Part shown: positions 1 to 49,839 of the stretch, piece after piece
How positions within the stretch are numbered: position 1 is the stretch's first letter
Layout: each line of letters starts with the position of its first letter
Assembly (NCBI GenBank): GCA_039028495.1
Contig: JBCCHY010000003.1
Location: 1-49,839 of the forward strand
Length of the DNA: 49,839 nucleotides
Origin: Patescibacteria group bacterium
GTDB taxonomy: Bacteria; Patescibacteriota; Saccharimonadia; Saccharimonadales; VXPC01
Direction of reading: 5' to 3'
The notes under the pieces: generated by a model
What the model saw: the letters and a program-made list of their open reading frames with translations, nothing else
What the model was told of the DNA's origin: nothing
Databases searched by the model: none
Translations under genes and position numbers: made by a program

Positions 1-354
1 GCTCAGCTCCATCAGTTGAGAGGCAGAATAGGTCGTAGTAATTCTCAGGGCTACTGCTACCTGTCACAATCTAGTAATAACCCTCCTAGTCGTAGGCTGA
101 GGGCGATAGAAACTATGTCAGACGGATTCAAGCTCAGTGAACTGGATCTTGAAATACGTGGACCAGGAGCAATCTATGGTACTCGCCAAAGTGGCGCACT
201 CGATCTGTCTTTGGCTAACATCACAGACCAAGCACTAGTCGCAGATGTATCTGCAGCAGTAAAGTCGTTTATAGAGTCAGATACTCAGCTGGTAGAATAC
301 GATCTGCTTCAAGCTCAAGTAGAGCGCTTGCAAAAAGTAACCAATCTAAACTAA
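1..354 (+). CDS. recG: ATP-dependent DNA helicase RecG, C-terminal part (5' truncated)
   Basis: Frame open from base 1: AQLHQLRGRIGR (helicase motif VI) and DGFKLSELDLEIRGPG...GTRQSG (TRG motif). Confidence 0.92.
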   Translation, partial: AQLHQLRGRIGRSNSQGYCYLSQSSNNPPSRRLRAIETMSDGFKLSELDLEIRGPGAIYGTRQSGALDLSLANITDQALVADVSAAVKSFIESDTQLVEYDLLQAQVERLQKVTNLN

Positions 355-382
355 ACGTTCAATGAAAGTAGGTCGTAAGTAA

Positions 383-1207
383 ATGTATTCTGGCTGGCTA
401 CTAACAAACCAATCAGGTGAAATATTCGGTGCTCATCAGAAAATCAACCGCATAGCCTGGAAACGACTCAACGAGCTAGACGACTCCGACACTAGTCGTT
501 TCCCCTCAGTAAAACTCGTGCAGCACTTCGAAGGCCGTAATGGGCCAGATGGGCTCAAACAAAAGAGCCCAGGCCAAGACGAGCCTCATCATTTTTACTA
601 TCCAGATAACCCAGATGCTACAGACCTACTGCAGCATCTCCGGGATCACTACAGTGGTCTAGTAGAGGCCCTTTCAAAACAAGATATGGACAGAGCGGCA
701 TACGAAGCAGCTTGGCTGTCACATGTGCTGACAGATGGACTCACTCCCGCTCATCACCATCCATATGAGGAGGAGTACGAAGAAATAGCTGGCTACAAAC
801 CAAGCGACCGCACCAAGCCCTCTGAGCGCATGATGATAAAGGGCGAGGGTGTATATGATACAGCTCGTAAGAACTGGGATTTCTGGGGAGCTAAAGGACT
901 CTTTATGACTCATGGTCTGTTCGAGCTTGGTTTTGCAGGCATAATAAAACCCCTCAGGTTCAAGCATGCCGCACCAACTGAATATGATCTGAAGCTACTA
1001 GATCACCACGGTATCGAGGAAGTGTTCAAGCGCTATGCGGAGCAAGTTGCAGAACTTGACATGTACACTCGTTTTTATGAGCGCGGTTGGACTACAAAAC
1101 TCGCTCGCGATGTCCGAGAGGTTCTAGCACCAACTATTATCAAATGTGTCACCCTCGCCTGGTACTCAGCCCTCAAAGAATCAAAACCACAATCACAACA
1201 AAAGTAG
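383..1207 (+). CDS. Hypothetical protein, zinc-dependent phospholipase C / S1-P1 nuclease-like fold
   Basis: 274 aa; spaced metal-ligand-like motifs AHQKI, GPD, HHF, HVLTDGLTPAHH, HGLFE. Confidence 0.55.
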   Translation: MYSGWLLTNQSGEIFGAHQKINRIAWKRLNELDDSDTSRFPSVKLVQHFEGRNGPDGLKQKSPGQDEPHHFYYPDNPDATDLLQHLRDHYSGLVEALSKQDMDRAAYEAAWLSHVLTDGLTPAHHHPYEEEYEEIAGYKPSDRTKPSERMMIKGEGVYDTARKNWDFWGAKGLFMTHGLFELGFAGIIKPLRFKHAAPTEYDLKLLDHHGIEEVFKRYAEQVAELDMYTRFYERGWTTKLARDVREVLAPTIIKCVTLAWYSALKESKPQSQQK

Positions 1208-1297
1208 AACCACCTATTTCCTAGACGGTCGTTAAATATCGCTACTTTCCTAGCACAAGATGACTTTTGTGTAGTACTTGATTGGTATACTGGAGGT

Positions 1298-1828
1298 ATG
1301 AGAATCATAGCTGGCTGGCTTAAAAGTAGGCTTATACGAGCACCAAGAGGTCATAGGACACATCCTATGAGCGAAAAGGCCCGTGGGGCGCTATTCAACA
1401 TGCTGGGTGATATAGAGGGCTTGAGCGTGCTTGATGCATTTGCAGGCAGCGGGGCTTTGTCGATTGAGGCTATCAGTAGGGGTGCTTCGAGCGCTGTGGC
1501 TATTGATGTGGACAAACGAGCTTACCGCGCACTAACAGAGAACATAGAGTCTCTTCAGCTCGAGGACAAGATTCAGGCCATCCGTGCGAACAGCTCTACA
1601 TGGGCGAAAAACACAGATGATATGTATGATCTCGTACTGCTAGATCCGCCATATGATGATATCAACCCACTTCACCTGTACAGCTTGGCGGAAAGAGTGT
1701 TGAGTGGCGGCTTGTTGGTTCTGAGCATTCCTGATCATTTTCGACCCAGATTTGATGCTAAAGAATGGGATTTAGTGTCTACTAAAAAATACGCGGCAGC
1801 AAACGTGTTGGTGTATAGACGAGTCTAG
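1298..1828 (+). CDS. rsmD: 16S rRNA m2G966 methyltransferase RsmD
   Basis: MRIIAG start, LDAFAGSGALSIEAISRGA, LDPPY. Confidence 0.92.
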   Translation: MRIIAGWLKSRLIRAPRGHRTHPMSEKARGALFNMLGDIEGLSVLDAFAGSGALSIEAISRGASSAVAIDVDKRAYRALTENIESLQLEDKIQAIRANSSTWAKNTDDMYDLVLLDPPYDDINPLHLYSLAERVLSGGLLVLSIPDHFRPRFDAKEWDLVSTKKYAAANVLVYRRV

Positions 1829-2139
1829 ATTGCATCATTCACTGATTTGAGAGCGAGCGCTAGGGCGTGGCAGACCCATGGTTCGAGAGACTGATCCTTG
1901 CGTGTATCCCAGCTAAGAGAGTTGGCCATGTCAAATACAGCAAAGTCATCGTTGGGTTCTTGTCCTATTTGTCTCCAGGTTGCCTTTACGAAAGTAACCT
2001 GAGGGTTTACTAGCCGAAGTATCTCAATTTTAGTGCCCCAGGGTGTATCAAGTGATCTACTGTATTCATAGACTGCTGACTCTACTGCTTGAGCCGCTGA
2101 CATTAGCTTCTTGCTTATTTCGATGATCATTGAATACAT
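1825..2139 (-). CDS. Hypothetical protein
   Basis: 104-aa ORF filling the gap convergent with rsmD; no motif recognised. Confidence 0.5.
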   Translation of the reverse strand: MYSMIIEISKKLMSAAQAVESAVYEYSRSLDTPWGTKIEILRLVNPQVTFVKATWRQIGQEPNDDFAVFDMANSLSWDTRKDQSLEPWVCHALALALKSVNDAI

Positions 2140-2176
2140 AGTAACAGGGACACTTTAGATGTCGTATAATGCAGGT

Positions 2177-2557
2177 ATGGAATTTATGTTATCAGTTCTT
2201 ATTGGGATGATCGTGATGGCTGTTATTGATGGCCCGGTGATCAAATATGTTATAAGACCGACTCTTGAAAGCACTGCTAAGGGTATTTCTAGAGACACGC
2301 CCAACTTTCCCGCAGCAATTGTTTTCTACGTTGGGTATGTTTCTATGGTTGTGTACCTCAGCCAGCTACTTGGTGATACGAGTGCGGAGGTTGCTTTCTA
2401 TGGTGGGTTACTAGGGCTTTTTGCATACGGAACGTACGAATTTACTAATATGGCGGTGCTTAAGGGTTGGTCGTGGAAAATGGTTATGATCGACACAGTA
2501 TGGGGCGTCATTCTCACTTCGGCAGTTGCGACCCTAGCCTACATCTTCACAAACTAA
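2177..2557 (+). CDS. DUF2177-like membrane protein
   Basis: Four hydrophobic segments; YGTYEFTNMAVLKGW...DTVWG motif; start placed at ATG 2177, 6 nt after TATAAT (track start 2159 is in frame). Confidence 0.8.
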   Translation: MEFMLSVLIGMIVMAVIDGPVIKYVIRPTLESTAKGISRDTPNFPAAIVFYVGYVSMVVYLSQLLGDTSAEVAFYGGLLGLFAYGTYEFTNMAVLKGWSWKMVMIDTVWGVILTSAVATLAYIFTN

Positions 2558-2584
2558 AAACCAGCCTCCTGGTTAGTTTATATA

Positions 2585-2765
2585 TGGTGCGCGAGTAGGG
2601 ACTTGGTCACGTCTCGCGACCCCGTAATTTCATGGCGTTAAACAAGTTTCATCCAGAAAGTTTCCTTGCTGACTGCCACAGGCAGTCCTCACCTTCACGC
2701 CTAGGGTTTGGCTCAAGTCCATCTCACATACCAAAACAAAAAGACCCAAATGGGTCTTCACGTTT
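2585..2765 (-). repeat. tRNA-Leu 3'-derived downstream element (hairpin, inverted 3' copy, T-loop-split direct copy)
   Basis: 2585-2605 matches the tRNA 3' end at 19/21; 2691-2702 is identical to the tRNA segment 5' of the T-loop; 2713-2737 is a degenerate inverted copy; hairpin at 2741-2758. Confidence 0.8.
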
Positions 2766-2850
2766 TGGTGCGCGAGAAAGGACTTGAACCTTCACGCCTT
2801 GCGGCACTAGTTCCTAAGACTAGCGTGTCTACCAATTCCACCACTCGCGC
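2766..2850 (-). tRNA. tRNA-Leu(TAG)
   Basis: Reverse complement GCGCGAGTGGTGGAATTGGTAGAC...CTAGT-CTTAGGA-ACTAG...GGTTCAAGTCC...CGCGCACCA; long variable arm; encoded CCA. Confidence 0.97.
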
Positions 2851-2888
2851 ATGAAATTGCCCGAATATATTAGCACATACAACACTGG

Positions 2889-3614
2889 TTACATAGTGAC
2901 ATCTGCTTGTTTCGCAATTGTAGCTATCTGCTCCATCACAAGCGCTGTATCTGCTCCACGCAAGTTTGTCAGGTTTTTACCTATAACTTCACTAAAACAA
3001 TCTCTTTGTGAGATTAAATCACGCACAAAAAACGGCATCCGGAATGTTGTAGGTCGTACGCATTTGAGCACGCTTCTACCGAGGCGAGTTTTAGTAGCTC
3101 CAGTGTGGGCAGTTTCTGAGGTAAGAGTCATGTAATGCTGATTGAAGCGAGCGAGCATCAGCACCGGTAACCCAGATGCTGGTAATGTTAGTACGGAAGA
3201 TTCTCCATAAATTCTTGCTTTTTGCAGTCCTACTGCTCTTTCGTCTTCATCCAGTATGAAGGATACATCTTGGCAAGCTTCATTTGGATCTAGGGCATTG
3301 TTTAGCGCCTTCAAGAACATCGGCTCTGCACTCATGCAAGAATGAAAATCCTTTGTTGCCGATCGATGGCTCGGAATATTCGAATAGCAAAGTGCTAGCT
3401 GCGCGAGTGCCGAACTTGAGTTTCTCATGTGTTCAGGTTGCTTCTGACCAAGCAGCATTATCAGACGAAGTGCACGGTTGTATTCCTCGTCATAAGACTT
3501 ATGAGGTAGATAGTAGTCACCGGTTGCTGCTAGGAATTCAGCGGGGGCATCTGCATGTAAGCCATCGATCAGCTTTCTACGAGTTCGATTTCTCTCGTTG
3601 GCACTTATTTGCAT
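2889..3614 (-). CDS. Hypothetical protein
   Basis: 241-aa ORF upstream of tRNA-Leu on the same strand; no motif recognised. Confidence 0.6.
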   Translation of the reverse strand: MQISANERNRTRRKLIDGLHADAPAEFLAATGDYYLPHKSYDEEYNRALRLIMLLGQKQPEHMRNSSSALAQLALCYSNIPSHRSATKDFHSCMSAEPMFLKALNNALDPNEACQDVSFILDEDERAVGLQKARIYGESSVLTLPASGLPVLMLARFNQHYMTLTSETAHTGATKTRLGRSVLKCVRPTTFRMPFFVRDLISQRDCFSEVIGKNLTNLRGADTALVMEQIATIAKQADVTM

Positions 3615-3726
3615 CTACAACTCGCTAGGAGGCCTTGTGCCGGTAAAGCTAGAGTAGGCACTACATTTGATGATCGCATCTTGGCTAAACAGTACACCAA
3701 AAGTCGCTATAGAAAAAACATGAGCA

Positions 3727-3755
3727 TTGACGAAACGTCCTATATAAGTTATGGT
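3727..3755 (+). promoter_or_regulatory. Sigma70-type promoter of the hisS leader
   Basis: TTGACG-17 nt-TATGGT; leader ATG 7 nt downstream. Confidence 0.7.
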
Positions 3756-3762
3756 ATGTCTA

Positions 3763-3810
3763 ATGAGTAAACTACATCTACATATCAAACCGGAGGTTTC
3801 CCGAGGTTAG
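3763..3810 (+). CDS. Putative His leader peptide MSKLHLHIKPEVSRG
   Basis: 15 codons with two CAT codons, between the promoter and a terminator upstream of hisS. Confidence 0.7.
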   Translation: MSKLHLHIKPEVSRG

Positions 3811-3838
3811 GGTGTAGATTTTTATTGTCTTAATCCTT

Positions 3839-3863
3839 AAGCCGGGGCACCCCCGGCTTTTTT
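3839..3863 (+). terminator. Attenuator terminator upstream of the hisS operon
   Basis: AAGCCGGGG-CAC-CCCCGGCTT followed by a T run. Confidence 0.85.
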
Positions 3864-3912
3864 GTTCTGTAATTAAGAAAATAATGTAAGAAACTTTTGA
3901 AGGAAATTAGAC

Positions 3913-4167
3913 ATGAATATTACGTACGAAACAATTAAAGAAGAAGCCGCAATGGTTGGTCCACCGGTCATCGGTGTTTGTTTTAGGGAGCCTAACACAT
4001 ACACATTCGATCGTAGGACCGATCCAAGCTCCCCAGACTACAATCCCAGGACAGCAGATCTAGGGCTTATGCCGCCAGATGTTGTTCCGATAACTAAAGA
4101 ACAGGCCTTTGAGCTAAATGCTATAGCTAAAGCTGCTAGAATAGAGACAGGTAAACAAAATGGCTAA
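3913..4167 (+). CDS. Hypothetical His-free protein overlapping the hisS start
   Basis: 84 aa; GAAGGA SD-like site upstream; 8-nt overlap with hisS. Confidence 0.65.
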   Translation: MNITYETIKEEAAMVGPPVIGVCFREPNTYTFDRRTDPSSPDYNPRTADLGLMPPDVVPITKEQAFELNAIAKAARIETGKQNG

Positions 4168-5452
4168 AGTAAAAGTACAAAACTACAAAGGCACGAGGGA
4201 TTTCTACCCAGAGGATAAGCGCCTACAGAAATACGTTTTTAACATATGGCGCAGTGTCTGCGAAAGATATGGCTACGAAGAAGTAGACGCGCCTATGCTT
4301 GAGCCATTAGAGCTCTACCAGATGAAAAATGGTGCAAACCCGGACATGATCAAGGACGAGCTCTATGCGTTAACGGACAAATCTGGACGAGACCTTGTCG
4401 TCAGACCAGAAATGACACCGACTGTCAGTCGTATGGTTGCAGCGAGACGGCAAGAGCTCCAGTACCCAGCACGCTGGTATAGCATTCCAAATCTGTGGCG
4501 CTATGAGCGCCCACAAAAGGGCCGCCTACGCGAGCACTGGCAGCTGAATGTCGACATCTTTGGCCAAGACGGACTACAGGCAGTGTTTGAGCTACTACAG
4601 ATTGCAAATGACATCGTTGTGGGCTTAGGTGCTGAGACTGGCATGTATACGATCAGGATTAACAGCCGCAAGCTAGTTAATAAACTATGTGAGTTGCTTA
4701 GACTTTGTGAGCCTGAGGCAAGTGCTCTCATGCAGCTGATAGATAAAAAAGCAAAGATGCCTATTGAGGAGTATGATCAGAAGTTTAATGAACTTGTAGA
4801 TGGTGACGCTGCTATGAAATCTCTCATTAATGAATTCTTGGCTGCCACAAGCTACGACGAGCTACCAGAAGAGCTCAGGAATACAGATGAAGCGGCCGAG
4901 CTACGACAGCTACTAGACTCATGCAGCGATAATATGATGGAATCGGTCGTATATGATCCCTTAATCATGAGGGGGTTTGACTACTACACAGGTTTCGTAT
5001 TCGAGGTTTTTAACGAAGATCTGGAGAATAACCGTGCCATGCTCGGCGGCGGAGAGTACGATGGGCTTGTAGGAGCCATGGGGGCAGAACCGTTACCTAC
5101 AGCTGGGTTTGGGATGGGCGATGTAACCGCAATTGATTTCATGCAGTCGCAGGGCACCTTGCCGGAACTTTGGAACGAAACAGATATTTACTTCGTCGTG
5201 CTAGAAGGGTCACTTGAGGCTGCACAAGCAGCCATCAGAAAGCTTAGGCAAGGCCCCAGGATAAATGTTGCCGTAGATAGTACGTATCGAAAACTATCTA
5301 AATGCCTAGAGTCGGCTGACAAGCGAAAAATTCGCTATGCCCTCATCTGCGGGGAAAACGAAGTCAAGAGTGGTCAGTACCAGCTGAAAGATCTAAAGAC
5401 AGGTGAAACGTTCACGATGGATCTAGACAAAATCGCGCAAGCCCTACGCTAG
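4160..5452 (+). CDS. hisS: Histidyl-tRNA synthetase
   Basis: KGTRDFYP, RPEMTP, RYERPQKGRLREH, RGFDYYTG, GGGEYDGL (usual GGRYD has R->E), C-terminal anticodon-binding domain. Confidence 0.97.
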   Translation: MAKVKVQNYKGTRDFYPEDKRLQKYVFNIWRSVCERYGYEEVDAPMLEPLELYQMKNGANPDMIKDELYALTDKSGRDLVVRPEMTPTVSRMVAARRQELQYPARWYSIPNLWRYERPQKGRLREHWQLNVDIFGQDGLQAVFELLQIANDIVVGLGAETGMYTIRINSRKLVNKLCELLRLCEPEASALMQLIDKKAKMPIEEYDQKFNELVDGDAAMKSLINEFLAATSYDELPEELRNTDEAAELRQLLDSCSDNMMESVVYDPLIMRGFDYYTGFVFEVFNEDLENNRAMLGGGEYDGLVGAMGAEPLPTAGFGMGDVTAIDFMQSQGTLPELWNETDIYFVVLEGSLEAAQAAIRKLRQGPRINVAVDSTYRKLSKCLESADKRKIRYALICGENEVKSGQYQLKDLKTGETFTMDLDKIAQALR

Positions 5453-5486
5453 TAATAGTGACGTATCTCTGATAGAGTCTAGTCCC

Positions 5487-6773
5487 ATGAAAGTCACCAC
5501 TAAAGAAACTACAGATACATCAACAACCCTGCTAGTCGTTGTTGATGCAAAAGAAATAGAAAAGTCTAAAGCCAAAGCCCTGAAGCAATTCGGTAAAAGC
5601 GTCAAAGCCCAGGGCTTTCGCAAAGGCAAGGCTCCTGCAAAAGTTGTTGAGCAGCAAGTAGACCCCAACGAGCTATCAGCAGCTGTGCTAAATGACGTAG
5701 TCCCGGTTCAAGCAGGTATGGCGCTAGAGCAGAAAAAAATACTAACAGCCATTCAGCCGGACGTCACAGTGACAAAATTTGTGCCATACAGTGAACTTGA
5801 GATTGAAATCAAAGCCGAGTTTGTAGCTAATGTAAAGCTCATGGACTACAAAAAGAAAATCACGAAAGCAAAACCAAAAGTAGATGTCACTGACGAAGAG
5901 GTCGAAAACGTACAAAAACGAATCCAGTTCGACATGAGTGAGCGCAAAGAGGTGGACCGTGCAGCAAAACTTGACGATCAGGTCTGGATTGATTTCTCTG
6001 GAACTGACAAAGACGGCAAAGAAGTAGATGGCGCTAGCGGCGAAGACTACCCCCTAGCACTGGGGAGCAATACATTCATCCCTGGATTCGAAGATGAGTT
6101 AGTCGGTGTAAAGACAGGTGACGAAAAAAAGTTTGATGTTACGTTCCCGAAAGACTACCAGGCAGAAAAGCTCGCAGGTGCCAAGGTCACGTTCAAAGTA
6201 ACAGTTAAAAAGGTGCAAGAAGTCATCATCCCCGAGATAAATGATGGGCTTGCAAAGCAAGTAGGCCCCTACAAAGACGCACAAGAACTGCTAGCAGATA
6301 TCAGAACAAAGGTAGAAGAGGATAAGGTTCATAAGGCCGAAATGGCGCTCGAGACAGAGATTGTCAATGAAATAGCCGAGGGCTCTACTATGGATATCCC
6401 AGACAAGATGATCGATATGCAGACCCAGGCAATTCTGGAGGAACATCAGCGCAACCTTCAGTACCAGGGCACAACGTACGAAGCGTGGCTAGAATCAGAG
6501 AGCTTAACACCTGAATCGCATGGTGAGCAGATGAAAGAAACAGCCGAAAAGCGCGTCCGCGGCGGCATTGTCCTCTCAGAAGTAGCCAAAGCTGAAGGAG
6601 TCGAGGTGACAGATGACGAGATTACTCAGGCAATGGAACAATACAAAGCGCAGTATGCCTCAGACCCACAGATGCAGATGGAGCTCGCCAAGCCTGATGC
6701 TCGTAGAGACATAGCCGCCAGACTCCTAACAGGCCGTACTCTAGATAAACTCAAAGAACTAATCTTGAAATAA
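5487..6773 (+). CDS. tig: Trigger factor
   Basis: GFRKGKAP ribosome-binding motif; FKBP domain FIPGFEDEL...VTFPKDY. Confidence 0.96.
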   Translation: MKVTTKETTDTSTTLLVVVDAKEIEKSKAKALKQFGKSVKAQGFRKGKAPAKVVEQQVDPNELSAAVLNDVVPVQAGMALEQKKILTAIQPDVTVTKFVPYSELEIEIKAEFVANVKLMDYKKKITKAKPKVDVTDEEVENVQKRIQFDMSERKEVDRAAKLDDQVWIDFSGTDKDGKEVDGASGEDYPLALGSNTFIPGFEDELVGVKTGDEKKFDVTFPKDYQAEKLAGAKVTFKVTVKKVQEVIIPEINDGLAKQVGPYKDAQELLADIRTKVEEDKVHKAEMALETEIVNEIAEGSTMDIPDKMIDMQTQAILEEHQRNLQYQGTTYEAWLESESLTPESHGEQMKETAEKRVRGGIVLSEVAKAEGVEVTDDEITQAMEQYKAQYASDPQMQMELAKPDARRDIAARLLTGRTLDKLKELILK

Positions 6774-7114
6774 TGATGCAACCCACCCAGATTTGGAAAG
6801 GGGTGGACAAACGTAAAGCAAAAAGACTAGAAAAAGTTGCTTCAACCACAGACCCTGATTGGCTGCGTAATCGTGCAGGTATTGAAGCCATGAGCATAGG
6901 TGCCAAAGCAATTGCTGGCATGTATGTGACTCGTCTTGCAATCAATCTGGGGGGATATATGTGGGAAGCAGGAAGTGTACATCCAGTAGAGGTCGGCCTA
7001 TTGACAACTTTTGTATACCTGGACTTGGGCCTGGCAAAGTCATGCGAGTCACATGTAGTGGTGCGTAATGAGGTGGTGCGTAAACACCAAATTTGGAGTA
7101 GGCCTGACAGATGA
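6773..7114 (+). CDS. Hypothetical protein
   Basis: 113 aa; start overlaps the tig stop (TAATG). Confidence 0.55.
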   Translation: MMQPTQIWKGVDKRKAKRLEKVASTTDPDWLRNRAGIEAMSIGAKAIAGMYVTRLAINLGGYMWEAGSVHPVEVGLLTTFVYLDLGLAKSCESHVVVRNEVVRKHQIWSRPDR

Positions 7115-7494
7115 AAGGCATGTTCAAGGTAGACAGAAAGCCTGGCAGGAACAGACTTACTCGCAGCATGTTTAACAAGATGGAAGAGACGCAGTGGGAG
7201 CTTCACGACAACCGAATTATGCATAGACAAGAAGTTGTAAACTCGCTAATCCCAGCTCTTGCAGGTACGGCGATTGGGGGCGTATTAGCTTTTGGCATGG
7301 CTAGAGGCAGCTTGTACTCAGGCTATAGCTTTGTAGAAACCGTCATCACTGAGCAAAGCGTTGAGGCGTCGTATCCCGTATTTAGCTATCTTACATATAG
7401 AGGTGCGAGGCTGTTTGGCAGGATGGCCTACGAAGCGTCGAATATTGCATATATGTGCAGCCTAAAGCTTCAGCATGACGACTACTGTAATTAG
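7111..7494 (+). CDS. Hypothetical protein, possibly membrane-associated
   Basis: 127 aa; ATGA overlap with the previous ORF; one hydrophobic segment. Confidence 0.55.
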   Translation: MKGMFKVDRKPGRNRLTRSMFNKMEETQWELHDNRIMHRQEVVNSLIPALAGTAIGGVLAFGMARGSLYSGYSFVETVITEQSVEASYPVFSYLTYRGARLFGRMAYEASNIAYMCSLKLQHDDYCN

Positions 7495-7517
7495 CAGTCG
7501 GGTTGCTGGAGTGCTAA
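7491..7517 (+). promoter_or_regulatory. CIRCE element (HrcA operator) upstream of clpP
   Basis: TTAGCAGTC-N9-GAGTGCTAA, one mismatch to TTAGCACTC-N9-GAGTGCTAA; extended -10 TGcTACAAT at 7524-7532. Confidence 0.88.
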
Positions 7518-7538
7518 CTCCTATGCTACAATTTGTTT

Positions 7539-8153
7539 ATGAACGAAGAAAACATGACTCAGATTACAGATTCGACCTTAGTGCCGATGGTAGTAGAGAG
7601 CGACGGCCGTGTCGAGCGCTCATATGACATATACTCCAGACTCTTAAAAGACAGAATTATATTTATAACTGGTCAGATCAATATGCACAACGCAAACCTT
7701 GTAGTAGCCCAGCTTTTGTTTCTAGAACAGCAAGATCCAGATGCAGACATACATCTATATATCAACTCTCCTGGCGGAGTGGTCTACGCAGGGCTCGCTA
7801 TATATGACACTATTCAGTTTATAAAACCAGATGTCCATACATATGGGATTGGCACATCAATGAGTATGGGTTCAGTCTTACTGGCTGCAGGGACAAAGGG
7901 CAAGAGGCATGCTCTTCCGAACTCAACAGTCATGATCCACCAGCCGTCTGCTGGAACGGAAGGTAAAGTAACTGACATGCAGATTAGTATCGAAGAAGGA
8001 CTGCGCATTAAAAACAAGCTGGCAGAGATTATGGCAAAGCATACCGGCAAGACAGTAAAGCAAATCAACGAAGACTGGGACAGAGATAACTTCCTCACAG
8101 CAGAACAAGCCAAAAAGTACGGCATAGTAGACGATATAGTCACAACACGATAA
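7539..8153 (+). CDS. clpP: ATP-dependent Clp protease proteolytic subunit
   Basis: [22 protein letters not shown] (catalytic Ser), MIHQP, DRD; ATG 7539 preferred over TTG 7533. Confidence 0.97.
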
Positions 8154-8355
8154 TTTCATAGATTATTTTACAACGATTATAGTTGATTTATATCGGTCTA
8201 TAATGGAGAATTGTATTCAAGAAGTAGTAAGTCCCGGTTTCCTGTTGCTTGAAAATAGGTCCAATAATGTGACTAGTGAACTTCGGCGCCAAAGATATAA
8301 ATCACTAAAAACAAACTTGTAATTATTAAATCAGCACCAAGGGAGCTCACTCTTT

Positions 8356-11300
8356 ATGTCTAAAACGTCTGCACCAAAGACTACAAAATCAACTAACACA
8401 AGACAAAGCTTCAAGCCATCGACTGATATTGCTCTAGACGACCTAGTTCAGCATCAGAATCAGTCTTTTCAATGGTTCGTGCAGGAGGGTCTAGGTGAGT
8501 TACTCGCAGAAGTGAGTCCAATCGATGACTATACTGGCGAAAAACTAAGCCTGAGATTCAAAGACTACAGATTCGAAGACCCAAAGATAACTGAGCAAGA
8601 AGCGCGCCGAAACAATGCCAGTTATGAGGTAACCCTAAAGGGGAAGGTAGAACTTACAAATAAAGTCACAGGTGAAGTTAAAGAACAAGAAATCTACATG
8701 GGTGACTATCCCTGGATGACTAGCCGGGGTACATTTATCGTCAACGGATCAGAACGAGTTGTTGTTAGCCAGCTAGCTAGGAGTGCAGGCGTATTCTTTA
8801 CCGCTAACCGTGAAGGTGCTAAGAACTACTACGGTGCAAAAGTTGTTCCTGGACGTGGTGCATGGCTAGAGATTGAGACAAGCAAAAAAGGTGCTATATT
8901 CGTAAAAATTGATCGCAGGCGTAAAGTTGCGATAACAACATTCCTACGCGCCCTAGGCATGAGCGATGCTGACATGAAAGAGGCATTCAAGCACGTTGAT
9001 CAGGGTCAAGAGAACTACATTGACATGACCCTAGAAAAAGACACAGCTCGCGGAGCTAACGAATCGCTTATTGAGGTCTACAGGCGTCTACGACCTGGTG
9101 ATCTTGCAACTCTAGAGAACGCTCGGACACTTCTCGAAGACATGTTCTTTTCGACAAAGAGGTTTGATTTCTCGCGTGTTGGACGCTACAAGGTAAACAA
9201 CAGACTAGACCTAGATGTACCAAATACTGCCGAGAACCGTGTCCTGCGCCTAGACGACATAAAAGCTATCGTTGCTGAAGTAATCAGGCTCAATAACACT
9301 CAGGAAGCTGCAGATGACATCGACTCACTAAGCAACAGGCGCGTAAAACTCGTCGGCGAGCTTGTACAGCGCCAATTCAGAATTGGTCTACTCAGAATGG
9401 AAAGAAACACTAAAGACCGCATGTCAATGTCCGAAATAGAGACTGTAACACCAGGCCAGCTCGTCAACGCCAGGCCGGTTGTTGCAGCAGTGCGTGAATT
9501 CTTTGCCAGCTCTCAGCTAAGTCAGTTCATGGATCAGGTAAACCCACTATCAGAGCTAGCCCACAAACGTCGTCTAAGCTCAATGGGCCCAGGTGGGCTC
9601 AGTCGTGAGCGCGCTGGTTTCGAAGTACGTGACGCTCATCAGACGCACTATGGCCGTATCTGTCCGGTAGAGACTCCAGAAGGACCTAATATCGGACTAG
9701 TACTTAACATGGCAATGCATGCTCGTATCAATGACTATGGATTTATTGAGACTCCGTATTACCGCGTCAAATCAAACGTTACAGCTAAAGATGCCGTAGG
9801 CGAAGTAGCACTTGTCGATCTCGAAGACGCTGCTGGCAAAGTTATTGTCAAAGCCGGCAAGAAAATCACTGCTGCCGAGTCTAAGAAACTAGCAACCGTC
9901 AAAGAGCAAATCACCTGGCCAATAAAAGCCAGAGTTACAGACGAAGTTGTATATCTAGATGCTGACGGTGAGCTATCAGCATGTATTGCTGGATCAGACA
10001 CGCAATATGACAAGGATGGGTTCATTACTGACGAGCGCATTAGAGGCCGAAAAGCTACAGTTGCCGGTGAGTATGACCGTGAAGATACAACACACCTGGA
10101 CGCTTCTCGCAAACAGATCATTGGATCAAGCGCCGGGCTAATCCCATTCATTGAAAAGGACTATGTTCTCAGGAGCCTCGTGGGCTCAAACCAAGCCAGA
10201 CAGGCTGTACCCCTGATAAACCCAGAATCACCAGTAGTGGGAACAGGTCTCGAAGAGGTTGTTGCCAAGAACTCTGGCCAAGTAATTTACGCAGAAGGCT
10301 CAGGTACAGTCACTAAAGCAACCGCAGAAGAAGTAGTTGTTTCATACGCTAAAACAAAGAGCACCTACAAGCCAGAACACTTTATCCGCAGCAATGACAG
10401 CACAGCTATTAACCAACGCGTAGTTGTCAGCACAGGCCAAAAGGTCAAAGCAGGCGATATTCTGATAGAGGGCACATCAATGCAGGGCGGCGAACTTGCT
10501 CTTGGACGAGACGCTCTAGTCGCTCTTATGCCGTGGAGTGGTTATAACTTTGAAGACGCCATCATCATTAGTGATCGTTTGGTCAAAGAGGACCAATTCA
10601 CCAGTGTCACTATCACTGACTACATGGTTGAAGTGCGCGAAACTAAACTGGGCCCGGAAGTGATCACTAGGGACATACCAAATGTCTCAGAAGAGGCACT
10701 ACGTCACTTGGACGAAGAAGGCATTGTTCGCATAGGTGCAGAAGTAGAGCCAGGAGATATCCTGGTCGGAAAAATCGTACCAAAAGGCGAGCAAGAGCTC
10801 TCCAGCGAAGAGCGCCTGCTGCGAGCAATCTTTGGCGAAAAAGCAAAAGATGTCCGCGATGGATCTAGGCGCATGCCTACCGGTAAGAGCGGAAAAGTCA
10901 TCGAGATCAGGACGTTTAGTAAAGAACAGGGGCATGAGCTAAAGGCTGGCGTGCTCAGACAAGTACAAGTCTTCGTTGCTCAAACTCGCAAGATTCAGAT
11001 TGGCGACAAGCTTGCAGGGCGTCATGGTAACAAAGGAGTTATAGCTCGTGTACTGCCTGAAGCTGACATGCCATTCACAGAAAACGGTACACCTGTAGAT
11101 ATCTTACTAAACCCTCTAGGCGTTCCATCACGTATGAACATAGGCCAGCTGTTTGAAGCCCACCTAGGCATGGCAGCCAAGGAGCTAGGCATCAAGGTTA
11201 GTTCACCAGCATTTGACGGTGTAGCAAACAACAAGGTGTCTGAGCTACTAGCAGAAGCCGGCCTACCAGAAGACGGCAAGCAGCAGCTTTTCGATGGTCG

Positions 11301-11916
11301 TACGGGCGAGCCACTAAAAGAACGCACAACAGTCGGTCTGATGTACATCTACAAGCTGAACCACATGATCAACGACAAAATTCACGCACGTTCTACTGGG
11401 CCTTACACAATGGTTACCCAGCAGCCGCTAGGTGGTAAAGCTCAAAACGGTGGACAGCGATTTGGCGAGATGGAAGTCTGGGCACTAGAAGCTTACGGTG
11501 CAGCAAGCAGCCTGCAAGAAATGCTAACTCTTAAATCAGACGACGTATTTGGTAGAGCAAAAGCCTACGAATCAATCATCAAACAGACCGATATCGTTGG
11601 CCCTAAAGTACCAGAGAGCTTTAACGTACTCGTTAAAGAGCTTCAGGGTCTCAGCCTAAAGGTAGATCTCATAAACACAGAGACGAACACAGAGGTTGAT
11701 GCAGAGGAGCTGCTAGAGCAGCAGATCAAGGACGAGTCATCAGACGCGCCGACAGTTGACGTGCCTGCTGATGATAATGCAGGTGACACCAGCGCACTTG
11801 AAGACGCTGTAGCAGACGAATTCTCTGACGAGGACCAGGCAGATGTCGAAGCAGATAATGCAGAAGACGCCGATGATCAGGTTGAAAAAGCAAGCACTGA
11901 AAGCGAGGAGGCGTAA
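8356..11916 (+). CDS. rpoB: RNA polymerase beta subunit
   Basis: SQFMDQ..HKRRLS, ETPEGPNIGL, GDKLAGRHGNKG, GQRFGEME; acidic C-terminal tail. Confidence 0.99.
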   Translation: MSKTSAPKTTKSTNTRQSFKPSTDIALDDLVQHQNQSFQWFVQEGLGELLAEVSPIDDYTGEKLSLRFKDYRFEDPKITEQEARRNNASYEVTLKGKVELTNKVTGEVKEQEIYMGDYPWMTSRGTFIVNGSERVVVSQLARSAGVFFTANREGAKNYYGAKVVPGRGAWLEIETSKKGAIFVKIDRRRKVAITTFLRALGMSDADMKEAFKHVDQGQENYIDMTLEKDTARGANESLIEVYRRLRPGDLATLENARTLLEDMFFSTKRFDFSRVGRYKVNNRLDLDVPNTAENRVLRLDDIKAIVAEVIRLNNTQEAADDIDSLSNRRVKLVGELVQRQFRIGLLRMERNTKDRMSMSEIETVTPGQLVNARPVVAAVREFFASSQLSQFMDQVNPLSELAHKRRLSSMGPGGLSRERAGFEVRDAHQTHYGRICPVETPEGPNIGLVLNMAMHARINDYGFIETPYYRVKSNVTAKDAVGEVALVDLEDAAGKVIVKAGKKITAAESKKLATVKEQITWPIKARVTDEVVYLDADGELSACIAGSDTQYDKDGFITDERIRGRKATVAGEYDREDTTHLDASRKQIIGSSAGLIPFIEKDYVLRSLVGSNQARQAVPLINPESPVVGTGLEEVVAKNSGQVIYAEGSGTVTKATAEEVVVSYAKTKSTYKPEHFIRSNDSTAINQRVVVSTGQKVKAGDILIEGTSMQGGELALGRDALVALMPWSGYNFEDAIIISDRLVKEDQFTSVTITDYMVEVRETKLGPEVITRDIPNVSEEALRHLDEEGIVRIGAEVEPGDILVGKIVPKGEQELSSEERLLRAIFGEKAKDVRDGSRRMPTGKSGKVIEIRTFSKEQGHELKAGVLRQVQVFVAQTRKIQIGDKLAGRHGNKGVIARVLPEADMPFTENGTPVDILLNPLGVPSRMNIGQLFEAHLGMAAKELGIKVSSPAFDGVANNKVSELLAEAGLPEDGKQQLFDGRTGEPLKERTTVGLMYIYKLNHMINDKIHARSTGPYTMVTQQPLGGKAQNGGQRFGEMEVWALEAYGAASSLQEMLTLKSDDVFGRAKAYESIIKQTDIVGPKVPESFNVLVKELQGLSLKVDLINTETNTEVDAEELLEQQIKDESSDAPTVDVPADDNAGDTSALEDAVADEFSDEDQADVEADNAEDADDQVEKASTESEEA

Positions 11917-11917
11917 C

Positions 11918-14900
11918 ATGAGGAACGTAACACAAGGAACAAGCTTCTCAGACTTTGACGCAGTCCGTCTCGCTGTTGCTAGCGCTTCAGACGTAATGGA
12001 CTGGTCACACGGTGAGGTAACACGACCAGAAACCATCAACTACCGCACTCAAAAGCCTGAAAAAGATGGTCTATTCTGTGAAAAGATATTTGGCCCAACT
12101 AAAGACATCAACCCACATGACTCTAAGTTCAAAGGTATTAGGTCGCGGGAAGCTGCAGTTGATAAAAAAGGCGAAATGGTCACAAAATCTATCGTCAGGC
12201 GTGAGCGCATGGGGCACATCACTCTAGCTGCGCCTACAACTCACATCTGGTTCCTAAGGGGCACACCAAGTCCGATTGGTCAGATAACCAACATGACTGT
12301 TAAGAATCTAGAGCGTATTGCATACTTTGCGGCTTATCTAATCCTTAGTGTAGATGCTGAAGCGCGGGACAAGATGCTGGCTGATCTCGAAGCAGAGCAA
12401 GCAGCTGCTCAGGCCGCAGTCAAAGCTCGTTACGAGAATCTTGCTAAAGAGGAAGATGCCGATGTCAAGGCACTGGCCGAAGCTCAAACAAAAGAAATCG
12501 ATGAACTGAACGAAGAGTATGAACTAAAGGGCGAGCAGCTAAAAATGCTCAACCTACATGCACTAATCACTGAAACTGATTACCGCAACCTACCTGACGA
12601 GTTCCAGGACCTTATAGAAGTAGAAATGGGCGCCGATGCGATCAAACTAATGCTCGAATCCATCGATATGGACGAGCTGATAGAAGAGTTGGTCAAAGAA
12701 GCTGCCGAGACCAAGGGCCAGCGCAAGAAAAAGACTCTCAAGAGACTCAGAACACTAGAGAACATGAAAAAGTCAGGCATAGAGCCAAAAGACATGGTGC
12801 TAACTGTCATCCCTGTCATCCCACCAGACCTACGCCCAATGGTTCAACTAACAGGTGGACGTTTTGCTACAAGCGACCTAAATGACCTATATCGCCGGGT
12901 GATTAACAGGAACAATCGCCTGAAGAAGCTCAACGACCTGAACGCTCCAGAGGTAATTAGACGAAACGAAAAGAGAATGCTGCAAGAAGCTGTTGATTCG
13001 CTGATTGATAACAGCAGCTCTCGAAGCGGTCGCGCAGTTAGCAGTAACGGCCAGCGCCGCAAGCTAAAGAGCCTAGCCGACATGCTAAAAGGTAAACAAG
13101 GCCGTTTCAGACAGAACCTCCTCGGAAAACGAGTTGACTACTCTGGGCGATCAGTAATTATTGCTGGACCAACACTCAAAATGGATGAATGTGGTTTACC
13201 AAAGATGATGGCGCTAGAGCTTTTCAAGCCATTTGTGATTGGTGATCTGATCGAAAACGAGGAAGCTCACAATATCCGTAGTGCTACACGCATGATCGAG
13301 TCAGGCGAAACAGTTGTATGGGATACACTCGATAAAGTAATCGAAGGCAAATATGTGCTTCTCAACCGAGCACCTAGTCTCCACCGTCTATCGGTTCAGG
13401 CCTTTAAGCCACGTCTGATCGAAGGTAAGGCTATTCAGCTGCACCCACTAGTCTGTAAAGGATTTAACGCCGACTTTGATGGCGACCAGATGGCAGTTCA
13501 CTTGCCACTATCCAAAGAGGCTCAGGCAGAGGCTAAAGAGCTGATGGTAGCTACTAAGAACTTGCTCCACCCTGCAGACGGCTCTCCGATTCTTCACCTT
13601 GAACAAGACATCGTGTTAGGCTGCTACTACCTAACCTATGACAAAATTGCTGCAGACAAAACACTACGCGCTTTTGCTTCAACCGACGAAGCTCAACATG
13701 CCTACGAGAATGACCTGATCAAACTTCAGACTCCTATCAATGTCATGTACAAGGGTGAAGTGCGTCAGACAACTCTCGGTAAACTAATCTTCAACGATCT
13801 ATTCCCAGATGACTTCAGCTACCAAGGCGAACCCATGACAAAGAAAAAGATTCAAAACGTCATGTCCATGGTCTACGAAGCATATGGCTCAGAAGAAACT
13901 GGTCGGATCGCAGATGATCTGAAGGACTTGGCATTCGAATATGCAACACAGTCAGGCCTGTCTATGGGTATGGGTGACCTACCTGAGATCGAGGGCGTAG
14001 ACAGCGTTCTAGATGACGGTGAGCAAAAGTCAGCCAAGATCGCCGAGCAATTCGAACAAGGTTTCATCACCGATGAAGAGAGATACCGACTAACTATTGA
14101 CAACTGGTTCAAGGTTAACAACGAAGTTCAAGAACTAGTTAATGACCAGTACACAGCTGCAGATACCGCTATGTCTATAGCGGTAGTATCAGGAGCACGT
14201 GGTAATGCTGGCCAGGTACGGCAAGTCGCGGCTAGCATCGGAGTTCTTGCTGACACCACTGGCCGTGCGATGGAGCTTCCAGTTAACGGGAACTACCTCA
14301 ATGGTCTACCAACACTAGAATATTTCATCTCGACTCGTGGTGCACGTAAAACACTTGTGGATATTGCCTTGCGTACAGCCGACTCTGGCTACCTGACACG
14401 AAAACTAGTGGACGTCTCACAAGATGTATTCACAATCGACGAAGATGACTCTGATCCCGGCTTTACTATGCTCAGATCAGATGCTCAAGACGTCGGTGTG
14501 ACGTTCGGTAGCAGACTAGAAGGCCGCTACGCAGCCGATACGTTCAAGATGGACGGCAAGACTGTGCTTAAGCGTGGTGACCTCATCACTGCAGAAATTG
14601 CAGAAGCAATCCACGAAGATGAATCTATAGAAGAGGTCAAGATAATGAGCGTACTTACTGCTCCAAACCTCGACGGTATACCTGTTAAGTCATATGGCAT
14701 TGATCCAGCTAACAGTACACTTGTAGTGTCTAGCCACCCAATTGGTGTTATTGCTGCCCAAAGTATCGGTGAGCCGGGAACACAGCTCTCACTTGACTCC
14801 AAACACACAGGTGGTGTCGCCTCTATATCAGACGAAACCAGCTCAGGCCTAAACCGTGTTACAGAGCTATTCGAAGCTCGTGCACCAAAAGGTGTGGCAT

Positions 14901-15748
14901 TTGTTTCTGAAATAGCGGGTGCTGTAAGAATCTGGGAAGACAATAACCATTACGTGGTTCAAGTTACATCTGATGACGCCAAAGCAGTAGAACTAGAGCT
15001 AGAAGGCCGCAAAGCAGAAGTCGCGAGCGGTACACAAGTCGCTAAAGGTGATGTTCTTGCTAGCAAAGGCAAGGGTGATGATCCGCTAATCGCTCCAGAG
15101 GGCGGAGTCGTAGAAGTGACCAAGACGGCTATCTTGCTAACACCATCCGATAGCCAAAGTGCTCGCTACGAAGTACCGGGCTTCAAGCAACTTGTTGTTG
15201 AGGATGGAGGACGAGTTGAGCAGGGAGGTCGCCTTACTACAGGTTCTCTAAATCTACATGAGCTAATGGCTCTAAGAGGCGTCGAAGAAACTCAGCGCTA
15301 CATTCTCACCGAAATCAGCAAAGTATTTGCGTTGCAGGGTAGACACGTGTCTGACAAACATCTTGAGGTAGTAATCAGGCAGATGTTCTCTAGGGTACAG
15401 ATAGATGATATCGGTGATAGTGAGCTCGTCAACGGAGATATAGTCAGTAAAGTACGAGTAAATGAAATCAACAGCCAGTTAGCCGCTGAAGGTAAAGAAC
15501 TCGTAGAATACAGTCAACTCCTACTCGGCATTACAAAAGTCAGTACTCTGAGCGACAGTTTCTTATCAGCTGCTAGCTTCCAGGACACCACTAGGGTCCT
15601 CATAGGCGCAGCTACGAGCGGACGCGTAGATAACCTAAAAGGTCTCAAAGAAAACGTCATTCTAGGACGCAAGATCCCTGTCGGCACTGGAGCCCATCTA
15701 CCTGCAGATGACGAAGATGAATCTACTGAAGTTGACCAAGAAGAATAA
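11918..15748 (+). CDS. rpoC: RNA polymerase beta' subunit
   Basis: [26 protein letters not shown]; start at ATG 11918 after GAGGAGG. Confidence 0.99.
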
Positions 15749-15769
15749 ATAGTATAGGATAGCAACCCG

Positions 15770-16177
15770 ATGCCAACAATCAATCAATTAGTTAGAAAGC
15801 CTCGCAAGAGCAAGTCTACCAAATCAAAGTCTCCTGCACTTCAAGAGGTTAGCAACACACTCAAAACAAGGAGCTACGTCAAACCTGCTCCGTTCAAGCG
15901 TGGAGTATGTGTTAAAGTGACCACAAAGACACCTAAAAAGCCTAACTCAGCTCTACGAAAAGTAGCTCGTGTTCGCCTAACAAACGGTTACGAAGTCTGG
16001 GCATACATACCTGGTGAGGGTCACAACCTCCAAGAGCACGCGGTGGTCATGATACGCGGAGGCCGCGTATCTGACCTTCCTGGTGTTCGCTATCACGTTG
16101 TACGTGGGCGCCTCGACCTACAAGGTGTAGAAGGTAAAAAACAAGGCCGAAGTAAATACGGTGCTAAAAAAGCCTAA
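15770..16177 (+). CDS. rpsL: 30S ribosomal protein S12
   Basis: [27 protein letters not shown]. Confidence 0.99.
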
Positions 16178-16179
16178 TC

Positions 16180-16650
16180 ATGGGCATGCCTTGTGAAACC
16201 GGCAGCTGTCACAACTTAAACACCATTAGGGTGCGAACCCCTGGTCTTTCAGAGTTAGCAGCTAAAGCTATCGTAGCTGAGTTTGCAACCAGATGCCCGG
16301 TTAACCAAGGAGAGGGCCTCACACTTCCTGTCTGCCTGGCTACTCGTCCAGTACCAGCAGATACGCCCGCTCCAGAAGTGTTGGCTAGTGAGTTTTTAGA
16401 AGAAATTTCTATAAACAATGGGGTAAGTTCACCTAATGCTACAAGTGGGATACCCGTATTACTAACAGGTTTCAAGAAGAAACCTGAACTTGCCACGACC
16501 ACTAGTCTAGGCCCGAGCTCCAGAAGACAGGCAGGAGATCATGAATATGAGACACTGGTTGATCTCGTTGTACTGGAGCTTACGGAAAGAGGAGCCAATA
16601 CGGATACTCTACCCACACTAGACTTTGATGGTATAATAGATTTAGTTTAG
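16180..16650 (+). CDS. Hypothetical protein inserted between rpsL and rpsG
   Basis: 156-aa ORF starting 2 nt after the rpsL stop. Confidence 0.55.
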   Translation: MGMPCETGSCHNLNTIRVRTPGLSELAAKAIVAEFATRCPVNQGEGLTLPVCLATRPVPADTPAPEVLASEFLEEISINNGVSSPNATSGIPVLLTGFKKKPELATTTSLGPSSRRQAGDHEYETLVDLVVLELTERGANTDTLPTLDFDGIIDLV

Positions 16651-16805
16651 TATCTGATGTTTGAGCCTGACAAGAGCTCTTACACTAGGTTCTAACCTGA
16701 CAGCTTCAGTGGTACGAAGATGGCAACGCCTAATGTACCCAGAATTGTCTTGATCAGAGTCTAGAAAACTACATCTTATTAATGACCCCTAGGGTCGCTA
16801 ACATA

Positions 16806-16932
16806 GTAGGCAATTTGAGCCAAGGGTAGTGTTTAAAATATCGAGCAAGATCTCGAAGGTGTACATGCAGGTACTCCGGATAAAGACCTCGCGCAGAGAT
16901 ATTTTTGGCACTACCACTCTCAAATTATCTAC
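16806..16932 (+). promoter_or_regulatory. Structured 5' leader of rpsG (candidate r-protein autoregulatory RNA)
   Basis: GTAGGCAATTTGAG pairs with CTCAAATTATCTAC; GGTAGTGTTTAAAATATC pairs with GATATTTTTGGCACTACC; ends just before the AAGGA SD. Confidence 0.6.
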
Positions 16933-16948
16933 GGCAAGGAATAGGCAA

Positions 16949-17425
16949 ATGCCAAGGAAAAAGACCAAAAGTCTAGCTAGAGACATACAACCAGACCGCA
17001 AGTACAAATCAGTACTCGTACAGCGTCTAATTAACAAAGTAATGCTCAGTGGCAAGAAACAGCTCGCCGAGAGTATCGTCTATGATGCCATGGAGATGGC
17101 TTGCACCAATCTGAAACAAAAAGACCCACTAGAGGTGCTAATACAGGCTCTAGATAACGTCAAACCATCTCTAGAGACACGCTCTAGACGCGTCGGTGGT
17201 GCAAACTATCAGATACCGTTTGAGGTAAAAGGAAACAGGCAGAACCACCTCATGCTGATGTGGTTTGTAGCAGCTGCACGTGAACGCAAAGGTATGCCAA
17301 TGGCTAAACGACTAGCCCTAGAAATACAAGACGCTTATAACGAAACTGGCTCAGCCGTTAAGAAAAAAGAGGACACGCATAAGATGGCGGAGTCGAACCG
17401 GGCCTTTGCACACTTCGCTCGCTAA
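16949..17425 (+). CDS. rpsG: 30S ribosomal protein S7
   Basis: MPRK start at 16949; [12 protein letters not shown]; [13 protein letters not shown]. Confidence 0.98.
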
Positions 17426-17759
17426 ACCACTCAGCCAGGATCCTGCCAGTCAGCAGAGCTGTCTGCACTGATCCTATCTCGGCACATACTAGATATTTGT
17501 TCTTACGGCTTCATCTCAGGCAGTACCTTTGTACAGCATGAGATAACTTCCGCAAACAAATTCTAGTCTGTACTCGAACTGAGGGGTTTATCGGCATAAT
17601 CACAGTTTGTATCAAGAGTGTATTCTCAGACAAATTCCAAATATGCTCCGCATCTGAATCCTAGCGTCTGCATATTTTCGCAAAGAAACTCCAGTCTCTA
17701 CCCAATAAACAACTTAAAACTTGAGCACAAAACTATGTAATTATGATATAATATGTTTT

Positions 17760-18107
17760 ATGTTTGAAAGATACACCCTAAAACTCGATGTACCGGATCC
17801 AGCTGCAATTGCACACTTAGTCTTTAAATCTGGCGAAGTTTGTTCACTGGTTTTTGTGCCTAGGTGTGATTTCGGTGAGCAGACACTTTCTTACCTAAAA
17901 GAGGGTGTTTTGGACGACTTTGATCTGTACCATGTAGTGAGTGGTGACCAAGCTTCGGTTTATGATGTTTTTGCTGGCGCAGAAGAGGATGATCTGGTGT
18001 ATATCACTGAAATCACCAGACTACTCTTAAACGAGGCTCAAAGACTAGAAACTCTTGGTGTGGTTACAGATAGTGAGATAGTAATCGATCCTGTACAGGT
18101 GGATTAA
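17760..18107 (+). CDS. Hypothetical acidic protein
   Basis: ATG 17760 lies 7 nt after TGaTATAAT, in frame with track ORF 17721. Confidence 0.6.
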   Translation: MFERYTLKLDVPDPAAIAHLVFKSGEVCSLVFVPRCDFGEQTLSYLKEGVLDDFDLYHVVSGDQASVYDVFAGAEEDDLVYITEITRLLLNEAQRLETLGVVTDSEIVIDPVQVD

Positions 18108-18110
18108 CAG

Positions 18111-18863
18111 ATGAACAAAGGATTGCATTTGAACATTGGGGGTGGGACGGACTCTAAGCCTTGGTGGATTGAAGGAAATGGTGTAGAGGCTGAAGCTACT
18201 AAAATGTTCAACTTACGGTCGTTTTTTTTGGCGCTCGAGAACCCTGAAACTACGTATGTAGTAATAGATACAGACATATGTCTTGGGGCAGCCTCAATAG
18301 CCTGCAGTGGGCTCGAAAATATAGCTTTTATCCTAGGAGATGGGTCACAGCTACCTTTTAGAGACGAATCTGTGTCGACTATCGAGGTTAATCACCTGTT
18401 CTTCCCAGTCACAACAGCTGATATTACCAGGAGGGAGCAAGAACTCGAGACCAGAAAGGCAGCAGCCTCAGATGATGATCATGAACTCCGGACTAGCCTA
18501 GAGGAGGAAGACAGGCTTTTAGAGGCAGACGCTGAGCAGAGGTATCAACTCGTTCTTTCTGAAACAGCAACCGAAGAAGATCTGTCTGATTATTTTGATA
18601 TTGTCCGAGCAGCTTCTCGAGCCCTGCAGCCTGGCGGTACGCTACTACTCTCCGAGAAGTTTTCACGTATGATGCCCATTGAACGTATATTGAAGCAGAA
18701 TAACGACTTGTTGTTGAGTGCTCTGGGTCTTGAGCTCACTTATACTGGGGTCAATGAGTTGGATGTTAAATCTAGATACGCACAAAGAGCACGTAAGCAG
18801 TACGATCATTCAGGGGGCAGTATCTCATCAATGCCTATGTTAGTTGAGATGACCAAGATCTAG
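18111..18863 (+). CDS. Divergent class I SAM methyltransferase-like protein
   Basis: LNIGGG motif I, GDGSQLPFRDESV, RALQPGGTLLLSE, with an acidic helical insertion. Confidence 0.6.
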   Translation: MNKGLHLNIGGGTDSKPWWIEGNGVEAEATKMFNLRSFFLALENPETTYVVIDTDICLGAASIACSGLENIAFILGDGSQLPFRDESVSTIEVNHLFFPVTTADITRREQELETRKAAASDDDHELRTSLEEEDRLLEADAEQRYQLVLSETATEEDLSDYFDIVRAASRALQPGGTLLLSEKFSRMMPIERILKQNNDLLLSALGLELTYTGVNELDVKSRYAQRARKQYDHSGGSISSMPMLVEMTKI

Positions 18864-18917
18864 CACAGTAGCGCTCACGCTTGATATTTCATCTTGTATG
18901 AGTGAATATCTATTTGT

Positions 18918-19295
18918 ATGAAAGAATTTCTGGACAAAGCTTTGGAGAATATTGATGAAGATTCCTATTGCAGAGATTGTCGCATGCCTGGGATCTTTCG
19001 AGCAGCAGCAGATGCAATCGACGTAGCAGAAAGACTATCACTAGAACATGATGCTTCCATACCATCTAGCTATTTTGAAAGAAGAAGGGGCATGCTTGCA
19101 ATGAAAATTATTGCATCTACTTCAGCTGCTGAGTTATCACATTGCACAAGAGCTACAGAGCAAGAACCTTTAGAGGACGGAAAGATTTGTTTGCTAGGTA
19201 GCACAAAGGTTGAAGCGAATGCATTTGGTGGAGATGGCGATATGGTGACAGCTGTAATGATTGCCTTGCCATCAGAAGATGGCCGATACCTATAA
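18918..19295 (+). CDS. Hypothetical protein
   Basis: 125 aa; one CxxC near the N-terminus. Confidence 0.55.
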   Translation: MKEFLDKALENIDEDSYCRDCRMPGIFRAAADAIDVAERLSLEHDASIPSSYFERRRGMLAMKIIASTSAAELSHCTRATEQEPLEDGKICLLGSTKVEANAFGGDGDMVTAVMIALPSEDGRYL

Positions 19296-19427
19296 GGCCC
19301 TGCACAACTGAATTGGCGCTGATATGGATTCCTAGTGGATGGTATTAGCTCTATGGCAATGAACAGAAAATTAATCAAAGTCTGAAGGCGTCTACTGTAA
19401 TAGCTCCTTCATGTATAATCACTGATC

Positions 19428-20195
19428 ATGATTGACGAGGATAGAGTCCAGCGGGAAAAAGATGCCTACAATGACCCAGACGGGTTTTTGAAGAATTCTA
19501 TAGCCCTACAGAGCAGGTTTAGCCATGTTTTTAAAAGTCCCAATTCAGTTCGAATGGAGACTGATCTAGAAGCCATGATGGGTAAGGTAGAGGGCAAAGT
19601 AGTCCTAGACTACGGTTGCTATAGCGGCGGTGTCAGCCTAGTGCTTTCGGATAATGGTGCAAAGCGAGTAGTGGGTATTGATATCTCAGAGCGTGGGGTT
19701 AAACAGGCAAAGAAAAAAAACATCAAACATGCCGAGTTCCATGTCATGGATGCCCATAAAACTACCTTTGATGACAATACATTTGATTACATCTTTGGCC
19801 GCTCGATCCTACACCATCTAGACTGGGAGATAGCGCTCAAAGAAATCGAGAGAATTCTAAAGCCCGGTGGCATAGCGGTGTTCACAGAACCACTAAACAT
19901 AAACCCCTTCGCAAAGCTACTCAGGGCAATCACAAAAAGCGCCAGGACACATGATGAGCTCGCTCTACAGCTATGGCACCTCAGAACTGCATCTCAGATA
20001 TTCCCGGGTTCAAAGAATTCTTACTACAACCTACTAACTGTGCCTGTAGGTATGCTGAGTAGTAAGCTTAGTAAGAACCCGAACAACGTCGTTATGAGAA
20101 CCGTTGACGTAGTCGACAGACTACTACTTAAAACTCCACTGAAGTACTGGTCTAGGGTCACACTAGTCCGCTGGCAGAAAAAAACTAAAGACTAA
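19428..20195 (+). CDS. Class I SAM-dependent methyltransferase
   Basis: VLDYGCYSG, GIDIS, MDAH, ILHHL, RILKPGG. Confidence 0.88.
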   Translation: MIDEDRVQREKDAYNDPDGFLKNSIALQSRFSHVFKSPNSVRMETDLEAMMGKVEGKVVLDYGCYSGGVSLVLSDNGAKRVVGIDISERGVKQAKKKNIKHAEFHVMDAHKTTFDDNTFDYIFGRSILHHLDWEIALKEIERILKPGGIAVFTEPLNINPFAKLLRAITKSARTHDELALQLWHLRTASQIFPGSKNSYYNLLTVPVGMLSSKLSKNPNNVVMRTVDVVDRLLLKTPLKYWSRVTLVRWQKKTKD

Positions 20196-20313
20196 CTATT
20201 AGTGAAATACTAGCTGGACAGTGAAAACTACTATATACTAGCTGCTAATTGGTAAGACCCTATATTTAGTGTGTGTCAAAAACCAGAATAAACTATTAAT
20301 CTAAGGAATAACT

Positions 20314-22431
20314 ATGGCAGATCAAACAGTAGACAATCTACAAGACGTACGTAACGTAGGTATTATCGCGCACATCGATGCGGGTAAAACCACGACAACA
20401 GAGGGTATCCTCTACCGTACTGGCATGAAGCACAAGATTGGTGCAGTACATGACGGTGAAGCGACCATGGACTGGATGGAGCAAGAGCGCGAGCGTGGCA
20501 TCACCATTACTTCTGCTGCAACTACGTGCTTCTGGAAAGATCACAAGATCAACATCATCGATACACCAGGCCACATTGACTTCACTGTAGAAGTAGAGCG
20601 ATCACTGCGCGTCCTAGATGGCGCGGTTGTTGTGTTTGACGGCAAGATGGGTGTAGAGGCCCAGACAGAGACTGTCTGGCGTCAGGCTAATAAGTACTCT
20701 GTGCCGCGTGTTTGCTTTATTAACAAAATCAACCAAACTGGCGGTGACTTTTATAAGAGCATGGAGAGTATGCACGAGCGGCTCAGTAAAGCTATCTTCC
20801 CAGTCCACCTACCAATAGGTTTTGAGCAGGAGATAAATGGCATTGTCGATCTGATCAGCATGAAAGCCTACACGTACAAAGAATTCACTGACAAAGAGCT
20901 CGTTGAAAGCGAAATCCCTGCTGACATGACTGACAAGGTCAAGAACTACCGTACGCTACTTATAGAAAACGCCTGTGCTGAAGACGAAGAGATGCTAGAG
21001 AAGCTCCTTGAGGTTGGTGAAGAAGGTCTAAGCGAGGAAGACATTAAGCACGCTATCCGTACAGCAACACTCAGTGGTAACTTCTACGTAGCTACCGGTG
21101 GTGATGGTCGCGGTGTGATCGTCGAAAAAGTCCTCGATCTAATGACTGATTTTCTTCCCAGCCCACTAGATCGTGGTAGCTCATGGGGTGAACATCCAAA
21201 GAGCGGTGACGAGATCGAACGCAAGCCAGATGCAGAAGAACCATTCGCAGGTCTTGCATTCAAGATTGCTACAGACCCATTCGTAGGCAAGCTCTGCTTT
21301 GTACGTGTGTATTCTGGAACACTTAAGAGCGGCTCCTATGTAATGAACGCCTCGACAGGTGAAAAAGAACGAGTTGGCCGTATCGTACGTATGTTCGCTG
21401 ACAAGCGTGAAGAAATTGATGAAGTAAAAGCAGGTGATATCGCCGCAGTTGTAGGCCTCAAGGCGACTACAACGGGCAACACTCTCAGCGATGTTAACAA
21501 CACAATCATCCTAGAGTCGATAGAGTTCCCTGAACCACCTGTTAGTATTGCTATCGAGCCAGCTACCAAAGCTGACCAAGAAAAGATGAGCACAGCCCTC
21601 CAGAGGCTAGCAGAAGAAGACCCAACCTTCCGCGTATCTGTAGACGACGAAACGAATCAAACTATCATCAGCGGTATGGGCGAGTTACACCTAGAGATCC
21701 TTGTTGACCGTATGAAGCGAGAGTTTAGTGTTGTTGCAAATGTAGGTCAGCCACAGGTTGCCTACCGCGAAACCATCAAGACTACAGGTGTCGAAGCCCA
21801 AGGTAAGTTTGTCAGACAATCAGGAGGTCGTGGTCAGTATGGTGATGTCTGGGTCCGTCTCGAGAAGCGCGACATGACAGATGAGGAAGAAAAAGAAAAG
21901 GGCGAGCTAGAGTTCGTCAACGCCATCAAGGGCGGTGTTGTGCCTCAGGAATACATCGGTGCAGTCAAAGCAGGTATCACCGAAGCGATGACCACTGGTG
22001 TTGTGGCCGGGTATCCAGTAGTTGGTATCAAGGCTACGCTATATGACGGTTCATACCACGATGTAGACTCTTCAGAAATGGCATTCAAGATAGCCGGCTC
22101 AATGGGGTTCCAGGCAGCCATGAAAGACGCACAGCCAGTACTACTCGAACCAATCATGAAAGTAGAGATCGTTACGCCAGAAGAATTCATGGGTGACGTC
22201 ATTGGTGACGTAAACTCACGTCGCGGACGTGTCGAATCTATGGATGATCGTTTTGGTGCCAAAGTAGTTCTATCATTTGTCCCGTTAGCAGAGATGTTCG
22301 GCTATACAACAGACCTTCGTTCAATGACCCAAGGTCGAGCAGCCAGCACGATGGAACTCCACGACTACGCAGAAGTACCAGGCAACGTCGCTGAAGCTAT
22401 CGTAGCCAAAAACACCAAGTCAGCCGAATAG
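20314..22431 (+). CDS. fusA: Elongation factor G
   Basis: [45 protein letters not shown]. Confidence 0.98.
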
Positions 22432-22612
22432 TCAGCTAGCCAAATATAGCTTCATAAAATGAGACTTTACTCTTGATAGAGGGCAGAGGCTACTATATAA
22501 TTTTGCAGTAACTCGCGTGAGGGCTTTGTTCGTGTGTTCTAAAACACTCGTTCGATATGGATCGCGAAACAAACAATTAATCATTAAATATACTTAAAGA
22601 AAGGTATAAGGA

Positions 22613-23794
22613 ATGGCAACATTTGACAGGTCAAAACCTCACGTCAACGTTGGTACTATGGGACACGTTGACCATGGTAAGACAACACTAACAGCAGCCA
22701 TCACTATGACTCTCTCAAAGAGACTACCAAGTGATGTTAACAAAGCAATCGACTACGCAGAGATCGACAACGCTCCAGAAGAGCGCGAGCGTGGTATCAC
22801 AATCTCAACATCTCACCAAGAGTACGAGAGCGAAAACCGTCACTACGCACACGTCGACATGCCAGGTCACGCAGACTACGTAAAAAACATGATCACAGGT
22901 GCTGCTCAGGTAGACGGCGCGATCTTGGTATGTTCTGCAGCAGATGGTCCTATGCCCCAAACTCGTGAGCACGTACTGCTTGCTCGCCAAGTAGGTGTAC
23001 CAAGCATCATCGTGTTCCTAAACAAGATGGACCTTGCAGATCCAGAACTAGTAGAAATCGTTGAAATGGACGTTCGTGAACTACTCGAGAAATACGAGTT
23101 TGATAGCGAAGCTCCTATTGTCAAAGGTTCTGCTACAAAGGCAGTTGAAGGCGACGAAGCTAACATGGACGCAATCATGGAGCTAGTCAAAGCTATGGAT
23201 GAATATATTCCAGAGCCTACTCGTGAGCTAGACAAGCCGTTCCTAATGCCTATTGAGGACGTTTTCTCAATCAAGGGTCGTGGAACAGTTGCAACAGGTC
23301 GTATCGAGTCTGGTGTAGTTGAGCTAAACGAAGAGATCGAGATCGTTGGTATCCGTGACACGCAAAAGACTGTTGTTACCGGTATCGAAGCGTTCAAAAA
23401 GGATCTAGACAAGGGTCAGGCAGGTGACAACGCTGGTGTACTACTACGTGGTATCGAGCGTGATGACATCGAGCGTGGTCAGGTTCTATGTAAGCCTGGT
23501 TCTGTAACGCCGCACACTGAATTCGACGCAGAGGTGTATATCCTTAGCAAAGAAGAGGGCGGACGCCACACACCATTCTTCAAGGGCTACAAGCCACAGT
23601 TCTACTTCAGAACTACTGACGTAACGGGTGAGGTTGAATTGCCAGCTGACAAAGAAATGGTCATGCCTGGTGACACAGTCACATTCAAGGTCAAACTACT
23701 ACAACCAATCGCTATGGACCAAGGTCTACGCTTCGCTATCCGCGAAGGCGGCCGTACCGTAGGTGCTGGTGTAGTTACGAAGATCGATAAGTAA
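22613..23794 (+). CDS. tuf: Elongation factor Tu
   Basis: [33 protein letters not shown]. Confidence 0.99.
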
Positions 23795-23817
23795 TAGACT
23801 TATCTGATCTATCTTAA

Positions 23818-23845
23818 AAGAGGTCCAATCAGGGCCTCTTTAACT
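23818..23845 (+). terminator. Probable intrinsic terminator after tuf
   Basis: AAGAGGTCC-AATCA-GGGCCTCTT followed by a T-rich tract. Confidence 0.65.
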
Positions 23846-23975
23846 TTAAGTGGTTTATGTTATAGTTTGTACGTAAATTAAACGTGTTGACTAAAAGTCG
23901 TTATTCTCAGAAATTAAGTAGATAGAGATGTTACAACACCGTGTGTAAGCGCGTCAGTCTTACGAAGGAGCTAAC

Positions 23976-24302
23976 ATGGCTGATAAAACAGCAGCGCCAG
24001 TACAACGTATACGCGTTAGACTAAAGGCGTATGACCATAAAGTAATCGACCAGTCTGCTAAGCAGATCGTTGACAGTGCATTACGTACAGGTGCCAAAAT
24101 CAAAGGACCAGTACCTTTGCCAACTAAAAAAACTAAGTACACTGTTATAAAGAGTCCTCATGTCTACAAAAAGGGTCGCGAACAGTTCGAAATGCGCGTA
24201 CACCTACGCCTTATCGATATCACAGAGGCTACACCAAAGACTATTGATAGCCTGATGAACCTCAGCCTACCAGCTGGTTGTGACGCCGAAATCAAGATGT
24301 AA
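23976..24302 (+). CDS. rpsJ: 30S ribosomal protein S10
   Basis: [27 protein letters not shown]. Confidence 0.98.
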
Positions 24303-24865
24303 TGCATATATATTCTGGGATACCACTCCCAAAGTTTGATGAAGATCATGTAGAGTCGGTGTTTACTGAATATAGGGCAACCTTGAAAGCAAACGGAGAT
24401 TCTGACGCAGCAATGCTTCAGGTATTACCAGGTGTAGATAGAGCAATAATTGATACAGTTTACGATTATAGTGAGCAAGTAATGTGGGTAACAGGGAATC
24501 CTGAGTCAGATTCTACAACACGGATAGTTATTGCCTGCATGCTTGCCAACCTATGTGTTGTTGTAGACGAGAGAGTGCCAATAACAGATGCATCTTTTGA
24601 GTATGCTAGAAGAAGATCGGATCGGTTAATTGACTCACTTCCGACGAAAAGTGGGGTTAGAAACGCCGACGAAGGCTTCGCTCTACTTGGTGAAACAGGA
24701 CTGACCCAAATTGCTCTTAAGAATAAAGCTTACTCGGACATGGCGATCAGGCGATCAAGACAGTTTGTCTATAATGGTACAAGGGGTTTTGCTCTAACTG
24801 CGTTTATGAGTGCGCACGACATAATGCATTCTGCGTACAATGCACATCTAGCGTCGACGAACTGA
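24302..24865 (+). CDS. Hypothetical protein
   Basis: 187 aa; TAATG overlap with the rpsJ stop. Confidence 0.6.
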
Positions 24866-24887
24866 TAAGGTGTGATAAGATTTTTAA

Positions 24888-25139
24888 ATGAGAATGAAGC
24901 AATCTGACTCAACATTTTTACTAAAGATAGTGCTGTACTTTCTGCTTGGTGCTCTGTGGTTACATGTTGAGGTCGACGGACAAGATTGGTTTGCGCCCAT
25001 ACCAGTAGGGTTTTTAATAGGATTACTATTTGTATCTCATGATCATTTTGCGATTGATCGGAAAATTGAATATGCAATCCTAGTTGTCAGCATGTTTGTC
25101 AGCTTTGTACTCCCGATCGGTCTTGTCCTGCAGCTCTAG
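24888..25139 (+). CDS. Small membrane protein
   Basis: 83 aa; three hydrophobic segments. Confidence 0.7.
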   Translation: MRMKQSDSTFLLKIVLYFLLGALWLHVEVDGQDWFAPIPVGFLIGLLFVSHDHFAIDRKIEYAILVVSMFVSFVLPIGLVLQL

Positions 25140-25731
25140 CTAAACATTCTATATACTCCAATGGGTTAAAACCTGCACGAAGGAGAATTCTACCAGTATT
25201 CCTATCAGTGTAGTTTCCTTTAAATCTGTGCAAAGTCCACCTCCTAGTACCCATTAATTCATAGGTTCTTGGCTTGAAGCGTATAAAATTTGTTCCGTAT
25301 TCAGCAATGATCCTGCGTGCCATTCTATATTCGTTCTCATAAGGGTCGTAGAGTTCCTGCACTTCCGTATATGGTATTGGTTGAGCTGAAAATCCATACT
25401 CAGTGGTTAAGCTACTAGCACCTAATACTGAGTATGCAAAAGGGTCCGTGTGCCATGCGTCCGGAGACACATGCCTGCCGATAATTTCATGTCTTGCGTA
25501 TATAAATTCTAAACCCACCTCTGATAGGTCAGCCCATGACAGAATAGCTTTAACGGCATTAGGCTCCGCAGCCATCACTCTGCCGAACTCACTTATTGAT
25601 TTTGGGTGAGACCCTCGGTATCCACCTCCAGTTAAAAGCTTTTCGAAAGAGGTGAATACAAGAGGACCAAGCTTACCTAGACTAACAGGCGGTGGGTACA
25701 ACTCGTTCTCTATAGGCGCTCTTAATTTCAT
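25099..25731 (-). CDS. Hypothetical protein, possible Fe(II)/2OG oxygenase-like fold
   Basis: WHTD...LHR...RILLR spacing resembles HxD..H..R. Confidence 0.5.
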   Translation of the reverse strand: MKLRAPIENELYPPPVSLGKLGPLVFTSFEKLLTGGGYRGSHPKSISEFGRVMAAEPNAVKAILSWADLSEVGLEFIYARHEIIGRHVSPDAWHTDPFAYSVLGASSLTTEYGFSAQPIPYTEVQELYDPYENEYRMARRIIAEYGTNFIRFKPRTYELMGTRRWTLHRFKGNYTDRNTGRILLRAGFNPLEYIECLARAAGQDRSGVQS

Positions 25732-25781
25732 CAGATTAAACTTTATCCTAAATCTACTAGTTATAAAACTAGCAACTTATC

Positions 25782-25947
25782 TTGACAAAGGTGTTGCACC
25801 TCTGGTAACATTACCGGGTTATATATCAAGTCTGTGTATGCAGCTTGGTGAGCTGGAAGGTCAGTTACTACTGAAACCACCCGACACCAAGTCTTTTTTG
25901 TGCCCAGACACATGATAGTCATCACAAAGTAAAAAAAGGATCACCTA
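25782..25947 (+). promoter_or_regulatory. Promoter and structured leader of the rplC operon
   Basis: TTGACA-18 nt-TAACAT with TGn; nested stems TATCA/TGATA, GTCTG/CAGAC, CTTGGTG/CACCAAG, CAGT/ACTG. Confidence 0.6.
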
Positions 25948-26571
25948 GTGAAAGCTATGATAACCAGAAAGATCGGCATGACCTCTATCGTCAATGATGA
26001 TGGCGCGATGATTGCCGTGACCCTGCTATCCGCTAGCCCAAACGTAGTTACTCAGGTTAAAACTGTCGATTCTGACGGTTACCAAGCACTCCAGCTTGGT
26101 TTTGAAACTGCAAAAAAGGTTGGTAAGAGCCAAGCAGCGAAGTATAAAAAATCTAAAATAGATGCGCCCAAAGTAGTCCGTGAGCACCGAACAGACGAAC
26201 TTCCTGAAGACGTCAAGGTAGGCGATCAAATCTCAGTTGATAGTTTTGAAGTTGGAGATGTGGTAGATGTCACAGGTACTAGTAAAGGTAAAGGTTTCGC
26301 TGGTGCAATCAAAAGACACAATTTCCATCGCCAACGCAAGAGCCACGGTGCAAAAGGCAATACAAGAAAAATAGGCTCGATCGGCTCTATGTACCCTCAA
26401 AAAGTCATGAAAGGTAAAAAGATGCCAGGCCAATACGGAAACGTCCAGGTAACTACCGAAAAAGTGAAAGTTGCTCTAGTAGATACAGAGCACAATGTCA
26501 TCGGCATAGCTGGAGCAGTCCCAGGACCGAAAAAAGGTATTGTAGTTGTAAGAGGAGCGAAACGATCATGA
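25948..26571 (+). CDS. rplC: 50S ribosomal protein L3
   Basis: KIGMT, GTSKGKGFAGAIKRH, GAVPGPK; GTG start. Confidence 0.97.
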   Translation: MKAMITRKIGMTSIVNDDGAMIAVTLLSASPNVVTQVKTVDSDGYQALQLGFETAKKVGKSQAAKYKKSKIDAPKVVREHRTDELPEDVKVGDQISVDSFEVGDVVDVTGTSKGKGFAGAIKRHNFHRQRKSHGAKGNTRKIGSIGSMYPQKVMKGKKMPGQYGNVQVTTEKVKVALVDTEHNVIGIAGAVPGPKKGIVVVRGAKRS

Positions 26572-27197
26572 GTGTAGCTACCTTTACAAAATCAGGTGCA
26601 AAGGCATCGACTGCAGCAAAGCTAGACAAGTCAGTATTTGGAATCGAAGTTAACAACCATGAGCTAGTCAAAGCTGCCTACGAAATGCACAGGGCAAATG
26701 GCCGCGTTAACCTAGCAACCACAAAGACAAGAGGCAAAGTACGCGGCGGCGGTCGCAAACCATGGCGCCAAAAGGGCACAGGTCGCGCCAGGTTCGGATC
26801 TATCAGAGTACCTATCTGGAGAGGCGGTGGTATAACATTCGGACCTCTTGGCGAAGAAAACTACTCTAAAAACATGAATAAAAAGGCGCGTAAACTAGCT
26901 ATCAGGCAAGCTCTCAGCCTAAAAGCTAGCAACGTTATCGTAGTCGAAAGCCTCGATTCAAAAGGCAAAACATCTGAGCTGGCCAAACTACTGAAAAAGA
27001 TAGATGCAGAGCGAAAATCCCTACTAGTAAATCTAGAGGTTAACCAGCTGCTAGAAAATGCTGCTCGCAACATACCAGACGTTGAGATAGTTGCTCCAAT
27101 GTACCTAAATGTTTTCGACATCATGAATGCAGATCACATAATACTGACTAGGGACTCACTTGCAGCAGTCCAGCAGTGGCTAGGAGACACAAAATGA
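26568..27197 (+). CDS. rplD: 50S ribosomal protein L4
   Basis: GGGRKPWRQKGTGRAR. Confidence 0.98.
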   Translation: MSVATFTKSGAKASTAAKLDKSVFGIEVNNHELVKAAYEMHRANGRVNLATTKTRGKVRGGGRKPWRQKGTGRARFGSIRVPIWRGGGITFGPLGEENYSKNMNKKARKLAIRQALSLKASNVIVVESLDSKGKTSELAKLLKKIDAERKSLLVNLEVNQLLENAARNIPDVEIVAPMYLNVFDIMNADHIILTRDSLAAVQQWLGDTK

Positions 27198-27502
27198 TAA
27201 TCACTCCACGAATCAGCGAAAAAGCGTATAAACAGAGCACAGAGATGAACGTCTATGTATTTGATGTACCTAAAGACGCCAATAAACTAGATATTAAACA
27301 AGCTGTCGAGTCCAGCTACAGTGTCACTGTTACAAAAGTGAGGACTCTTGTGCAGGACGGTAAAAAGGCTCGTAGCATCAGACTAAAACAGAGGGGTAGT
27401 TACGTTGTGGGTACTAGACCAGATGTAAAGAAGGCCTACGTGACTCTCAAAGAAGGTGACGAAATCACAGTGTTTGAACAAGTAGACGGAGGTAACGAGT
27501 AA
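27194..27502 (+). CDS. rplW: 50S ribosomal protein L23
   Basis: PRISEKA, KKAYVTL; ATG 27194 overlaps the rplD stop. Confidence 0.95.
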   Translation: MIITPRISEKAYKQSTEMNVYVFDVPKDANKLDIKQAVESSYSVTVTKVRTLVQDGKKARSIRLKQRGSYVVGTRPDVKKAYVTLKEGDEITVFEQVDGGNE

Positions 27503-28338
27503 TGGCTATACGTTCAATGAAACCAGTTACTCCAGGCCAGAGGGGCATGACTACACAGGACTTTGACCAAGTCACTGCGAAAAAGCCAGTTAAAAGCCTA
27601 CTAGTAAAGAAAAAACAGCGTGCAGGACGTAATAACCGCGGTGTCATAACAACCCGTCATAGGGGTGGAGGTCACAAGAAGCATTATCGTCTAATCAACT
27701 GGAACCTCCCAGATGGCTTCAAAGCCACCGTAGAGCATATTGAGTATGATCCTAACCGCAGCGCCCGTATCGCACGCCTACGTGAAGAGAACAACACACC
27801 ACACTACATGATTGCGACCAAGTCGCTTAAGCAAGGCGCTACAGTCGAGTCCTCAGAAGAAGCACCGATTGAGGTAGGTAATCGCTTGCCGCTAAAAAAC
27901 ATACCGACAGGTACTATCGTATATTGCATAGAAATGGTGCCGGGCAAAGGTGCTCAGCTAGTACGCAGTGCTGGTACAGGTGCCCAGCTCGCCGCTAAAG
28001 ATGGAGATTATGCCCAGCTTAAACTACCTAGTGGCGAAGTTCGCATGATCCACCTAGACTGTAAAGCCCACATTGGATCAGTTGGCAATGAGCAGCACCA
28101 AAACGTCAAGATTGGTAAAGCTGGTCGTAACCGCAACAGAGGACGTCGCCCTGGTGTGCGCGGTGTAGTTATGAACCCAGTTGACCACCCACATGGTGGT
28201 GGTGAGGCCAAAGGTAAGGGCTACAAGGCACCGATGACACCATGGGGCCAAAAAACACTCGGCTACAAGACTCGTAACCGTAATAAGTCAACTAACAAGT
28301 TTATCGTGCGCAGTCGCCACGAGGCTAAGAGGAAATAA
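27502..28338 (+). CDS. rplB: 50S ribosomal protein L2
   Basis: [20 protein letters not shown]. Confidence 0.99.
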
Positions 28339-28340
28339 CC

Positions 28341-28610
28341 ATGAGTAGAAGTCTCAAAAAAGGACCATTCGTAGACCCCAAGCTAGCCAAGAAAGTGGCT
28401 GCCCTGGGTAAAGAGGACAGGACAATCATTAAAACCTGGGCACGCGCGAGTACAATTGCCCCTGAATTTGTAGGTAGAACAATCGCTGTATATAACGGTA
28501 AAGTCCACGTGCCTGTGTTCATCACAGAAAACATGGTCGGACACAAACTAGGCGAGTTTGCTCCAACACGTAAGTTCCGTGGACACGGCGGAAAGCTGGC
28601 GAAAGGGTAA
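28341..28610 (+). CDS. rpsS: 30S ribosomal protein S19
   Basis: [24 protein letters not shown]. Confidence 0.99.
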
Positions 28611-28612
28611 TC

Positions 28613-28987
28613 ATGATAGTTAAATCCATCGCTAAAAACGTCCCAATTAGCCCCCGTAAAGTACGCACTGTTGCCGCACTAGTTCGAGGACGCAGTGTTG
28701 CAGATGCGCTTACGATCTTAGAGCACACACCCCGCAAGAGTGCCTCTGCAGTAGCCAAAACAATCAAAAGCGCCCAAGCTAACGCTACTAATAACCACGA
28801 CCTAAAGGGTGACTCTCTAGTCATTGACCAGATCTTTGTGACTACAGGACGTAAGCTAAAGAGGTACAGACCTGCAGCACATGGACGTGCGCTGCCTTAT
28901 CAGAAAAAGCAAACCAACATATACGTACACGTCACAGGTGAGCAAAAGGCTAAAAAGCCGGCCAAGTCTAAGAAGGAGGCTAAATAA
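28613..28987 (+). CDS. rplV: 50S ribosomal protein L22
   Basis: ISPRKVR, SAQANA, RPAAHGRA. Confidence 0.97.
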   Translation: MIVKSIAKNVPISPRKVRTVAALVRGRSVADALTILEHTPRKSASAVAKTIKSAQANATNNHDLKGDSLVIDQIFVTTGRKLKRYRPAAHGRALPYQKKQTNIYVHVTGEQKAKKPAKSKKEAK

Positions 28988-29619
28988 TGGGTCAGAAAGT
29001 AAATCCAATAAGCATGCGCCTCCAGGTCAGTAAAGACTGGCGTAGCAAATGGTTCGCCAGCAAAAGAGAGTACGCTGCATACCTTGAGAAAGACCTCAAG
29101 GCTCGCAAGCTTATCAAAGACAAGCTGGGTATGCATGCGGCCATCAACAAAGTCAACATTGAGCGTTCAGCAAGCACAATTGCCTTTACTATCTATACGG
29201 GGCGAGCGGGTGTAGTTATCGGACGAGGTGGTTCAGGTGTGCAGGAGCTAACTAGACAGCTTAGCAAGATCTACGGAGTACCCGTCAAGGTCAATATAGA
29301 AGAAATCAAAAAAACCGAAATGTACGCTCAACTTGTCGCTGAAAATATCGCCAATCAACTAGAGCGTCGTATTTCATTCCGGCGTGCCATCAAGAGCACA
29401 GCTGCTGCGACAATGCGTGCAGGAGCAAAGGGTATTCGTATAGAGATCTCAGGTCGCCTAGGTGGAGCAGAAATGTCCAGACGAGAGCGTGAGGTCCAAG
29501 GGTCAGTACCGCTACACACCATCCGCGCCGACATAGACTATGGCTATGCAAGAGCAAACTACCCTGGTTCAGGAATTATCGGGGTTAAGGTTTGGATCAA
29601 CAAAGGTGAGGTGAGCTAA
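28987..29619 (+). CDS. rpsC: 30S ribosomal protein S3
   Basis: [26 protein letters not shown]. Confidence 0.98.
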
Positions 29620-29621
29620 TC

Positions 29622-30035
29622 ATGTTGATGCCAAATAAAATGAAATTTAGAAAGAGCTTCAAGGGCCGTATACACGGTAAAGCAACGAGAGGTGGCTCGC
29701 TAGCGTACGGTCGCTACGGACTGCAGAGCCAGCAAGCAGATCGCATTACAGGGAGGCAGATTGAGGCAGCTCGTCAGGCTATGACCAGATACAGCAAGCG
29801 TGGGGGTAAAATCTGGATACGTATTTTCCCGCATATCCCTGTCAGTAAAAAACCTGTGGGTCTGAAGATGGGTAAAGGCAAAGGAAATCCTGAATTTTAT
29901 GTAGCGAGAGTCAAACCTGGCACAGTTTTATTTGAAATGGACGGAGTTCCTGAAGAGACTGCTAGAGAAGCTATGCGACTGGCGGCACATAAACTACCAG
30001 TAAAGACAAAATTCATAGTAAAGGGGAGCTTCTAA
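29622..30035 (+). CDS. rplP: 50S ribosomal protein L16
   Basis: QIEAAR, WIRIFP, MGKGKG. Confidence 0.98.
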
Positions 30036-30036
30036 A

Positions 30037-30231
30037 ATGGCTGAAAAGAAGAAAAACCAGACTACTGATTTAGATAAAAAACTGGCAGAACTGAGAGTCG
30101 AAATGCTCGAACAACTTCGTGCAATCAAGACAGGAACAAGCACCAATGTTAGAAAAAGCACTCATATACGCCGAGAAATTGCTCGGACTTTGACACTTAA
30201 GAACACACAGCAGAAGGGAGACGCAAAATGA
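30037..30231 (+). CDS. rpmC: 50S ribosomal protein L29
   Basis: Position between rplP and rpsQ; RREIARTLT. Confidence 0.88.
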   Translation: MAEKKKNQTTDLDKKLAELRVEMLEQLRAIKTGTSTNVRKSTHIRREIARTLTLKNTQQKGDAK

Positions 30232-30575
30232 GAAAAACACTCCAAGGAACAGTAGTGGCTGACACACTCGACAAGACTATTACGGTACGCGTCGACACTA
30301 GCAAGACGCATCCGCTCTACAAAAAGAGCTACAGTACTAGTAAAAAGTATGCCGTCCATGATGAGGCTAATAAAGCTGTAATAAACGATATTGTCATCAT
30401 TGAGGAGTGCCGACCTGTAAGCAAGCGTAAGTCATGGGCCCTAAAAGAAATTACAGGCCGGGAAGGTTTAAAGCACGTAGAAGCAGAGCCTGAGCCGGTA
30501 GAAAAGACTAAACCAGAAGAATCTAAAGCACACAAGAAAAAAACAGCCAAAAAAACCGACGAGGCTGCAAAATGA
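30228..30575 (+). CDS. rpsQ: 30S ribosomal protein S17 with C-terminal extension
   Basis: [23 protein letters not shown]. Confidence 0.97.
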
Positions 30576-30940
30576 TCCAGCAGGAAAGCACACTGGCGGT
30601 CTGTGACAATAGTGGGGCAAAAAAGATCCTTTGCATTAGAGTGCTCGGCGGTACTCGAAGACGTTACGCACGCGTTGGAGACGTTATTGTAGCCAGCGTT
30701 AAAGAAGCAAGCACAACAGGTGCAGTCAAGAAAAAGCAAGTTGTTAGAGCTGTAGTTGTACGGACGCGTGACCAGATCCAACGCAAAGACGGTAGTACAA
30801 TCGCATTTGACGATAACGCTGCAGTCATCATTGGTGATGATAATGAACCACGAGCTACACGTATATTTGGTCCAGTGCCGCGTGAGCTTAGAGAAAAAGG
30901 CTACAGCAAAATAATCAGCCTTGCCCCGGAGGTCCTATAA
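30572..30940 (+). CDS. rplN: 50S ribosomal protein L14
   Basis: DNSGAK, FDDNAAV, SLAPEVL. Confidence 0.99.
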
Positions 30941-31272
30941 TGAATAGATCTATAACTAAAATTAAGCTGAGAGTCGGTGACAACGTTATGGTGCTCACAG
31001 GACGCGAAAAAGGGAAAACGGGCAAGGTTACAGCTGTTCATCCGATGGAGAATAAAGTAACTATCGAAGGTATTAACATTGTACGCAGACACACTAAGCC
31101 AAACCAATCACACCCCCAGGGTGGCATCATAGATACAACAAAACCCATTGATGTCAGCAAGGTAGGCATAATTGACCCTGCGACCAAGAAACCAACTAGA
31201 GTTGCTTACGAAGTAAGTAAAGACGGCTCAAAAACACGCGTTTACGCTAGTTCAAGAAAGGAGATCAAGTAA
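30940..31272 (+). CDS. rplX: 50S ribosomal protein L24
   Basis: GDNVMVLTGREKGKTGKV (KOW motif), EGIN. Confidence 0.97.
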   Translation: MNRSITKIKLRVGDNVMVLTGREKGKTGKVTAVHPMENKVTIEGINIVRRHTKPNQSHPQGGIIDTTKPIDVSKVGIIDPATKKPTRVAYEVSKDGSKTRVYASSRKEIK

Positions 31273-31838
31273 TGAGTACATATTCACCCACATTAGCAAC
31301 AAAGTATTCCAATGAAATCCGAGAGAAGCTGACGCAAGAGCTGGGTCTTGACAATATCAACCAAGCGCCAAAACTAGAAAAGATTGTGCTTAACGTTGGT
31401 CTAGGCAAGAGTAAAGACGACAAAAAAATGTTCGAAGTCGCCGAAAATACTCTGCGAAAAATTACTGGACAAGCACCAGTAATTACAGAAGCTAGACTAT
31501 CAATAGCCACTTTTAAACTGAGAGAGGGCAACAAAGTAGGTATGATGGTGACTTTGCGCGGTGAGCGAATGTACGAGTTCCTTGATCGGCTAATAAACAT
31601 CGTTCTACCTAGGCTAAGAGATTTCCACGGAGTATCCGTAAAATCTTTTGACTCGTCAGGTAACTACAGCATCGGTTTTAAAGATCAGAGTGTGTTCCCA
31701 GAACTTAGCTTTGAAGACACACAAACAGCACACGGTCTGCAAGTTACTATGGTTGTCGAAGCTCGAGGAGTTGAAGATTCAAAAGCGCTCTTAACTCACT
31801 TTGGTATGCCGTTTGAAAAGGGAAGGGAAGGTAAATAG
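31272..31838 (+). CDS. rplE: 50S ribosomal protein L5
   Basis: [23 protein letters not shown]. Confidence 0.98.
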
Positions 31839-31839
31839 T

Positions 31840-32109
31840 ATGGCTAAGAAATCAATGGTAGCCAGAGATAAAAAGCGCGCTAAAAAGATTGCCCAGTTAG
31901 CTGAAAAGCGAGCTGAACTGAAAAAAGTCGGTGACCAGGATGGTCTCCATAGACTACCCCTCAATAGTAGTCCTACACGACTTAAGAACCGCTGTAACAT
32001 GTGCGGAAGGCCACGAGGCTACATCAGGCAGTTCGGCCTGTGTAGGGTGTGCTTTAGAAACGAAGCAAGCAAGGGAAACATCCCTGGTATAACAAAATCA
32101 AGTTGGTAA
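31840..32109 (+). CDS. rpsN: 30S ribosomal protein S14
   Basis: MAKKSM start at 31840; [19 protein letters not shown]; 89 aa. Confidence 0.97.
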
Positions 32110-32119
32110 AGGAGTAGAT

Positions 32120-32515
32120 ATGTATTCAACAGACCCAATCGCAGACATGTTATCTAGAATCCGTAACGCCATCATGATAGGCAAAAGCAGCGTTGATGTT
32201 CCTCACAGCAAAATCAAAGAACAGATCGCTAAGATTCTAGAATCAAACAACTACCTAGAGACTGTTACGATTGACGGTGAAGGTAAGTCAAAACTGATCC
32301 ATATTACTATCAATAAAGAATTATCGCCCGCTTCAATAACGGAGATTACACGTGTAAGCAAGCCAGGTAGACGCGTCTACACAAATAGTAGCGAGATACC
32401 GAAGGTCAAAAGTGGCCGAGGCATGGTAGTTATGTCAACAAGTAAAGGTCTCATGACAGGGACAGAGGCAGAGACCGCCAATATTGGCGGAGAAGTAATC
32501 TGCTCAGTCTACTAA
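32120..32515 (+). CDS. rpsH: 30S ribosomal protein S8
   Basis: DPIADMLSRIRNA, SKPGRRVY, STSKG, GGE. Confidence 0.98.
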   Translation: MYSTDPIADMLSRIRNAIMIGKSSVDVPHSKIKEQIAKILESNNYLETVTIDGEGKSKLIHITINKELSPASITEITRVSKPGRRVYTNSSEIPKVKSGRGMVVMSTSKGLMTGTEAETANIGGEVICSVY

Positions 32516-32539
32516 ATAGAGGAGAGAAAGGAGCATACA

Positions 32540-33088
32540 ATGAGCCGAGTAGGAAAACAGCCAATACAAATTCCATCTGGTGTGACAATCACTGCTACTG
32601 ATGACAACATATCAGTAACTGGCCCAAAAGGTACGCTTGAACAGTTTGGACTCGAAGGCATTAAAGTTAGCCAAGAGGGTGAAGAAGTTCATGTGTCTCG
32701 TACATCAGATGTCAAAGAACATAGGTCTAGACATGGCCTCATGAGAACACTTATCGCCAACATGGTGCAGGGCGTTACAGAGGGTTTCGAGAAGAAACTT
32801 GAGCTAAACGGTGTGGGGTTCAGAGTTAACGTGTCAGGTAAAACCCTAACTCTAACCGTTGGGTTCTCCCATGACATCGAGTACAAGATTCCTGAAGATG
32901 TAGATGTCTCTATAGAGGACAACAACATCATAGTAGTTACTGGTATCAACAAGCAAAGGGTTGGTCAGATCGCAGCAGAAATACGCTCTTTCAAGAAACC
33001 AGAGCCGTACAAAGGCAAAGGCATTAAATACATAGATGAGCACATAATCAGAAAAGCCGGTAAGAGCGGCGGAGAAGGAGCAGCGTAA
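32540..33088 (+). CDS. rplF: 50S ribosomal protein L6
   Basis: MSRVGKQPI, PEPYKGKGI. Confidence 0.98.
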   Translation: MSRVGKQPIQIPSGVTITATDDNISVTGPKGTLEQFGLEGIKVSQEGEEVHVSRTSDVKEHRSRHGLMRTLIANMVQGVTEGFEKKLELNGVGFRVNVSGKTLTLTVGFSHDIEYKIPEDVDVSIEDNNIIVVTGINKQRVGQIAAEIRSFKKPEPYKGKGIKYIDEHIIRKAGKSGGEGAA

Positions 33089-33441
33089 TGTCTAGACTAA
33101 CCAAAATCGCAAGCAACAAAGCTCAGCGCGCTAGTAGAACCAGGGCAAAAATAAGAGCAAACTCAGACCTGCCACGCCTCAGTGTGAAAATTGCCAATAA
33201 AAACATATCCGTACAGCTGATTGACGATGCCGCAGGTGCAACAATTGCTTCAGCGACTACAATAGGCTCAAAGCTGACTGGCAATATGACAGATAAAGCC
33301 ATCGCCATAGGTGGACAAATTGCAGAAGCAGCTAAAAAAGCGAAGGTAAAAAAAGCTGTACTAGATAGAGGTGATCATAAATACCACGGCCGCCTAAAGG
33401 CACTAGCAGACGCAGCAAGAGAGAAAGGACTGGAGCTTTAA
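33088..33441 (+). CDS. rplR: 50S ribosomal protein L18
   Basis: PRLSV, DRG..YHGRLKALADAAREKGL. Confidence 0.97.
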   Translation: MSRLTKIASNKAQRASRTRAKIRANSDLPRLSVKIANKNISVQLIDDAAGATIASATTIGSKLTGNMTDKAIAIGGQIAEAAKKAKVKKAVLDRGDHKYHGRLKALADAAREKGLEL

Positions 33442-33442
33442 A

Positions 33443-34042
33443 ATGGCAGCACCACAACTAAATATGAGAAGAAACGACGATAAGTTAGATGGTCTAGACC
33501 AACGTGTCATTGCAATCGACAGGGTTGCCCGTGTAGTCAAAGGCGGACGGCGATTTAGGTTTCGTGCCTTAGTCGCAATTGGTGATAAGAACGGTAAAGT
33601 AGGTGTAGGTAGCTCCAAAGGCCAAGACGTAACAACTGCTATCGACAAAGCAACCGATGTTGCAAAGCGCAAAATGCGTAGTGTATGTATAGAAAACAGC
33701 ACGCTGCCACATGAGACAAACGGTAAAGTGGGCGGAGCTAAAATACTTCTGAAGCCTGCAGGCCAAGGTACAGGTATGATAGCTGGCAGTGTCCCTCGGC
33801 AGATACTCGAAGTCGCTGGTTACACAAATGTAGTCAGCAAGTCACTTGGTAACAGTAATAAGACAAATCTTTCGTATGCTGTTATCGAAGCCTTAGACGC
33901 CCTACGACCGACTAGCGAGTGGATTAATCCTCCCGAAAAGAAAGCACCAGCAAAAAAAGCAAGCACCAAAGCCGCCAAGCCAGCACCAAAGAAATCTACT
34001 GCTAAAAAGACCACTCCAAAGAAAAAAGAGGCTAAAAAATGA
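33443..34042 (+). CDS. rpsE: 30S ribosomal protein S5 with Lys/Ala/Pro-rich tail
   Basis: RVARVVKGGRRFRF, PAGQGTG. Confidence 0.97.
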   Translation: MAAPQLNMRRNDDKLDGLDQRVIAIDRVARVVKGGRRFRFRALVAIGDKNGKVGVGSSKGQDVTTAIDKATDVAKRKMRSVCIENSTLPHETNGKVGGAKILLKPAGQGTGMIAGSVPRQILEVAGYTNVVSKSLGNSNKTNLSYAVIEALDALRPTSEWINPPEKKAPAKKASTKAAKPAPKKSTAKKTTPKKKEAKK

Positions 34043-34554
34043 AGATCAACGAACTACAGGTAAAGCCAAAAAGAGCCCGCACCAGAAAAGGAAGAGGCAT
34101 ATCAGCAGGTAAAGGTAAAACTGCTGGTCGAGGTACAAAAGGACAAAATGCACGTACAGGTGCCTCCAGGAGAGCTGGATTTGAGGGCGGACAGAATAGG
34201 CTAATCAAAAGATTACCCAAACTGCGTGGCTTCAAGAGTCACCGCACACCCGCTCAAGTAGTCTATACTGGCCAACTCGACGCTATAAAGTCTAAAAAGA
34301 TTACAGCTGAAGTGCTAGCAGAAGCAGGACTGATCGAAGATACCTACCATAGCGTAAAGCTGATAGTAAAAGGTGAGATAAAGACCGCGAAGCACGTAGA
34401 GCTGCAGTTCGCTAGTGAAACAGCTGTTGAAAAACTACAAAAAGTCGGCGGTAGTTTTACAGTTACTCAGCGTACAAAACGACCCGAATCTACTAAAAAG
34501 GCTGAAAAAAGAGCTAAAAATAGCGAAAAAACAACCAAAGAGAAAACAAAGTAG
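34039..34554 (+). CDS. rplO: 50S ribosomal protein L15
   Basis: GKTAGRGTKGQNAR, FEGGQ; directly follows rpsE (no rpmD). Confidence 0.97.
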   Translation: MKINELQVKPKRARTRKGRGISAGKGKTAGRGTKGQNARTGASRRAGFEGGQNRLIKRLPKLRGFKSHRTPAQVVYTGQLDAIKSKKITAEVLAEAGLIEDTYHSVKLIVKGEIKTAKHVELQFASETAVEKLQKVGGSFTVTQRTKRPESTKKAEKRAKNSEKTTKEKTK

Positions 34555-34607
34555 GCTATAATCTAGTCTGATCAAGAGAGTTTTGCTAAAAAAGCAAGAG
34601 GGTAATA

Positions 34608-36116
34608 ATGAATTGGAAACTAATAGGTCGAGGTCTACGCAACTCTGAGATGCGCTCAAAAGTCATCGCCGTGCTCGGTATGCTACTAGTGTATCGGCTA
34701 CTTGCTCACATACCCATCCCCCTTGCGGAACCAGCAGAGCTCAAGCAGATTCTAGACAACCTCCTATCAGACGACAGCACACCGCAGCTACTCAGCTTTA
34801 TTAATGTACTGTCAGGTGGTGCGCTTGCCAGCCTGTCGATTATGCTGGTTGGTCTGGGGCCTTACATTAACGCCAGCATTATCATGCAGGTTTTGACCAA
34901 AGCTATTCCCAAATTAGAAGCCTTACAAAAAGAAGGTGAGTACGGTACAAAGAAAATTAATCAGTATACCCGTATCCTGACGTTCCCATTAGCCATTATT
35001 CAATCAATCGGTATTCTATACTTGGTAGGACAGATTGCCGGACAGATAGGTGGTCTGGGCAATGTCGTTGACAATGCCAGCCTATCACAGTGGGTGCTGA
35101 TGGTTGCTGCTCTCACAGGAGGTGCAATGATACTCATGTGGCTAGGTGAGCTTGTCACAGAGAAAGGCATAGGTAATGGCATCAGCCTACTGATTACGGT
35201 AGGTATTGTCAGTCAGCTACCCTTTATTATCAGTGCACTATTCCAGGCTATAGTTGACGACCAGGCGACCATGAGTATTTTTGGATGGTTTGACCTGCCT
35301 ATAAACACACGCGCACTTGTCATATCAGCCATACTGACAGCCGCCACGGTACTCTTAACCGTATTTGTGGTGTATCTGAACGAAGCACAGCGGCGCATAA
35401 AGATCACCTACGCCAAAAAGGTACAAGGCAACCGTGCATATAGTGATGTTAATACTGTTTTACCGGTCAAGCTCATCACCGCCGGAGTCGTCCCAATTAT
35501 CTTTGCTGTCGCCTTTTTATCTGTCCCTCAACTAGCAGGCTCGCTACTTGAAGGTAATGCAAATCCTAGCTTAGCGTCTCTGGGAGAGACTCTAGTACGC
35601 TGGTTCCAGGTACCGGGTACACACGGCTCAGGCGCTGTCTTTGTCGATATCTATAGTCTTATTTACCCGACTGTGTACTTCTTACTGGTTGTGGCTTTCA
35701 CCTTCTTCTATACAGGCGTTGTTTTTAACAGCAAAGAGATATCGGAATCTCTGCAGAGACAAGGGGGCTTCATAGAAGGAGTTAGGCCTGGTGATGACAC
35801 CCGCAAGTACCTGAGCAAAGTAGTCAACAGATTGAATTTCTTCGGTGCTGCCAGTCTAGGTTTCTTGGCCATTACGCCAATCCTAGGACAAGCGTTCTTG
35901 GGCAACTCACAACTCGCTATCGGTGGTACGAGTATATTGATCCTGGTTGCAGTCTCTCTGGAAACACTCCGAAAGGTTGAGTCCAAAGCCCTGATGGTAA
36001 CCTACGAAGATTACGAACACGACTTCAATGCATCAAGAGGTGAGACAGACAAAAAAGCAGACTCCAAAGAAAAGCCCAAAAAAAGTATAAAAAACTTCTT
36101 TACAACTAAGAAGTAG
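34608..36116 (+). CDS. secY: Preprotein translocase SecY
   Basis: LGPYINASII, GIGNGISL, GVVPIIFA, GVRPG, GGTSILI. Confidence 0.98.
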   Translation: MNWKLIGRGLRNSEMRSKVIAVLGMLLVYRLLAHIPIPLAEPAELKQILDNLLSDDSTPQLLSFINVLSGGALASLSIMLVGLGPYINASIIMQVLTKAIPKLEALQKEGEYGTKKINQYTRILTFPLAIIQSIGILYLVGQIAGQIGGLGNVVDNASLSQWVLMVAALTGGAMILMWLGELVTEKGIGNGISLLITVGIVSQLPFIISALFQAIVDDQATMSIFGWFDLPINTRALVISAILTAATVLLTVFVVYLNEAQRRIKITYAKKVQGNRAYSDVNTVLPVKLITAGVVPIIFAVAFLSVPQLAGSLLEGNANPSLASLGETLVRWFQVPGTHGSGAVFVDIYSLIYPTVYFLLVVAFTFFYTGVVFNSKEISESLQRQGGFIEGVRPGDDTRKYLSKVVNRLNFFGAASLGFLAITPILGQAFLGNSQLAIGGTSILILVAVSLETLRKVESKALMVTYEDYEHDFNASRGETDKKADSKEKPKKSIKNFFTTKK

Positions 36117-36144
36117 TAACGTATAATCTGCCTCCGTTAGTCTT

Positions 36145-36363
36145 ATGTCCAATACCAAAGAAGTACTAGAGTTCGAAGGCACTGTTATTGAGTGTTTGCC
36201 TGGTACGCAGTTCATAATAGAACTAGAGAATGGACATCAGATACGTTGCACGTTATCTGGACGGATGCGCAAGAACTATATCCGTTTAGTACCGGGCGAC
36301 CGCGTTAAGGTAGAAATGACTCCTTATGATCTCACTAAGGGTCGGATAACTTACCGCTTATAA
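36145..36363 (+). CDS. infA: Translation initiation factor IF-1
   Basis: [27 protein letters not shown]. Confidence 0.98.
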
Positions 36364-36387
36364 AAACTAGTAGGGAGTTTAGGCAAG

Positions 36388-36501
36388 ATGAAAGTGCGCC
36401 CCAGCGTAAAAAGAATGTGTGACAACTGCAAAGTTATTCGCAGAAAAAAGCGCGTACAGGTTATCTGTACTAACCCCCGTCATAAACAGAGGCAAGGATA
36501 A
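36388..36501 (+). CDS. rpmJ: 50S ribosomal protein L36 (below the ORF-track cutoff)
   Basis: [37 protein letters not shown]. Confidence 0.98.
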
Positions 36502-36504
36502 GAA

Positions 36505-36891
36505 GTGGCGAGAATTAGCGGCATTACCATACCTGTTGACAAGCAAGTCGGCATAGCACTGACTTACATCTACGGTATAGGTCCAAAAACTAGTGACAAT
36601 ATACTTAGTAAAGCTAAAGTAGACGCTACTACTAGAGTCAAAGACCTGACCGATCAAGAGATTAGTGCTATCCAAGACGTTATTAATGAATCGCTACTTG
36701 TCGAAGGTGAACTGCAGAGAATTGTCACCGGGAACATCAAGCGCCTCAAAGATATTCGAGCGTATAGAGGACAACGTCACGCCTCTAACCTACCCTCAAG
36801 AGGGCAGCGTACACGCACAAACGCACGTACCAGAAGAGGGCGCAAGGTAACAGTTGGCGGCACAGCCAAGAAAGCCCCTTCAAAAACTTAA
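36505..36891 (+). CDS. rpsM: 30S ribosomal protein S13
   Basis: ARISG, LTYIYGIG, RGQRTRTNARTR; GTG start. Confidence 0.98.
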   Translation: MARISGITIPVDKQVGIALTYIYGIGPKTSDNILSKAKVDATTRVKDLTDQEISAIQDVINESLLVEGELQRIVTGNIKRLKDIRAYRGQRHASNLPSRGQRTRTNARTRRGRKVTVGGTAKKAPSKT

Positions 36892-36912
36892 GGGTTTAGA
36901 GAGATTAGCATT

Positions 36913-37338
36913 ATGGAAGATAACACACCACAAACTACTACTGAAGCACCAGCAAAGTCGTCACCAAAGAAAAAGAAGTCCAAGCGCCCAGTACCACATG
37001 GACAGGCTCATATATACGCCACATTCAACAATACTATCGTGACTATAACTGATCTTCACGGCGGTAAACTTGCAAGCAGCAGTGCAGGTGCATGTGGCTT
37101 CAGAGGCTCTAAAAAAGGCACAGCCTACGCCGCTCAGATAGCCGCAGAGAAAGTGGCTGAGATGGCTAAGAGTCAGCACGCTATGGTCAAAGTAGATATA
37201 TTCGTAAAAGGAGTCGGCCAAGGACGCGATACAGCCATGAGAGCTTTAATCGCACAGGACCTAGTAGTAGAGAGTATTACAGATAAAACAGGTATACCGT
37301 TTGGTGGCCCAAGACCGAGAAAGGCTAGGAGAGGATAA
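36913..37338 (+). CDS. rpsK: 30S ribosomal protein S11
   Basis: ATFNNTIVTITD, GFRGSKKGTAYAAQ. Confidence 0.97.
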   Translation: MEDNTPQTTTEAPAKSSPKKKKSKRPVPHGQAHIYATFNNTIVTITDLHGGKLASSSAGACGFRGSKKGTAYAAQIAAEKVAEMAKSQHAMVKVDIFVKGVGQGRDTAMRALIAQDLVVESITDKTGIPFGGPRPRKARRG

Positions 37339-37958
37339 TGGCTAGAGATCTAAGTCCAGTAGTAAAACAAAGCCGTAGAGAAGGCTATGCACTGCACCCT
37401 AAGGCTCATAAATACTTAGCAAAACGACCTGGTATACCAGGTCAACACGGTGGCAATGGTCGAAGACTAGGGTCAAAGAGCCAGTATGCTCTGCAGCTAC
37501 GTGAAAAACAAAAAGTACGCAGACTATACGGTCTACTTGAAAAGCAGTTTAAGAACCTGTTCACGAAAGCCGCAAAACAAAGAGGCCAGACAGGCGAAAA
37601 TGCCATGATAATGCTTGAGAGACGACTAGATAACGTCCTATACAGAGCTGGATTTGCTAGCAGCCGTAGGGCTGCCAGACAGCTTGCCGGTCACGGCCAC
37701 TTCATGATTAATGATCAACGTGTAGATATACCGTCTTATCAGGTCTCTATTGGAGACGCCATTGTTGTACGTACAAAAAGCTCTAAAAATGACTACTTCA
37801 AAATACTTGATGACGTCAGTCCGAAACCATCTAACATCCCGTCATGGCTCAAAGTAGACAGAAAAAAACTGTCAATCGACGTTAAGTCCCTACCTACTAG
37901 AGAAGACGTAGAGCCAGACATAAACGAGCAGTTAATAGTTGAGTACTACTCACGATAA
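37338..37958 (+). CDS. rpsD: 30S ribosomal protein S4
   Basis: QLREKQK, LERRLDN, LIVEYYSR. Confidence 0.98.
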   Translation: MARDLSPVVKQSRREGYALHPKAHKYLAKRPGIPGQHGGNGRRLGSKSQYALQLREKQKVRRLYGLLEKQFKNLFTKAAKQRGQTGENAMIMLERRLDNVLYRAGFASSRRAARQLAGHGHFMINDQRVDIPSYQVSIGDAIVVRTKSSKNDYFKILDDVSPKPSNIPSWLKVDRKKLSIDVKSLPTREDVEPDINEQLIVEYYSR

Positions 37959-37976
37959 CCAGTCAAAGGAGAGAAT

Positions 37977-38927
37977 ATGACAACAACAATCAACACCCCA
38001 AACCTTACAGCTATCGATGAACACTCAGCCGCAAGTGCTAGCTTTGTGATTGAGCCTCTAATGACTGGATACGGGATGACGCTAGGCAACAGTCTCAGAA
38101 GAGTCTTGCTGTCTAGCATATCTGGTGCAGCAGTCATAGCATTCAAAGTAGATGGCGCGTCACACGAGTTTACTACTCTGAAAGGTGTCAAAGAAGACGT
38201 GGTGGAGATCATGCTCAACCTAAAAGGTCTCAGGTTCCGTGTTCATAGCGAATCTGATGAGCCTGTTCTAGTTAGTCTATCTAAAAAAGGTAAGGGCACA
38301 GTAACGGGCAAAGATGTTACAAGCAACTCCGAAGTAGAAGTCGTTAATAAAGACCATGTGATTGCTACACTAGACGGTGCTTCTGACTCACTAACCATTG
38401 AATTGCTAGTATCAAAGGGACGTGGTTATCAAACAAATGAGCAGTCGGCTAAAGCAAAGCCTTCTGACATGATCGCTCTAGATGCACTGTTTAGTCCTAT
38501 CATGCGTGTGAGGTACAAAGTAGACAGCACCCGCGTTGGGCAAAAAACAGAGCTTGATAAGCTAAACATCACTATTGATACTGACGGGACTATCACACCT
38601 AAAGACGCATTTGAAGAAGCGTCGGCAATCCTACAATCTCAATATGAAGCTCTTGCAGGCGCTACTGTGGTAGAGTCAGCTTCTTTTGTAGATCAACAAG
38701 CAGCAGAAGACTCAGATGGCGAAAACGGTGACGACCCAGAAGAGTTACTCGTATCTGTTGAAGATCTAAACCTCAGCGCACGCACCACCAATGCACTCAT
38801 TAACAATGACATACATAACCTAAAAGACCTCTTCAGCCTGACTGATGTTGAGATGAAAGAGCTCAAAGGATTCGGCAGCAAAGCACTCGACGAAGTTCGA
38901 GATAAACTAGCAGAGCTGGAGCTATAG
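37977..38927 (+). CDS. rpoA: RNA polymerase alpha subunit
   Basis: GYGMTLGNSLRRVLLS, RVGQ, alphaCTD LSARTTNAL. Confidence 0.98.
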   Translation: MTTTINTPNLTAIDEHSAASASFVIEPLMTGYGMTLGNSLRRVLLSSISGAAVIAFKVDGASHEFTTLKGVKEDVVEIMLNLKGLRFRVHSESDEPVLVSLSKKGKGTVTGKDVTSNSEVEVVNKDHVIATLDGASDSLTIELLVSKGRGYQTNEQSAKAKPSDMIALDALFSPIMRVRYKVDSTRVGQKTELDKLNITIDTDGTITPKDAFEEASAILQSQYEALAGATVVESASFVDQQAAEDSDGENGDDPEELLVSVEDLNLSARTTNALINNDIHNLKDLFSLTDVEMKELKGFGSKALDEVRDKLAELEL

Positions 38928-38928
38928 A

Positions 38929-39486
38929 ATGCACAGGCACGGATATAAAGGTCGTAAACTAGGTCGTAAGCGTGATCAACGTCGTGCTCTGATTAAAGGG
39001 CTTGCGACGTCAGTAATTGATCACGGCTCTATAGAAACTACATTGCCAAAAGCAAAAGAAGTCTTGCCGTATGTAGAAAAGCTGATCACCAAAGCAAAAA
39101 AGGGCGACCTACACAACCGTAGGCAAATCATTGCAAAACTGTCCAAAGTCAGCAGCGCACACAAACTAGTAGACGACATCGCTCCAAAACTAAAGGGACG
39201 AAACAGCGGGCACCTGCGCATAACAAAAACTCGCTTCAGAAGAGGTGATAATGCCCAGATGGCCACGCTATCATTCGTAGACGATCTAGCTAGCGCACCA
39301 GTAGCTAAAGCTGCGGAGAAAAAGCCGTCCACTAGCAAGAAAGCACCGGTTAAAAAGGCAGCGTCAGCTAAAAAATCTGCTACACCAAAGACAAGCGCTA
39401 GGTCAAAATCAGCTTCAAAATCAAAGGTATCTGCTAGTAGCACCAAAAAATCCACCAGTAGATCATCTAAAGGCAGAAAGGTATAG
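38929..39486 (+). CDS. rplQ: 50S ribosomal protein L17 with long basic tail
   Basis: IETTLPKAKE, EKLIT, RRGDNA. Confidence 0.97.
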   Translation: MHRHGYKGRKLGRKRDQRRALIKGLATSVIDHGSIETTLPKAKEVLPYVEKLITKAKKGDLHNRRQIIAKLSKVSSAHKLVDDIAPKLKGRNSGHLRITKTRFRRGDNAQMATLSFVDDLASAPVAKAAEKKPSTSKKAPVKKAASAKKSATPKTSARSKSASKSKVSASSTKKSTSRSSKGRKV

Positions 39487-39488
39487 CC

Positions 39489-39944
39489 ATGTCATCACAA
39501 GTTTCGCAGAAGACATTCTCACAAAAACAAGCTGACGTGACACGTAGCTGGTATATCATTGATGCCAGCGATATTCCGCTTGGTAGACTTAGCACAGAAG
39601 TTGCGACACTACTAACTGGCAAGAAAAAACCTACATACACACCGCACACTGATGGAGGTGACTTCGTAGTCATTATAAATGCCGACAAAGTTAAGCTAAC
39701 TGGTCAAAAAGAGACAGACAAAGTCTACTATCGCCACAGTGGCTACATAGGTAATCTCAGAGAACGTACTGCCAAGGAACAGCGAGAACGTAACTCTATA
39801 AAACTGATCGAGAAATCAGTAAAAGGCATGCTACCTAAGAACAAGCTCACTGCAGGCCGTCTGGAAAGACTCAAAGTCTACACAGATGCCGCCCACAAGC
39901 ACGAAGCTCAAAAACCACAAACACTCACAATAGGAGATAAATAA
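39489..39944 (+). CDS. rplM: 50S ribosomal protein L13
   Basis: WYIIDA, LGRL, YTPHTDGGD, KGMLPKN. Confidence 0.98.
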   Translation: MSSQVSQKTFSQKQADVTRSWYIIDASDIPLGRLSTEVATLLTGKKKPTYTPHTDGGDFVVIINADKVKLTGQKETDKVYYRHSGYIGNLRERTAKEQRERNSIKLIEKSVKGMLPKNKLTAGRLERLKVYTDAAHKHEAQKPQTLTIGDK

Positions 39945-40336
39945 TGGCTCAATATCACTACGCCCTAGGACGCCGTAAGACCTCTACAGCTCGTGTCAGA
40001 GTACAAAAGGGCAAAGGCAATATAACTATCAATGAAAAGACAGCTGCAGAGTATTTTGCAGACGCACCATCACTATTACACGAGCTGAACGATCCGTTTC
40101 GTGCCATCAGTAGTGAAGGCGAGTACGATGTATCAGTCCGAGTAAACGGCGGTGGACACCACAGCCAGGTAGGCGCTATCAAACTGGGTATAGCAAAAGC
40201 GCTAGCTAGCCTAAACGAAGATCTCAAAGGCACGCTTAAGCGAGCAGACTTACTAGGCCGAGACCCACGTGCTAAAGAACGTAAGAAGTTTGGCTTAAAA
40301 GGCGCACGAAAACAACGCCAATTCACCAAGAGATAG
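39944..40336 (+). CDS. rpsI: 30S ribosomal protein S9
   Basis: GRRKTSTARV, GGG, ERKKFGLKGARK..QFTKR. Confidence 0.98.
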   Translation: MAQYHYALGRRKTSTARVRVQKGKGNITINEKTAAEYFADAPSLLHELNDPFRAISSEGEYDVSVRVNGGGHHSQVGAIKLGIAKALASLNEDLKGTLKRADLLGRDPRAKERKKFGLKGARKQRQFTKR

Positions 40337-40696
40337 GATCGCCAGGTCAGAGTTGCTGGCAAAGCCACAACTTTACCTGGCTTAGCGGCTACTTCACATT
40401 TTTTCTAGATAAAGCCACAGTCACAGTATCGTCCATACAGCTCCTTGGTGTTTTATCCAGAAGAAAATGCAAATTAGCTCGCTATCCTCCCTCTTGGTGT
40501 GTCAATATATATTTTGCGTAACTCTCCCAGTCTGAGCTTCAACAAGAACTCTCAAATACCCTCACCCTTATCGTTTGATGAGTCGTTTAGGGGAAAAGGC
40601 CAAAATAGCTCCACATCCTAACGTTTGGTGTCGGAATTTAAACGTTAGTACAAACCCTGATTGTAGTAGTTATATAATTATGTTATAATATGCTGA

Positions 40697-41929
40697 ATGT
40701 ATGATGGTGAGACACTACCTGTTTTAGTTAAAGATCAGGCAATACCTGGGCTTTCTCATGTTATAGCCTTACATGTAGAAGTGGCCGATATGCGCCAGCG
40801 TGTTGAGAATATTGATACTCAGCGAGCACATGAGGTAAAACTTGGTGAAAGAATCCATGATGCAAGGAGGGAAGCCATACTCACCAGTGCCTTATTGAGC
40901 GATATACTTGGTCTTACCGTAAGTCCTGATGATGAAGAGCCTGATACAGATACTAACGACACTACCGATTCCCGTATTGTCAATAGACCTCCAACTGTTG
41001 ATCAGATTACGGAATCTGCTTTCTTTTTTAGGGCACCCAGACGAGGCGTGCACGCTTTGCAGAGAAGAAACTTGATTAATGATGCTCTGCTTGATGCCGC
41101 AGCGAACAGAGGTCTCAGGAAGAGAGCCTGGCAATCAGCACATCCTGACACTAATGAAGGCGCAAAAGTAGAAAAAACAGCAAAGGCCATAGGTGCATCT
41201 GACCGTGACCCTAAAACGGCTATACTGACAATGTTATCAGCCGGGGTGAAACCTACCGACGAGATGAACCTCACTGAGTTACGTGACGAGCGGTACCTAC
41301 TTCAGCTTTATCTTGACTCTACGGACGTGAATTATCGTAGTAAGCGTGAGGCGACTACTGCCGCTAAAAGAGAGGTAGACATGGCCGGATGGCGTGTTCG
41401 CTCAGAAGCCGCAGGACATCTGTTAGGCTTACTTGTCGGTAGCGATGAAGAAGTGAGGGAGTTTGCTGAGAGTAATCTAAGATATAACGATGTTTATTCG
41501 ATAGAGAGATTTAACTCTGACATAGTCAAAATATGGACTCTATTAGAACGTATTAAGCTTGGAAACCCAAGAGAAGCCAAGCGCTACGACGAGGCAAAAG
41601 TAGACGAGATATTGGAACATATCTGGGAAGTACATGCACCAAGCGATAAAAGAAGAGTCTCTAGCCCACCACATACGAACTGGCTACCAATACTTATTGA
41701 TGCTTTAGAGCTCATGGACCCAGGTGAGTCCGAGGGCGTCAGATACACTTACTTTGAACCACCAATTAAGCTTACAAGAGTGCCTCAACCAACTAGATTA
41801 CCAAGCAGGAATACTGAGCGAGGTTACCCATACGACAAAGATCACTACTGCAAAGATAGTCAAGAGACTGATTCAAACATAATTTATAGCAACAAAAACG
41901 ACAAGTACGAGGAATACTACAATACATGA
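40697..41929 (+). CDS. Hypothetical protein
   Basis: 410-aa ORF; extended -10 (TGtTATAAT) 7 nt before the ATG. Confidence 0.7.
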   Translation: MYDGETLPVLVKDQAIPGLSHVIALHVEVADMRQRVENIDTQRAHEVKLGERIHDARREAILTSALLSDILGLTVSPDDEEPDTDTNDTTDSRIVNRPPTVDQITESAFFFRAPRRGVHALQRRNLINDALLDAAANRGLRKRAWQSAHPDTNEGAKVEKTAKAIGASDRDPKTAILTMLSAGVKPTDEMNLTELRDERYLLQLYLDSTDVNYRSKREATTAAKREVDMAGWRVRSEAAGHLLGLLVGSDEEVREFAESNLRYNDVYSIERFNSDIVKIWTLLERIKLGNPREAKRYDEAKVDEILEHIWEVHAPSDKRRVSSPPHTNWLPILIDALELMDPGESEGVRYTYFEPPIKLTRVPQPTRLPSRNTERGYPYDKDHYCKDSQETDSNIIYSNKNDKYEEYYNT

Positions 41930-42585
41930 GTTACGAAATTGGCAGAGTTCAGTCTGAGTTTCTGACGAACTATCAGATACGTGCTTGCCACAAACTTGCA
42001 ATCAATGCTTTGGCCGAAAAACTCTCTGAGCGCAGGACTAGAGCAGAAGTAGAGGCCTTTGTAGGCCCACTCGGGACATACATGCTACGTACTCGTAACC
42101 CTAACCGGGCTGTAGGTAGACGTTATCGAAGTGGACAAGTATTCTTTAATGTACGAACTGTACTCACCACAGACACCAATAATCGTGTTATTGGGTGCCT
42201 GCATAGCGCTAGTAATGTCTCTGGTAGTCCTATTGAGCGTAAAGCAAAGCTGTCCACAAGACCCGATAAGATTTACCACTGGGTTTCAGGGATATCAGTG
42301 GATCCTTCACACTGGGGGCAAGGTATAGCTACAAGGATGATGCTAAAGTCACTAGAAGGCGTAGATGACCGTAGAAGTGTTACTGCATACCCTTCACCAT
42401 CAGAAGATCCTGAGTTTGTACATAAACTGATAAGCTTAGGTTTTGTAGTGCCTGAACCAGCATACGGTGTAGCTGATCTGTACGGGCCAGGTAGTGAGCC
42501 AGCTACACAGATTAGATTAGTCGCACCTGTCCCAGAACTTAGAGCAAACCTCGAAGCACGCTCTAGATTTGGGCACAATCCATAA
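41926..42585 (+). CDS. GNAT family acetyltransferase
   Basis: ISVDPSHWGQGIATRM (acetyl-CoA motif A) and LGF near the C-terminus. Confidence 0.75.
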   Translation: MSYEIGRVQSEFLTNYQIRACHKLAINALAEKLSERRTRAEVEAFVGPLGTYMLRTRNPNRAVGRRYRSGQVFFNVRTVLTTDTNNRVIGCLHSASNVSGSPIERKAKLSTRPDKIYHWVSGISVDPSHWGQGIATRMMLKSLEGVDDRRSVTAYPSPSEDPEFVHKLISLGFVVPEPAYGVADLYGPGSEPATQIRLVAPVPELRANLEARSRFGHNP

Positions 42586-42604
42586 GTTTTAGAATTTTAT
42601 ATAT

Positions 42605-43210
42605 ATGTATTATCATGTAGCTATGATCAGCACACATAGAGCACTGACTGAATTGCATCATGCTCTGGCCGCAAAAAGAGATATAGCTCGTGAAGCCGGT
42701 ATTACAAAAGGAAGCAGCAGTCGTGAAGCTGCAGTGGTTGTTGAGGGTGGAGGACGCTCACTACTTGACCCTGCCATCTTAGGTGCTACGAGGCTAATAG
42801 TTAGGTCATTCGCAAAGGCATCATTCCACGATACGTACTGGATTAGTATGCGACTATATGATGATGAAAGAGAGTTAGACATAGCCCCAGATCAGTATGC
42901 TCTTGATGGAGACCCTAAGTCTGGAGAATACTTTATGTTTACCACCGGATCGGCCTTGCCACGAATAGCTAGAGCAGACCTACCTGCAGCTCTAGCATTG
43001 CGGGCCAAGTGGCTCGAAGAAAATACACTAGAAAGAAATAGATACGATACTCTCGGGAACCTAGTTCATGCCTCCCAGGACGAACTTATATTGGCACCTG
43101 AGGTTAGCGAGTCAAACGGTCTTCAGATTGTTCGTTCAATTGCGGCTATTCCCTTAGACAACTTATGCATTAAACGCCATATACCTGAAACGCTCTACGG
43201 CAACCTGTGA
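42605..43210 (+). CDS. Hypothetical protein
   Basis: 201-aa ORF; start may be ATG 42623. Confidence 0.6.
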   Translation: MYYHVAMISTHRALTELHHALAAKRDIAREAGITKGSSSREAAVVVEGGGRSLLDPAILGATRLIVRSFAKASFHDTYWISMRLYDDERELDIAPDQYALDGDPKSGEYFMFTTGSALPRIARADLPAALALRAKWLEENTLERNRYDTLGNLVHASQDELILAPEVSESNGLQIVRSIAAIPLDNLCIKRHIPETLYGNL

Positions 43211-43271
43211 CAATATCACATAAGAGCTGTTAGCTCATCAGACAGTATCCTCGCTTTTACTTTAATAATTC

Positions 43272-43299
43272 TTGACTTCCGTTCTTTGCCTGTTATCAT
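43272..43299 (+). promoter_or_regulatory. Promoter of the trpS leader
   Basis: TTGACT-16 nt-TATCAT with TGn extension; leader ATG 8 nt downstream. Confidence 0.7.
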
Positions 43300-43307
43300 T
43301 ATTGTCA

Positions 43308-43391
43308 ATGAAAATTCTACAGAACAGCTATCTCTGGCTGCTACTCACTTCACGACCTGTGGCGGCTTATTCTGTTTGCTTTAAAAACTAA
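43308..43391 (+). CDS. Putative Trp leader peptide MKILQNSYLWLLLTSRPVAAYSVCFKN
   Basis: 27 codons, single TGG at 43335-43337; contains the antiterminator arm TGTGGCGG (43358-43365). Confidence 0.65.
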   Translation: MKILQNSYLWLLLTSRPVAAYSVCFKN

Positions 43392-43413
43392 CTAGAACTA
43401 AAACACATTGACT

Positions 43414-43441
43414 AATCCGCCACACTAAGGCGGATTTTTTT
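43414..43441 (+). terminator. Attenuator terminator upstream of GNAT-trpS
   Basis: AATCCGCC-ACACTAA-GGCGGATT followed by a T run. Confidence 0.85.
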
Positions 43442-43462
43442 AATACTACAAGGAGAAATAAC

Positions 43463-44072
43463 ATGAAATATCAAATAATGAACAAACAACCTGATCTAGC
43501 AGAAGCAGCAAAGGTTGTTGCACAGGCAATGCCAGGCCTAGAACCAGATGGGGTAGTCGCTGATACGGCGGCGCACATTAACGGTAACTTTATTCAGTCA
43601 ATACATTCTAATAGCGGCTTAGTGGGATTTGCAAATTACGAAGTAACGGAGTGTTTTTGGCGATAGACTACTATACCTAGCGGGGAGAGCAGTATTACCC
43701 AGACACCAAGGCAAGGGGTTGGGCACTAAAGCTTTAAAGAATGCTATAAATGAAATAGCACCGGACTACCTATTCACCGTCAGCAGAAACCCATCGATAG
43801 TCAAGATGATGTTGAAAGCTTCAGGTGCATCTCTAAGTCATCTATACCCAATTGCATCGACAATTGAACACAGAGTTATAGACTTTTGTGCAAGAGGTGC
43901 TGGCGTACCACATTCTACTAGACCATATCATTTCAACAGGTACGGTGAGAGCGGCTTACAAGGTGATTCTCTACCCATGAGCGACGATCCAAACCTAGCT
44001 CCCTATTTTTCTAACGCCACATTAAAGTCGACTGGCATATTAATGATAATCAAGTGTAGCGAAAGGTGTTAA
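43463..44072 (+). CDS. GNAT-family acetyltransferase split by a +1 frameshift (programmed frameshift or pseudogene)
   Basis: AAGGAG SD; frame 0 ends ...TGT TTT TGG CGA TAG (43666); the +1 frame from 43659 reads GDRLLYLAGRAVLPRHQGKGLGTKAL (motif A) to TAA 44072. Confidence 0.7.
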
Positions 44073-44073
44073 A

Positions 44074-45099
44074 ATGATAGCAATGAATGACACAATACTA
44101 ACAGGTTTACAGCTCACAGGTAGTCTACATCTAGGTAACTATCTTGGCGCTGTCTTGCCCATGGTTGACATCCAAAAGGCTGGCCATACAGTCTATATGT
44201 ACGTTCCAGATATACATGGTTTGACAGCTGATGTAGACTACTCATCTTTCTACGAGAGGACTGTCGAGTTTTTACGTTTGTACGCAGCCGCAGGCTTAGA
44301 TCTGACAAGCGATGACCTAATCCCGTTTAGGGGTAGCCATGTGCCAGCACATTCAGAGCTTGCATGGATTCTGACCTGCTTTACAGGTATGGGCGAGCTA
44401 GAGAGGATGACACAGTACAAAGACAAGTCATCGAGAGCTAATACCCACATAAGTTCAGGCCTACTAACGTATCCAACGCTTATGGCAGCAGATATACTCC
44501 TATACGGCGCAAAGTATGTGCCTGTTGGCGAAGATCAGCAGCAGCATCTCGAGCTCACCAGAGTACTAGCTAGGAGGCTAAACAACAGGTTTGGCGAATG
44601 CCTGGTAGAGCCTGCCGACCATGAAGCAAATCTGGCCTTTTTTGAGACGGAGAATGCCGTCCGTATCCGCAGCCTCTCTGACCCGACCTCAAAAATGAGT
44701 AAAAGTGTGTCAGACCCCAAAGGCACTATAGGTCTACTAGATGATCCCGAAGATGCTCGCAAGAAGGTGATGTCTGCGGTTACAGACGATCTAGGTTCGA
44801 TTAGCTTCGACTTCGTAAACCAGCCCGGTATATCTAACTTGATTCAGATCAAAGCGCTGCTAGAGGGCAAAAAAATAGCTGATGTTGCCGCAGAATATGT
44901 TGGCCACACACAGTACGGCCAGTTTAAATCAGATGTAGCCGATGCTGTCGTGGACTTCTTGAGCAACCTACAAGCTGAGTTTGCTAGGATCAACCCTGAC
45001 TCTGTAACTAAAGAACTACATACGGGTGAGGAAAAGGCCAATGCAGCTGCAAACGAGACACTCTACAGGCTACAGCGAGCAATAGGCCTCAGGCAGTAA
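44074..45099 (+). CDS. trpS: Tryptophanyl-tRNA synthetase
   Basis: HLGN (HIGH), YPTLMAADIL, VPVGEDQQQH, KMSKS. Confidence 0.97.
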   Translation: MIAMNDTILTGLQLTGSLHLGNYLGAVLPMVDIQKAGHTVYMYVPDIHGLTADVDYSSFYERTVEFLRLYAAAGLDLTSDDLIPFRGSHVPAHSELAWILTCFTGMGELERMTQYKDKSSRANTHISSGLLTYPTLMAADILLYGAKYVPVGEDQQQHLELTRVLARRLNNRFGECLVEPADHEANLAFFETENAVRIRSLSDPTSKMSKSVSDPKGTIGLLDDPEDARKKVMSAVTDDLGSISFDFVNQPGISNLIQIKALLEGKKIADVAAEYVGHTQYGQFKSDVADAVVDFLSNLQAEFARINPDSVTKELHTGEEKANAAANETLYRLQRAIGLRQ

Positions 45100-45100
45100 A

Positions 45101-45991
45101 ATGCCCAAAGACTCTAAACTCCAGGTCTACGAAATAGGTGACGATGAGATCGGCAAGCGAGCAGACTTTGTCGTAGCCAGAGAGATCCCAGAACTCAGTC
45201 GCAGCTACATCAAAAGGCTCGCCCATGACGGTAAACTCACATTTGAGGGCCGAGAGGTACAGGCAGGCTATAAGTTAAAAAGACCAGGAAAGCTCATACT
45301 AGATTATGATCCGGCAGTCCTACAGAACATTCCAGAGATAGAGCTCGACATAATATACGAAGATGACGATGTGCTCGCTATCAACAAACCAGCTGGCCTG
45401 ATAACACACTCTAGGGGTAGGTATTGGGATGAACCATCTGTTGCCTCGTCTATACGCAAAAAACTGACCAGAAGCGGCAGCGACATCAGAGCCGGGATTG
45501 TTCATAGGCTGGATCGAGCGACTAGTGGTGTAATCATTTGCGCCAAGACGGCTGATGCGCAGGGTTTCCTACAAAAACAATTTGAAAAAAGGACTGTCCA
45601 AAAAGAATACATAGCAATATGTAACAACGTAGAGCTAAAGGCAACCTCTGGTCTCATAGATATGCCTATAGGACGTAACCCTAAGAGACCAAGTACATTC
45701 AGAGTAGATGCCAAAGGTAAGTCGGCGCAAACAAACTACCAGGTGCTGAGTACATCAGACAAGTATATGATGCTCAGACTGTCTCCCAGGACAGGCAGAA
45801 CGCATCAGCTGCGGGTACATATGGAGAAACTTAACGCACCAATCGTTGGTGACACACTATATGGTGGGAAAGAACACGACAGACTCATGCTGCATGCCCA
45901 TAAACTTAAGCTTGAACATCCAAATGGCTCGGAACTAGTACTCGAAGCTCCGCTGCCACCAGAGTTCCAGGAGTTACTACATGACAATTAA
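45101..45991 (+). CDS. rluD: RluA/RluD family pseudouridine synthase
   Basis: N-terminal S4-like domain, NKPAGL, GIVHRLDRATSG, TGRTHQLRVH. Confidence 0.9.
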   Translation: MPKDSKLQVYEIGDDEIGKRADFVVAREIPELSRSYIKRLAHDGKLTFEGREVQAGYKLKRPGKLILDYDPAVLQNIPEIELDIIYEDDDVLAINKPAGLITHSRGRYWDEPSVASSIRKKLTRSGSDIRAGIVHRLDRATSGVIICAKTADAQGFLQKQFEKRTVQKEYIAICNNVELKATSGLIDMPIGRNPKRPSTFRVDAKGKSAQTNYQVLSTSDKYMMLRLSPRTGRTHQLRVHMEKLNAPIVGDTLYGGKEHDRLMLHAHKLKLEHPNGSELVLEAPLPPEFQELLHDN

Positions 45992-46181
45992 GTATGTTGC
46001 TGCAACTCTTATAGCCGCCTGCTTGAGTATATATGGTGATTTATTCCTGAGGCGCGTAAAGAAGCTGTATAAGAAATACTCCGACTGCGCATCGGAAGGA
46101 AAAATCGCTATATATGCCAAGAGGGGCGATGGTGCGATCAGCTACGCTGAGCGGCAGATCAGCCTGCCAGGAGGTTATTAA
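45981..46181 (+). CDS. Small hypothetical protein with N-terminal hydrophobic segment
   Basis: 66 aa; fills the gap exactly between rluD and the holB-like gene. Confidence 0.5.
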   Translation: MTIKYVAATLIAACLSIYGDLFLRRVKKLYKKYSDCASEGKIAIYAKRGDGAISYAERQISLPGGY

Positions 46182-47018
46182 ATGGCTAAGCAGACATATG
46201 CTCTCAACGATACTATCCATGAAATGCTATCCAGCTTTGCCTCGAAGCCTCAGGGGTCACTGCTGATAATCGGCAAAGAGGGCAGTGGCCTCTCAACATC
46301 ACTGAGATACATAATCCATAGCATCTACGGCGAAAAGCCCCGTGTTGGCGAGCTATTTCTTTTCAACGACTACACCATAGACGGAGTACGTACACTCATC
46401 AGAGAACTCGGTCAAAAACGTTCAAACCCCAAAAAGCCACGTATGATAGTCATCGATGATTTCGAAAAACTACAACACGAAGCACAGAATGCTCTGCTGA
46501 AATCAATCGAAGAACCTCCAGAAGGCACTCATTTTGTACTTACAACCTCAAACGAAGATAAAGTCCTCGGGACTATTGCATCCAGGTGTCAGGTTGTTAA
46601 GATGAAGCGCCCTGCAAAAGAAGAGCTACGAAAAATATTCACAAGCTCCTCAGATGCAGAGTTCGAACGTGCCTATCTGATAGCTGACGGATGGCCAGGG
46701 CTGCTACGACAGATTCTAGAGGGCGGTGAATCAGAATTCTTATCTGGCATTGAACAGGCCAAACAATACTTGTCTGGCAGCATTAGCGATCGTCTCATCT
46801 GGGCAATCAAGAACAAGCAGCCAGAGGATTTTGATAGCCTGACAGACTCTCTGGCGAGGATAACGCAGTCAACCATACGCTCTCTTAGCCTAAAGAACAA
46901 AAATGCGGATGCCCGCGAATGGTTGGACAGAGCGATTGTACTCCAGGACGTCCGTAGCCAACGCGAACAAGGCGTGAGCCCAAAGCTATTAGCACTATAC
47001 CTAGGGATTAACGTATAA
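46182..47018 (+). CDS. holB: DNA polymerase III delta' subunit-like clamp-loader protein
   Basis: AQNALLKSIEEPP, TIASRC; degenerate Walker A; no Zn module. Confidence 0.8.
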   Translation: MAKQTYALNDTIHEMLSSFASKPQGSLLIIGKEGSGLSTSLRYIIHSIYGEKPRVGELFLFNDYTIDGVRTLIRELGQKRSNPKKPRMIVIDDFEKLQHEAQNALLKSIEEPPEGTHFVLTTSNEDKVLGTIASRCQVVKMKRPAKEELRKIFTSSSDAEFERAYLIADGWPGLLRQILEGGESEFLSGIEQAKQYLSGSISDRLIWAIKNKQPEDFDSLTDSLARITQSTIRSLSLKNKNADAREWLDRAIVLQDVRSQREQGVSPKLLALYLGINV

Positions 47019-47025
47019 TCAGGTT

Positions 47026-47685
47026 ATGTTTACACTAGTATTAATACTTTTATTCGCAGCTGTTAGCGCATATTCTCTGCATACATACCAGAAGGATCCT
47101 GACGATATACCACACCGTCTAGGTAACCGTATGGCGAGACTATGGGATGTTGCACAGGTAAGCATGCGTGAAGGTAAATTAATGCGATCCGAGAAAGCGC
47201 TTCTTACAATACTAAAAATTGATGAGAAAAATGCCGCTGCATATAACCGTCTCGGGATACTCTATGCCAAACAAAAAGAATACGATGATGCTATAGATTG
47301 CTTTGAAATCGCGAGCACACTAGATAGAACCGCCAGTAGCTTGCATAATCTAGGGCTCATTTATTTCGAGACCGACTCGTACGAAAAGGCTGGGATAGCG
47401 TTCAAACAAGCGCTTGAGCTAGAGGATACCCTAGCCGCCCGCCACATAGCATATGCAAAAGTACTAGAGCGACAAGGTAAAACAGAGGAAATGGTCGAGC
47501 GGCTAGAGATGGCAGTAAGTATTGAGGAAAACCAAGAAACTCTCGGCTTACTCAAAAAGGCTTACAAATCAGCCGGAGACGAGACAAAAGAAAAAGCCAT
47601 CGACAAAAAACTCCGCACCCTCATAACCCCATCAGGCAAGAAGCGTCGTGTGCGCAAGCCAGTCAAAGCAGTAATCCAAAGCTAG
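47026..47685 (+). CDS. Membrane-anchored TPR protein
   Basis: N-terminal TM/signal segment; AAYNRLGILY and SLHNLGLIY TPR motifs. Confidence 0.85.
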   Translation: MFTLVLILLFAAVSAYSLHTYQKDPDDIPHRLGNRMARLWDVAQVSMREGKLMRSEKALLTILKIDEKNAAAYNRLGILYAKQKEYDDAIDCFEIASTLDRTASSLHNLGLIYFETDSYEKAGIAFKQALELEDTLAARHIAYAKVLERQGKTEEMVERLEMAVSIEENQETLGLLKKAYKSAGDETKEKAIDKKLRTLITPSGKKRRVRKPVKAVIQS

Positions 47686-47726
47686 CGCTTTAATATACTT
47701 GAGATAAATACTACTATATAACTCCT

Positions 47727-48110
47727 ATGAGAGAGTCACGTCCAACTAACTGTCTAAAGTACTATATCCCTGAGGGCTGGTATGACTTCGCCGCACTTGA
47801 CGGAATTGATAGGCTACTTGCGTCCCAAGAAGTACCAGGGAGCAAGCTAAGGTACAAATCAACACTAGGCGAGACAGTACTTACTAAGTGCGTTGAATCC
47901 GAGCTCGGTCCGTTGCTACACGTTAAAGTCTTACGAAGAGATAGCAGCTTTAGGCTCAAAAAGGTAGGACGCGTCATCGGCAGCTTTGAGTCCCCCAAGT
48001 CTGATATTGTTCTAAAAGATGTAATACCAGGAAGAAACACGGCACTAGATGTAGGTGATGGTCAATTCTGGAGGATGCCGCCAATTGAGAAGGTGCTCAA
48101 TCCTGCCTAA
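47727..48110 (+). CDS. Hypothetical protein
   Basis: 127-aa ORF; no motif recognised. Confidence 0.55.
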   Translation: MRESRPTNCLKYYIPEGWYDFAALDGIDRLLASQEVPGSKLRYKSTLGETVLTKCVESELGPLLHVKVLRRDSSFRLKKVGRVIGSFESPKSDIVLKDVIPGRNTALDVGDGQFWRMPPIEKVLNPA

Positions 48111-48192
48111 GCAGAAAATACTCAGAACACGAATACTGCCACCTAAAGATTGATCCACACGCGTCTGGTGATATAATGTCACGGTCCAATTC

Positions 48193-48278
48193 GCAGGGAT
48201 AGTGAAGCGGTCAAACACGACAGACTGTAAATCTGTTGGCTTATGCCTTCGGGGGTTCGAATCCCTCTCCCTGCACCA
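48193..48278 (+). tRNA. tRNA-Tyr(GTA)
   Basis: GCAGGGA acceptor, ACAGA-CTGTAAA-TCTGT, long variable arm, GGTTCGAATCC, CCA; TGaTATAAT promoter at 48169-48177. Confidence 0.97.
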
Positions 48279-48419
48279 GGGATTAAAAGCTCACATTTAT
48301 GTGGGCTTTTAATTTCTAGTATAGAAAGAGGATTCGAACCCCAGGCGCTTCGAAGACAAGTCTGTTGCCCGAGTGTACTCGGCGCACAGATTTGGCGTGC
48401 TTTATCCCTCTCCCTGCAC
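48279..48419 (+). repeat. tRNA-Tyr 3'-derived downstream element
   Basis: Hairpin, inverted 3' copy at 48317-48342, TTCGA at 48349-48353, insert, then ATCCCTCTCCCTGCAC at 48404-48419 (identical to 48261-48276). Confidence 0.8.
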
Positions 48420-48437
48420 ACATGCTAAAATCAAACC

Positions 48438-48815
48438 ATGAGTAAAAACAGAGTACAGTTGCCAAAGTATCTTTTAACACTACCAATCCTAGGCTTAACC
48501 CTAGCCATATTTGCACTGTACATATCATCCGGCACATATGTTATAAGAGACACAGATGACTCCGAGCAGAACTCATTAAACTGCGAGTCGAGAGAGTTCG
48601 AGCAAAAACAAACTACCAGCTTTGGTGCCTTGAACGCGCTTTATGGAGACAGACTGGGTCCAGAAGAGGTGGATAATGAGATATCTAAAATAGGTCCATG
48701 CCCATATGACAATGATGCTGTCGTCAAAATAGTCCCTATATCAGCGCTGTTACTTTCCGTACTGCTCATATACAGCCCAAAATACCTGGTACACAAGAAA
48801 TCTAAGCGTACTTGA
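48438..48815 (+). CDS. Hypothetical membrane protein (2 TM)
   Basis: 125 aa; two hydrophobic segments flank a loop with two Cys. Confidence 0.65.
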   Translation: MSKNRVQLPKYLLTLPILGLTLAIFALYISSGTYVIRDTDDSEQNSLNCESREFEQKQTTSFGALNALYGDRLGPEEVDNEISKIGPCPYDNDAVVKIVPISALLLSVLLIYSPKYLVHKKSKRT

Positions 48816-48979
48816 GATACCGTGACTAACGGTGTATATTATCGTAGTTACATCCGCGAATACTCAGAGGTTAGAGTAATAGTTCTATGAACTGGGTCAC
48901 AGCGGTTCGTAAGTAGCAAACAGCTAAATAATTGCTTGTTTGCATCATCCCATCGATGGGATTCATAAATATCAGTTCT

Positions 48980-49055
48980 GCCGGTGTAGCTCAGGGGTTA
49001 GAGCAACTGTTTTGTAAACAGTGGGTCGCGGGTTCGAATCCCATCACCGGCTCCA
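48980..49055 (+). tRNA. tRNA-Thr(TGT)
   Basis: GCCGGTG acceptor, ACTGT-TTTGTAA-ACAGT, GGTTCGAATCC, CCA; 76 nt. Confidence 0.96.
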
Positions 49056-49229
49056 ATAGTAAGCCCTCCCTCGTGGAGGGTTTACTATTGGAATAGTTGT
49101 ATGAGAACCCGCTAGATCCGCAGGATCGGGTTCGATGATAATCGCAGTCAGAAGAAAGCAGCTTCAGCTATTTTCTTCTGGCAAGTGCAATCTAGCGAGC
49201 TTGCTCGCAATCCCATCACCGGCTCCAAT
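49056..49229 (+). repeat. tRNA-Thr 3'-derived downstream element
   Basis: Hairpin 49052-49092, inverted GAACCCGC, CGGGTTCGA at 49127-49135, insert, then AATCCCATCACCGGCTCCAAT at 49209-49229 (identical to 49037-49057). Confidence 0.82.
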
Positions 49230-49270
49230 CATAAAAGCTCACGCTTTTTTAGACACAGATAACCCCAATA

Positions 49271-49839
49271 TCACAGATCCTTGGGGATAGGATAACCCTT
49301 AAACTCCCTCAAAAGCCCACGTCCATAAATCAAACGATAAATAGACTCTGCTTCCCATAGAGCACCCTTCAGGGCGTTATGTGGTCGCGTTTCTTTTGGT
49401 AGCCCGCAAAATGGATGTATAAAATCCGTATCCATCACACTCCACCCATCAGTCAGAGGAACAACCTTTTTCTGCTCTAGCATGCGCGCATATGCAAGTG
49501 TATGCAGGTCGATAGTACGCTTCTTTAGCTGCAAACCCACACGTGACTCTTTGGCTTTGAGGTTTATGAAAGGTACATCAAACGCCTGTATGTGCAGCCC
49601 TGCGATAACCTTTACTGGTCTAGAGTCGTACCAATCAGCAAAGCTTTTTAGTAAACTATGGCGACTCTGCTTGTCCTTTGATCTCGCCGCAGACTCACTA
49701 ATGCCATTGATCTTACCGGCCTCTGGGTCGTACTCTTCCGTCTCATGTAACCTAGCTTCGCCGTAAAAACGCTTGCTAGGAGACTTTAGATCAACGGCCC
49801 CAATACTCAATATCCCATGCCTATTAGGATCCAGCCCAC
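49271..49839 (-). CDS. DEDD/DnaQ-like 3'-5' exonuclease (N-terminus beyond the window)
   Basis: Frame open to the window edge: GLDPNRHGILSIGA, AFDVPFI, IDLHTL, HNALKGA. Confidence 0.75.
   Translation of the reverse strand, partial: GLDPNRHGILSIGAVDLKSPSKRFYGEARLHETEEYDPEAGKINGISESAARSKDKQSRHSLLKSFADWYDSRPVKVIAGLHIQAFDVPFINLKAKESRVGLQLKKRTIDLHTLAYARMLEQKKVVPLTDGWSVMDTDFIHPFCGLPKETRPHNALKGALWEAESIYRLIYGRGLLREFKGYPIPKDL

Follow-up and report, generated by a model that had tools for sequence, protein, structure and literature searches.

A conserved, apparently leaderless His-codon leader with a predicted attenuator ahead of hisS in Candidatus Saccharimonadales

The hisS leader and its genes

The window is the whole stretch of DNA that was analysed, 49,839 nt of contig JBCCHY010000003.1 (assembly GCA_039028495.1) from a Patescibacteria group bacterium of the Saccharimonadales. 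At 3727-3866, ahead of an 84-aa ORF (ORF84) and hisS, it carries a compact element made of a promoter match, a short ORF with two His codons and an intrinsic terminator. The features of the locus are as follows.

3727-3732, + strand: -35 box TTGACG, from a consensus scan
3750-3755, + strand: -10 box TATGGT, from a consensus scan, with a 17-nt spacer from the -35 box
3763-3810, + strand: leader ORF MSKLHLHIKPEVSRG, 15 codons and TAG, with homologous peptides in relatives
3775-3783, + strand: regulatory codons CAT-CTA-CAT (His-Leu-His), with CAT at 3775-3777 and 3781-3783
3776-3783, + strand: region 1, AUCUACAU, paired with 3812-3819 in the minimum-energy fold
3788-3796, + strand: segment B, AACCGGAGG (Lys-Pro-Glu codons), like the terminator 5′ arm and complementary to the 3′ arm
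3800-3819, + strand: region 2, the last codons, the stop codon and 9 nt beyond, with region 1 or region 3 as partner
3823-3830, + strand: conserved unpaired spacer box TATTGTCT, from family alignments
3835-3846, + strand: region 3, CCUUAAGCCGGG, overlapping the terminator 5′ arm and forming the putative antiterminator with region 2
3839-3847 and 3851-3859, + strand: stem of the intrinsic terminator AAGCCGGGG-CAC-CCCCGGCTT, with loop CAC and a T run to 3865
3900-3904, + strand: Shine-Dalgarno-like AAGGA, 8 nt 5′ of the ORF84 start
3913-4167, + strand: ORF84, an orphan ORF of 84 aa, free of His, whose codon usage is gene-like
4160-5452, + strand: hisS, histidyl-tRNA synthetase (HisRS) of 430 aa (Pfam tRNA-synt_His, 2.8e-44; HGTP_anticodon, 1.6e-10)

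The leader ATG at 3763 follows the end of the -10 box by 7 nt, a spacing from which a leaderless transcript with a 5′ UTR of 0-1 nt is predicted. Promoter-type matches number four in 3 kb against 4.6 expected, so that the motif alone is no better than chance; the match carries weight because it is conserved across the leader family described below, and not from its motif score. TTGACA-like boxes are also found 5′ of the leaders of relatives, and a TAnnnT hexamer ending 5-10 nt 5′ of the start codon is present in 48 of 58 unique leaders, compared with 9.6% of 5763 control ATGs. A Shine-Dalgarno-like 4-mer was found for one of the 58 leaders, whereas 39 of the 56 first ORFs downstream have one. 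Judging from the -10 spacing and this scarcity, translation of the leader ORF apparently starts without a Shine-Dalgarno site.

ORF84 overlaps hisS by 8 nt. Its codon score (0.26) is above that of all 787 antisense stop-free stretches; we considered that it might be a non-coding spacer, and the codon usage speaks against this without settling it. It belongs to no Pfam family and has no second copy within the genome. A homologue search among proteins of similar length returned ORF84 itself alone, one among longer proteins returned none (weak evidence), and comparison with the ORFs that intervene between leader and hisS in relatives gave no similarity (best E 0.26). The best Atlas match, at 0.81, is under the lead threshold, and the Atlas model has a pLDDT of 0.53.

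The hisS gene encodes the sole HisRS homologue found in the genome, with a single His (H126) in its 430 aa. HisRS is poorer in His among leader-bearing genomes, in a comparison uncorrected for shared ancestry. The gene 5′ of the leader is divergent, the sole promoter-like match past the terminator, at 3908-3935, runs over the start of ORF84, and hisS appears to have no recognisable promoter route other than the leader promoter.

An earlier note on this DNA had proposed a leader peptide at hisS, leaderless and with His codons, together with a terminator and antiterminator, a His-free 84-aa ORF overlapping hisS, and a 430-aa HisRS with a single His; each sequence feature that it named is found in its place. 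It had also seen in ORF84 an instance of co-regulated starvation proteins characteristic of the lineage. This reading is unsupported, because ORF84 has no homologue anywhere searched, and the ORFs between leader and hisS differ between genomes.

The leader family in Candidatus Saccharimonadales

Relatives share the design, an ORF of 15-23 codons with the consensus ..NQHHLHI[LS]PE.[LVI]G and, 3′ of it, a terminator. Of the 30 loci retrieved by a loose pattern 18 have it, as do 47 of 49 retrieved from public genomes by an exact pattern. Among the 49 record titles, 44 are Saccharibacteria, Saccharimonadales or Saccharimonadia, and the other five read ‘Patescibacteria group’ (two), ‘bacterium’ or ‘uncultured bacterium’ (two) and Limnocylindrales (one, a 5.4-kb contig). 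The pattern-retrieved loci, the window and the hisS loci of three relatives gave the set of 58 unique leaders. In 57 of these the spacing between the -10 box and the ORF start is fixed, and the ORF runs for 15-23 codons and stops inside region 2; the remaining one reads as 80 codons, likely a start miscall.

A model (R1) was built from 56 leaders and searched against 151 genomes of the order. Matches occur in 54 of these Candidatus Saccharimonadales genomes, mostly one in each. Where hisS was located, in 17 positive genomes, the match lies 5′ of hisS on the same strand in 15, at a distance of 0.04-3.8 kb. Among the 58 unique loci, 14 have hisS immediately next and 26 have it past inserted ORFs, which vary by genome; in 18 it is absent from the 1.5 kb of 3′ sequence. 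Enzymes of His biosynthesis (HisG, HisD, HisF/H, HisI) account for 22 of the 54 ORFs scanned 3′ of leaders.

Family leaders contain one to five His codons, two in the window and only one in some relatives. The second CAT of the window (3781-3783) is the near-invariant His position of the family. The His codons, on whose conservation the earlier proposal turned, are indeed conserved, the aligned codon being CAT in 37 of the 40 pattern-independent matches of the model. The ORF richest in His at each match has one to three His in 38 of the 40 (codons CAT 65, CAC 11), a few of the 40 picks being visibly in the wrong frame.

At gathering score, an Rfam search of the whole window returned three tRNAs only; at E up to 10, region 3600-4250 gave six weak unrelated matches, His_leader (RF00514) not among them. 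A literature search found no published description of the family, which is conserved in Candidatus Saccharimonadales and apparently undescribed.

A promoter, a short ORF and a strong terminator make a complete unit of ~100 nt, which might be a free-standing small RNA or 15-aa peptide gene that adjoins hisS without regulating it. Attenuator-derived small RNAs can act in trans elsewhere, as the part of the rnTrpL report consulted describes for Sinorhizobium (PMC6614838). The same-strand linkage to hisS or his genes, seen in 15 of the 17 located cases, the lack of another recognisable promoter for hisS, and a covarying helix that sequesters the terminator 5′ arm (see below) all weigh against such a unit, and we give it scarcely any credence; a trans role could exist alongside a cis role.

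Competing helices and proposed mechanism

For 3762-3868 the minimum-energy fold (-32.3 kcal/mol, z = -2.54; 6 of 200 shuffles equally good) consists of the region 1 : region 2 helix and the terminator. The terminator stem has nine pairs, seven of them G-C, with the T run directly 3′. Within the 1:2 helix, ATCTACAT (3776-3783, over the His codons) is complementary to GTGTAGAT (3812-3819). Once the 3′ arm is omitted, CCCGAGGTTAGGG (3800-3812, over the TAG stop codon at 3808-3810) pairs with CCTTAAGCCGGG (3835-3846), and region 2 also pairs with region 3 when the His region is masked. Folding thus recovers both pairings claimed earlier, that of region 1 and that by which the stop-codon segment sequesters the terminator 5′ arm. 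The full-length minimum-energy structure with the His region masked keeps the terminator, its energy being -24.9 kcal/mol and that of the antiterminator form -18.5; read-through would have to depend on folding order, which we assume to operate as in the trp attenuator.

Segment B has a nearly invariant family consensus, GCCGGAG. Together with the next codons it is complementary to the entire terminator, and the long alternative helix that these form in folds still abuts the U run. The 1:2 helix of the window is built from the His codons themselves, that of the family consensus from codons just 5′ (AACTAACC with GGTTAGTT); because its 5′ strand is shifted, the helix of the window is not strictly homologous to that of the family.

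Covariation was evaluated across relatives. RNAalifold on alignment A3 gave the terminator only, and the remaining helices were therefore assessed by supplying their structures; many alignment columns are invariant by construction, since the loci were retrieved by sequence patterns. Duplexes of region 2 with region 3 average -12.5 kcal/mol when each leader keeps its own partner and -9.5 when partners are mismatched (equalled in 0 of 2000 permutations), and those of region 1 with region 2 average -11.2 and -9.9 (0 of 2000). The control pairing of region 1 with region 3 gave no difference between own and mismatched partners (295 of 2000). Against shuffles that leave shared ancestry in place, antiterminator columns have 72.8% of cells paired (67.7 ± 1.2 shuffled; 0 of 500) and 34 cells altered on both sides (18.9 shuffled; 0 of 500), and the terminator together with the 1:2 helix has 90.1% of cells paired, with 41 compensatory cells (0 of 500). 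Terminator pairs are maintained in 96% of cells, with compensatory changes at six of the nine pairs. The family helix AACTAACC:GGTTAGTT is paired in 80% of cells, own pairs being better than mismatched ones. The terminator loop also covaries with the final ORF codons: GCTTGTCGG accompanies loop CAAGC in L056, L064, L092 and L096. The alternative pairings proposed from the one sequence are in this way backed across relatives for 1:2, 2:3 and the terminator, and such covariation of competing helices fits classical ribosome-mediated attenuation.

On the basis of sequence features, conservation, his-gene linkage and helix covariation, we interpret the element, with a probability of roughly 85%, as a ribosome-mediated leader-peptide transcription attenuator that reports charged tRNA-His and controls read-through into ORF84-hisS. 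What we infer in this is where transcription starts, that the ORF is translated, how the ribosome footprint lies and how the element responds to His starvation. Transcription would start at the ATG (3763) or 1 nt before it, and a ribosome would load directly at the 5′ end, with no Shine-Dalgarno site. With charged tRNA-His plentiful, the ribosome would reach the TAG (3808-3810) and cover region 2 (3800-3819); region 3 and region 4 would then pair, the terminator (3839-3859 and the U run) would form and the polymerase would stop. With charged tRNA-His scarce, the ribosome would stall with a CAU (3775-3777 or 3781-3783) in its A site, covering region 1 and probably segment B too. Region 2 would then take region 3 (3835-3846), holding the terminator 5′ arm, and the polymerase would continue into ORF84-hisS. 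When there is no translation, region 1 and region 2 would pair and the terminator would form.

The small number of His codons (two here, as few as one in relatives) was counted against the attenuator.

We offer one extension of the attenuator tentatively, and think it unlikely. The sensor may need only a single invariant CAU, at a fixed 6 nt before segment B, such that a stalled ribosome masks segment B and the freed region 2 captures the 5′ arm, a double lock possibly working with help from the nascent peptide; alongside this, HisRS may be poor in His so that it is still made when His-tRNA is scarce.

More of the work could fall to the peptide, in that the nascent chain (H-x-H-I-x-P-E-x-x-G) or the codon context would slow or arrest the ribosome, one His would suffice and segment B would be masked. 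Peptide conservation runs seven residues beyond the His codons, only one His is present in several relatives, segment B lies at a constant distance from the invariant CAT, and it is complementary to the terminator 3′ arm. However, the conserved codons after the His codons double as strands of the competing helices, so that RNA constraint alone can explain them, and L057 retains GGTTAGTT out of frame past an earlier stop, which points to constraint at the RNA level. We rate this variant as quite improbable.

The leader might also be read with the ORF incidental, either by uncharged tRNA-His in the manner of a T-box or by a His-sensing RNA-binding protein. Firmicutes hisS is usually T-box-controlled, according to the part of PMC2965389 consulted, CAU could act as a specifier, and the codon at the invariant leader site is always CAU and never CAC, a constraint at the nucleotide level. 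Yet other His positions use CAT and CAC alike, and the leader is ~100 nt, T-box leaders being longer. No T-box was matched in the window, and a covariance search of the whole genome for RF00230 gave 0 matches among the 20 candidates scored. The start spacing, the 15-23 codon length and the stop inside region 2, kept in 57 of 58 leaders, likewise argue for a translated ORF over this reading, whose probability we put very low.

Range, significance and known systems

The earlier note drew a parallel at trpS, and a promoter, an ORF with one TGG and a terminator are present there:

43272-43299, + strand: Trp leader promoter, TTGACT, 16 nt, TATCAT, with TG before the -10 box
43308-43391, + strand: Trp leader ORF, 27 codons, single TGG at 43335-43337
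43414-43436, + strand: Trp leader terminator, T run to 43441
44074-45099, + strand: trpS, class I W/Y synthetase family, 341 aa with one Trp

GTGGCGG (43359-43365) is complementary to the 5′ arm and loop of the Trp terminator, CCGCCAC (43417-43423), and the Trp leader is conserved in relatives, with a candidate at 10 of their 29 trpS loci. The further claim of a cognate-amino-acid-free gene holds for the 117-aa ORF, which has no Trp, but not for the 67-aa ORF preceding it, which has one, as does TrpRS.

The two leaders had been taken as signs of a lineage-wide strategy for tuning aaRS genes in general to scavenged amino acids, and this is where the proposal narrows. Among 90 strict terminators scanned genome-wide, the design occurs at hisS and trpS alone, and model matches are limited to 54 of the 151 genomes of the order. 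Instead of a design for scavenging, the aaRS-only arrangement looks like a remainder after loss of the His pathway, because the leaders of relatives often head his-biosynthesis genes (the 22 of 54 ORFs above); no such genes are detectable in this genome, and the leader therefore now serves only ORF84 and hisS. Two candidates were set aside. One was a further aaRS attenuator at a gene that by eye looks LysRS-like, dropped because the terminator on contig C40 (4756-4786) comes after the end of an upstream ORF that by eye resembles GreA; the other was a Trp-rich ‘leader’ on C19, which looks, again by eye, like a tRNA gene read in translation.

To our knowledge, there has been hardly any study of how genes are regulated in Saccharibacteria and other ultrasmall CPR bacteria, which encode few regulators. 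The attenuator family would mean that tRNA charging is still monitored in these host-dependent cells, the sensor being a leaderless ribosome. The leader family provides annotation pipelines with a new cis-regulatory model, marks Saccharimonadales that keep or have lost histidine synthesis, and would be a compact natural switch of ~100 nt for asking how few regulatory codons an attenuator needs. Should the association of the leader with a His-poor HisRS hold after correction for ancestry, the composition of an enzyme would be adapted to the condition of its own induction.

The mechanism, leader-peptide attenuation, is a known one; what sets the present case apart is the sequence family and the lineage. 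Like hisL and trpL, the leader combines a short ORF containing cognate codons with helices 1:2, 2:3 and 3:4, an intrinsic terminator and, downstream, genes of the same amino acid, which in relatives, as at hisL, include his-biosynthesis genes. The hisL leader of Escherichia coli has seven His codons, whereas family leaders have one to five (two here); hisL is Shine-Dalgarno-led, the present leader apparently leaderless, with hisS as its only known cargo in this genome; and the host lineage is different, being Saccharimonadales (CPR).

Classical attenuation at an aaRS gene is shared with E. coli pheST and with Streptomyces trpS and leuS (PMC1262725), and that of a hisS-family gene with the His leader 5′ of a Bacillus hisS paralogue and hisZ (PMC2965389), as far as the consulted parts of these papers go. 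The aaRS-gene attenuators belong to another phylum and are unrelated in leader sequence, and those same parts describe no leaderless start. The mycobacterial polycysteine attenuators, in the portion of the preprint consulted (bioRxiv 10.1101/834739), have a leaderless short ORF with cognate codons as first cistron and tuning by the amino acid, a design that the apparently leaderless ORF here resembles; they differ in reading Cys and serving Cys-metabolism genes, and an explicit covarying terminator/antiterminator pair is present here. The T-box (RF00230), the usual control of hisS and trpS in Firmicutes, has the same logic of sensing charging and relieving a terminator before an aaRS gene; its sensor is direct tRNA binding, where here it would be a translating ribosome.

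The leader ahead of hisS

The earlier note had read the region before hisS as a leaderless His-leader attenuator, and this observation as a whole was confirmed. The locus is laid out as follows.

Features of the hisS leader locus
2889-3614, opposite strand, upstream gene
3727-3866, + strand, whole leader stretch, promoter to terminator
3727-3732, + strand, -35 box TTGACG (promoter scan), followed by a 17-nt spacer
3750-3755, + strand, -10 box TATGGT (promoter scan)
3763-3810, + strand, leader ORF of 15 codons, MSKLHLHIKPEVSRG, with its ATG at 3763 (7 nt past the -10 box) and stop TAG at 3808-3810
3775-3777 and 3781-3783, + strand, its His codons CAT and CAT
Between leader ORF and terminator, + strand, spacer
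3839-3859, + strand, strong intrinsic terminator AAGCCGGGG-CAC-CCCCGGCTT, then a T run
3913-4167, + strand, ORF84, an 84-aa ORF, with AAGGA 5′ of its start at 3900-3904
4160-5452, + strand, hisS, overlapping ORF84 by 8 nt

Pfam matches for the hisS product are tRNA-synt_His (2.8e-44) and the HGTP anticodon-binding domain (1.6e-10); no other HisRS homologue was found in the window genome (0.90 Mb, 48 contigs, 96% complete). Taken alone, the promoter match is at chance level (4 found versus 4.6 expected). The terminator lies between the promoter and the next genes, ORF84 and hisS; it ends no upstream gene, since the gene on that side is on the other strand.

Every pairing named in the earlier note is present when the leader is folded in full and without the terminator 3′ arm. 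The full fold joins region 1 (3776-3783) to 3812-3819, within region 2 (3800-3819), and forms the terminator (-32.3 kcal/mol; z = -2.54, with 6 of 200 shuffled sequences folding as stably). With the 3′ arm left out, 3800-3812 pairs with region 3 (3835-3846), which overlaps the terminator 5′ arm.

A leader family of Saccharimonadales

An exact leader pattern matched 49 loci in public genomes, 44 of them titled Candidatus Saccharibacteria, Saccharimonadales or Saccharimonadia and the others ‘Patescibacteria group’ (two), ‘bacterium’ or ‘uncultured bacterium’ (two) and Limnocylindrales (one, on a 5.4-kb contig). HisRS proteins of relatives are only 41-53% identical to that of the window; short ORFs with the same core nonetheless stand upstream of their hisS genes, the first in two genomes of the window's family and two of other families. 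A loose pattern, CATNTNCATANNNNNCCGG, gave 73 matches, spread over 71 of the 401 genomes searched in the order (reversed control, about 33), and of 30 such loci returned, 18 had a short ORF plus terminator and 12 did not. Pooled with the public-genome loci, 69 of 83 examined had both, yielding 58 unique leaders. Their peptides are 15-23 aa long in all except one, read as 80 aa and likely a start miscall; they hold 2-5 His, with the consensus ..NQHHLHI[LS]PE.[LVI]G. The window and two genomes of its family, G003 and G004, form a divergent branch (KLHLHIKPEV, NLHLHISPEA, KLHLHIQPVV).

Because the fetch patterns fixed the His-His core, a covariance model was built from 56 leaders and searched against 151 genomes of the order (E up to 0.001). 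It matched 54 of them, mostly once per genome. Among 40 match regions picked by eye as not already found by pattern, the model alignment places CAT at the invariant His position in 37, so the His codons, on whose conservation the earlier note had made its claim depend, are indeed kept. The His-richest ORF per match has 1-3 His in 38 of the 40, with CAT outnumbering CAC by 65 to 11, a few picks being visibly in the wrong frame; the two codons are about equal in the window genome's long ORFs (1701 versus 1530).

In 15 of the 17 genomes with both a located hisS and a model match, the leader shares the strand of hisS and precedes it by 42 nt to 3.8 kb, the exceptions being G029 (a 1.5-kb contig) and G009 (the weakest match). 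Across the 58 unique loci, hisS begins <200 nt past the leader in 14, follows inserted ORFs in 26 and is absent from the approximately 1.5 kb examined in 18. A Pfam scan covered the first one or two ORFs after the terminator at 43 loci.

Pfam content of 54 ORFs behind leaders
HisG (several fused to PRA-PH), 16
Histidinol_dh, 3
His_biosynth (one with GATase), 2
PRA-CH, 1
SLOG cluster 4, 4
AstE/AspA-like, 3
Peptidases (S66, M20, M15), 5
DUF6282, 2
Nucleoside hydrolase, 1
No family, 17

Because of this content we take the family to be the his-operon leader of Saccharimonadales, with hisS a frequent operon member; some relatives' ‘hisS’ matches after HisG could instead be the paralogue HisZ. Searches of the window genome for HisG, histidinol dehydrogenase and HisA/F came back empty, each being positive in 14 of 14 control genomes. 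At 96% completeness the window genome is likely, though not certain, to be without these his-biosynthesis genes, and hisS and ORF84 are all that remains downstream of its leader.

Proteins of SLOG cluster 4 (LOG-like) turn up repeatedly in the interval from the His leader to hisS, in genomes of several families (loci L019, L025, L085 and L090). A separate 45-61 aa ORF precedes the HisG-matching ORF at L040, L057, L061, L086, L091, L107 and L110, and at L040, L086 and L110 the HisG match starts only at profile position 42-49 of 158, which suggests that many Saccharimonadales read hisG in two frames. In one relative the leader is followed directly by a 29-aa piece with 72% identity to the N-terminus of HisRS (G032:C1:90404-90490), and the full hisS comes 3.8 kb later; the arrangement looks like the mark left by gene insertion into the operon.

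Apparent leaderless start and competing helices

In 48 of the 58 unique leaders, the end of a TAnnnT hexamer lies 5-10 nt ahead of the start codon, as it does for 9.6% of the 5763 other ATGs from those loci, and an SD-like 4-mer precedes one of 58 leaders versus 39 of 56 first downstream ORFs. This spacing and the near absence of SD-like 4-mers argue that leader translation starts at the transcript 5′ end.

Most of 21 leaders folded gave the same picture. In full-RNA folds the terminator is present and the stop-codon region is paired to the His codons or to codons preceding them, although nine of the 21 have as their full-length minimum a long helix taking in the terminator region instead. If the His region is masked and the RNA stops short of the 3′ arm, the final codons of the ORF base-pair with the loop and distal 5′ arm of the terminator. 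This antiterminator shows covariation: changes in those codons go with changes in the loop.

Last codons of the leader ORF and their loop partners
GATCGG with CCGGATC
GTCGG with CCGGAC
CTCGG with CCGGG
GCTTGTCGG with CCG(A/G)..CAAGC (loci L056, L064, L092 and L096)

In an alignment-free test, duplexes of 57 unique leaders with their own partner were compared with mismatched ones over 2000 permutations. Own duplexes were stronger for regions 2 and 3 (-12.5 versus -9.5 kcal/mol) and for regions 1 and 2 (-11.2 versus -9.9), with no permutation as good for either; the control pair, regions 1 and 3, gave -5.0 versus -4.8, with 295 permutations as good. Column counts from a MAFFT alignment agree, to be read knowing that the sequences are related, several columns are fixed by fetch patterns and the loop columns are imperfectly in register: antiterminator columns have 72.8% of cells paired (67.7 +/- 1.2 in shuffles) and 34 doubly changed (18.9 in shuffles), zero slide being best, and columns of the terminator and the region 1-region 2 helix have 90.1% paired and 41 doubly changed. 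Locus L057 has an earlier stop codon yet keeps GGTTAGTT out of frame, so this segment is constrained as RNA.

The His leader very probably works by classical attenuation (probability roughly 0.85). With charged tRNA-His ample, the ribosome would reach the stop codon inside region 2, blocking the antiterminator, and the terminator would form. With charged tRNA-His scarce, it would wait on CAU and cover region 1; region 2 would then capture the terminator 5′ arm ahead of synthesis of the 3′ arm, letting polymerase read through. Segment B (3788-3796, consensus GCCGGAG, Pro-Glu codons) copies the terminator 5′ arm and, taken with the codons that follow, has complementarity to the terminator over its full length; the last His codon lies 6 nt upstream, and a ribosome stalled there would cover segment B. 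Masking the His region still leaves the terminator form as the more stable one for the full-length window RNA (-24.9 versus -18.5 kcal/mol for the antiterminator form), so the decision must depend on folding order, as the outcome does in the trp attenuator.

A conserved, unpaired TATTGTCT box (3823-3830) lies between the leader stop codon and the terminator, and in the homologous spacer of leader alignments A2 and A3; one candidate idea is that it may be a pause signal.

Extent of the design and known systems

The parallel drawn by the earlier note with trpS is real: promoter, TGG-bearing short ORF, complementary segment and terminator are all there.

Features of the trpS leader
43272-43299, + strand, promoter
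43308-43391, + strand, leader ORF of 27 codons with one TGG at 43335-43337
43359-43365, + strand, GTGGCGG, complementary to the terminator 5′ arm and loop
43414-43436, + strand, terminator

A script found a Trp-containing short ORF, 5-10 nt past a -10-like hexamer and just before a terminator, at 10 of 29 relatives' trpS loci; eight of these have a peptide centred on W-F/Y and a terminator stem with a CCGCC core. In the window, the interval separating the Trp leader from trpS (43463-44072) carries a GNAT-like gene spread over two frames: a 67-aa ORF and, in a different frame, 134 codons free of stops. Together they have the look of a GNAT acetyltransferase broken by a frameshift, on the strength of a weak Acetyltransf_1 match (E 6e-4, 20.5 bits, cut-off 20.7).

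Across the window genome, 90 strict terminators yielded nine candidates for a leaderless short ORF plus terminator, and only those at hisS and trpS were plausible cognate-codon leaders ahead of a synthetase. The design is therefore not the general aaRS strategy that had been proposed, at least in the window organism, in which no T-box was found. An attenuator before a LysRS-like gene was rejected: the terminator there, bidirectional and of 13 pairs (C40:4756-4786 of the window genome), lies between that gene and an upstream GreA-like ORF, to which it belongs (both names by eye).

Nor did the idea of co-regulated starvation proteins as part of a lineage-wide design find support. ORF84 has no Pfam family, no homologue of similar length except itself among 5.8 billion clustered proteins, none found among longer proteins, only sub-threshold Atlas neighbours (Atlas model pLDDT 0.53) and no likeness to the ORFs found behind other leaders. 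It is gene-like in codon score (0.26 per codon; hisS 0.21, tig 0.34), above all 787 antisense stop-free stretches, and has an SD-like site and a hisS overlap typical of coupled genes. On these sequence features, ORF84 is probably a lineage-specific small protein with no assigned function; it is not a conserved partner of the switch.

The window HisRS does have a single His in 430 residues, as had been noted; ORFs of at least 150 aa in its genome average 2.0% His, and 10 of 325 ORFs of at least 300 aa are as His-poor. Across the order, 43 distinct HisRS have 0 to 12 His (median 5). Among 30 genomes classed for leader presence, the median is 2 with a leader (n = 11) versus 7 without (n = 19; Mann-Whitney p = 2e-4, kinship ignored); that HisRS is His-poorer in leader-bearing genomes is a lead only, as the p value ignores shared ancestry.

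Full-text searches of openly accessible papers on Saccharibacteria, TM7, Saccharimonadales, Patescibacteria or CPR, judged by titles and abstract openings, turned up no such element. Leader-peptide attenuation of aaRS genes is already known or predicted elsewhere: Streptomyces trpS and leuS, with pheST cited, are established or predicted cases (PMC1262725), and in Bacillus a His leader precedes a hisS paralogue and hisZ, hisS proper having a T-box (PMC2965389). Leaderless short ORFs of mycobacteria are described as Cys-responsive attenuators (bioRxiv 10.1101/834739). The His leader family adds to this known kind, classical leader-peptide attenuation.

Follow-up and report, generated by a model that had tools for sequence, protein, structure and literature searches.

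The window, a 49,839-nt stretch of a Saccharimonadales (TM7) genome, probably carries a tryptophan-sensing transcription attenuator, in which a ribosome translating a leaderless transcript would decide whether the GNAT-trpS-rluD operon behind it is transcribed. The geometry of ribosome-mediated attenuation, put forward in the original prediction from the letters of the window, is supported by what can be observed directly in the sequences: the anatomy of the element, its conservation in a family of leaders with a Trp codon at a fixed place, the covariation of its helices, and the agreement of the regulatory codon with the gene behind it. The parts of the window copy and the genes that follow it are as follows.

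43272..43299, + strand: predicted promoter, with -35 box TTGACT (43272-43277), a 16-nt spacer and TG-extended -10 box TATCAT (43294-43299)
43308..43391, + strand: leader ORF of 27 codons plus the stop codon 43389-43391, encoding the peptide MKILQNSYLWLLLTSRPVAAYSVCFKN
43322..43327, + strand: 5' arm of the outer protector helix in the MFE fold, within codons 5-7; partner 43372-43377
43335..43337, + strand: Trp codon TGG, codon 10, the sole Trp and the proposed regulatory codon
43336..43344, + strand: 5' arm of the inner protector (anti-antiterminator), overlapping the Trp codon; partner 43359-43367
43358..43377, + strand: region 2, the 5' strand of the antiterminator, made up of the TGTGGCGG core and an extension
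43404..43424, + strand: region 3, the 3' strand of the antiterminator, containing the terminator 5' arm and the first loop bases
43414..43443, + strand: intrinsic terminator with an 8-bp stem AATCCGCC/GGCGGATT (43414-43436), a 7-nt loop and a T7 tract
43463..44072, + strand: GNAT-like acetyltransferase gene, the first gene past the leader, with AAGGAG-N7-ATG and a split frame
44074..45099, + strand: trpS (TIGR00233, 264.1 bits; cut-off 176.75), starting 1 nt after the GNAT stop
45101..45991, + strand: RluD-like pseudouridine synthase gene (PF00849), the usual gene after trpS in relatives

Direct reading of the sequence reproduced every position given in the original prediction. The promoter site agrees with the consensus at 10 of 12 positions and was the top promoter-like site within 42000-46000 in a promoter scan. 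Its -10 box ends 8 nt before the ATG (43308-43310), and no Shine-Dalgarno motif lies between them. From this spacing we infer that transcription starts at the ATG or 1-2 nt before it, so that the transcript is predicted to be leaderless, in line with the earlier placement of the ATG at about the transcription start. The leader ORF shares its frame with the listed ORF 43272..43391 and, as had been noted, has a single Trp codon and no Shine-Dalgarno sequence.

Folding of a 141-nt stretch gave a minimum free energy (MFE) of -31.6 kcal/mol, compared with -19.0 +/- 3.1 in 200 shuffles, none of which equalled it (z = -4.0). In the MFE structure of the window copy, region 2 is captured by two upstream arms and the terminator is formed. 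GAACAG (43322-43327) pairs with CUGUUU (43372-43377) in the outer protector helix and GGCUGCUAC (43336-43344) pairs with GUGGCGGCU (43359-43367) in the inner one; region 2 (43358-43377) doubles as the 3' strand of both. The protector stem foreseen by the original prediction thus exists in this fold, in a slightly different register. The core TGTGGCGG (43358-43365) proved to be the exact reverse complement of CCGCCACA (43417-43424), as had been read from the letters, and this target spans part of the terminator 5' arm plus the first bases of the loop. The terminator stem is G+C-rich and sits between the leader ORF and the structural genes. When the terminator 3' arm was withheld in alternative folding, the antiterminator formed in five of five seeds.

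We propose the following mechanism, of which we infer the translation of the leader, the stalling and the direction of the response. RNA polymerase would start at or beside ATG 43308, and a ribosome would translate the 27-codon leader. With charged tRNA-Trp plentiful, the ribosome would clear the single UGG and reach the stop codon; once it is past the UGG, region 2 would either be masked or fall back into pairing with the upstream protector arms, the terminator at 43414..43443 would form, and transcription would halt before the GNAT-trpS-rluD operon. With charged tRNA-Trp scarce, the ribosome would pause with the UGG in its A site, covering the protector arms (43322-43344) and not region 2; the freed region 2 would pair with 43404-43424, the terminator would fail to form, and trpS would be transcribed. 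One step of the original prediction has to be given up: it had the ribosome at the stop codon (43389) covering 43358-43365, and the usual footprint arithmetic does not bear this out.

The ribosome was modelled as a 26-29-nt unpaired segment placed on each codon, and the equilibrium probability of the terminator, P(terminator), was calculated; this is a crude scan that ignores kinetics. For the window leader, P(terminator) was 0.92 on the ribosome-free RNA, 0.03 when codon 9 or codon 10 (L, W) occupied the A site, 0.73-0.75 at W+3 and W+4, and 0.97 at W+6. In this model, a ribosome with the UGG in its A site would indeed free the region around 43358, as originally claimed.

The original prediction had placed the leader upstream of trpS. 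It is, and trpS belongs to the operon, but as its second gene, after a frameshifted GNAT gene. The frame of the latter changes by 1 nt within a T5 run (43654-43658), and its second part (43653-44072) matches PF00583 with 21.3 bits. The trpS gene is the only tryptophan--tRNA ligase gene found (one match in the whole 0.9-Mb, 96%-complete assembly), and the translated TrpRS has one Trp, as had been stated. The order of trpS followed by the RluD-like gene recurs at many related loci. The idea that the host belongs to a lineage lacking amino-acid biosynthesis held in part: searches of the window's assembly for a chorismate-binding enzyme, DAHP synthase I and prephenate dehydratase found none, but many leader-carrying relatives encode aromatic amino-acid biosynthesis genes. 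The 201-aa ORF at 42605-43210 and several conserved downstream proteins had no Pfam or NCBIfam match.

Blastn of the window leader against 60 relatives returned only four partial hits, which on inspection had the same architecture. A covariance model built from five leaders, with the window copy as a seed (R1), matched 77 of 151 sampled Saccharimonadales genomes at E<=0.01, mostly with one copy per genome and sometimes with tandem pairs. A broader model (R2), built from 76 matches, matched 98 of the 151 genomes, reverse-strand and bare-terminator artefacts included. Both tallies count genome G037 as one matching genome, and no other result uses it. Two reverse-strand overlaps, L038:1535-1669(-) and L032:1461-1595(+), were rejected as model matches. 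Hits that consisted of a terminator only or had no ORF were dropped before peptides were counted (L187, L217 (2), L221, L223 (2), L227, L229, L230, L232 and L233 (2)). The 72 distinct leaders counted below all have an ATG ORF. They are what remained after removal of three artefact rows (L187, which is a bare terminator, and the two overlaps on the reverse strand), of one duplicate, and of L190 for want of an ATG ORF.

A conserved-motif pattern, which detects only 14 of 36 known leaders, was run over 185,579 species genomes (one per species) and found 97 stretches. Among the 80 loci listed of these 97, 67 were titled Saccharibacteria, Saccharimonadales, Saccharimonadia or Microsaccharimonas, and the covariance model also matched 72 of the 80. 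Seven listed loci titled with unrelated phyla had no model match, and one further locus was cut at a contig end.

Covariation, which had been named as a check, was found in both the antiterminator and the terminator. In the first alignment, the 16 pairs of the antiterminator were 89.8% paired, compared with 39-56% when the partner strand was slid, and five pairs had changes on both sides; the covariation score was 0.195 against 0.149 in shuffles, and none of 500 shuffles reached it. The pair immediately beyond the terminator stem (columns 67/150) occurred as GC (22), CG (3), UA (2) and AU (1). A more divergent set gave 72.9% pairing of the antiterminator against 26-45% in slid controls, with compensatory changes at 10 of 14 pairs and 34 compensatory cells against 17.3 +/- 3.3. 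The terminator was 97.5% paired across the family, with compensatory changes at 8 of 8 pairs, in an alignment that was fitted to the stem. At one locus (L181) all three strands have changed together, GGAGG/CCUCC/GGAGG replacing GGCGG/CCGCC/GGCGG.

As for the protector, single-sequence folds of many relatives pair codons 3-7 with GUUUGUUCYGU, and ACCG.CAC with GUG.CGGU. The inner protector helix is moderately supported: it was 72.8% paired across the family, compared with 27-51% in slid controls, and its pair 11-26 was formed in only 25 of 57 rows. RNAalifold recovered the antiterminator core; it gave no consensus protector (1:2) helix, whether run on the model alignments or on a sub-alignment from W to the core.

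The ribosome scan was extended to 69 family members. The terminator formed without a ribosome in 53 of them and with a ribosome at the stop codon in 64. Mean P(terminator) was minimal 2-4 codons before W and rose across W+1 to W+3, a profile that would place W at the 3' edge of the antitermination window. At W itself, P(terminator) was 0.3 or less in only 21 of the 69 and 0.5 or less in 28. In this equilibrium model, the switch finds support in a part of the family only.

Conservation of the upstream ORF and of its Trp codon in relatives had been proposed as a further check. An ATG ORF of 23-30 codons lies at the same model position in 34 of the 36 matches of the first set, the other two being the reverse-strand overlaps, and Trp is present in 69 of the 72 distinct leaders. 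The sequence of region 2, GTGGCGGTTTGTTCYGTG, is conserved at the RNA level, but leaders differ in the frame that reads it ('..LAVCSVRL' or '..RGGLFRVFA'); in the 36-match set both frames are open and the ORF stops shortly past region 2. In 62 of the 72 leaders, the end of a TANNNT motif lies 4-10 nt ahead of the ATG (mode 7 nt), TTG is found at -35 in 53, and an SD-like 4-mer in only four. This promoter spacing and the absence of a Shine-Dalgarno sequence argue for leaderless translation.

In 57 of 68 family members, the Trp codon stands 20-22 nt ahead of the GGCGG core. A trpS gene in the leader's orientation follows 54 of the 72 leaders within the 1.5-1.9 kb fetched; of the remaining 18, three end at contig ends. 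Other first genes after Trp leaders encode DAHP synthase I or II, prephenate dehydratase, prephenate dehydrogenase or anthranilate synthase I, and also an Asp/Glu racemase with its partner, GNATs, and M20 or M15 peptidases. One leader (L174) has a tandem WW before TrpE (anthranilate synthase).

Leaders without W have the same scaffold and mostly carry codons (F, Y, C, L) for the amino acid of the downstream gene. FF or FFF (L181, L218, L228) or a single F at the fixed position (L222) precedes PheRS, and FFF precedes a prephenate dehydratase (L180). YYY or Y-rich leaders (L212, L176) are found before a biopterin-type aromatic amino-acid hydroxylase, and YYF (L225:1454) before a DAHP synthase. 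Ahead of CysRS, a leaderless GTG ORF has UGC at residue 11, 20 nt before the core (L226), and a leader with five Leu precedes an HMGL-like (LeuA-type) gene (L220). Two cases fit poorly: a Tyr-rich leader (L231) stands before an M15/VanY-like peptidase with no evident link to Tyr, and the first of the leader copies in L196 lacks an aromatic codon where one would be expected.

The window copy itself departs from the family. Its peptide has LWLLL in place of [FY]WFT, and its Trp is displaced two codons upstream, 26 nt from the GGCGG core instead of 20-22 nt. Four sister genera from the taxonomic family of the window's genome (G001-G004) have trpS with 43-51% identity, and in none of the four was a leader found near trpS, with filters off included (best E 0.43); a weak R2 hit in G004 (L232) lacks an ORF and resembles a terminator standing alone. 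In G003, a homologue of the window's first GNAT (41926-42585) lies directly before trpS. Judged by this gene order, the segment 42605-44072 (the 201-aa ORF, the leader and the broken GNAT), which is absent from G003, looks inserted in the window's lineage. These features, together with the frameshift in the GNAT directly downstream, would fit a relic, decaying or recently acquired, that no longer regulates while the mechanism is real elsewhere in the family. We regard this as quite unlikely, given that the promoter, ATG, open frame, Trp codon, protector arms, 8-bp antiterminator core and terminator with T7 are all intact and that the copy scores 118 bits with R1 (its own seed) and 87.5 bits with R2. 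Its switch also works better in silico than that of most family members, and the frameshift, lying in a homopolymer, could be an assembly error.

The arrangement of leader then GNAT recurs in other families (L027, L028, L038), and the window GNAT aligns with the GNAT-like ORF after the homologous leader in L038 (E 4e-9). An exact 25-nt scan of metagenome contigs found no close relative of the window leader. A degenerate scan returned a single contig, L196, which is not a close relative of it either.

The residues beside the Trp are conserved beyond the codon itself: among 69 leaders, [FY] precedes W in 51, F follows it in 55, and T comes next in 44. All four Thr codons are in use after W-F. 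W is followed by TTT in 53 cases and by TTC in 2, and the Tyr codon before W is UAU in 26 and UAC in none. These biases on either side of the Trp codon lie at the nucleotide level, and the simple attenuation model does not account for the preference for TTT. One could imagine a hybrid of arrest-peptide or codon-context stalling with attenuation, in which the near-invariant [FY]-W-F-T context causes an unusually strong pause or shift at UGG, the scaffold is re-aimed at Trp, Phe, Tyr, Cys or Leu via essentially one codon position, and the element is the main amino-acid sensor of a regulator-poor lineage. A single Trp codon would then suffice because the leader would be more than a row of hungry codons. 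This elaboration is tentative, and we think it unlikely.

TnaC-type arrest peptides have a conserved Trp at fixed spacing from an arrest site at the ORF end, and they control Trp catabolism. The W-F of the leaders presumably resembles the W-F of TnaC, and the conserved neighbours of the Trp could likewise point to an arrest peptide whose nascent chain responds to free tryptophan or some other signal, not to the charging of tRNA-Trp. Several observations make this very unlikely. The W-to-stop spacing is variable and the C-terminal half occurs in two reading frames, so the arrest geometry is not fixed. Downstream lie genes for the supply of Trp (trpS, trpE, DAHP synthase), not for its breakdown. 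The Phe, Tyr, Cys and Leu leaders keep the scaffold and swap the codon, as fits codon sensing, and the preference for TTT after W points to a constraint on nucleotides, not on the peptide.

Promoter and terminator both belong to the element itself, its RNA is strongly structured, and trans-acting RNAs and peptides derived from attenuators have been published for Sinorhizobium (accessible parts of PMC6614838 and PMC7298713). The terminated transcript of ~135 nt, or the 27-residue peptide, might therefore act in trans as a small RNA or protein, with trpS expressed independently. This is highly improbable, because the element lies upstream of amino-acid-related genes on the same strand and its codon content tracks those genes; moreover, peptide conservation is limited to ~4 residues, and the C-terminal half is not conserved as protein. 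A role in trans would in any case supplement attenuation in cis, not displace it.

Rfam 15 has no family for the leader element. A search of window positions 42000-45500 at E<=10, and of 20 related leaders at the gathering score, gave no T-box, riboswitch or Trp_leader (RF00513) match; two sub-threshold Rfam hits, ncr1575 (25.4 bits against 60) and freshwater-2 (20.2 against 49.9), were rejected as explained by the terminator or the SD region. We take UGGUUUACCG to be loosely like the UGGNACC core of T-boxes. Since trpS is under T-box control in Firmicutes (accessible part of PMC1262725), a T-box-like or riboswitch-like sensor of tRNA, ligand or protein that acts without translation was weighed, with the ORF incidental; it is improbable in the extreme, as besides the Rfam result the ~27 nt before the UGG are too short for a Stem I, leaders of other specificity have UUY, UAY or UGC in place of the UGG where an acceptor-binding UGGN would be invariant, the ATG keeps a fixed distance from the -10 box, and the ORF is maintained in two frames. 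A TRAP-like reading of the leader was also considered and set aside.

The preferred reading, a ribosome-mediated attenuator, has relatives in several known systems. Attenuators of the E. coli trpL type combine a translated ORF containing cognate codons with the alternative pairings 1:2, 2:3 and 3:4 (accessible parts of PMC4007540 and PMC1183508). The leaders described here resemble trpL and related leaders in their cognate codons, in their antiterminator and terminator pairings together with a proposed protector, and in a stop codon just after region 2. They differ from trpL in having no match to Rfam Trp_leader; the window leader has one Trp codon where trpL has two, is without a Shine-Dalgarno sequence and predicted to be leaderless, and would control an aminoacyl-tRNA synthetase gene in a genome with no detectable Trp biosynthesis.

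As far as the accessible text of PMC1262725 goes, classical attenuators are predicted for the trpS and leuS genes of Streptomyces (Seliverstov et al., 2005), and pheST attenuators are known in gamma-proteobacteria. The Streptomyces trpS attenuators share with ours the control of a synthetase gene by a leader peptide. Ours occur in another phylum and form a presumably unrelated leader family, and, unlike the synthetase attenuators described in that text, they reuse one RNA scaffold for Trp, Phe, Tyr, Cys and Leu across an order. In Deinococcus deserti, 14 leaderless leader peptides are predicted before tRNA synthetase or amino-acid genes, including one for Cys ahead of cysS (de Groot et al., 2014; accessible part of PMC4007540). 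There, as predicted here, the 5' end of the transcript coincides with the leader start codon; the D. deserti start sites come from dRNA-seq, whereas leaderlessness in our case is deduced from promoter spacing only, and lineage and sequences differ. The T-boxes of Firmicutes trpS genes have the same presumed outcome, more synthetase when tRNA-Trp charging falls, by a choice between terminator and antiterminator. The sensor proposed here, however, would be the translating ribosome and not tRNA binding; no Stem I and no Rfam T-box match is present.

The mechanism is textbook; what is new is its probable occurrence in a little-studied phylum and without an Rfam family. In the full-text literature, with subscription-only papers outside the scope, we found no paper that describes such an element in Saccharibacteria, TM7, Patescibacteria or CPR, and the accessible text of one perspective (PMC11665869) contains neither of the word stems 'attenuat' and 'leader'. 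Almost nothing is known about gene regulation in Patescibacteria (CPR). If our reading is correct, about half of the sampled Saccharimonadales genomes, or more, would share a conserved amino-acid-responsive cis switch. Such a switch would imply that transcription and translation are coupled on leaderless mRNAs in this order, and would suggest that an episymbiont taking Trp from its host tunes its sole TrpRS to the charging of tRNA-Trp. The leaders may also serve as a native inducible element for the Saccharibacteria genetic tools under construction, and as labels that tie uncharacterised genes to Trp or aromatic amino-acid supply. Genes so labelled include GNAT acetyltransferases, Asp/Glu-racemase-like proteins with a ~290-aa partner, M20 and M15 peptidases, an AstE/AspA-like deacylase, and a small ~55-70-aa protein encoded before trpS.

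In a 151-genome sample of the phylum, matches outside the order were weak only. Two loci outside Saccharimonadales (L194 and L195), in which a GFWFY leader precedes a GCS2-like ligase, look real.

At locus L148 of the sister genus G003, the gene immediately preceding trpS is homologous to the first GNAT gene of the window (41926-42585). Because of this arrangement, window 42605-44072, comprising a 201-aa ORF of unknown function, the leader, and a broken GNAT-like gene, looks like an insertion specific to the window's lineage. The reading frame of the GNAT-like gene in the leader-to-trpS interval is broken by a single-base frame change within a homopolymer:

Window 43463-44072: split GNAT-like gene, with the break at the T5 run 43654-43658.

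Either the split gene is a genuine pseudogene, or the break is an artefact of the assembly. In three relatives (L027, L028, L038), the leader is followed by a GNAT-like ORF homologous to it.

Many relatives encode a protein of ~55-70 aa between the leader and trpS, the copies sharing an N-terminal motif, ..EAReiL..h.V......D.Rs..ei.. A Pfam search assigned this protein to no family, and the window carries no gene for it. It is the first ORF downstream of the leader at the following loci:

L025, L031, L034, L039, L024, L152, L155
L158, L165, L166, L172, L184, L186, L189

Some leaders occur as tandem pairs on the same strand, spaced 150-450 nt apart and sometimes with a small ORF in between:

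L046 (G074), L032 (G021), L156 (G121), L034 (G040), L024 (G047), L199/L171 (G065), L196

At L196, the upstream member (1153-1290) is a homologous leader that scored 48.9 bits with R1, the covariance model built from five leaders including the window copy, and at the regulatory position its ORF has neither Trp nor an aromatic run. Downstream of this leader come an 87-aa ORF, a second leader of the Trp type, and trpS.

In the family alignment, the codons on both sides of the regulatory UGG showed a strong synonymous bias: downstream, UUU 53 vs UUC 2; upstream, Tyr encoded by UAU in 26 cases and UAC in 0, whereas Phe at the upstream position was encoded by UUU in 16 vs UUC in 9. The proposed helices do not account for the synonymous bias flanking UGG.

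Trp leaders also repeatedly precede a gene pair encoding an Asp/Glu-racemase-family protein and an unknown protein of ~290 or ~395 aa, the ~290-aa partner matching no Pfam or NCBIfam family. These proteins and their racemase-family partners are candidates for Trp salvage:

L024:1652-2536, L032:477-1334, L153:270-1139 plus the next gene; L219, L224

The PheRS downstream of leaders with Phe codons is a single chain of ~375 aa with the class II core (PF01409) and an FDX-ACB domain; no separate alpha and beta subunits were encoded within the stretch seen:

L218:505-1623, L222:254-1375, L228:543-1688

In another Patescibacteria family (L194, L195), a leader, MENNISQNNFFFGFWFYNRLSP, and a terminator lie upstream of a GCS2-like ligase gene (PF04107). 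Since AAGAG precedes the ATG and the -10 element is ~14 nt away, a leaderless start is unlikely here.

Follow-up and report, generated by a model that had tools for sequence, protein, structure and literature searches.

A conserved candidate for tryptophan-dependent +1 frameshifting at a UGG codon in a GNAT gene of saccharibacterial trpS operons

The GNAT-family gene immediately upstream of trpS in a contig of a Saccharimonadales bacterium (NCBI GenBank assembly GCA_039028495.1, contig JBCCHY010000003.1, positions 1 to 49,839 of the forward strand; this whole stretch of 49,839 nt is referred to below as the window) is divided between two reading frames. Judged from its sequence and that of its relatives, a genuine programmed +1 frameshift very likely joins the two frames, and a trans-frame protein is predicted. 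Given such a shift, a response to the supply of Trp-tRNA is reasonably likely, and the explanation as a whole, in which the GNAT gene is decoded by a programmed +1 frameshift acting as a Trp-tRNA-dependent mechanism, is held with moderate confidence. Many distant relatives share the break, which for that reason is probably no error but an in-built means of sensing how much tryptophan is available.

The two-frame GNAT gene

The features of the gene and of the adjoining trpS are as follows.

43463..43657, + strand: GNAT gene, zero-frame part (65 codons), running from the ATG at 43463 to the P-site codon TTT at 43655-43657
43644..43646, + strand: TAA closing the +1 frame, 11 nt 5' of the heptamer, with no start codon between the TAA and the heptamer
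43648..43651, + strand: SD-like GGAG, 3 nt 5' of the shift codon, a candidate stimulator of the forward slip
43655..43661, + strand: shift heptamer TTT_TGG_C, with P-site TTT, zero-frame A-site TGG and +1 A-site GGC
43659..44072, + strand: GNAT gene, +1-frame part (137 codons and TAA), comprising motif A and the C-terminal region
43664..43666, + strand: zero-frame stop TAG, 9 nt from the start of the heptamer, yielding a 67-aa product if no shift occurs
44074..45099, + strand: trpS, encoding tryptophanyl-tRNA synthetase of 341 aa with one Trp (PF00579, E 3.7e-61)

The zero-frame ORF (ORF1, 67 aa, 43463-43666) is preceded by an AAGGAG Shine-Dalgarno (SD) sequence at 43450-43455 and closes with the codons TGT TTT TGG CGA TAG, in which the TGG at 43658-43660 is the sole Trp codon of ORF1; the zero-frame part of the gene aligns with the N-terminal part of intact homologues. 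The +1 frame is open from 43647 to the TAA at 44070-44072 and its translation begins RSVFGDRLLYLAGRAVLPRHQGKGLG, which places GNAT motif A upstream of TTG 43719, the sole start in the ORF list. A single +1 step gives a product of 202 aa containing no Trp, and the trpS ATG, with an SD-like AAGG 7 nt before it, lies 1 nt after the GNAT stop. A sequence-only reading of the same DNA had described this arrangement, including the final codons and extent of ORF1, the closed and open stretches of the +1 frame, the position of motif A, the Trp-free fused protein and the 1-nt junction with trpS, and all of it was recovered unchanged. Gene callers predict two pieces here, proteins of 67 aa and 141-171 aa, and since the gene is therefore called as two ORFs or fragments in the assemblies, its annotation needs correcting.

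The fused protein matches the Pfam GNAT family (PF00583) with 25.9 bits (cut-off 20.7) over residues 49-98, a match that spans the junction at residues 65/66; the +1 part alone scores a weaker 21.5 bits and ORF1 alone gives no match. Motif A of the fused protein reads RHQGKGLG and so contains the pattern Q/R-x-x-G-x-G/A. As in RimI-type GNAT enzymes (nearest solved structures 5isv and 2cnm), core strands and motif A align across the junction with E 2.4e-4, in an alignment limited to 56 profile positions (55-110). The C-terminal 100 residues carry conserved TRNP and YH..RYG..GLYG..DP segments and belong to no named family.

It could be argued that the two pieces are the products of a split gene, the N-terminal 67 aa and a C-terminal piece being translated separately and then assembling, with the SD-like element serving re-initiation. 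An ATG, GTG or TTG is indeed present in the +1 frame upstream of the site in 24 of 30 representatives, and the predicted C-terminal ORFs of 141-171 aa would fit such a scheme. It is nevertheless improbable, as the remaining six representatives, the window among them, lack any +1-frame start 5' of the conserved FG...AG segment, and in the window the first start, TTG 43719, falls after motif A. Where upstream starts exist their position varies from 3 to more than 100 codons, re-initiation leaves the invariant heptamer and its phase unexplained, and the alignment with RimI (profile positions 55-110) takes in the junction.

Conservation of the break and of the shift site

The split recurs in 40 loci from other assemblies, which form 30 clusters at ≤90% amino acid identity and share a median pairwise identity of 45% (minimum 25%). 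It was found in 9 of 10 genome-contig loci and in 26 of 27 metagenome loci, the 27th being cut at its start. Two-part matches in different frames were obtained from genomes G000, G366, G340, G335 and G374 and also from G516, G545 and G611, the last three of which are broken at the same place with YTT_TGG_C; in a search of all six genomes of the G516 family, only G516 itself gave a match. One of the two locus-search patterns contained 'FG' and thus favours split forms; in unbiased profile searches, the split form accounted for 9 of the 23 genomes with a homologue. The homologues came from an exhaustive search, a word-index protein search with the fused protein having returned no matches at E ≤0.001. 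The possibility, considered in the sequence-only reading, that homologues would be broken at random sites was not borne out: the break lies at the same place, with YTT_TGG_C, in 40/40 split loci as well as in G516, G545 and G611.

Both halves of the GNAT gene are under purifying selection, with dN/dS of 0.06-0.18 in each (from the two of 9 pairs in which dS was not saturated; the other 7 were saturated or gave no usable estimate). Both halves are free of further stops in every representative, and strains that differ at 5-30 of 601 nt retain the break.

These observations bear on whether the T5 homopolymer at 43654-43658 might be an assembly or sequencing error, or the break a recent inactivating mutation that has left a pseudogene in one genome. 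A homopolymer is the classic place for an indel, the earlier reading had itself raised a T4 run as the alternative, and intact homologues of 203-208 aa exist. An independent assembly (a Logan contig from run X1) also has T5, with no gaps or differences over 43325-43791, although its depth is only 3.7; runs X2 and X3 provided only pieces of about 34 nt that resemble trpS and derive from other organisms. Besides this identical, gap-free contig, the break occurs in 40 loci from many assemblies, most of them with CTTTGG and hence a run of only T3, and its retention between strains, the purifying selection and the lack of a second lesion in the representatives leave an error or a pseudogene with very little probability.

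The heptamer takes the form YTT_TGG_C/T in 40/40 split loci (CTTTGGC in 37, TTTTGGC in two and CTTTGGT in one), such that the P-site codon can re-pair one base forward (YTT_T) in every locus. Among the 30 representatives, the TTT at the site is present in 30 and the GGC in 29, as compared with 64% and 38%, respectively, elsewhere in the same genes. An SD-like core lies 3-4 nt upstream in 21/30 representatives, where 2.8 +/- 1.4 would be expected (5000 synonymous shuffles, maximum 9), and at 2% of control positions; a clear core is absent or weak in the other 9. The first zero-frame stop is at +9 in 10 and at +18 in 20 representatives, and in six of the 30, including the window, the +1 frame lacks a start codon from the upstream stop as far as the site. 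A candidate CCTCC-bearing motif resembling the 16S 3' end is present in the closed genomes G340 and G335. The presence of UGG in the heptamer may be in part a by-product, as a slip from CUU to UUU needs U as the next base, and a Gly codon GGN then makes UGG.

In genome G000, ARAGORN detected tRNA-Leu(GAG) among 32 tRNAs; tRNA-Phe was not found in this incomplete assembly. The same search is relevant to the suggestion that the frame is restored by transcriptional slippage or by a tRNA that reads four bases, instead of by slippage in the P site. The T5 run of the window would suit the former, and the tRNAs were inspected in G000 only, from an incomplete set. However, 37/40 loci have CTTTGG, a run too short for polymerase slippage, the set in G000 includes no tRNA with an odd anticodon loop, and the enrichment of SD-like cores at prfB-like spacing points to the ribosome, making either route a most unlikely source of the full-length protein.

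Unsplit homologues (G043/L077 and L031) occupy the same operon and follow the same leader, from which it follows that the shift is not needed for the operon to work. In the tree, split and intact forms are interleaved, with 6-7 changes by parsimony, at least three of them forced by well-supported branches. The position of the heptamer also varies: in G622 a CTT_TGG_C, without a clear SD-like core, lies 16 alignment columns upstream and is followed by CAG TGA. At the protein level, the N-terminal ORFs P0012, P0057 and P0058 (three variants, 4 contigs) and P0009 end in ...SLW plus 8-9 residues, while in the C-terminal ORF P0014 homology begins at ...HFGSRAL, at motif A; these fragments suggest a third place for the heptamer in the gene. 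That the heptamer occurs at two places (judged from DNA) or three (judged from protein) argues for selection on the frameshift itself.

Leader, operon and tryptophan content

Upstream of the GNAT gene, the following elements can be recognized.

43272..43299, + strand: predicted promoter-like site with TTGACT and TATCAT 16 nt apart and a TG preceding the -10 box (10/12 matches)
43308..43391, + strand: leader peptide ORF, 27 codons long, in which codon 10 (43335-43337) is the only one for Trp
43358..43365, + strand: 5' arm of the antiterminator, TGTGGCGG, pairing with CCGCCACA at 43417-43424
43414..43443, + strand: intrinsic terminator with an 8-bp stem, a 7-nt loop and a T run; 20 nt separate its end from the GNAT start

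Between the end of the -10 box and the leader ATG there are 8 nt, so a nearly leaderless mRNA may serve as template for the leader peptide; similar -10 boxes were seen by eye 6-9 nt before the leader ATG in those relatives whose loci were inspected. An ATG ORF with W at codon 10-12, starting 133-157 nt before the GNAT start, is present in 19 of 24 representative split loci, and in an alignment of 26 leaders TGG forms an invariant column; most leaders have one Trp codon and a few relatives have two. The segment at 43417-43424 doubles as the 5' arm of the terminator. In the antiterminator helix 87.6% of cells are paired (26-56% in slid controls), six of its eight pairs have changes on both sides, and its covariation score was reached by 0/500 shuffles; RNAalifold independently picks the same helix. 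The leader fold has a predicted energy of -35 kcal/mol (z -5.2), and 0/200 shuffles were as low. By its sequence, the region thus has the predicted parts of a leader-peptide transcription attenuator, namely a short ORF, a terminator and a mutually exclusive antiterminator, and the Trp attenuator proposed in the sequence-only reading is upheld by the conserved leader ORF with its invariant TGG and by compensatory changes in the terminator/antiterminator. No T-box was matched in Rfam at E up to 1 in the interval 42900-44300, nor at gathering score in 17 loci. A sub-threshold Rfam hit to the Bacillus sRNA ncr1575 (25.4 versus 60 bits, E 0.41) rests mostly on the terminator and was rejected.

The usual operon order is GNAT, AstE-like deacylase, trpS, and trpS is found downstream in most loci. 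In the relatives, a deacylase of the AstE/AspA type directly follows the GNAT gene and precedes trpS, and the direct GNAT-trpS junction of the window is an exception. The downstream starts have their own SD-like core in 21/22 cases, so that downstream translation may be coupled to the shift but need not be. Tryptophan is absent from 31/31 fused GNAT proteins and TGG from all 5975 other codons of the split GNAT genes; the AstE-like protein is likewise without W in 21/21 cases. The background frequency of W in G000 is 0.97%. This genome has two further AstE-family genes outside the trpS operon, the stronger match on C13 and the weaker on C34; the one on C34 has Trp and adjoins a different gene.

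A real programmed +1 shift may instead be constitutive, holding full-length GNAT at a constant, low proportion relative to the 67-aa fragment with no response to Trp-tRNA in the physiological range, and the UGG would then come from the following Gly codon: the +1 codon is GGC in 29/30 representatives, Gly is the residue that follows at each of the three places of the heptamer, and CUU or UUU followed by U and GG yields UGG at the site. That intact homologues function in the same operon also accords with a constitutive shift. This account is unlikely, though far from negligible. Against it, the same heptamer appears at two or three places even though CUU could be followed by any of 16 codons starting with U, not one Trp codon occurs elsewhere (0/5975), the gene neighbours trpS and follows a leader whose TGG is invariant, and at such sites slippage is described as established to compete with A-site decoding (PMC2941156).

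Proposed mechanism and relation to known systems

For the Trp-tRNA-dependent shift, it is proposed that the ribosome reads 65 zero-frame codons until the peptidyl-tRNA stands on UUU (CUU in most relatives) with UGG in the A site, while pairing between the 16S rRNA tail and the SD-like GGAG 3-4 nt upstream puts the complex under strain. Should Trp-tRNA(Trp) be delayed, the P-site tRNA would re-pair on UUU one base forward, Gly-tRNA would read GGC and the full 202-aa enzyme would be made; if Trp-tRNA arrives first, translation would end two codons further on (two or five in relatives) and leave only the 67-aa fragment. Full-length GNAT would therefore be produced mainly when charged tRNA(Trp) is scarce, behind a leader attenuator that would also read one Trp codon, and the same may hold for the downstream AstE-like deacylase in relatives and for TrpRS in the window through overlapping or abutting stop and start codons. 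We infer that the ribosome shifts at this site, that its rate of shifting depends on Trp-tRNA and that downstream translation is coupled to the shift.

Regulatory programmed +1 frameshifting is known from release factor 2, where it senses RF2, and from antizyme, where it senses polyamines. The proposed cassette would be the prfB cassette with UGG in place of UGA, and its read-out would be the availability of charged tRNA(Trp) instead of RF2. The consensus given for prfB in the main text of one survey is CTT_TGA_C with an upstream SD-type stimulator (PMC3711429). The GNAT site resembles it in the re-pairing of a P-site CUU or UUU on UUU, in the C after the A-site codon, in the SD-like element 3-4 nt upstream and in the competition of a slow A-site event with slippage, the heptamers differing by one base (UGG versus UGA). 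Unlike in prfB, a sense codon, UGG, occupies the zero-frame A site in 40/40 loci in place of a stop read by RF2 (UGA, rarely UAA), and hence Trp-tRNA(Trp) would be sensed instead of RF2; moreover, the recoded gene encodes a GNAT protein and not the factor that reads the codon, TrpRS, the maker of that ligand, being encoded downstream. In the six Saccharimonadia genomes checked (G000, G340, G335, G366, G374 and G023) prfB is not frameshifted, leaving the mechanism without an internal precedent in these organisms.

In yeast, Ty1 and ABP140 undergo a +1 frameshift at CUU_AGG_C. They share with the GNAT site the form CUU_NGG_C, a Leu P-site codon, the +1 codon GGC and an A-site sense codon read by a scarce tRNA. 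These sites are, in contrast, eukaryotic, have no SD stimulator, are slow through a rare tRNA gene and not through charging, and are not known to be linked to an aminoacyl-tRNA synthetase. Hungry-codon frameshifting has reportedly been obtained in laboratory E. coli constructs by Gallant and Lindsley, Curran and Yarus, and Sipley and Goldman. There, as proposed here, frameshifting at the codon of a given amino acid increases on starvation for it if the P-site tRNA can re-pair; the E. coli sites are artificial or adventitious, whereas the GNAT site is conserved in at least 30 lineages.

Effects of tRNA supply and amino-acid starvation on frameshifting at such sites are described as established in parts of PMC2941156, and a passage of a 2016 review on starvation-specific trans-frame proteins states that 'no examples are known' (PMC5009743). 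A literature search found neither a UGG frameshift nor CUU_UGG described, and no account of frameshifting in Saccharibacteria or in the Candidate Phyla Radiation; CTTTGG is absent from the main text of PMC3711429, the supplementary cluster lists of which lie beyond this check and might bear on novelty. Candidate leader-peptide attenuators before trpS and leuS in certain Streptomyces are mentioned in part of PMC1262725. The leader described here agrees with these and with that of the trp operon in having a short ORF with a regulatory codon, a terminator opposed to an antiterminator and an operon that includes trpS, but differs in its single Trp codon, its possibly leaderless mRNA, its occurrence in Saccharibacteria and the addition of a second, translational checkpoint at a Trp codon in the first gene.

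We lean, if only slightly, towards regarding the locus as the first natural 'hungry-codon' recoding signal, a prfB-like cassette with the sense codon UGG that, together with the single-Trp leader, would form a two-checkpoint sensor through which amino-acid-dependent Saccharibacteria confine a Trp-free acetyltransferase/deacylase module, and perhaps additional TrpRS, to times of tryptophan starvation. Useful frameshifting driven by amino-acid starvation has long been proposed, and the locus offers a conserved, directly testable candidate for it in a cassette of about 20 nt. If the proposal is true, it would represent a new mode of control for an aminoacyl-tRNA synthetase operon and a second layer of control beneath a classical attenuator in the Candidate Phyla Radiation, and it would implicate the acetyltransferase/deacylase pair in the response of these episymbionts to tryptophan shortage.

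The two-frame GNAT gene and its relatives

The GNAT gene that precedes trpS in the window is divided between two reading frames:

43463-43666, + strand: ORF1, the zero-frame N-terminal part of the gene (67 aa), with the 3' end TGT TTT TGG CGA TAG
44074 (start), + strand: trpS (PF00579, E 3.7e-61)

The +1 frame is closed by a TAA at 43644-43646 and then stays open until the TAA at 44070-44072. In this frame stands RSVFGDRLLYLAGRAVLPRHQGKGLG..., which puts GNAT motif A upstream of TTG 43719, the sole start for this frame in the ORF list. A single +1 step gives a fused product of 202 residues with zero Trp, and on each of these points the sequence-only reading was borne out. The Pfam GNAT match of the fused product (residues 49-98, 25.9 bits) spans the 65/66 junction; the +1 part alone scores 21.5 bits, and ORF1 alone has no Pfam match. 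The closest solved proteins are RimI-type GNATs, in an alignment that crosses the junction. Downstream, trpS has a second in-frame ATG at 44083, 9 nt after 44074. Starting there would match the N-termini of relatives better in length, but its spacing to the SD-like AAGG is too great, and either ATG may be the start.

An assembly error in the T5 run, the alternative raised in the sequence-only reading, is ruled out. One public sequencing run holds this stretch, and a contig built independently from it is identical over 43325-43791, without gaps; its mean word depth is just 3.7, which is weak as sole proof, and it is the comparative data that settle the matter. Exhaustive comparison with 1.84 billion representative proteins returned 54 relatives of the fused protein, 21 of which (94-171 aa) begin to match at query residue 60-64, inside their own first 15 residues. 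Sequences were fetched for 37 of the 54; an F-G pair is invariant at the start of 20 C-terminal ORFs and the window's own, and is missing from unsplit relatives. Profile searches gave two-frame matches in G000, G366, G340, G335 and G374 (401 genomes of the class) and in G516, G545 and G611 (401 genomes of the order), and by these unbiased searches 9 of 23 homologue-bearing genomes have the gene split. Pattern-based searches, biased to split forms because one of the two patterns contained FG, gave nine split and one intact (L031) among ten named Saccharibacteria MAG loci, and 26 split and one cut at its start among 27 metagenome loci.

In all 40 split loci the frames are joined in the same phase at one heptamer (CTTTGGC in 37, TTTTGGC in the window and L056, CTTTGGT in one), as expected under the earlier proposal if the break is a recurrent feature; G516, G545 and G611 likewise have CTT_TGG_C. 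These loci form 30 clusters at 90% amino acid identity or less (median pairwise identity 45%, minimum 25%), from which 30 representatives were taken, and the site is also kept among strains 5-30 of 601 nt apart. dN/dS is 0.18 and 0.06 for the N-terminal part and 0.15 and 0.13 for the C-terminal part in the two pairs with unsaturated dS (seven others were saturated or failed), and no representative has an additional stop in either half. Judged from sequence, both halves are live coding sequence.

The probable shift site, its likeness to prfB, and its distribution

The zero-frame codon after YTT is TGG in 30/30 representatives; the UGG is partly a consequence of the arrangement, since CUU, U and a Gly codon together yield it. 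In 29 representatives the +1 frame continues with GGC, whose share of Gly codons in the rest of these genes is 38%, and in one with GGT. A zero-frame stop is first met at +9 (10/30) or +18 (20/30), and the N-terminal ORF starts 66-68 codons upstream of the site in 27/30. Six representatives, the window among them, have no +1-frame start codon in the interval from the upstream stop to the site. In 21 representatives an SD-like core (GGAG, GAGG, GGGG or AGGA) ends 3-4 nt 5' of the P-site codon, and nine lack such a core. It is kept despite differing encoded residues, and CGG accounts for 18/40 Arg codons in this stretch vs 11% elsewhere. Synonymous shuffling predicts 2.8 +/- 1.4 such cores (maximum 9 in 5000) vs the 21 observed, and at control positions of the same ORFs the core occurs at 2%; this and the other shuffle statistics overstate the case, because the relatives are not independent.

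The prfB signal consists of CTT_TGA_C and an upstream SD-type stimulator (PMC3711429), from which the GNAT cassette differs by one base while having the upstream SD-like element in common. At RF2-type sites slippage and A-site decoding compete, and tRNA supply or starvation tips the balance (PMC2941156). A motif resembling the 16S 3' end, with CCTCC, is present in the closed genomes G340 and G335; it was not found in the G000 assembly, whose rRNA operon was therefore probably not assembled. In that assembly (96% complete) ARAGORN lists 32 tRNA genes, with tRNA-Phe not found. The prfB frameshift is absent from all six genomes examined (G000, G340, G335, G366, G374, G023), in which prfB is a single open frame (G000:C18:4135-5178, locus L040; L042-L046); all but G023 have the prfB-like cassette in the GNAT gene. 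According to a 2016 review, 'no examples are known' of trans-frame proteins that arise at hungry codons specifically on starvation (PMC5009743), and no description of such a UGG frameshift turned up in full-text searches of the literature or in the main text of the GeneTack survey (PMC3711429). The GNAT cassette very likely represents a variant form of programmed +1 frameshifting.

The heptamer also occurs elsewhere within the gene. G622 shares the leader, and its GNAT gene is followed by the same AstE-like gene and by trpS; its N-terminal ORF stops after ...TFYLWQ at CTT TGG CAG TGA, 16 alignment columns 5' of the usual position, and the next frame resumes ...FGSEVIGFADY. A 94-aa ORF known in three variants on four contigs (P0012, P0057, P0058), and likewise the protein P0009, read the usual place in one frame and end ...HQGRSLW plus 8-9 residues; homology in P0014 starts at ...HFGSRAL in motif A, 21 residues further on. 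Codons TCA CTT TGG CAG would fit both the ...SLW end and the P0014 start, which are known at the protein level.

In a tree of 50 proteins (omitting the incomplete L048 and L074, L079, identical to L037, P0013, identical to L031, and within-cluster duplicates), split forms fall in two well-supported clades with intact forms interleaved. Parsimony requires 6-7 changes, of which well-supported branches force at least three. Intact homologues occur in this operon too, preceded by the same leader, and presumably function there. In the intact L031 / L075 (G628), within a mostly split clade, TGT CTC GGT GGG replaces the neighbours' TGT CTT TGG CGG and GGAA the upstream GGAG, which looks like secondary loss of the frameshift by a one-base deletion; a C-terminal extension holds its sole Trp.

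The probable leader attenuator

The sequence-only reading had placed the gene under a Trp attenuator, and the comparison upholds this. Its elements in the window are:

43272-43299, + strand: promoter-like site 5' of the leader ORF
43308-43391, + strand: leader ORF of 27 codons, starting 8 nt past the -10 box, with a Trp codon at 43335-43337
43414-43436 plus T run, + strand: intrinsic terminator just 5' of the GNAT start

The element (window 43272-43443) recurs at L011, L013, L014, L030-L034, L036, L037, L039, L048-L052, L056, L057, L059, L061, L063, L065, L073, L074, L077, L080 and L081, and precedes intact GNAT genes at L077 and L031. Twenty-six leaders (24 split, 2 intact) were aligned, leaving out L035, L038, L062 and L072, where no leader could be recognised within 200 nt, as well as L064 and L071, whose upstream sequence is too short. 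One Trp codon is invariant in all 26, a few having two, and in 19/24 representatives an ORF that opens with ATG and carries Trp at codon 10-12 begins 133-157 nt 5' of the GNAT start. The peptide often ends ...GGLFRVF, mirroring conserved RNA. The -10 box lies 6-9 nt 5' of the leader ATG, a spacing that suggests leaderless translation. The antiterminator pairs TGTGGCGG with the 5' arm of the terminator; 87.6% of cells are paired, six of eight pairs have changes on both sides, and the covariation score was reached by 0/500 shuffles (slid controls 26-56%), figures that are favoured because the structure was derived from the window's own sequence. RNAalifold independently selects the same helix, and no Rfam family matches the leader. 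Candidate attenuators before trpS are known in Streptomyces (PMC1262725); the element described here is, on comparative evidence, a conserved leader-peptide attenuator before a Saccharibacteria GNAT-(AstE-like)-trpS operon.

Tryptophan and the operon

The fused GNAT is Trp-free in 31/31 cases, and none of the remaining 5975 codons in its two halves is TGG. The frequency of Trp among residues in G000 is 0.97%, and of the 236 ORFs with 180-260 aa in that genome 33 have no Trp, which makes one Trp-free protein unremarkable; an absence of Trp that persists across this divergence is not. Remoter homologues from another order have 4-9 Trp.

In 21 representatives the next gene (directly past the GNAT stop in L011-L014, L030, L032-L039 and others) encodes an AstE/AspA-family deacylase (PF24827) of 229-241 aa, Trp-free in 21/21, its ATG overlapping the GNAT stop as ATGA in 16/21. 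Most loci have trpS downstream. The window locus is syntenic (rplM, rpsI, three inserted genes, leader, GNAT, trpS) and has no deacylase between GNAT and trpS. The three inserted genes (40697-43210), extra relative to relatives, encode proteins of 410 aa and 201 aa with no match among the Pfam families tested, and a second GNAT (41926-42585; PF00583, E 1.2e-5). One Saccharibacteria MAG has an MDR-NUDIX RNA motif (RF02918, 63.7 bits) downstream of the operon, at L030:5109-5169 on the - strand. Stops and starts in the operon overlap or abut, and the adjacency to trpS on which coupling was once proposed stands in the window. Downstream translation may depend on the shift, but an SD-like core of its own is present at 21/22 downstream starts.

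We infer a scheme in which scarce charged tRNA(Trp) would let more transcripts past the attenuator and cause more ribosomes to slip at YUU_UGG_C, giving full-length GNAT, and in which plentiful charged tRNA(Trp) would lead ribosomes to terminate 2-5 codons after the site. The pairing of a GNAT with a deacylase suggests that the operon acts on N-acyl amino acids in a way linked to the supply of tryptophan, and it may be speculated that the two enzymes serve in tryptophan salvage or buffering.

Follow-up and report, generated by a model that had tools for sequence, protein, structure and literature searches.

The window, i.e., the whole stretch of 49,839 nt that was analysed, carries tRNA genes for Tyr, Thr and Leu, each of which is followed by a compact module that repeats pieces of the tRNA itself around a hairpin. 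The same downstream layout is present at 13 of the 32 tRNA genes of this 0.9-Mb Saccharibacteria genome, including all three of the window. Read 5' to 3' on the tRNA strand, it comprises a terminator hairpin (T1), a decaying copy of the 3' part of the tRNA in inverted orientation (B*), a short copy of the 5' strand of the T-arm in direct orientation (b1), a hairpin cassette of 50-85 nt placed in the T-loop (H2), and a final exact copy, 10-22 nt long, of the tRNA's own 3' end, which runs from the T-loop to the CCA (B). Often there is also a small hairpin at the apex (H0), and H2 occupies the position of the T-loop, adjoining the second B. The units are cargo-less, as they measure approximately 130-190 nt and contain no genes. 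All the parts of the Tyr, Thr and Leu layouts were found where the original prediction had placed them (Table 1).

Table 1. Positions of the tRNA genes and module parts in the window
Feature	Positions	Strand	Repeat type
tRNA-Tyr(GTA), intact, CCA encoded	48193..48278	+	
Tyr T1, terminator-type hairpin directly 3' of CCA	48279..48316	+	inverted repeat
Tyr B*, degenerate inverted copy, tRNA T arm to CCA	48317..48342	+	inverted repeats
Tyr b1, short degenerate direct copy ending in T-loop 5' half	48343..48353	+	
Tyr H2, hairpin cassette, family F1	48354..48403	+	
Tyr B, tRNA 3'-end copy from T-loop position 59	48404..48420	+	direct repeat
tRNA-Thr(TGT), intact	48980..49055	+	
Thr T1, terminator hairpin	49056..49091	+	inverted repeat
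Thr B*, degenerate inverted copy, ends in complement of T-arm 5' strand	49092..49111	+	
Thr H0, small apical hairpin between inverted and direct T-arm copies	49112..49126	+	
Thr b1, exact 9-nt copy, T-stem 5' strand and first T-loop bases	49127..49135	+	direct repeat
Thr H2, cassette with two hairpins, family F2	49136..49208	+	inverted repeat
Thr B, exact 19-nt tRNA 3'-end copy	49209..49227	+	direct repeat
Thr T2, second small terminator-like hairpin, 3' of B copy	49228..49251	+	
tRNA-Leu(TAG), intact	2766..2850	-	
Leu T1, terminator hairpin	2731..2765	-	inverted repeat
Leu B*, degenerate inverted copy of tRNA 3' part	2710..2730	-	inverted repeats
Leu b1, exact 12-nt copy, variable-arm end and T-stem 5' strand	2691..2702	-	direct repeat
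Leu H2, multi-hairpin cassette of 85 nt, family F3	2606..2690	-	
Leu B, tRNA-Leu 3'-end copy, 21 nt, 90% identity	2585..2605	-	direct repeat
Leu T2, terminator hairpin, 3' of B copy	2550..2584	-	

In the Tyr locus, T1 represents the tip of a long palindrome made with the tRNA 3' end. The inverted copy includes a 13-nt stretch whose complementarity to the T arm is complete and an additional 33-nt arm, 76% complementary, that spans the terminator, while B is exact over 16 nt (48404-48419). At Thr, the B repeat extends to 49234, thus reaching 7 nt beyond the CCA and giving 26 nt at 92% identity. The T-loop is split by the cassette in all three elements of the window and in most others; one exception is tRNA-Arg(GCG) of genome G004, which is followed by a 25-nt copy that runs through the T-loop without interruption. 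In 23 of 43 elements, B* begins directly 3' of the terminator; the second terminator is mostly unrelated to the first. Weaker mirror versions are also seen upstream of tRNA genes, where the tRNA 5' part is duplicated.

The pattern is not confined to the three tRNAs of the window. Indeed, in 15 of the 32 tRNAs, 10 nt or more of the gene's own last 22 nt are repeated exactly at +31 to +300, as compared to 1.2% of 992 non-cognate pairs and two of 32 upstream flanks in the chance controls; 13 of the 15 remain, since one copy is a neighbouring tRNA gene (Ser-GCT) and another a partial tRNA-His copy. Three more loci (Arg-TCG, Ser-GGA, and Met on contig C28) are either degenerate or truncated at the end of a contig. 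The same layout is found at eight of the 38 tRNAs in the closed 770-kb contig of a relative, as well as in dozens of independent assemblies and metagenome contigs. Nor are the split points random, as the start of the copy clusters at tRNA positions that are specific for the cassette family, namely position 59 for F1 (22 of 34 elements), position 55 or 56 for F3 (five of eight) and position 58 for F2 (both elements).

The H2 cassettes fall into at least six families, which are seen solely beside tRNA genes, and the strong nhmmer matches of F1-F4 all adjoin tRNAs. It had been proposed that the sequences differ from tRNA to tRNA: this holds for the arms, which are tRNA-specific, and fails for the cassettes, which are common to many tRNAs and represented by three families in the window. 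In a first survey, 18 of 27 F1 instances were located 49-303 nt downstream of a tRNA, and three of the other nine were chance matches in unrelated genomes; in a second survey, 22 of 30 loci were located 86-304 nt downstream. The tRNA-adjoining F1 instances are each accompanied by a B copy of their own tRNA and cover at least 12 tRNA species. One F3 cassette is present at tRNA-Leu here and at tRNA-Gln in genome G100, with approximately 84% identity over 96 nt and unrelated flanks, and different cassettes are found in orthologous or tandem units. Cassettes can be exchanged between units that are otherwise homologous, and they recur at many tRNAs and genomes.

The cassettes are conserved as structures. 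In F1, 96.7% of 306 cells are paired, compared to 25-45% in slid controls, both-sided changes occur at seven pairs, and the covariation score was matched by none of 500 shuffles. One F1 pair is G:U in 15 of 17 sequences, and the wobble cells of F2 and F3 include eight and four G:U, respectively, versus no A:C in either. In parallel, the tRNA-sense strand folds better than the antisense strand for all three cassettes of the window. Selection therefore acts on H2 as a hairpin of the tRNA-sense strand, and no such selection acts on B*. The wobble asymmetry and the covariation suit RNA as well as single-stranded DNA. Like H2, H0 is conserved, covarying and common to several tRNAs and genomes. When the covariance models of Rfam 15 were applied, including at permissive thresholds, only tRNAs passed and the weak matches were hairpin look-alikes.

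The distribution of the modules is patchy. F1 is present in 27 of 151 genomes of the order Saccharimonadales, with up to 12 copies per genome, and in none of 150 other genomes sampled across the phylum; F3 is present in 33 of the 151, a count that includes one unpublished genome (G037). Direct B repeats bound the units, and whole units are gained or lost within otherwise identical DNA. In particular, two metagenome contigs (L039 and L042) are identical over approximately 215 nt upstream of a tRNA-Arg, through the tRNA and over 1,490 nt downstream, and their sole difference is one 142-nt unit bounded by an 18-nt repeat. Thus, the check for presence or absence between strains, put forward with the original prediction, has a counterpart in a clean one-unit difference between these two contigs. 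The extra unit is unlike its neighbour, so it does not derive from local duplication, although it could mark a deletion between the repeats rather than an insertion. Empty sites are also found among relatives, such as in genome G003, where Tyr and Thr lie 65 nt apart. New units adjoin the tRNA, and tandem arrays are formed; in L025, arrays of units are located on both sides of a 4.3-kb stretch that bears genes. The F1 motif had no match in viral contigs, the three modules of the window had none in phages, and the two of them that were compared with plasmids had none there.

No integrase had been noticed near the modules, which proved true of the whole genome apart from one Xer-like gene (C25, encoding 308 aa). 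Indeed, the single Phage_integrase match in the genome, which is 96% complete, is Xer-like and represents the only tyrosine recombinase. Similarly, 21 of the 27 F1-bearing genomes, including those with 12, 8 and 7 copies, have only one integrase-family gene, which is Xer-like. Integron-integrase models gave this sole candidate recombinase a score of 137.8, against a cut-off of 265. Y1/HUH transposases and TnpB had no match in the genome, control genomes being detected, and searches of the genome for an IS110 (DEDD) transposase, a reverse transcriptase, a splicing endonuclease and an RtcB ligase returned none. As integrases, Y1/HUH, TnpB, IS110 and reverse transcriptase are all missing, the activity may be provided by the Xer-like recombinase, by a factor supplied in trans or by homologous recombination after DNA uptake.

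Collectively, we tentatively prefer, at somewhat less than even chances, to regard the modules as cargo-less, non-autonomous integrative units that are specific for the T-loops of tRNA genes, carry exchangeable cassettes and are widespread in Saccharimonadales. They look like a new and small kind of mobile DNA that lacks a recognisable enzyme gene. Among the three readings that had been offered, that of a non-autonomous tRNA-targeting mini-element is favoured because of the shared cassette families, patchy spread, copy bursts, tandem arrays and presence or absence of single units. A unit, in a small circular or folded state, would enter by recombination with the T-loop or 3' end of the tRNA gene and would provide the working 3' end and a terminator, the old 3' end being displaced downstream. 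H2 and the inverted repeat formed by b1 and B* may act as a folded single-strand recombination signal, most likely of DNA, comparable to integron attC or to the attachment site of CTX phage, which is also folded. Since B is repeated, the sequence does not reveal where the crossover lies. In genome G019, the distal B belongs to a different tRNA-Tyr type from that of the resident gene, which is more in keeping with great age, or with a crossover located at the far 3' end, than with one in the T-loop. Further points weigh against the integrative reading: neither a free circle nor a single-stranded form of a unit was seen; a unit whose arms are foreign to its target would destroy that target, yet the same cassettes carry arms for at least 12 tRNAs, for which the reading does not account; and the upstream mirror versions demand an extra assumption. 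Among the contigs of the public run that cover the window stretch, neither joints nor variant forms were seen.

Known systems provide partial parallels. The attachment site of CTX phage, one of the Xer-dependent integrative elements (IMEX), whose known target is dif, is a folded single strand that is used by XerCD. The modules likewise reside with a host Xer recombinase that is the sole tyrosine recombinase, and their layout (target half, element, inverted arm, loop, direct arm, target half) corresponds to what would be expected of a CTX-type single-strand exchange. By analogy, the inverted repeat could rebuild a double-stranded mimic of the target. Integron attC sites are described, in excerpts of PMC5027507, as conserved in structure above sequence, with unpaired and wobble features and strand specificity, and the modules share these traits with attC and the CTX site. 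Unlike in IMEX and integrons, however, the target is the tRNA T-loop and not dif or attI, and unlike integron cassettes the modules are unaccompanied by an integron integrase, the models remaining far below their cut-offs. IS200/IS605-derived elements and REP/RAYT are multicopy, consist of small hairpins on one strand, have a junction fixed by a short target and generate no target duplication. The modules resemble them in their small hairpins, several copies per genome and lack of a target duplication of their own, and their family-specific T-loop junctions and strand-specific folding may correspond to the fixed junction and the use of one strand, but the genome has no Y1 transposase or TnpB and the hairpins are confined to spare T-loop copies of tRNAs. 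CIMEs (cis-mobilisable elements) are kb-sized deletion derivatives of a known parent, and MITEs have conserved terminal inverted repeats and a short target duplication. As in CIMEs and MITE-like derivatives, attachment-site repeats bound a unit that has no recombinase of its own and is presumably moved in trans. Unlike CIMEs, the modules have no known parent, and their arms are tRNA-specific while the internal cassettes are shared; unlike in MITEs, the inverted arms copy the local tRNA and not one another, and the repeat is 10-25 nt of tRNA.

A rather unlikely alternative is that the modules are structured-RNA genes or 3' extensions, in which an H2 scaffold is joined to an 18-22 nt tail identical to the 3' end of the adjoining tRNA. 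Such RNAs would be made by terminator read-through and would serve tRNA maturation or direct some factor to the tRNA gene. This would agree with the compensatory changes, the G:U-only wobble and the better folding of the tRNA-sense strand, with the terminator-type hairpin that follows the second copy at Thr and Leu (one of the two being a predicted terminator), and with a B copy that is often perfect whereas B* decays. However, no promoter-like site is predicted within any of the three elements of the window, a terminator-type hairpin separates the tRNA from the module, and Rfam gave no match even when used permissively. Moreover, a tail in tRNA sense is unable to pair with the tRNA, no TnpB-type guide-dependent nuclease was found, and a conserved RNA gene would not typically show the patchiness, bursts of copies, tandem arrays and unit-sized indel that characterise mobile DNA. 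The other two readings of the original prediction, an integration decoy and a structure controlling pre-tRNA processing, gained no support: no internal promoter is predicted, a terminator-like hairpin lies in between and the inverted copy decays without strand bias.

Several more specific candidates were discarded. Archaeal non-canonical T-loop tRNA introns and split tRNAs involve short structured inserts, related ones being found in different tRNAs (excerpts of PMC3241643 and PMC3293823). The modules are comparable in being short structured T-loop inserts that are related among different tRNAs, but two thirds of the tRNA, on its 5' side, are missing from the interrupted copies, and an intact gene is present upstream; an archaeal-type intron was rejected as neither a splicing endonuclease nor an RtcB ligase was found. 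A TnpB-type guide RNA was rejected for want of a TnpB domain, a bridge RNA for want of an IS110 transposase, and a retro-copy derived from a reverse-transcription stop in the T-loop for want of a reverse transcriptase and because the junctions depend on the family. The first examples of the inverted copy had wobble-preserving changes that evoked a tRNA-like gene on the opposite strand; this was dropped because the changes over 43 elements and 856 aligned positions (G>A 32, C>T 27, G>T 25, and others) show no strand bias.

It is also unlikely that the modules are scars of phage or island integrases in the T-loop, i.e., attL/attR pairs with a deleted interior that was later colonised by unrelated REP-like hairpins. 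Integration sites in tRNA genes can be divided into sublocation classes. Elements whose tyrosine integrase crosses over in the T-loop duplicate the tRNA 3' end from there on, which is a known signature of integration (Reiter 1989 and Williams 2002, as cited in PMC9897764). The modules match this pattern in their intact tRNA, insert and direct copy from T-loop to 3' end, and in the stacking of successive units beside the tRNA. The uninterrupted copy at tRNA-Arg in G004 and the arrays that flank genes in L025 also suit a scar, and most of those genomes of the order in which there is more than one integrase-family gene could have hosted such elements. Unlike in an att duplication, however, the insert is only 130-190 nt and without genes, the cassette sits within the T-loop of the downstream copy so that no uninterrupted T-stem/loop/T-stem core is left, about half of the tRNA genes are occupied, and the genome has no integrase beyond the Xer-like enzyme, which is also the sole integrase-family gene in the 21 F1-bearing genomes mentioned above. 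Scars would not account for the narrow range of unit size, for an identical internal order at every tRNA, for an indel of exactly one unit between L039 and L042, for cassettes seen beside tRNAs and nowhere else in the genome, or for the lack of matches of F1 in viral contigs and of the window modules in phages and, for two of the three, plasmids. They also leave the inverted copy unexplained, and the earlier objection that an ordinary att duplication fails on this point is upheld.

A more elaborate form of the integrative reading, which we consider quite improbable, is that each unit is an integrated dumbbell minicircle of approximately 150 nt of single-stranded DNA, inserted in the T-loop by the sole Xer-type or another enzyme, with arms re-templated from the target, for instance by fold-back copying. 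The stem would mimic the double-stranded end of the target tRNA gene from T-arm to terminator, the terminator loop and H0 would close the dumbbell, and H2 would be a side arm that marks the crossover. If this were true, a single set of cassettes could spread to all tRNA genes while carrying no gene itself.

Still less probable is that the modules are by-products of replication template switching at the terminator and T-arm palindromes, i.e., tandem inversion duplications devoid of function and mobility. The direct-inverted-direct order of the copies, in which one turn carries the terminator hairpin and the second turn another hairpin, agrees with such an origin, as do the frequent start of B* right after the terminator and its decay without strand bias, the extension of the Thr repeat beyond the CCA and the weaker mirror pattern at tRNA 5' ends. 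Nevertheless, template switching leaves unexplained the conserved, covarying H2 and H0 shared among tRNAs and genomes, the differing cassettes of homologous units and the extra, different unit in an identical background, and it does not agree with second terminators that are mostly unrelated to the first. Finally, a mis-joining of repeats near tRNA genes during assembly has next to no probability, even if contig ends coincide with many tRNAs of this assembly and one contig of the source run breaks within the F1 cassette, since the layout recurs in the closed contig and in the many independent assemblies, and the public-run contigs cover the window stretch without difference.

The genomes of Saccharibacteria are among the smallest of free-standing cells. 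As approximately 40% of the tRNA genes carry modules in so small a genome, something keeps producing or keeping them. In practice, modules break assemblies at tRNA genes and yield partial tRNA copies that annotation tools can miscall. A search of the literature, supplements aside, brought up no account of such modules in Saccharibacteria or elsewhere, and their covarying cassettes are ready probes for experiments on cultured strains. If mobile, they would be among the smallest site-specific integrative elements described, and would spread in genomes without a dedicated recombinase, which would imply the hijacking of Xer, DNA uptake followed by recombination, or some other enzyme. Since at least one gene-bearing stretch is bordered by them, the modules may also represent attachment sites for gene exchange in reduced genomes.

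All three tRNA genes of the window carry the downstream layout claimed in the original prediction, and its coordinates could be recovered in each case (table). The window corresponds to contig 3 of a genome of 900 kb in 48 contigs, estimated to be 96% complete. The inverted copy pairs with the genuine tRNA 3' end across the terminator, which thus caps an imperfect palindrome of 40-45 bp. Since the deviations of this inverted copy from a perfect one show no strand bias, we read them as apparent neutral decay. The T stem of tRNA-Thr(TGT) (49029-49044) contains a C:A mismatch, marked in the Rfam alignment, and the downstream copy (49209-49216) has the same 3' strand as this mismatched stem.

Coordinates of the tRNA genes and module parts in the window, and of the unit arrays at locus L025
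Feature	Position	Strand	Remark
tRNA-Tyr	48193-48278		
Terminator-type hairpin behind tRNA-Tyr	48279-48316		
Degenerate inverted copy of tRNA-Tyr part	48317-48342		T arm to CCA
Tyr module, short T-loop-like piece			between inverted copy and hairpin
Tyr module, 50-nt hairpin	48354-48403		
Tyr module, 16-nt copy of tRNA 3' end	48404-48419		exact
tRNA-Thr	48980-49055		module order as for Tyr
Thr module, 9-nt copy of T-stem 5' strand	49127-49135		exact
Thr module, 73-nt insert			between 9-nt copy and 3'-end copy
Thr module, 19-nt 3'-end copy	49209-49227		exact
tRNA-Leu	2766-2850	minus	module order as for Tyr
Leu module, 12-nt copy			before insert
Leu module, 85-nt insert	2606-2690	minus	
Leu module, 21-nt copy			90% identity
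L025, two tRNA-Asn-type arrays	2090-2350 and 6600-6810		

The source genome has 32 tRNA genes according to ARAGORN, and 15 of them have, within +31 to +300, a stretch of 10 nt or more that exactly repeats part of their own final 22 nt. The same is found in 1.2% of 992 non-cognate tRNA/flank pairs and in 2 of 32 upstream flanks. Two of these positives stem from a neighbouring tRNA gene and from a partial copy of tRNA-His; without them 13 clear cases remain, and three further loci are degenerate or truncated by contig ends. The partial tRNA-His copy (positions 20-65; contig C37:5792-5920 and the start of C42) lies behind tRNA-His, carries a 66-nt insert just past the anticodon loop, a position unlike that of the T-loop cassettes, and continues into the contig end. 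Several tRNAs, including Phe, Ile, Leu(TAA) and Ala(TGC), are missing from the assembly and many others lie at contig ends; the repeated modules probably caused the breaks at these loci. In a same-family relative with a closed 770-kb contig, 8 of 38 tRNAs have such a copy; a closed genome of another order in the phylum gives 2 of 46 versus a non-cognate background of 3%, its sole clear case being a simple partial tandem copy without cassette. Among 19 relatives, the module is present at the tRNA-Tyr/Thr locus in some and missing from others; in the same-family genome G003 it is absent and the two tRNAs are 65 nt apart. In the window, a 125-aa ORF with hydrophobic ends (48438-48815) lies between the Tyr module and tRNA-Thr, and as the two genes are 44-65 nt apart in G003 and G004, this ORF may have come with an element.

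The inserts group into sequence families common to several tRNAs. In the source genome, F1 is found at Tyr, Ser-GGA, Glu-TTC and a second unit behind Lys-CTT; F2 at Thr-TGT, Lys-TTT and second units behind Gln-CTG and Glu-TTC; F3 at Leu-TAG, Lys-CTT, both Gln and Leu-CAA, plus a copy upstream of Ser-GGA; and F4 at Ser-TGA and Arg-TCG. Additional families are present in relatives, and strong profile matches all adjoin tRNA genes. Of 27 F1 instances, 18 have a tRNA 49-303 nt upstream, as have 22 of 30 loci in a second set (86-304 nt), the other eight comprising four without a match to the search pattern, three without a tRNA in the stretch examined and one with a tRNA 806 nt away. F1 involves at least 12 tRNA species, and in every case the copy behind the cassette corresponds to the local tRNA. 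Random split points would have counted against the original prediction, but the T-loop junctions are not random: in F1 the copy begins at tRNA position 59 in 22 of 34 elements (later in the remainder, owing to mismatches close to the junction), F3 copies begin at 55 or 56 in 5 of 8 elements, and both F2 copies begin at 58.

Among the signs of mobility is that cassettes and arms can be combined differently. The F3 cassette behind the window tRNA-Leu and a cassette behind tRNA-Gln in genome G100 share about 84% identity over 96 nt within unrelated flanks. In G005, units behind five tRNAs have a common small apical hairpin and F1-type cassettes with tRNA-specific arms, and tandem units otherwise alike carry different cassettes, as do those of tRNA-Arg(TCG) in the source genome and at locus L021. 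Arms for a dozen tRNAs with the same cassettes could reflect conversion by the neighbouring gene, re-templating, or cassettes homing independently into pre-existing spare T-loop copies. A rival explanation takes the whole module as a template-switch product.

Other arrangements occur in the source genome and beyond. Upstream of tRNA-Ser(GGA), contig C41:1-240 holds a mirror version with at least two tandem units, each combining tRNA positions 1-70 and an F3 cassette (in the T-loop) with the 3' strand of the T stem, a spacer and part of the T arm in inverted orientation; the repeated segment is the tRNA 5' part, the intact gene stands behind the array, and the contig begins within it. Copies of the tRNA-Gln 5' end, 22 and 13 nt long, lie 100-190 nt upstream of two tRNA-Gln genes (C2:28587-28770 and C12), followed by an F3 cassette in C2 and, in C12, by the 5' acceptor strand copied in inverted orientation, a weaker direct-inverted-direct pattern on the 5' side. 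Behind tRNA-Thr(TGT) and tRNA-Thr(GGT) of G023, shorter repeated units, possibly a further module type, lack the T-loop piece; their small hairpins are followed by no more of the tRNA than its final 11-13 nt (acceptor strand and CCA). At tRNA-Tyr of G019, the downstream 18-nt copy is intact, yet its T stem is of the type found in tRNA-Tyr of other lineages and unlike that of the resident gene; either the copy is old and has been under selection, or it was transferred from another lineage.

The F1 hairpin, as specified by the analyst, was tested in 17 sequences. Standard pairs make up 96.7% of 306 cells versus 25-45% in slid controls, both sides have changed in seven pairs, and none of 500 shuffles reached the observed covariation score. 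The informative pairs are the outer ten only, the eight inner ones being invariant partly because the sequences were gathered with that motif. One F1 pair is G:U in 15 of 17 sequences, and the consensus folds contain eight (F2) and four (F3) G:U cells and no A:C cell. Folded as DNA, the tRNA-sense strand is the better one in all three window cassettes (-11.9 versus -9.8, -14.1 versus -13.2 and -13.0 versus -10.4 kcal/mol). Judged from these sequences, the cassettes are selected hairpins on one strand, the tRNA-sense one. The module has also been considered as a structured RNA; no promoter-like site was found inside the window modules. A search for RNA runs that contain the stretch gave none, and no variant joints were seen in contigs of the source run.

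With the F1 covariance model, the family is detected in 27 of 151 genomes from the order, and one genus has 12, 8 and 7 copies in its three genomes; a sample of 150 other genomes from across the phylum gave no match. F3, searched by BLAST with the window copy, is present in 33 of 151, a partly different set that includes the unpublished genome G037. An exact-motif scan for F1 with one genome per species gave 14 records: ten named Saccharibacteria or Saccharimonadales, one labelled Burkholderiaceae with the same tRNA layout, and three that match by chance within coding DNA of other phyla. F1 further occurs on nine metagenome contigs. The most telling sign of mobility comes from two metagenome contigs, L039 and L042. 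Starting about 215 nt upstream of tRNA-Arg(GCG) and extending across this gene to 1,490 nt downstream, they are identical but for exactly one 142-nt unit, whose borders are marked by an 18-nt repeat of the tRNA 3' end; this extra unit adjoins the tRNA and is unlike the unit common to both. On the opposite strand, identity stops exactly at the 3' end of tRNA-Ser(CGA), where L039 has an F1 unit and L042 unrelated sequence. At L025, the arrays flank a 4.3-kb stretch, possibly an island bordered by tRNA-Asn-type units, with five ORFs of at least 130 aa, three of them with Pfam domains (one histidine-phosphatase and two Ham1-family genes, and two ORFs without a match) and no recombinase. Another rival reading takes the modules as scars of larger elements.

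That integrating elements duplicate the tRNA 3' end is well established (PMC9897764), and the modules share this feature. The literature searched describes neither cargo-less and integrase-less modules of such unit size, nor the T-loop cassette and inverted arm, nor occupation of about 40% of tRNA genes. In the source genome, searches that detected them in control genomes found no Y1 transposase, TnpB domain, reverse transcriptase or IS110 transposase, and the only Phage_integrase match is Xer-like (308 aa). Most genomes of the order have one such gene, and it is the only one in 21 of 27 F1-bearing genomes, including the three richest in F1.

In integrated form the order is target half, replacement 3' end, terminator, inverted arm, loop, direct arm, cassette and old 3' end. 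A small circle opened between the cassette and the 3'-end copy would leave this order. Folded single-strand attachment sites of the CTX type leave a matching topology and would be a second putative route. Collectively, the observations are most simply explained by an integrative module of unit size, with repeats of the tRNA 3' end as its borders and the strand-specific hairpin cassette beside the junction as its selected part.
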